DNA of 20,000 nucleotides from positions 53,227-73,226 of IMG/VR virus record IMGVR_UViG_3300032560_000010. The stretch is one strand, 5' to 3'. Of the stretch, positions 1-20,000 are shown piece after piece. A model generated the notes under the pieces. It was not told the DNA's origin, searched no databases, and saw nothing but the letters and a program-made list of their open reading frames with translations. Both the position numbers and the translations under genes were made by a program. Each line of letters opens with the position of its first letter. Position 1 is the stretch's first letter. The stretch comes from an uncultured virus (IMG/VR IMGVR_UViG_3300032560_000010). Taxonomy: Duplodnaviria; Heunggongvirae; Uroviricota; Caudoviricetes.

Positions 1-69
1 GACAGATTGTTCGCATTCAACTTTACAATGGGTTTCGTTATATTGTTTGAGATGTACCTTGGTTACCAA
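1..69 (-). CDS. uvsW: 5' end of probable UvsW recombination/repair helicase (runs off left edge)
   Basis: TTG start at 69 overlaps the uvsY stop and is preceded by AGGA. Open to base 1: MVTKVHLKQYNETHCKVECEQSV, resembling the T4 UvsW N-terminus. gp3-uvsY-uvsW order is typical of environmental T4-like phages. Only 23 codons visible; not in ORF track. Confidence 0.6.
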   Translation of the reverse strand, partial: MVTKVHLKQYNETHCKVECEQSV

Positions 70-509
70 CTTAATCCTGCCATTAATTTCTGATAGTCTA
101 TACTATTCTTAATTGTATTATTTCTGTATGCCAATGATTTTAAAATTTGATCTAGAACATTAACTTTTTCTGTTTGTAGGGCTTTTCTTTTCATAATTTT
201 TTGAATTTCCTCGTCACACATGACATAATTTTTAAGATCTTCTTTTAAAAGAGTCATCTGAAAAGGTAATAAATTCTTACTTTTTAAGAATTCAGAATCT
301 GTATTTTTACGGCCAGCAAAGTAGTCATACTTATCTTTAAAAATTAATCTAAATTCTTCTTCTAATAATGATAGTGATACTTTTTCAATAGCATAATATC
401 TTAAATATTTACTATGTAATTTTGGGGTAGATAAAGATTCCTTAGATAAATTCGTTTCATCTATAACTGTATCTATGTCCCATTCACTTAAAATATCATC
501 TAATTTCAT
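63..509 (-). CDS. uvsY: UvsY recombination mediator
   Basis: 148 aa helical protein; MKLDDILSEWDIDTVIDETNL...PKLHSKYL and C-terminal RNNTIKNSIDYQK match the UvsY pattern; follows gp3. Confidence 0.88.
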   Translation of the reverse strand: MKLDDILSEWDIDTVIDETNLSKESLSTPKLHSKYLRYYAIEKVSLSLLEEEFRLIFKDKYDYFAGRKNTDSEFLKSKNLLPFQMTLLKEDLKNYVMCDEEIQKIMKRKALQTEKVNVLDQILKSLAYRNNTIKNSIDYQKLMAGLSW

Positions 510-510
510 T

Positions 511-1032
511 TTAACCCCTTAATTGTGCATATGTATATTGTCTAAATGACATTGTTAAACTCGCTGTTATTACGGATTGATTATCTGCCGTAGTCTGAAG
601 CTCGAATCCAGACAAATGAACTGGCAACATATCTTCAAAAGTTATTTGAATATTTGGAACCAGTTCATTTGTCATCAACGTTAATGTAGCAAAACTTTGT
701 ACTCCATCTACAGATCCAGCTGACGCATTATATGCAGGAATTGATTGTTCTGAGCTATATGGTCGCCCTAATTGAACCATCCAATCATATATTTCAAAAT
801 AACCACTTAAATTTTCATCAAGTATAAATGAAATTTCCAATTCATCGTATTCGATATGATCAGCTGCCAAATTTAAAGGTCTAAATGGTGTTGGTGCTAA
901 TAGCTTTGGTAATGTTACTCCGGGAAATCTAATTTTTTGTATAAAATAATTAAAATTAGGTGCCCTAGGTATTTGAATTTTTCCAGCTACTGGTTGAAGA
1001 AAATTGACTGTATTTGGAGTTGTAATTGCCAT
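511..1032 (-). CDS. gp3: Tail tube terminator / tail completion protein (T4 gp3-like)
   Basis: 173 aa; NFL...PGVTLP...IEYDELEISFILDENLSGYFEIYDWM and C-terminal LSGFEL...ASLTMSFRQY match gp3; AGGA RBS upstream. Confidence 0.85.
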   Translation of the reverse strand: MAITTPNTVNFLQPVAGKIQIPRAPNFNYFIQKIRFPGVTLPKLLAPTPFRPLNLAADHIEYDELEISFILDENLSGYFEIYDWMVQLGRPYSSEQSIPAYNASAGSVDGVQSFATLTLMTNELVPNIQITFEDMLPVHLSGFELQTTADNQSVITASLTMSFRQYTYAQLRG

Positions 1033-1049
1033 TTCTATAATCCTTGTTT

Positions 1050-1077
1050 ATTATACCATATTTATCTAATTTGTCAA
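1050..1077 (-). promoter_or_regulatory. Sigma70-type promoter, leftward (gp3-uvsY-uvsW)
   Basis: Minus strand: TTGACA (1077-1072), 16-nt spacer ending TGG, TATAAT (1055-1050). Perfect -35 and -10 plus an extended -10 TGn. Confidence 0.75.
1059..1066 (-). promoter_or_regulatory. T4-type late promoter variant GATAAATA upstream of gp3
   Basis: NATAAATA motif 26 nt upstream of the gp3 ATG, nested in the spacer of the sigma70-type promoter. Confidence 0.55.
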
Positions 1078-1090
1078 TGTAATTTTTTAG

Positions 1091-1119
1091 TTGACAAGAG
1101 AATATATTGGATATATAAA
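1091..1119 (+). promoter_or_regulatory. Sigma70-type promoter, rightward
   Basis: TTGACA (1091-1096), 17 nt, TATAAA (1114-1119), AT-rich upstream, followed by RBS AGAGGAG (1129-1135) and ATG at 1143. Confidence 0.72.
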
Positions 1120-1142
1120 GTCTTCATTAGAGGAGACTAACT

Positions 1143-1283
1143 ATGGAAGCTCAAATTTTCGCACTGTTTATGAAGATCTATGACGAATGCATTACTCAGG
1201 GTATGCCACATGATGAAGCTGTAATTGTAGCAGATAATGATGTTAATTATCTGATCGGAAAACTTAAATCATCTCGGAAATAA
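1143..1283 (+). CDS. Small hypothetical protein, 46 aa, antisense to the structural operon (probable early gene)
   Basis: MEAQIFALFMKIYDECITQGMPHDEAVIVADNDVNYLIGKLKSSRK*. Strong RBS AGAGGAG 7 nt upstream, own promoter, stop codon abuts the terminator hairpin. Not in ORF track. Confidence 0.75.
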   Translation: MEAQIFALFMKIYDECITQGMPHDEAVIVADNDVNYLIGKLKSSRK

Positions 1284-1307
1284 AAAAGGGGAGCCGAAGC
1301 TCCCCTT
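1282..1307 (-). terminator. Rho-independent terminator after gp23 with C(UUCG)G tetraloop; possibly bidirectional
   Basis: Minus strand AAGGGGAGC-TTCG-GCTCCCC-TTTTTT. On the plus strand the stem is followed by TTAATGTTTGT. Confidence 0.92.
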
Positions 1308-1333
1308 AATGTTTGTAACAATATTCTTTAATA

Positions 1334-2680
1334 TTAAAGAATATTGTTGATAAGAACACGACGATAATAAACGTTTGTGTTCTGAAGAATTGCACCCGGA
1401 GTAAGTGCGTTTGGATTTGCACCGAACGCAAATGGGTTTGCCACGATACCATAACGGGTTTTGAATCCGATTTTTGGCTGGAATGTATCCTGTCCGACAG
1501 CACGAACCATCTGTAGTGGCACGTATGGGCAATAGAAGATACCTGCGTCAAATGCGGAAGCTCCCTTATAACCAACGGTCATATAGTTACCAGCAGCATA
1601 AGGATCAATATATACTCGCATACGACCATTTAGGACACCTGCGAAAGTATTACCAGTATCGTCAACTTCAAGGTTATTCGAATTTAGCGCCGGAGCATAG
1701 TCTAGGACACCCGCCATATTCAATGCAGATGCAACATCTGACGAACATACTAGGATATTACCCTTACCACGTCTAGTGTCTTTAGCAATTCTATTAGCTT
1801 CACGTTCAATTTGGAACATAAGACCCTTGAATTTTTCAACAGACCAACGACCGTTAGAATCGATGTCAAGGTCAAATACACCAGCAGTTGTGGTTTCAGC
1901 AGCACCTGTTACAGCTGTTACGTTAATTGTACGAACAACTTCACGGTTAATTTCTGCAAGAATTTCAGCAGACAGAATAGTAGACAATTCTGTTTCAGCA
2001 TCAAGACCATGAATTGCCTTCAAATCCTGTGCCAATTCGATTGTGTATTCGGCCTTCAATGCACGACCACCAGCAGTGACAGTTACCTTATCGATACTGA
2101 ATGCCATCTGGTTGAAGTCAACGTTACCAACAGAACCAAGAGCTTCTAATTGTGCAGTTGGTGCGCCACCAGCAAAGTTATACAACTGAGAGTTACCAGA
2201 AACAACGGTAGATGTGTTAACACCATATACGCCACCCCAAGTCTGGTTTGCCTGACCGATGTTTGCAACGTTACCAGATTCACCATAAGTGGATTGACCA
2301 GTATTGGCTTCATTATAGAACGCATTTGCACCGCTCTGATTGTTATACTGTGGACGTAGAGCGAAGATCAGACCTGTTGGACCTGTCATAGGCTGAACAC
2401 CGCAAATATCGTATGCGATCAAGTTTGGCATTGCTCTACGAACTAGAGAAATCAATACTGGATCGTAATTCTGGCTACCACCAGATAACGATGTTGGAAG
2501 AGCGCCTGTGGTTTCCGAAAGAAGAGAAACCTGTTCTCCACGAGAAGCAGCCTCTACAAGAGCAGCTTCTGTATTTTCTAGAAGCTGCGAGACAACGTAT
2601 CTCTTATGGCCTTCCAGCTTTTGAAGCCCCGGAAAGTCAAGAACGTCTCCCCACTTCTCCTGAATTACTTTATTGTTCAT
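1334..2680 (-). CDS. gp23: Major capsid protein
   Basis: 448 aa; DPVLISLVRRAMPNLIAYDICGVQPMTGPTGLIFA, RALKAEYTIELAQDLKAIHGLDAETEL, YCPYVPL, FQPKIGFKTRYG are gp23 hallmarks. Confidence 0.98.
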   Translation of the reverse strand: MNNKVIQEKWGDVLDFPGLQKLEGHKRYVVSQLLENTEAALVEAASRGEQVSLLSETTGALPTSLSGGSQNYDPVLISLVRRAMPNLIAYDICGVQPMTGPTGLIFALRPQYNNQSGANAFYNEANTGQSTYGESGNVANIGQANQTWGGVYGVNTSTVVSGNSQLYNFAGGAPTAQLEALGSVGNVDFNQMAFSIDKVTVTAGGRALKAEYTIELAQDLKAIHGLDAETELSTILSAEILAEINREVVRTINVTAVTGAAETTTAGVFDLDIDSNGRWSVEKFKGLMFQIEREANRIAKDTRRGKGNILVCSSDVASALNMAGVLDYAPALNSNNLEVDDTGNTFAGVLNGRMRVYIDPYAAGNYMTVGYKGASAFDAGIFYCPYVPLQMVRAVGQDTFQPKIGFKTRYGIVANPFAFGANPNALTPGAILQNTNVYYRRVLINNIL

Positions 2681-2719
2681 TTGGTTAACTCCCTATCTTA
2701 TAATTATATGGGTTAAAAT

Positions 2720-2727
2720 TATTTATG
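2720..2727 (-). promoter_or_regulatory. Late promoter CATAAATA upstream of gp23
   Basis: Intergenic CATAAATA on the minus strand; T4 gp55 consensus is TATAAATA; same motif recurs before other structural genes. Confidence 0.7.
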
Positions 2728-2734
2728 TTTTTTG

Positions 2735-3784
2735 TTATTTCAAGGTTCTAGAAAGTGCATTTACATACATTTTCATACTAGGAGAGACTTGAGTTTCGTC
2801 GTTTTCGCCAGATACGTCTTCTGTTAATGGCTGTGCGCCAGAATTAATAGTAGATTTTCCTGTGAAATAGGTTTCTTTTATAGTATCTATTTTAGTTTTC
2901 AAATCATTTACTGTTTCATAGCTAAGATTTTCTACTAAAGATAGAAACTTTTCTTTTTGAGATACCGTTAGCCCTACAGCAGATTCTGCAACTAGATCTT
3001 TAACAGTCGATTGTTCGATCATATTTGTAAGTTCGATATTTTGCTTAAGCGATTCATTTAAACGAGCTTTTAGTGTTTCGTTTTCTGTATTAACAGATTC
3101 GAGTACGTCTAATTTCTCTTCTGCGACATTAATATAGTTTTCTTCGAATACATCCTTAAGTGTCTGGATGATATTCTCTGCCATTTGGGATTTAATTCCC
3201 TGATCCACAGCAATTTTATTTGCATCCAACCACATTTTAGCAACATAAGAAACATACTTATCTACTTGCTCTACAAGCTCATCTTGTACTACATCAATCG
3301 CTTCTTCAAGAGCAGTCGTATATTGTTCTTCTAAACGAGCTTCTATAATAGAAATTCTGGCATTCACGGTTGCTTCAAAAATAGTTGCCGCTTTAACTTT
3401 AAGATCTTCAGATATTTCTTGACCTGTAAAGATATCAGATACGCTTTCCATTGCAGCAGATGTATCAACTGAAGTAGGAGATAGGCGAATAATTCCAGTT
3501 TCACCAGCTGTTTTATCAGCAGGGCGAACAGTTGCAGCTGGATTTGCAGTCATATTTTTGAATACATCCATTACTTCCGCAGCAGAACGACCAGCTAAGT
3601 CATTTAGAATAGATGCCATTACTTCAGCTTTGGTTGTCATATCATAAGTTGTTTCGCCACCTGATTGATCAGCTGCACGAGCAGCATCACCACCAACTAC
3701 AGGATCTGGTAAAACACTCTGACCATCAACCGAAGCAAATTCCTTCAGATTTCTGCCTTCAGAAATAATCTTCTTAGTTGCCAT
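2735..3784 (-). CDS. gp22: Prohead core scaffolding protein
   Basis: 349 aa acidic helical protein; ISEDLKVKAATIFEATV, VDKYVSYVAKMWLDANKIAVDQGIK, IKETYF, MKMYVNALSR; between gp21 and gp23; AGGAG RBS. Confidence 0.93.
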   Translation of the reverse strand: MATKKIISEGRNLKEFASVDGQSVLPDPVVGGDAARAADQSGGETTYDMTTKAEVMASILNDLAGRSAAEVMDVFKNMTANPAATVRPADKTAGETGIIRLSPTSVDTSAAMESVSDIFTGQEISEDLKVKAATIFEATVNARISIIEARLEEQYTTALEEAIDVVQDELVEQVDKYVSYVAKMWLDANKIAVDQGIKSQMAENIIQTLKDVFEENYINVAEEKLDVLESVNTENETLKARLNESLKQNIELTNMIEQSTVKDLVAESAVGLTVSQKEKFLSLVENLSYETVNDLKTKIDTIKETYFTGKSTINSGAQPLTEDVSGENDETQVSPSMKMYVNALSRTLK

Positions 3785-3811
3785 TGTTTAAACTCCTTTT
3801 GAATTCTATTT

Positions 3812-3819
3812 TATTTATG
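3812..3819 (-). promoter_or_regulatory. Late promoter CATAAATA upstream of gp22
   Basis: Intergenic CATAAATA 27 nt upstream of the gp22 ATG. Confidence 0.7.
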
Positions 3820-3825
3820 AAATTA

Positions 3826-4509
3826 TTATTTTCTAACCAATTCTTTTAAGAATTGTCCAAAATATGATATACTTTTTTCGTTAATTTGGGCTATAGTAGA
3901 TTTATGCATTTCTCTTTTAGCGGATTCTAATAGCTCGGATGCTTTCCAAGAACTACTTGCAATATCATATACCCATTCTACATTTTCTAAAATACCTCTA
4001 ACAAATGCCTTTGGCGCAGAAGGATCAGCTACTACATCAGCTGCCGTAGACAACATAAAGTCTCCCTGAACCTCCATGATACCGTCCTTACCAGCACCGA
4101 TAGATCCCATTCCTCTAGAAGACATACCTAACCACGCTCCATCTCCATGTAAGCCTTTTACAATGTCTCCAAATGGAGTATTTGTTACCTTACAGCGACC
4201 GACAACATTGTTACCATCCCATTTTAAAGATTCATGCATTACGCATACACGCTCTAAATTTATAGAAGGACCAGCTGGGTGACCAAGTTCTCCGTATGCT
4301 CTATTTTGACTGATATAATTATTACTATAAGTATTAATAGCAGATTCAAGAACTCCACGAGGGTATTTTCTACCATTTTTATTGGCAATTTCCGCCATCA
4401 TAAGTATACCTTCAAGATATAATGTTTTCTTTCCAGAACCGTTATCTTCAGATATAAATGTAATATCTGACATACTTTCAGTTACTAAATCTGTAATTAA
4501 AATTGACAT
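3826..4509 (-). CDS. gp21: Prohead core protease
   Basis: LYLEGILMMAEIANKNGRKYP, RAYGELGHP, GMSSRGMGS, ADVVADPSAPKAFV. Start moved to ATG 4509 (MSILITD, 227 aa), which has an AGGAG RBS, instead of 4557. Confidence 0.95.
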   Translation of the reverse strand: MSILITDLVTESMSDITFISEDNGSGKKTLYLEGILMMAEIANKNGRKYPRGVLESAINTYSNNYISQNRAYGELGHPAGPSINLERVCVMHESLKWDGNNVVGRCKVTNTPFGDIVKGLHGDGAWLGMSSRGMGSIGAGKDGIMEVQGDFMLSTAADVVADPSAPKAFVRGILENVEWVYDIASSSWKASELLESAKREMHKSTIAQINEKSISYFGQFLKELVRK

Positions 4510-4510
4510 T

Positions 4511-4858
4511 TTATACTCCTGCGGTATTATATGAGTATTTTGATATCCTAAGCGCAATTGAAGATTGCAACCCTATAGTAGAAATAGTAAGATTTCCATT
4601 AGGTGAACAATTAATATTTTGGGCTAAGGTACATCCCATAGATGTAAAATCTATTTCTCCGAATGTATTGGCATAAGTTTGCCATACTACCGTGTTACCC
4701 ATTTTGATTGTCCAATCGCCAGACCATGCCATTTGGCAGATTGCAATTCCTGTTATCGTTTCTGATGTATTTGCTGCAAATGCTGATAAAGCATATGAAT
4801 TATTTGCTATATCCACAACACCAGCATGTCCAGCCATTTGATTTTTAATTACAGGCAT
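4511..4858 (-). CDS. Hypothetical protein in head-assembly cluster, 115 aa
   Basis: Coupled to the upstream gene by TAATG overlap with GGAGG RBS; ends 1 nt before the gp21 ATG; beta-strand-like composition; no family recognised. Confidence 0.75.
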   Translation of the reverse strand: MPVIKNQMAGHAGVVDIANNSYALSAFAANTSETITGIAICQMAWSGDWTIKMGNTVVWQTYANTFGEIDFTSMGCTLAQNINCSPNGNLTISTIGLQSSIALRISKYSYNTAGV

Positions 4859-5694
4859 TATTCGCCTCCCGCAGAAATTTTATTGAATACCGCTACAGCA
4901 GCTTCAATTAATCTAGATTTTGCCAATTTAGATTCTATTCTAGACTGAATATCCTCTTTCATTGAAGGGCCAGTTGGCTGTTCTGGTGGTAGTCCAGCAG
5001 AACCATTATCATTTTCTGGTTGTTCAGATGAAGATTGGACCAAGTAATCATATAATTTGGTGACTACATCTGAACAATTTTTAAGTTCACTGGATATAGA
5101 TTCTGGAATATTTGAATTTTCTTGTAGAATTTCGAATGCTTCGGCGGCTTGTAATGCGATGCCTTCTAATAGAGATTTAGTATTGGCAGCAGCTTTACTA
5201 AAATCGCTTGCGTTTACGGAACCTAATCCCATAGATGGATTATCGGATGAAGCCGTGGCCACGTCTGCACCACCGGTATCATCACCACCAGCTTCATGCA
5301 TCGAAATACCAACAATTTTTTTACTAGCAAGATTTCGTCCATTTTCACGATTTATTAATGGCCGTCTATCGGCATCGTCTATATGATCTGCCTTAAATTT
5401 CGTAGCTTTCATTTTATATTTAAGAAGTAAAGATTTAGTCAATTCAGTTAGTTCTACATGTTCGTCCATAGAACCAGCAGCACCAGTTGTTATCTGGTCG
5501 CCTTTACGACGACCTTGAGCCGGTTTTGTAGATCCTTTAAATACGTCATCACCATTACCGTTTCTATCAGCAATAGGTTTACTATTTCCTTCTACTTCAC
5601 CTTGGTTTTTATAAGCCGTTTCACGTTCGGATGCAGGCATCGAATTAGGAGAAAGATAGTCGTTTGTATCTTTATCTATTTTTGCTTTAGGCAT
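4858..5694 (-). CDS. Hypothetical head-region protein, 278 aa (possible prohead core/internal protein; T4 gp68 position)
   Basis: Likely start ATG 5694 (MPKAKIDK) overlapping the gp67 stop, GGAG upstream; low-complexity linkers alternating with helical blocks; function inferred only from position. Confidence 0.65.
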   Translation of the reverse strand: MPKAKIDKDTNDYLSPNSMPASERETAYKNQGEVEGNSKPIADRNGNGDDVFKGSTKPAQGRRKGDQITTGAAGSMDEHVELTELTKSLLLKYKMKATKFKADHIDDADRRPLINRENGRNLASKKIVGISMHEAGGDDTGGADVATASSDNPSMGLGSVNASDFSKAAANTKSLLEGIALQAAEAFEILQENSNIPESISSELKNCSDVVTKLYDYLVQSSSEQPENDNGSAGLPPEQPTGPSMKEDIQSRIESKLAKSRLIEAAVAVFNKISAGGE

Positions 5695-5851
5695 TGTCGT
5701 TCTCTTCTCCATCGAATTCAGATGCAATTTCTTGTTTCCTAGAATCCATTAGATCTTCTATTTTATCTCTAACAAGATCATCAAAATTGCTTTCTAGATC
5801 AATATTATCACCATTAATGATGTTATTTAAAATATCTCTTGCATCGGCCAT
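5687..5851 (-). CDS. gp67: Prohead core protein (T4 gp67-like), 54 aa
   Basis: MADARDILNNIINGDNIDLESNFDDLVRDKIEDLMDSRKQEIASEFDGEENDNA*. RBS AGGAGA 7 nt upstream, directly after the portal gene, acidic with KxEIAxxF ending. Not in ORF track. Confidence 0.8.
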   Translation of the reverse strand: MADARDILNNIINGDNIDLESNFDDLVRDKIEDLMDSRKQEIASEFDGEENDNA

Positions 5852-5866
5852 ATCAAAATCTCCTAC

Positions 5867-5883
5867 TATTTATTGTATTTATG
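5867..5883 (-). promoter_or_regulatory. Tandem late promoter motifs CATAAATA (5876-5883) and AATAAATA (5867-5874) upstream of gp67
   Basis: Two NATAAATA motifs in the 35-nt gap between the gp20 stop and the gp67 start. Confidence 0.65.
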
Positions 5884-5886
5884 TTT

Positions 5887-7587
5887 TTATTTTTTTACTG
5901 GTATTCTCTTAGAATAAGATTTAGTCTTACCTTGGACTATTACTTCTTTAGAAGGGCCAGTTTGAACTTTTTTATTAGAACCATCTTCATTTTTTGGAGT
6001 TGGTTGCTGAGGTGTGTCGGAAGAACTTTCATCATCTTGTGGTCCCTCCATATAATCTGGGGGTAGAATAGATCCATCTGGTGCCAATCCTGCACTAGAC
6101 ATCATTTGAGCTTTCTCTTGTTGACGCTCCATATCTTCATCCATTTGTTCAAACATTTCTTCTATATCATTATCAGTCTGATGAAGAACATTAGTCTTTA
6201 CCCATTCTTCAGAATAGAATTGACCTAAAAATGGTTGGATCATAGTTAAATTATTAAGTCTTCCCATTAATATTTCTGAATCTTTTAATTCAGCAAAATA
6301 ATTATCTCTCTGATAATTAAAATGTATTCTATCTTTTATTTCATCCCAATCAGATTGGGCAAATATTTTCTTTAATAGAAGTTGTTTTTCCAACGCTCCT
6401 AATAATAGATTAGAAAAACGTAGACGAATTCTATCTATAAATTTTTGAAACGATAATTCGTCTCTTGTTATTTCAGAAGATCTCCCAAGATTAAATGTAG
6501 ATTCGTCTGCATTAATTCTCGATATAGGAACATTTAAAGACTTATATAATTTCTTTTCAAAATAATAAACATCATCCATTTTACCTAAATTTTCACCAGC
6601 AGGTAAAGTAGTGATTTCTGTACCATTTTGACCTTCACGACGAGGAAGCCAATAATCTTCCAACATGGTCATGAATTTTCTATCGTCTCTGACGTTACCA
6701 GTGGTTGCATCATAAATTAAACGATTTTTATGCTTAGTCATCATGTCTCGCATATGTTGTTCTGCCTTAATTTTAGGCATCTGTCCAACATCGATGTAGA
6801 AAACTCTACGTTCTGGGGCACGAGATATACGGTAGATTACAGTGGCATCTTCTAATATACGAAGTTGATTAAGTGGTTTTATAGCTTTATGTAGATACGA
6901 AAGTACCAATTTACCATCTTTATCCATCAATCCAGATGTTGTATGTAGTATAGAATCGGGGGCAATTTTAAGACCTTGATTGTCCATACCAGTAGAACCA
7001 GTAGCTTTAAATCCTTTTTCGTTATATACGAAAAATTCAGCCGTATTTCTATTGATATAGACTTGCCCTTTGCGCTCTCTGGTCAATAATCGAACTTTAC
7101 GAATTTTGCGAGGGTCCACATATCTTAACTCTTGAATGCCTTTCTCAGGATCATTTTCATCTATGATCACATGATAATACACTCTACCATCTACGTACCA
7201 ACGTCTAAAGATTTCATACCCATAATTATTGAAATTAAGTAATTTACAAATTCTTTCGAATTCTTCATTTACCATTTTTTTAAGATTATCCGAAATTTCT
7301 TTGATATCATCAAGGTTGAGGGTAACGATTTGCTCATTACCCTCCTTAACGATAGCTTCGTTAGTTACCTCGTCTATAGCTTTTTCTAATTCTGGTTGTA
7401 ATGCCATCTCTCGGTACTTGATTACAAGCTCAGCCTCAGTCTTAGCGGACCCTTCCATATCAAGGTAGGTTCCGTAAGTACCACCAGCAGTTACTACAAG
7501 TGCGCCGTCATCAGTTTCAACCGGAGCAAATGATGTTAAATCACTTTGATCCTCAGTTTTAGTGAATTCAAAACCAAATAATTTCAT
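5887..7587 (-). CDS. gp20: Portal vertex protein
   Basis: 566 aa; MKLFGF, FRRWYVDGR, ELRYVDPRKI, SYLHKAIKPLNQLRILEDATVIYRISRAPERRVFYIDVG, MLEDYWLPRREG, SEITRDE. Confidence 0.98.
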   Translation of the reverse strand: MKLFGFEFTKTEDQSDLTSFAPVETDDGALVVTAGGTYGTYLDMEGSAKTEAELVIKYREMALQPELEKAIDEVTNEAIVKEGNEQIVTLNLDDIKEISDNLKKMVNEEFERICKLLNFNNYGYEIFRRWYVDGRVYYHVIIDENDPEKGIQELRYVDPRKIRKVRLLTRERKGQVYINRNTAEFFVYNEKGFKATGSTGMDNQGLKIAPDSILHTTSGLMDKDGKLVLSYLHKAIKPLNQLRILEDATVIYRISRAPERRVFYIDVGQMPKIKAEQHMRDMMTKHKNRLIYDATTGNVRDDRKFMTMLEDYWLPRREGQNGTEITTLPAGENLGKMDDVYYFEKKLYKSLNVPISRINADESTFNLGRSSEITRDELSFQKFIDRIRLRFSNLLLGALEKQLLLKKIFAQSDWDEIKDRIHFNYQRDNYFAELKDSEILMGRLNNLTMIQPFLGQFYSEEWVKTNVLHQTDNDIEEMFEQMDEDMERQQEKAQMMSSAGLAPDGSILPPDYMEGPQDDESSSDTPQQPTPKNEDGSNKKVQTGPSKEVIVQGKTKSYSKRIPVKK

Positions 7588-7635
7588 TTATTAATACTCT
7601 CTAAAATCAGTTCATATAATATATATGATTGAAAA

Positions 7636-8169
7636 TTAGAGGCCACCCGCATTTCCAGAGTTGCCACCATCAACCTGCCAATAATCATAAATGAATGTGA
7701 CATTGAAACGTTCAAATTGATTTACATCTCCCCAATCCAAACGAATAGGTTCAATTCTAGCAGGATAAATTCCATTTAGGGTATATTGTCTGATAATATT
7801 ACCTGTTTTACCGTATTGAATAACTTGAGCGGTTGATTTATAATTAACATTTTCTCTGATATTCTGCTGTTTCATATTGATAGAATCAGACCATGCTTCT
7901 AAAGCATTTCTCACTTTAAAATCTTCATCATTCATAACAGTTACAGTCCATGGATCATAAGTTCTGTCACCAGCAAAGTTGACAACACGACCAAAATATG
8001 GCACAGCTATATTTCCAAGTTGAGATTCAGGGATAGCCGATGCACTGGCTAGAAACTGAATTGAAGCATCTGCGCTACTATCTGTTGGATTAAAAATGTT
8101 AATCGAAAATGCAGTAGGACGAGCGCCTTGAAACTTGAAATTTGAAAGTACGTCAGTTACGTTAAACAT
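7636..8169 (-). CDS. gp19: Tail tube protein
   Basis: 177 aa; GARPTAF, VPYFGRVVNFAGDRTYDPWTVTVMNDEDFKVRNALEAW, LDWGDVNQFERFNVTFIYDYW. Confidence 0.97.
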   Translation of the reverse strand: MFNVTDVLSNFKFQGARPTAFSINIFNPTDSSADASIQFLASASAIPESQLGNIAVPYFGRVVNFAGDRTYDPWTVTVMNDEDFKVRNALEAWSDSINMKQQNIRENVNYKSTAQVIQYGKTGNIIRQYTLNGIYPARIEPIRLDWGDVNQFERFNVTFIYDYWQVDGGNSGNAGGL

Positions 8170-8181
8170 GAATAGGCTCCT

Positions 8182-10209
8182 TTATGAATACTGACCAATG
8201 ATTGTGTTGAATGCAACGCCTGTTCCAACAGCAACAAAATTCAATTGAATATAATTGATAGATTTTGCTGGCTTGATGTAAATATCGCCAACAAATTGAT
8301 TAGCATCAATTACAGCCCCTGTATTATTAGTGGAGTCACAAATAACTGTAAATGCAGATATACCAGATCTTCCTTGAATCTGTTGCAAATAAGGTACTAC
8401 CATATTTGTAAATTGTGCTTGTGTGAACGCATTATTGAATTCAAACAAACTGCTACGAGCTGCCTTAGAAATAGCAGCTTCCAAAGCAATGAACAATCTA
8501 CGAACATTGATTCTATCAAATGAACTTGGCTTTCCTATCATTGTCTTATCGCCGTACAAGATAGTTCCTTGGCCGGGGAATGTGACAATAGGATTGATAT
8601 CATTTTGATATAGAAGATCACGCTGAGCTTGGTTAGGATTGTAAAGTAATTTTGTGACGTTTTTGATTTGACCACGATTAAATCCAGCTGGTGACCACCA
8701 TGTATCACGGGCATAATCTGTTGCTACACATAGCCCAGCGATATCCCCATTAAGCGGAACCCAACGATAAACGTCATTATACTTATCGTATTGATACTTA
8801 TAAGATCCATCCATAACTGCATATGAGCTATTATAATTAATTCCAGCGACAGAATTTGTGCTATTTCTAAAGTTTACAGCATATTGATATGGAGACTGAC
8901 TAGAAATAATACTAGAATCAGGAGAAACAAATGCCATACAATCCATTCTTGCTTGAGCAATATTAGATATGATGTAGTTAGATAGTCCGCCTACGGAATT
9001 AGCTTTACCCTGAAGTACAAGAGATATTGAGATATCTTCTTTGCTTGCAAATAAGGCGAAGCCATTAGCAATTGCGCCCAAAGAGATAGTTCCTTCAGAA
9101 GATGAATCTACACCTTGGTTAAAATAGCCAGCATATGCATTAGTTGTTGTTGCATTTGTTAAAGAAGATCCGACGCCTGTAGCAGCTCCTATTCTATCTG
9201 TTATAGCATATACATAATTAGACATATAATTAAGAATATTTTTATAAAAATTGGTAGTTCCAGATGAAGTTTTGGAGTCTGTGGCACGAGACATAGCAGG
9301 CCACACTTCAAGAACCTGATTAGGATTATTTGAGAATTTACCATATGTATCCACAACCACAACATGGATTTCGTCTTGTGCGGTCAATCCAAGTCCAGAC
9401 ATAAATAGTGAAGTTCCGGGAGCCTTTGCAACCGAATTATAGAATTCCCAATAACGAGTTGTATTATTAGAAGACATTGTGATATTGGTAGGCAAGCTAT
9501 AATTAGATGCGAATGATACGGTGACCCCATTAGCATAGTATACAGCATTGGCAGAAACTTCCGCTCCAACTGGTGCGCCAATAGCAGAAACTTTTAAGAA
9601 CTGATATCCAATGGTTCCGTTACCAACCTGCACATAATCACCAACTGACAAGGCTCCTAGTACGCTGTTAGCTGCAACGTTACCACCACCTTGAACGGTA
9701 GACGATGCATTAACTGTGGCCACATTAGATCCAGTGGTGAAGGTTAGAGATGCAACGTTTGCTACTAGATTAGATGAATAAGCTGCCGCACTATCACAGA
9801 CAGATATACGAAGAGAATTACCCAAAGATCCTGCATATTTTGCTACGTATTGAATATTTGCACCAATTGTGGTATTAGCAAAATCGTTATAATTATCTAG
9901 CTGAGGAGCGGTGGCTGCACCTGTATTTGCAATAGCATTTTGAGCCTGAGAATCATATGCACGAACTACGTACAAAGCATTACCATATGCTAAGAAATTA
10001 GCAGCGGTAAAGAATGATTCATAAGTATTTGCATCTGGGCTACCGAAAGTATTCACCAGTTGGGATTCTGTGCTAATTAAAGTTGGAGTAAATGCTGGAC
10101 CCCAACGAAATACGCCAGCAAAACCACCTACAGTAGTTGCTACAGCTGGGATAGATGTAACTGTATCATATTCTTGGGTAACAACACCCGGACTTACCTG
10201 AATTACCAT
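8182..10209 (-). CDS. gp18: Contractile tail sheath protein
   Basis: 675 aa; SPGV, FRWGP, FFTAANFLAYGNALYVVRA, YQYDKYNDVYRWVPLNGDIAGLC, WWSPAGFNRGQI, FDRINVRRLF, IKPAKSINYIQLNFVA. Confidence 0.98.
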   Translation of the reverse strand: MVIQVSPGVVTQEYDTVTSIPAVATTVGGFAGVFRWGPAFTPTLISTESQLVNTFGSPDANTYESFFTAANFLAYGNALYVVRAYDSQAQNAIANTGAATAPQLDNYNDFANTTIGANIQYVAKYAGSLGNSLRISVCDSAAAYSSNLVANVASLTFTTGSNVATVNASSTVQGGGNVAANSVLGALSVGDYVQVGNGTIGYQFLKVSAIGAPVGAEVSANAVYYANGVTVSFASNYSLPTNITMSSNNTTRYWEFYNSVAKAPGTSLFMSGLGLTAQDEIHVVVVDTYGKFSNNPNQVLEVWPAMSRATDSKTSSGTTNFYKNILNYMSNYVYAITDRIGAATGVGSSLTNATTTNAYAGYFNQGVDSSSEGTISLGAIANGFALFASKEDISISLVLQGKANSVGGLSNYIISNIAQARMDCMAFVSPDSSIISSQSPYQYAVNFRNSTNSVAGINYNSSYAVMDGSYKYQYDKYNDVYRWVPLNGDIAGLCVATDYARDTWWSPAGFNRGQIKNVTKLLYNPNQAQRDLLYQNDINPIVTFPGQGTILYGDKTMIGKPSSFDRINVRRLFIALEAAISKAARSSLFEFNNAFTQAQFTNMVVPYLQQIQGRSGISAFTVICDSTNNTGAVIDANQFVGDIYIKPAKSINYIQLNFVAVGTGVAFNTIIGQYS

Positions 10210-10255
10210 TTCTATGCTCCTCTTATGGGATAAGACTTAAACTTCATCTTTGTTA

Positions 10256-10263
10256 TATTTATG
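10256..10263 (-). promoter_or_regulatory. Late promoter CATAAATA upstream of gp18
   Basis: Intergenic CATAAATA between the terminase stop and the gp18 RBS (AAGAGGAG). Confidence 0.7.
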
Positions 10264-10275
10264 AAAAGCCTATTC

Positions 10276-11472
10276 TTAAAAGAAGAAGTTGTCTTGTCCC
10301 GGAGCTTGATCGTCTGGATCGAAGTCTTTTAAATGAAAATCCATGTTATAAAACTCGTCATGAGAGACAGTTTCTTTATCATTATAAGAGTTAACATCAA
10401 AGAATCCAAATGGCGTTATAGAGTCTTCAATTAAAGCTTTATTGTCGATCCAAAGATCATCTCTTACATCAGTTCCTGTTTTATTTTTGAAATATGGTTG
10501 AGTTGCCATCCATGCAAATAGGACACAACACATAACCAAATCATCATGAGATCCTTCTTCAGCTTCATATGAAGCTTTATTTTCAACGAATCTGAATAAT
10601 TCGAATATTAGATTATAATCACTGAATAATAATTTTTCACCTTCAATTAAACTTTTTAAATTTGCACAACCTATTCGTTTAACTTGTTTTGTGGTTCGAA
10701 CGCCTCTTAGAGGTTTGACTTTATACGTTCCACCAATTCTGACACCAGCCCTTCCCTGAGTTTGGGTGAGTAGAACCCCATCATATTCTAGGTCATTATG
10801 GAGAATATCTGCTATCTGTTGACCATTATCATTAACTTCTATTAAAACTAATGCATTATTGAAATGCATTCCAGCTCTGTATATAATATTAGGGTATAAT
10901 AAAGGTGATATTTCGTTATCGTAATAAGTTGCAACTATTCTATATGGAATATCTGTCACATCCACTACAATAAATGCAGAATAATCTATACTAACCCCTC
11001 TTGACACGTCTACTGTCATTACATACGCATGATTAAGTTTTGGTTCCTCATATATTAAAAGATTCTCGTGTCTATTTATTGGCTCTTTCCATGTCAATTG
11101 GTGGAGCTTTTTAGCATCTATTAATGTATTTGTGGATCCTAGAAATTCACAATTATGCGATACAACATTATTTGTATAATAAGTATGACTTTCTGTGTTC
11201 ACTACATCATAAAACTCAAATTGTCCTGATGTGTATTCGGAGTGGATAACTTTTGATAATCCACTTTTTGTTAAGATTTTATCTGAATCTGTAATATTGT
11301 CTGATGTTTTCCAACCTGAATTCGTTAATAATTTATGGCCTAAAGCACATATAAGATTATCTCCAGACTCAAGTTGAATCTCTATTTTTCCATGTTTGAT
11401 AACTTTCTGAATACTAGAAAATGATTCAAACCCGTATGGTGTTCTAATTAGAGTGGATTGATCTGGTGTCAT
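10276..11472 (-). CDS. gp17: Large terminase C-terminal precursor: split-intein C-fragment (aa 1-107) fused to TerL nuclease domain (aa 108-398)
   Basis: After SHN the sequence continues CEFLGSTNTLID, then nuclease motifs TVDVSRGVSIDYSAF, LIEVNDNG, TTKQVKRIGCANLKSLIE, SYEAEEGSHDDLVM. Confidence 0.93.
   Translation of the reverse strand: MTPDQSTLIRTPYGFESFSSIQKVIKHGKIEIQLESGDNLICALGHKLLTNSGWKTSDNITDSDKILTKSGLSKVIHSEYTSGQFEFYDVVNTESHTYYTNNVVSHNCEFLGSTNTLIDAKKLHQLTWKEPINRHENLLIYEEPKLNHAYVMTVDVSRGVSIDYSAFIVVDVTDIPYRIVATYYDNEISPLLYPNIIYRAGMHFNNALVLIEVNDNGQQIADILHNDLEYDGVLLTQTQGRAGVRIGGTYKVKPLRGVRTTKQVKRIGCANLKSLIEGEKLLFSDYNLIFELFRFVENKASYEAEEGSHDDLVMCCVLFAWMATQPYFKNKTGTDVRDDLWIDNKALIEDSITPFGFFDVNSYNDKETVSHDEFYNMDFHLKDFDPDDQAPGQDNFFF
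11152..11472 (-). mobile_element. Split intein C-fragment (IntC), 107 aa, with blocks B, F and G
   Basis: Own ATG preceded in frame by TAA; IRTPYGF, block B ICALGHKL, block F FYDVVN..HTYY, block G NNVVSHN followed by Cys+1. Confidence 0.92.
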
Positions 11473-12022
11473 TTAATATATTCTCAATCGTTCTAGGTGC
11501 CACATTATGCTTTTTTGATTCAATTATGGCAAATTCTCTTAAATATGTCTTTAATTTACCATTTTTACTTTTAGTAGGTTCTAATGGTATATCATAATAG
11601 TTAGACTTATGTCTACTCTTAATATTTAAACATTCATTATCAGAAATTTTTAATTTACCATATCTATTACCTTGTCTGATTTTACTTAACTTATTTTTTG
11701 TTTCAATTGAATGGGGCTTACCTTTATTCCAAGGTATGGTTCCTTTTTTAACACCGCCTATTCTAGGTCTTTTTTTACCAGTTTGAATATTTTTGATATG
11801 ATCTGGACCCAGACCAATCCGCTTGGCAATCAACACTGCCGATCCCCAATCACCTTGTCGCATATGAATATTCATATGCTCATTAATACTGATACATGAT
11901 AAATTTGAAATATCATTATTAGCTCTGTTTCCATCTATATGATGAATTTCATATGAAAATCCAAATTCATCTTTTGGTATTTGGCCGTTCGATTCGGTCC
12001 AGATTTTTCTATAATTAGTCAT
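11444..12022 (-). CDS. Free-standing HNH homing endonuclease with NUMOD3-like and possible HTH DNA-binding regions
   Basis: 192 aa; YEIHHIDGNRANNDISNLSCISINEHMNIH (HNH), PWNKGKPHSIETKNKLS (NUMOD3-like), C-terminal KKHNVAPRTIENIL; sits between the two terminase halves. Confidence 0.9.
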   Translation of the reverse strand: MTNYRKIWTESNGQIPKDEFGFSYEIHHIDGNRANNDISNLSCISINEHMNIHMRQGDWGSAVLIAKRIGLGPDHIKNIQTGKKRPRIGGVKKGTIPWNKGKPHSIETKNKLSKIRQGNRYGKLKISDNECLNIKSRHKSNYYDIPLEPTKSKNGKLKTYLREFAIIESKKHNVAPRTIENILNDTRSIHSN

Positions 12023-12028
12023 ATTATC

Positions 12029-13882
12029 CTAAGAAGTCGTATTCTTATTATTTATAATGTCTTTGATTTTAACTTCTTTGGATTCACCATTTATTTGTAA
12101 TTCAACAATAGTATCTCCATCTACACACTCAAATTCTTGAGAAAATTGTCGTTCAGAGGTATTAGCAATGGTTTCTTCTTTCCATTCCTCATCTCTTCCC
12201 GGTATCATAGACCAATGGACTTCACACCTTACATATCTGTTTCTATTTTCTTCTGAATCTGTCCATATTTTATAGAAAAGATTCATTCCATTAGGAGTTG
12301 ATGTGATTAAAACTTTAGTTGTCTTACCAGACGATATAACAGGATAAACAGATGTAAAGAATTTTTCTTGAAGATTATTTTCAACGAATGCAAATTCATC
12401 AAGATATACTATATTATATGTTTGACCACGAGCAGATGATCCTGTAGTAGAAGTCGCAATGATTCTAGATTCATTCTCTAGTTCAATGTCACCTTCGTTC
12501 CATCTGATAACCCCTTGCTGTAACCATTTTGGTAGATACTCGAACATCATTTTGATACGCCCAAGAATTTCCCTAGCCTGAGAATCTTTATTAGCTAGAA
12601 TAGCAATTTTAAAATATTCGTTAAATAATATCTTATGAAGAAGATATGCCGCTACAGTTGTAGTATTATGAGTTGGAATTAATGTTTTACCCGCCAAAAA
12701 TAAATGTGACTCGTTATCTACCTGAAGACATCTCACAGGTCTAGTTTCTACTTCTTCTATAGATTCAATGTATAATCTGGAATTTTTAGGATGATCTTTA
12801 CAATTTTGAATACTTGATTTTCTAGGTAAATTAAATACACGCTCAATTGTTGTGAAATTTACAGTATAGTATGTAACATCATTTATTATTTTAGATAATT
12901 TAGTCGATTTTATTCCAAGAGAAGAAAGTAAAGTTCTAAATTCATCTATAAAATCTTCATTTCGTTGGTAAAATTCACAACCTCCATTTTGTTTTCTGAC
13001 TGAACCATCAGTGTCCATCAAACCTCTTAATAATTCTAAGCGAACTTCTTTCGATCCGAAAAGATATTCTTTTGGAATATGTTTATTTTTGAGTAAATTT
13101 TGTTTAGATAAATCTGATCTAAGGTCTTCCACTCTAATTCTTAGAACATTGGAGTTGCGCTTGTCTGCCAATACCGATTTAACTTTAAATTTATTTTTAT
13201 AATACTCGAAATCATCCTTATGACATGTTATCGTGCCGTCAGATGAAGTTCCGGCACCAAGCCATACTCCAAGAGTATATGGGTCTATGATATAATCATT
13301 TTTTCTATTAAATTCTACAGTTTTTGTAAAATTAATATAAGGACGATTTGATTTATGTAAATATGGAATTATTTCTTCAGTTGTTATAGTTTTTGTTCCA
13401 GTTCTCCAATTTACACAATCAACATCCCATAAATGCTCAGCATCTGCGATTATAGTATCTCCATTGGAGAATTTAACTTCATAACATTTTCTATTATTCA
13501 TTTCGTCTGTTATAAATACAATTTTTGTTTCTTTACCGTCAGGTCCATAGATGCTATCTCCAACTTTTAGATTTCTAAGTTTTTGAAATCCAAAAGGTGT
13601 TAATATATCTGTTTCAATATCTAAAGCTTTTCCAACCTGCCGAGGCATCTTACATATTACAAATCGGTTATCCTCAAATTTGAGGATCATTTCCTCTTGG
13701 AATCCCCATAGATTAAAATTTATCAATCCGTGGTCTACATGAACAATTTTACAATATGTTTTAATAAAATAAAGAATATCATCTGAACAACGGGCATATT
13801 CGTCTTCTTGTTCGTCAGTCCATGGTAGTCTTACATTTGCAGCTTTTAAATTTTTATTACCTAAATAATTTTCACGAGCCAT
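12029..13882 (-). CDS. gp17: Large terminase N-terminal precursor: ATPase domain interrupted by a cis-intein (aa 86-406) and ending in a split-intein N-fragment (aa 586-617)
   Basis: YLGNKNLK, LWGFQEEM, Walker A MPRQVGK|TTT, ILANK, IVYLDEFAF (Walker B), ITSTPNGMN, RQFSQEFE; follows gp16. Confidence 0.95.
   Translation of the reverse strand: MARENYLGNKNLKAANVRLPWTDEQEDEYARCSDDILYFIKTYCKIVHVDHGLINFNLWGFQEEMILKFEDNRFVICKMPRQVGKALDIETDILTPFGFQKLRNLKVGDSIYGPDGKETKIVFITDEMNNRKCYEVKFSNGDTIIADAEHLWDVDCVNWRTGTKTITTEEIIPYLHKSNRPYINFTKTVEFNRKNDYIIDPYTLGVWLGAGTSSDGTITCHKDDFEYYKNKFKVKSVLADKRNSNVLRIRVEDLRSDLSKQNLLKNKHIPKEYLFGSKEVRLELLRGLMDTDGSVRKQNGGCEFYQRNEDFIDEFRTLLSSLGIKSTKLSKIINDVTYYTVNFTTIERVFNLPRKSSIQNCKDHPKNSRLYIESIEEVETRPVRCLQVDNESHLFLAGKTLIPTHNTTTVAAYLLHKILFNEYFKIAILANKDSQAREILGRIKMMFEYLPKWLQQGVIRWNEGDIELENESRIIATSTTGSSARGQTYNIVYLDEFAFVENNLQEKFFTSVYPVISSGKTTKVLITSTPNGMNLFYKIWTDSEENRNRYVRCEVHWSMIPGRDEEWKEETIANTSERQFSQEFECVDGDTIVELQINGESKEVKIKDIINNKNTTS
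12032..12127 (-). mobile_element. Split intein N-fragment (IntN), 32 aa, block A only
   Basis: After ...SQEFE the ORF ends CVDGDTIVELQINGESKEVKIKDIINNKNTTS*, i.e. a Cys1 block A plus the K-I-K-D-I strand, then TAG. Confidence 0.9.
12049..12056 (-). promoter_or_regulatory. Canonical T4 late promoter TATAAATA inside IntN coding tail, upstream of the HNH gene
   Basis: Exact TATAAATA 26 nt upstream of the HNH ATG; the RBS AGGA overlaps the IntN TAG stop. Confidence 0.65.
12665..13627 (-). mobile_element. Class 3 cis-intein, 321 aa, with LAGLIDADG homing endonuclease domain, inserted in TerL Walker A
   Basis: Starts ALDIETDILTPFGF (Ala1); block B ADAEHLW; block C YTLGVWLGAG; block E LLRGLMDTDG; block F VRCLQVD; block G IPTHN|T. 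Removing it restores PRQVGKTTT. Confidence 0.93.
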
Positions 13883-14306
13883 TAATCTTCTTTTCTTTTA
13901 TTATTCTTAACATTTCTGTCGATGTTAATGTCAAGTTATTATTAATAGTTTGATTAGTAGGGCCATCTATATTCTTCATCAATTCTTTTTTCTTTTGATG
14001 AAGATCTAATACACCTTTAGTGGTTTCTCTGATAGTATCTACCAATTTAGCCACAACTTCATATGTCCTTGCGCTTTGCGATCGGTTAGCTAAGGTAGTC
14101 AAAGTACCCAAAGCTGATTGACTCTGCTCTAATGCCCCTAATAGGGCATCTCTGACCACATCAAAATCTCCGGCGGCTTGTTCAAAATCATTTTCAGGCG
14201 GAGAATGTTCTACCAATTCGACGTGATCTTGCTCTGGTAAAATCATCGGAGATAAGTTTAATAGTTGGGCGAGTTTATCTTTTTTTGGAGCTTCTTTTTC
14301 GCTCAT
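13872..14306 (-). CDS. gp16: Small terminase subunit
   Basis: DFDVVRDALL...SARTYEVVAKLVDTI...LDLHQKKKEL...INNNLTLTSTEML match gp16. Start moved to ATG 14306 (AAGGTG RBS), 144 aa; overlaps the gp17 start. Confidence 0.9.
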   Translation of the reverse strand: MSEKEAPKKDKLAQLLNLSPMILPEQDHVELVEHSPPENDFEQAAGDFDVVRDALLGALEQSQSALGTLTTLANRSQSARTYEVVAKLVDTIRETTKGVLDLHQKKKELMKNIDGPTNQTINNNLTLTSTEMLRIIKEKKINGS

Positions 14307-14356
14307 ATGACACCTTTTATCCAATAATTGATGGTTTATCTTTCATATATAGGCTT

Positions 14357-15265
14357 TTAAGTAAATAATGGTAAATCTGGTTCCATTGCATTACCAAAAT
14401 CAGCTTCACCGGGAAGGTCTGGATATGGATTTGTCTGGGTTGGTAAATTTTCTGTAAATGTAGTGATAAAGCCGTAATTGGAATTAGCCGTAATTTGAGA
14501 TGCTGGAATAGATTGAGACGCATTAGAAGTAGGCAATCCATTAGCAGTTAATCCCGGTTGAACCTCAAATGTTTGAGATATTGTAGCTGTTCCTATAGCA
14601 TTGGAAATATCCACTCCATCTGGTGGAATGCGGAGATTAATCGTGGCATCCGTGATTACACCCTGACGAGTGACAGGTCCAAAAAACCATGCCTTCATAG
14701 TAAACACCAAATCCCAAAGTACAAATTCTTTATTTTCAAAATTTCCACTATATGTATCAGTTGGTTGAACATTTTTTAATACCACAGGTATACTATAATT
14801 TTTACCAATTGAAGATATAAGATTTAATTCTTGATTCCAATTGGGAGTAAAAAATGGTAATATTTGCTCAATTATTCTGGTAGCATCTTCCGTATTTCTA
14901 CAAATTATTGATAATGTGAAGTCTATATTCCATGGAACTGGATTATAGACTGTAGACATAGTGCTGCCTGAATATGTGGAACTTAAAGTATCAATTGTAC
15001 TAAGTTTTCTTTCTGTATCGTAATAAAATCCTGTTATTTCGAATGCCATTCTTGGCAATACCATAGAAACTTCACGAAGAAGGTCTGGATTTTGTATCTG
15101 ACGAGTGAGATATCTTTCTTTCGGACCATAATCTAATGGAATTTTCATTGTTTGTTGTACCGAACCAGATGCATCAACTCTGTCAATAGAAATATCTGAA
15201 AATAATGATCCAAAGAATGTCACATATTTGCGAGTTAACCCGTTATAAAAGTTTTGACCTAACAT
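14357..15265 (-). CDS. gp15: Tail sheath stabiliser / tail terminator
   Basis: 302 aa; FYNGLTRKYVTFFGSLFSDI, IPLDYGPKERYL, LPRMAFEI, IIEQILPFFTP, FTMKAWFFGP. Confidence 0.95.
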   Translation of the reverse strand: MLGQNFYNGLTRKYVTFFGSLFSDISIDRVDASGSVQQTMKIPLDYGPKERYLTRQIQNPDLLREVSMVLPRMAFEITGFYYDTERKLSTIDTLSSTYSGSTMSTVYNPVPWNIDFTLSIICRNTEDATRIIEQILPFFTPNWNQELNLISSIGKNYSIPVVLKNVQPTDTYSGNFENKEFVLWDLVFTMKAWFFGPVTRQGVITDATINLRIPPDGVDISNAIGTATISQTFEVQPGLTANGLPTSNASQSIPASQITANSNYGFITTFTENLPTQTNPYPDLPGEADFGNAMEPDLPLFT

Positions 15266-15981
15266 TATCCACCTAGAGGGTTAGAGCTTTGAGATATGAA
15301 TGATAACCCTTCCGAGGTAAATAATCCATTTTGTACGATGGGATCTGTAGTTTCAGGTTCATTATCACCAGCATCTACTATAATTTCATCCCCACCAGTT
15401 GTGATAGGATCACCAGTTTGATCTACAAATTCAAATCCATCATCTGAAAAATTAAATTTGGTTGAAATGTTATCAATTTCTGGTATGCCAGTATTTATTT
15501 TTTCGTTACTGTAGTTTACACGCTCACAGCGTATATCGTAATATGTTAACGTACCAGTGGTATAGAAGTTAGATTCATGTTCTACAAATTTAATTTCAAA
15601 TACAGAATGTGTCATTGGGAGATATATAAAATCTCCTTCAAGAGGTCTAATTAGATTAGGTTGGAATGCTGTAAATTCTTCATCCCATCTACTTCTCATC
15701 ATAGAGAATGTTATTTGGTCTGCCATACTAATACCAAATTTCTGCATTAGATCGCCTTCGCCCTGCCAGCCTTGGAAAGTCTTAATATAAACTTCAATAG
15801 AAGTGGCTTGATTAAATTGACTCAATGTATCTTCTAACCATAATTTATCAATATTTACATGAGAACGAGGCATATAATAGATATCAATACCTCTCTGCTT
15901 AATCATCTCAATTCCTAGATTATTAAGAAGTTGTTGTTCTCCATAAAATGAATAATTATCGAAATAGGTAGATACAGCCAT
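15265..15981 (-). CDS. gp14: Neck protein
   Basis: 238 aa; EQQLLNNLGIEMIKQRGIDIYYMPR, GEGDLMQKFG, RPLEGDFIYLP, FEIKFVEHE, YSNEKINTGIPEID. Confidence 0.95.
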   Translation of the reverse strand: MAVSTYFDNYSFYGEQQLLNNLGIEMIKQRGIDIYYMPRSHVNIDKLWLEDTLSQFNQATSIEVYIKTFQGWQGEGDLMQKFGISMADQITFSMMRSRWDEEFTAFQPNLIRPLEGDFIYLPMTHSVFEIKFVEHESNFYTTGTLTYYDIRCERVNYSNEKINTGIPEIDNISTKFNFSDDGFEFVDQTGDPITTGGDEIIVDAGDNEPETTDPIVQNGLFTSEGLSFISQSSNPLGG

Positions 15982-15985
15982 TATA

Positions 15986-16720
15986 TTACCCTGTCCAAAT
16001 AGATTGCGGAACGTTAGTTCTAGTCATAACTTCTTCCAATTTTATTATTTCGTTGGTGGCATCATTATATATTTTATCTCCGTTAAATACTGCACCACCC
16101 GGCAATGGAATATTACTGAATTTAGATAAATTTTCACCCCATTGTTGCTTAATCATTTGGGTGGCATATTTTTGAAGCCATCTATCGCCCCAAATAGAGG
16201 TATTAACAGTAGGATCAGCAATCATGTAGCATTCGATAACCAGATACTGCCCCGGCCCAACAATCGACCAATCAATATCAATATAGAGAGTGCTAGTTCT
16301 TCTATTAAATCTAATAGGAACATCACCTACAAGAAGTTGTTCTAAAAGTTGTATATGTTGCATTGCCATATAATATGGAACCATAGAAGTAGCAGTAAGA
16401 TCATATAGATCATTTAATGCAATTTGATATCTAATATTAAATAGATTATTAGTAGATAAAGAATCTCCTACAGGAAATACGTAATTTACGCCAATAATAT
16501 TAGCAGGTAAAGTGATATATCCATTACTTTGATCGGCTTGTTGTACAGCATATTTGTAATATTGTTTTTCTACGCCATCGTAATGATAATCCCAATAGAA
16601 TTGAAGAGCATCATCTATTCGGTCTTCGACTTGATCATCATCAACGTTAATTTGATTGACAGGCGCACCAATTCGTCTTAAACAATATTGTTTAAAATCT
16701 TCTCTCGATGCAGGAATCAT
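15986..16720 (-). CDS. gp13: Neck protein
   Basis: 244 aa; PASREDFKQYCLRRIGAPVNQINVDDDQVEDRIDDALQFYWDYHYDG, WLQKYATQMIKQQWGENLSKF, LPGGAVFNG. Confidence 0.95.
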   Translation of the reverse strand: MIPASREDFKQYCLRRIGAPVNQINVDDDQVEDRIDDALQFYWDYHYDGVEKQYYKYAVQQADQSNGYITLPANIIGVNYVFPVGDSLSTNNLFNIRYQIALNDLYDLTATSMVPYYMAMQHIQLLEQLLVGDVPIRFNRRTSTLYIDIDWSIVGPGQYLVIECYMIADPTVNTSIWGDRWLQKYATQMIKQQWGENLSKFSNIPLPGGAVFNGDKIYNDATNEIIKLEEVMTRTNVPQSIWTG

Positions 16721-16729
16721 ATAATTTCC

Positions 16730-17821
16730 TTAAAACGCTGAATAGAATGAAGCAAGGTTGAAGATTGTTTGAAGAGTAGCTCCATTAGTATATCTAACAC
16801 GATAAAATGTATTTCCAGATTGGGCACCTACAGCAGGAATAGTTGCAGTTGCGCCTGTACTCGCAACTGTGGTTACGTTTACTACTGCTCTCCATGTAGC
16901 CTGATTATCTAAAGATTGGTCTATGTAAAGAGTTCCTGCTTGATCCGAAAATGATACAGCCTTAAAATAGCAAAAATTACTGTTTGCAAGCTGTCTTCCT
17001 GTACCGGTAAATGTGGCAATTGCGCCTAATACAGTATTAGAATCTGTATATCCATTGGTAAGCATCAACGAACCAAGGGTATTATTTCCAGCTGGTAAAG
17101 GTGACGCAGGATCCATTCCTACGGTGACCAAAGAAACATCTGGTGCAGATGAAGTAATTGTGGTAACAGATACGTTACCTGTTCCAACAATAGCAGTCGA
17201 TAATCTAAGTCTTAACTGAGGATATCCAGAAACAGGAACCTGCCAGCTATGAATTCCTGCACCTGTGAATGTGAACGTTGTATCAGTAGCATAACTATCG
17301 GTTCTAGGTGCTTTTGTAGGAACCCAAGAATATCCATCAAATAGTTCGAATGTAGCCGCTCCACCTGTAATTGTTCCCTGAGGGGTTAGAGTTACAATTG
17401 CAGTATCAAATCCAGCTGTGTTTAAAGTTACAGCTGTGTTTAATGCAGTTCCACTAGTCCAAACGACATTATTAGGTGCTGTAAATCCATCTATGATAGG
17501 AATAGGGTTGGCATTAGTAACCAGAGCGCCATTATAAATTATTTGAGTGTTTGATGTTCCTTGTATAGCAACGTTACTTGATCCGATCAAGGCTACATTA
17601 CCCTGTACTACAACATTTCCTTGCGGTGAAGTTGTAACAACTCCTGACACTGTAACATTTGCTGTCCCTTGCACTACTACGGCAACATTAGATTGATCCG
17701 ATGCTAGAACAACGGGAGAAGATTGAGATGACACTCCTTGCCCAACAGATGGGGTTGTAAAAACGGCAGCTACATTACCATATGCGTCTCTTACATTAAG
17801 CTGAACTTGACCTGATGACAT
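16730..17821 (-). CDS. Putative virion structural protein, 363 aa
   Basis: Thr/Val/Gly/Asn-rich; N-terminal short beta repeats (VQGTANV, VQGNVAL, IQGTSNT) then two probable beta-sandwich modules; own late promoter and AAGGAG RBS. Confidence 0.6.
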   Translation of the reverse strand: MSSGQVQLNVRDAYGNVAAVFTTPSVGQGVSSQSSPVVLASDQSNVAVVVQGTANVTVSGVVTTSPQGNVVVQGNVALIGSSNVAIQGTSNTQIIYNGALVTNANPIPIIDGFTAPNNVVWTSGTALNTAVTLNTAGFDTAIVTLTPQGTITGGAATFELFDGYSWVPTKAPRTDSYATDTTFTFTGAGIHSWQVPVSGYPQLRLRLSTAIVGTGNVSVTTITSSAPDVSLVTVGMDPASPLPAGNNTLGSLMLTNGYTDSNTVLGAIATFTGTGRQLANSNFCYFKAVSFSDQAGTLYIDQSLDNQATWRAVVNVTTVASTGATATIPAVGAQSGNTFYRVRYTNGATLQTIFNLASFYSAF

Positions 17822-17846
17822 TAAATTTCTCCTTGTAGGTTTTTAT

Positions 17847-17854
17847 TATTTATG
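17847..17854 (-). promoter_or_regulatory. Late promoter CATAAATA
   Basis: Intergenic, 25 nt upstream of ATG 17821. Confidence 0.7.
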
Positions 17855-17858
17855 TAAA

Positions 17859-18824
17859 TTATGGAGTCAGGGCTGTGATAGCAGCTTTATACGTGGTATT
17901 AGTGGTAGATGTAGGGGTGATCAATATATTAATATTTGGAGTAGAATAAGAAACATCAGTTGTAAAAATTAATCCAGAAGTATAAACCATCCCATATTCC
18001 GTGGCTACAGCTGTGGTATTGTTTGAAGTCACAAGCAATTTTGTCGTATGTCTATCGCCAGTACTTAAGGTTCCTTGGATCGTTATTTCAAAAGAACCAT
18101 ACGGAAGGGAGGCTAATGTGAATTGGGTTATTGTATTAGAAGTTGCCGTTGCAGATAAATGTGAAGAGTTTCCGACAGCTAAAACTGAAGTTGTGGTTCC
18201 ACTTATTGTAAGATTAGATGTGATGGTAGAGCCTGTAGATACAACCTGTGACCATGTATTGCCAGAACGTTCTCTAAACCATAAACTAGGAGTGGATGTT
18301 CCTATTAGTTCGAATCCTCTAGTAGTAGTATCTCCACCACCCATAGAAAACCAATATACGAGGCTACCAGATAATCCAGCTGGATAATTATTGGATGTCG
18401 TTAGGTTTACAAATCTACTTTCATGTATTTGTGGATATGAATTAAAATCATATCCATAATATGTTCTGCCTCCTTGCATTGATGCATAAGTCACAACTTG
18501 CCCATTAGATGGGGTTACTGTATTAGCAAAAGATATTAAAGTAGAAATTAAATTATTAGTTGTTATGGTCCCCGTAGGAAAAGACAACGATGTAGAATTA
18601 GCTGTGATGGATGTTCCTAATGCCCATGATGATGAAACATATTGGTTAGGAACATTTGCACCAACATAAAATATTGAAGTTCCATTCGAAGAAACAATAG
18701 TAGAGTCTGTCAAATTCACTGCCAATGCCCCAGCAGGAATGTAGGAACCGTTAGCTGAATTTGTTGTATTAGGAAGATTTCCAGATGTGGAAGTCCTCTT
18801 AAATTGGATTATATTGTTAGCCAT
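17859..18824 (-). CDS. Putative fibre / virion appendage protein, 321 aa
   Basis: N-terminus IQFKRTSTSGNLP...GALAVNLTDSTI resembles the N-terminal motif of T4 distal long tail fibre subunits (IQFKRS...GELAINLKDRTI); Ser/Thr-rich; C-terminal TEYG-containing beta domain. Confidence 0.65.
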   Translation of the reverse strand: MANNIIQFKRTSTSGNLPNTTNSANGSYIPAGALAVNLTDSTIVSSNGTSIFYVGANVPNQYVSSSWALGTSITANSTSLSFPTGTITTNNLISTLISFANTVTPSNGQVVTYASMQGGRTYYGYDFNSYPQIHESRFVNLTTSNNYPAGLSGSLVYWFSMGGGDTTTRGFELIGTSTPSLWFRERSGNTWSQVVSTGSTITSNLTISGTTTSVLAVGNSSHLSATATSNTITQFTLASLPYGSFEITIQGTLSTGDRHTTKLLVTSNNTTAVATEYGMVYTSGLIFTTDVSYSTPNINILITPTSTTNTTYKAAITALTP

Positions 18825-18833
18825 TAATGAAGC

Positions 18834-18867
18834 CTCTATATAGAGTCAATTAAAAGAGTATATACTC
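18834..18867. repeat. Two perfect 12-bp palindromes in the leader of the fibre gene
   Basis: CTCTATATAGAG (18834-18845) and GAGTATATACTC (18856-18867), 10 nt apart, both with a TATATA core. Confidence 0.8.
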
Positions 18868-18871
18868 AGTT

Positions 18872-19393
18872 TTATTTATTTATGGATTTTTTCACTTTAA
18901 TAGGAGCTTTTTCAAGTTCTTCTACTTTATTAAGTAATTGTTTATATTTTGTCTCAAGGTCATTATAATCTTTTGCCATCATTATTTCACGATCTTTGGC
19001 ACTTGATAATTCTGAAGTAAAGGTAATTTTTTCAGATTTCATAAAATTATGATCATTAGTTAGCATCGAATTATTCCGTCTTAGGATAGCTAATTCTTCT
19101 AAAAATTTATTACGTTCAGATTCTATCTCTTTTAACGAATCAGTGGTAGACGATAAATTTTTAGATAAATCTTCTTTATCCCTAGATAATTCTGCTATTT
19201 GTATTTTGCATGATTCTATTTGTTTATTTTGAAGTTCAATATCATGTGTAAGATCTTCGACAAATTTAGAAGCTTCGTTATATTTTTTAGTAGCTAATTC
19301 TAGCTGGGTTTCCAGCATTATTTTTTGGGCAAGGAAATCATTCAGATATTCTTTAGACTTGCCCATATATGCATTTACAAATTCAACTTGCAT
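18872..19393 (-). CDS. Coiled-coil hypothetical protein, 173 aa
   Basis: Glu/Lys/Leu-rich heptad pattern over most of its length; late promoter motif upstream. Confidence 0.75.
   Translation of the reverse strand: MQVEFVNAYMGKSKEYLNDFLAQKIMLETQLELATKKYNEASKFVEDLTHDIELQNKQIESCKIQIAELSRDKEDLSKNLSSTTDSLKEIESERNKFLEELAILRRNNSMLTNDHNFMKSEKITFTSELSSAKDREIMMAKDYNDLETKYKQLLNKVEELEKAPIKVKKSINK
18877..18884 (-). promoter_or_regulatory. Late promoter CATAAATA in the last codons of the coiled-coil gene, serving the fibre gene
   Basis: CATAAATA encoded in ...TCC ATA AAT AAA TAA, 52 nt upstream of ATG 18824. Confidence 0.6.
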
Positions 19394-19411
19394 TATAATA
19401 ATTCCCCGTGA

Positions 19412-19419
19412 TATTTATG
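19412..19419 (-). promoter_or_regulatory. Late promoter CATAAATA
   Basis: Intergenic, 18 nt upstream of ATG 19393. Confidence 0.7.
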
Positions 19420-19431
19420 CATTTTCAGTTT

Positions 19432-20000
19432 TTAGAACGTTCCGCCATCCAAAGTACCCCATGCAGGTAGATTGTTGGTTACCTGAAGTATATATCCATT
19501 TGCAGCACCGATTCCCAATCTAGAAAGGGTGTTTGTGGCAGATGCATAAAGAATATCACCAGCTGCATAAGCATTCTGGGCTGTACCACCAGAAGTTGCA
19601 GCTAAAGGAGTAGATAAACTTAAACTGGTTGCAGATATATTGACTGCTACTGTAGCATTTGCTGTGGCAGTGATAGATGTAGAATTAACAACAAATGCAC
19701 CAGAGTTGCCCCAAGGTTGTAGATATGCCTGAAGTGGCATAATGGTATCAGCACCAATAGTTGTAAGAGTTGGTTTTGTATTTACCGCAAATAATACGAA
19801 TGCGTTTGCAGCAGCAACACGGCCAACTCCATAATATGCAGTTCCATAAAAGTTAATTGTATTTGCTTGGGTTGTGCCTGTGAAGTTAGAAGACATCACA
19901 ATTACTGTAGAGTTTACAGAAGTTACAGTAGCACCGGCAGGAAATCCTACAGCGCCAGATGTTATAACTTGACCGGCTGCAATATTAGTAGTAGAAGATG
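19432..20000 (-). CDS. 3' part of a putative tail fibre / structural protein (starts beyond right edge)
   Basis: Frame is open to the window edge (SSTTNIAAGQVITSGAVGFPAGATVTSVNSTVIV precedes the track's start). C-terminus PLAATSGGT...GDILYASATNTLSRLGIG...WGTLDGGTF is fibre-like. Confidence 0.65.
   Translation of the reverse strand, partial: SSTTNIAAGQVITSGAVGFPAGATVTSVNSTVIVMSSNFTGTTQANTINFYGTAYYGVGRVAAANAFVLFAVNTKPTLTTIGADTIMPLQAYLQPWGNSGAFVVNSTSITATANATVAVNISATSLSLSTPLAATSGGTAQNAYAAGDILYASATNTLSRLGIGAANGYILQVTNNLPAWGTLDGGTF

Follow-up and report, generated by a model that had tools for sequence, protein, structure and literature searches.

Organization of the terminase locus

The window analysed here, 20,000 nucleotides in its full length, contains the large terminase (TerL, a T4-like gp17) of an uncultured lake phage as three extein pieces distributed over two genes, an N-terminal ORF of 617 aa (12029-13882, minus strand) and a C-terminal ORF of 398 aa (10276-11472, minus strand). 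The terminase lies in its usual position between gp16 and gp18, its frames are open, and the Pfam families matched over the locus are Terminase_6N, LAGLIDADG_3 and Terminase_6C. The N-terminal ORF is interrupted by a cis-intein with the junctions VGK85|A86...THN406|T407TT; the junctions of the split intein read QEFE585|C586...S617 stop in the first ORF and M1...SHN107|C108EFLG in the second, and the exteins add up to 85+179+291 = 555 aa. These ORFs, junctions and lengths had been given in the preliminary description, and all of its coordinates proved correct. Its expectation that the spliced protein is collinear with gp17 also holds: on T4 gp17 (3ezk), residues 3-86 and 407-584 of the N-terminal ORF align to 84-167 and 167-352, and residues 105-331 of the C-terminal ORF align to 351-562, all pieces in the same order. 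The ATPase, nuclease and intein motifs are intact, the nuclease residues of extein 3 being D155, E212 and D311; for T4 gp17 the triad D401/E458/D542 is given in PMC3012670.

Table 1. Features of the terminase locus (positions in the window).
Feature	Position	Strand	Basis or remark
TerL extein 1, aa 1-85	13628..13882	-	terminates in Walker A PRQVGK
Cis-intein assigned to class 3, 321 aa (A86-N406)	12665..13627	-	structure matches and catalytic motifs
Ala in place of the LAGLIDADG Asp of block C (A210, GVWLGAG)	13253..13255	-	homologue comparison
TerL extein 2, aa 407-585	12128..12664	-	remaining ATPase, Walker B YLDEF, C-end QEFE
IntN, 32 aa, Cys1 = C586; stop 12031-12029	12032..12127	-	alignment to CatN
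T4-type late promoter TATAAATA	12049..12056	-	within IntN tail, upstream of HNH start
Predicted RNA hairpin pairing the HNH Shine-Dalgarno (AGGA, 12030-12027)	12011..12094	-	folding
Degenerate look-alike of C-extein start DNA (homing-site half), candidate autorepression operator	12026..12041	-	
Free-standing HNH + NUMOD3 endonuclease gene, 192 aa	11444..12022	-	Pfam HNH_3 and NUMOD3
IntC, 107 aa	11152..11472	-	H46, D89, S105-H106-N107
TerL extein 3, aa 108-398 of C-terminal ORF	10276..11151	-	Cys+1, RNase H-like nuclease
Whole mobile cassette IntN + HNH + IntC, 976 nt	11152..12127	-	precise absence in relative

A public contig, which may itself be the source, covers the whole stretch with 0 differences, and a second sequencing run matches 10200-12479 with 0 differences. 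With this contig and this run in agreement, an assembly artefact is ruled out, and the three-piece layout with two inteins is real. At least half of the words of the terminase gene are present in 19 runs, 9 of them marked as a possible source; no RNA dataset containing the gene is among the listed runs. An intact second terminase, proposed earlier as the observation that would overturn the spliced reading, does not occur on the 73-kb record, nor does an additional intein, this record being estimated as only 40% complete. A decaying, non-functional gene, its role taken over by a functional terminase encoded outside the recovered sequence, would fit that incompleteness, the endonuclease decay described below and an altered HNH start codon in one contig. 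However, a non-functional terminase gene is highly improbable given the usual gp16-gp18 place, the open frames, the intact motifs and the recurrence of the gene in the 19 runs.

The class 3 and split inteins

The cis-intein interrupts Walker A between its Lys and its Thr, and its structural matches are 6rix (E 5e-23) and 6bs8 (E 1e-21). Its position 1 is Ala (A86), that is, not Cys, Ser or Thr; the WCT triplet (B12 Trp, F4 Cys, G5 Thr) corresponds to W152, C385 and T404; T407 stands at +1, H150 in block B and H405-N406 at the terminus. These are the features of class 3 inteins (PMC2807308), to which we assign it on its sequence, with splicing predicted. In this class, splicing depends on the block F Cys and runs through two branched intermediates. 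Elsewhere the Walker A site also holds class 1 cis inteins (locus L009 and Vibrio phage VP-1) and a split intein (L003). The LAGLIDADG endonuclease of the present intein is likely dead or crippled: the active enzyme is marked by an acidic residue in block C as well as in block E, where the Asp has a catalytic role (PMC8966425), and here block E (GLMDTDG) is intact but block C has Ala. Among 120 homologues this position is Asp in 118, Asn once and Ala here only. Neither the broken motif nor the HNH gene between the terminase halves appeared in the preliminary description.

The second element is inserted at EFE|CEF of T4-like gp17, the site of AceL, GOS and Cat, and joins a short IntN with Cys1 to a long IntC with blocks B, F and G (32 and 107 aa), as is characteristic of that family. 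IntC matches CatC (6dsl_B) with an E value of 2.7e-9, and IntN aligns to CatN with an identical EFE flank, its E value of 1.2 being weak on its own. Across 75 cassettes there is hardly any variation at S-H-N, D89 (Glu in one), H46 or Cys/Ser1. Position 7 of IntC block B is Ala in 4 of the 75, as here, and Ser or Thr in 70; this Ala appears to be a variant outside the family-defining features, and it could slow IntC splicing. The modelled association of IntN with IntC was 0.71, versus 0.01 for the best control, in a test whose mark is attained by 116 of 157 solved pairs and by 2 of 215 mismatched ones; with a Cat complex already solved (6DSL), however, a pass by likeness is likely. The model runs share at least 86% of contacts, with a partner pLDDT of 71-72. 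Judged by these sequence features, the element is an atypically split class 1 intein, and trans-splicing is predicted. The class 3 and class 1 assignments of the preliminary description are thus borne out by sequence and precedent.

The split point coincides with the ATPase/nuclease boundary of gp17, where the T4 interface exceeds 1000 square-angstrom, and the two halves might work unjoined in the manner of the split NrdA of phage Aeh1, with either IntN-IntC or the domain interface keeping them together; the block B Ala would also be compatible with such a pair. Yet T4 gp17 severed in the linker no longer translocates (this, like the interface, from PMC3012670), AceL, GOS and Cat do splice (reviewed in PMC11766414), and the near-invariance of the splicing residues in the 75 cassettes argues against a non-covalent pair, which we consider very unlikely. 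Searches of the literature on gp17 N360/C360 and on PI-SceI D218/D326 gave no matches.

With one intein at the Walker A Lys|Thr and the break at the domain boundary, both splicing steps are likely required for a working motor, as had been suggested. C385 would attack the Lys85-Ala86 bond and pass extein 1 on to T407 in a class 3 reaction in cis. IntN, of 32 aa, would fold into the 107-aa IntC, and C586, C108 and N107 would ligate the ATPase to the nuclease (class 1, in trans) to give the 555-aa motor.

Mobility and distribution of the two elements

The free HNH gene between the halves, whose catalytic domain is I-TevIII-like, starts only 6 nt after the IntN stop and shares 29 nt with the start of IntC. 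Fractured genes share this arrangement, as well as the occurrence of cassette-free alleles (P0002 and run X21) and a late promoter and hairpin before the endonuclease, the hairpin being found in one of three overlapping folds. In a contig of X21, from a close relative, exactly 976 nt are missing at the place of the cassette, after which the sequence continues into the class 3 intein. Support for the late promoter comes from its position, not from its count, because the matches in the window (2) are no more than expected (4.1); it is the only exact one on the minus strand, and 14 gene starts on that strand of the contig have TAAATA no more than 60 nt away. The hairpin has -13.8 kcal/mol and z -2.46 in the 101-nt fold, with z -0.08 and 0.82 in the overlapping folds of 66 and 36 nt.

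The look-alike of the homing site is identical at 8 of 10 non-wobble positions in the present copy (p 0.10). In promoter-bearing loci it scores 17/27 and 12/15, against 2/22 and 1/9 in promoter-less ones, and the family-wide signal is strong in a codon-position test that was designed post hoc on the same data and then run on new loci. Identity is 260/304 at codon positions 1-2 versus 54/152 at position 3, a bias that would fit an operator as well as a relic in slow decay or the arm of a hairpin and does not separate them; scored over all 16 positions, the look-alike is weak (mean 9.8 versus 9.0; p<=0.05 in 9 of 50). No look-alike of the upstream half was evident in the survey. Four contiguous inteins at the EFE|CEF site contain no clear copy by eye, so there is no support for a pseudo-target as the cause of the odd split point. 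The HNH gene is in frame with IntN here, which would allow read-through of the TAG; this was rejected as chance, because the frame is not kept in L010, L035 or L038 and other genes read normally with table 11. The HNH enzyme would be expressed late from its own promoter and cut cassette-free alleles near EFE|CEFLG in co-infection, and it may repress itself via the look-alike site.

Joining at the RNA level, by a group I intron or ribosomal bypass, would instead produce a contiguous mini-intein and no trans-splicing. Contiguous mini-inteins do occur at the EFE|CEF site (L079, L176), and the terminase of Campylobacter phage IBB_35 was described in print as having "an intein and an intron" (PMC3322345). 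Nonetheless, the region 10000-14400 has no Rfam match at E<=1, the 6-nt gap and the HNH-IntC overlap speak against such joining, the gap between the halves ranges in relatives from overlap to >1 kb, and the IBB_35 sequence itself reads as a split intein. RNA-level joining is hardly credible here.

Among the top 120 homologues, 31 (this one included) have the class 3 intein with IntN and 89 the cis intein only. Eight unrelated complete loci (L131, L147, L148, L152, L182, L184, L188 and L189) share the layout and both sites. Both sites are empty in at least 65 of the 80 loci nearest by extein 2, including the 81% identical L005/L006, and the nearest tree row, P0002 (88%), has only the class 3 intein; all samples were seeded with the inteins, and these counts are therefore not population frequencies. 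On the extein tree, which was made by FastTree only and is blurred by homing that converts the flanks, the double-intein state requires 24 changes over 26 rows (with shuffled labels the mean is 24.0, and 292 of 500 shuffles are as low). Among 17 independent pairs, a sample of low power, the second intein changes with the first in 3.4, against it in 6.5 and not at all in 7.0 (median p 0.51). Neither, either and both are interleaved in close relatives, with no positive association. By this comparison of sequences, each element is shown to be gained and lost separately among relatives. These four interleaved states do not sustain the earlier proposal of two evolved gates on packaging; nor is there support for a special pairing, since it recurs in 30 other proteins of the top 120 and cis-plus-trans terminases exist in cultured phages. 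The parts are ordinary and their combination common.

Because relatives carry either, both or neither, stacked selfish elements are the most likely reading, rather than a regulatory double switch. We think it very probable that this terL holds two inteins of known type, likely independent homing arrivals, each predicted to excise itself. Both splicing reactions would then be obligatory costs, with no evolved two-step control; the LAGLIDADG enzyme would formerly have spread the class 3 intein and would now be starting to decay.

The preliminary description had also raised redox or metal sensitivity. Redox sensitivity is chemically plausible because C48, D62, H65 and W67 match the redox-sensitive DnaBi1 (in its numbering; Cys48 corresponds to C133 of the cis-intein, and the pair of Cys48 and block F Cys is present), but an evolved role finds no support. 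In such a role, one or both inteins would be retained as Cys-dependent splicing pauses packaging in oxidative or metal stress, with a Cys48-Cys300 disulfide as in DnaBi1. Mycobacterium smegmatis DnaB, with class 3 P-loop and class 1 inteins of which the first is redox-responsive, offers a precedent (PMC6195587). Domestication, too, would be expected to keep a redox pair while an endonuclease Asp goes, and independent gain and loss would be compatible with a conditional benefit of either intein alone. However, PMC6195587 also reports that DnaBi1 Cys48 is required for splicing itself; as it is also present in 97 of the 104 homologues in which the motif could be located, it is no marker of regulation. 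The catalytic Asp is retained in 118 of the 120 homologues, as in mobile elements, endonuclease-bearing class 3 inteins have been suggested to be constitutive splicers (PMC7891396), and the tree and the pairs give no sign that the inteins are coupled or retained, near relatives lacking both. A conditional gate is thus unlikely, and it is decidedly unlikely that domestication has turned the class 3 intein here into a redox switch for the packaging ATPase, in series with trans-splicing. Were such a switch real, it would be the first stress-gated viral DNA-packaging motor; only a true gate would change the view of phage packaging control, and the significance is otherwise modest.

Known systems and wider meaning

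The T4-like terL is an intein hotspot whose sites are filled independently, so that in annotations a single motor is often broken up as two or three "hypothetical" genes. A family already used for protein labelling gains dozens of natural split inteins with a short IntN (26-47 aa, Cys1 or Ser1), and the locus is a natural setting in which to see if class 3 splicing in cis and class 1 splicing in trans disturb each other within one chain.

AceL-TerL, GOS-TerL and Cat (6DSL; PMC11766414) share with the present split intein the TerL host, the EFE|CE flanks, Cys1/Cys+1 and the sizes (IntN 32 versus 25-37 aa; IntC 107 versus 104-115 aa). Unlike them, it has Ala at block B position 7, an IntN tail with KDIIN in place of EDLY, overlapping the late promoter, and an N-terminal half that also carries a class 3 intein. 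The fractured genes of Dassa et al. 2009 (PMC2677866), among them a gp17 locus with an unusual break and a locus, DnaE-1, with part of an additional embedded intein, likewise combine an IntN gene, a free endonuclease, an overlapping IntC gene, a late promoter and a hairpin. Their endonucleases are GIY-YIG or Vsr-like, whereas the one here is HNH, as reported for MIJ3 PolB; the terms "operator" and "homing site" are absent from the main text of that paper. The autorepression operator of I-TevI (reviewed in PMC2988022) is a comparable homing-site look-alike adjoining the late promoter of its endonuclease, with a demonstrated function, whereas ours is a pattern in the DNA, weak in the present copy.

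Class 3 P-loop inteins (Tori 2010, PMC2807308; PMC5050341; PMC5259590) have the same Ala1, WCT, Thr+1, Lys|Thr insertion and LAGLIDADG, and are known from mycobacteriophage TerL (Kelley 2016, PMC5050341) and the RaK2 terminase (PMC5259590); the same class 3 intein is found in cultured phages B3, B23, RaK2, ELT3 and UE-S1. Serratia phage 92A1, like cyanophage B3, is a cultured carrier of one of the two elements. The present one differs from other class 3 P-loop inteins in the lost block C Asp and the split intein partner. In M. smegmatis DnaB, according to Kelley 2018 (PMC6195587), a single ATPase also combines class 3 P-loop and class 1 reactions, with Cys48; there, DnaBi1 and DnaBi2 are both cis, DnaBi1 is a mini-intein and regulation has been demonstrated experimentally, whereas our case is made from sequence.

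We found no published account of the exact pairing of class 3 and trans-splicing in one terminase, nor this pairing in a cultured phage among the 17 terminase regions examined, of 3,401 and 115 matching records; CPt10 and some others were judged by their annotation tables. Cultured phages do have cis and split inteins in one terminase: Vibrio phage VP-1 (MH363700), whose two sites are those of the present locus (GK|T for the cis intein, QEYD|C...HN|CSFLG for the split one), Campylobacter phage CP21 with two cis and one split intein, and IBB_35. The database records of these three phages do not annotate the cis-plus-split layout. Their cis inteins are class 1, in contrast to the class 3 intein here, and the IntN of VP-1 is fused to a GIY-YIG-like segment, whereas the HNH gene of the present cassette is free-standing.

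Terminase exteins and the class 3 intein

The preliminary description divided the large terminase subunit (TerL, gp17) into three extein pieces, residues 1-85 and 407-585 of one reading frame and 108-398 of another, 555 residues in total. All of these numbers proved correct, and on alignment with T4 gp17 the pieces are collinear. The cis insert separates Walker A Lys85 from Thr407; it is 321 residues long, begins with Ala and contains W152, C385 and T404, the type of triplet that, with an Ala start, defines class 3 in the available text of Tori 2010 (PMC2807308). By sequence, its closest structures are the mycobacterial DnaB inteins 6rix and 6bs8. Block C of its endonuclease has Ala in place of Asp, the sole such case in 120 homologues, which, together with the accessible part of PMC8966425, suggests from sequence that the endonuclease is in decay.

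Judging from what is known of these families, C385 would initiate class 3 splicing and T407 would restore the P-loop after excision, and the N-half of the second, split intein (IntN) would dock into its C-half (IntC), with C586, C108 and N107 joining the ATPase and nuclease domains. The split point lies a few residues ahead of the boundary between these domains, and T4 gp17 cut at its linker is reported to retain both activities and lose translocation (PMC3012670, in the part available), which makes it likely that ligation of the terminase halves is required.

The window forms the terminal part of a virus record that is 73,226 nt long and has an estimated completeness of 40%. Genes gp13 through gp23 plus uvsY, a T4-like late cluster, lie on the window's minus strand. 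Runs containing the stretch are lake or freshwater metagenomes almost throughout (n=24; 9/24 a possible source). On the minus strand of the record's contig, most late genes are preceded by a promoter resembling CATAAATA rather than TATAAATA; the exact T4 form there lies upstream of the HNH gene.

Features located in the window
Feature	Position	Strand	Remark
T4-type late promoter TATAAATA	12056-12049	-	before HNH gene
HNH gene	11444-12022	-	between IntN and IntC
Late-region ORF	4858-5727		no match in Pfam, PHROG or NCBIfam
Late-region ORF	4511-4858		no match in Pfam, PHROG or NCBIfam
Late-region ORF	17859-18824		no match in Pfam, PHROG or NCBIfam
Late-region ORF	19432-19998		no match in Pfam, PHROG or NCBIfam
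ORF	16730-17821		weak C-terminal match, XepA-like

The split intein cassette

The second element is broken after 32 residues. Since IntC matches CatC (E 2.7e-9) and the flanks EFE and CE are identical to those of the Cat split intein, its site is the AceL/GOS/Cat site (here the EFE site). When IntN and IntC were modelled together, the pair scored 0.71 and the best control 0.01; the mark was reached by 116/157 solved pairs and 2/215 mismatched pairs, contact agreement was at least 86% and partner pLDDT 71-72. Because the Cat complex has already been solved, this model shows likeness rather than binding.

The intervening gene encodes a 192-aa HNH and NUMOD3 protein, 47-51% identical to counterparts at the same place in four other phages. 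The late promoter, a hairpin and an overlap with the IntC gene are described for such cassettes in the available text of Dassa 2009 (PMC2677866), and all three controls recur here, the hairpin as a prediction: with z -2.46 it spans the ribosome-binding site, and neither of two shorter folds was significant. In a near-identical locus (L001, which differs at 2 positions over 4,200 nt) ATA replaces the ATG start of the HNH gene (L001:4275 region, window 12020), through either an assembly error or a variant in decay.

Across 75 EFE-site cassettes, this single split site is paired with an HNH, a GIY-YIG-like, a large Vsr-like or no endonuclease gene; residue 1 is Cys in 54/75 and Ser in 21/75, and Glu occupies -3 in 75/75. 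At seven loci (L127, L313, L322, L326, L346 of phage VP-1, L351 and L102/G2494) IntN is instead fused in frame to an endonuclease-like tail of 200-350 aa, with no free gene.

Adjoining the late promoter, many cassettes contain DNA that copies the beginning of their own C-extein. A score of at least 8/10 at codon positions 1-2 was reached by 17/27 promoter-bearing cassettes and 2/22 without a promoter, and at new loci by 12/15 and 1/9, the rows being related and the test devised after a first look at the data. The first codon of this look-alike tracks the +1 residue (TG in 21/31 Cys+1 and 0/7 Thr+1 loci; AC in 4/7 Thr+1 and 0/31 Cys+1 loci). The look-alike would fit a candidate I-TevI-type operator, as far as the available text of PMC2988022 goes; it might instead be a hairpin arm or a relic. 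The window's own copy is weak (p 0.10).

Probable independence of the two inteins and the proposed gate

Among the 80 loci nearest by middle extein, both sites are empty in at least 65, nine hold just the split intein, and in one the Walker A site is taken by another intein, of class 1. In P0002, the nearest protein (88% over both N-terminal exteins), the class 3 intein is present and the split one absent; a contig from run X21 continues into the class 3 intein and is missing precisely the 976-nt cassette. A FastTree phylogeny was built from 130 dereplicated rows, drawn from a set of 323; of the 130, 37 had neither intein, 36 the class 3 intein alone, 31 the split intein alone and 26 the pair. 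The excluded rows were loci that were incomplete or contained other or additional inteins, duplicates of the window, and five proteins whose Walker A insertion was larger. On this tree the double state took 24 changes (shuffled mean 24.0; 292/500 shuffles as low). In 17 independent pairs no positive association emerged (3.4 changing the same way, 6.5 the other way and 7.0 unchanged; median p 0.51), in a test of low power and with extein trees blurred by homing. Nothing in these tests suggests that the two inteins behave as a unit. The terminase is made of known parts, and the explanation that fits it best is that two selfish elements have accumulated in a single essential gene.

The preliminary description had proposed that the inteins form two Cys-dependent gates on DNA packaging. 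The class 3 intein is identical to the M. smegmatis intein DnaBi1 at C48, D62, H65 and W67, and DnaBi1 splicing is stalled by oxidation (PMC6195587, in the part available), so that oxidation could stall the present intein as well; its redox sensitivity is thus plausible by analogy. A gating function, however, is unsupported and seems very improbable: the same source has DnaBi1 needing Cys48 for splicing itself, this Cys is general in the family (97/104 homologues where located), the endonuclease looks active in most relatives, and close relatives manage with neither intein.

Pairing and comparison with other terminases

The pairing of class 3 and split inteins is common, the samples all being seeded with the elements, so that counts are not frequencies. 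A homologue search gave 6,842 matches from 8,000 scored; among the best 120, 31 (self included) combine a Walker A intein with an IntN end at the EFE site, and the remaining 89 contain just the cis intein. In 25/150 representatives (50% identity) a sequence pattern flagged an IntN-like tail together with a class 3-type intein end, a raw count including one clear false positive and several with other insertions. Viral contigs yielded eight unrelated complete loci with class 3, IntN, gap and IntC at the same two sites, and a metagenome scan found this order in 15/80 loci, own locus and duplicates counted. A class 3 cis intein with a class 1 trans intein in one terminase was not found described in the available text of the literature on split and class 3 inteins, terminases and phages; the AceL/GOS/Cat and Dassa supplements may list such loci.

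Five loci (L139:3045-7232, L140, L141, L288:870-5185 and L309:1690-5179) have split inteins at both Walker A and the EFE site, and therefore a terminase in three chains, a layout more striking than that of the window; in L139 a long cis intein interrupts the nuclease domain as well. In phage CP81 (L103:3992-5320), split at Walker B, the gene that joins IntC to the C-terminal terminase part lies apart from its N-half, of which none was found within 4 kb. In phage ph0011 (L101:3889-6547) the frame is apparently broken at Walker A, ahead of a class 3 intein.

Among cultured phages, the class 3 intein occurs by itself in B3, B23, RaK2, ELT3, UE-S1 and JNE01; at the EFE site, Serratia phage 92A1 and Vibrio phage 1.244.A have the split intein with no cis partner. 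The annotation of the PX29 record lists an N-intein and a C-intein. Cis and trans inteins do occur in one terminase in isolated phages, since in Vibrio phage VP-1 the same two sites as here are occupied, by a class 1 cis intein between GK and T and by a split intein between QEYD and C, CP21 combines a single split intein with two in cis, and IBB_35, published as intein plus intron (PMC3322345, in the part available), resembles CP21. Compared with these, the terminase of the window differs only in the class of its cis partner.
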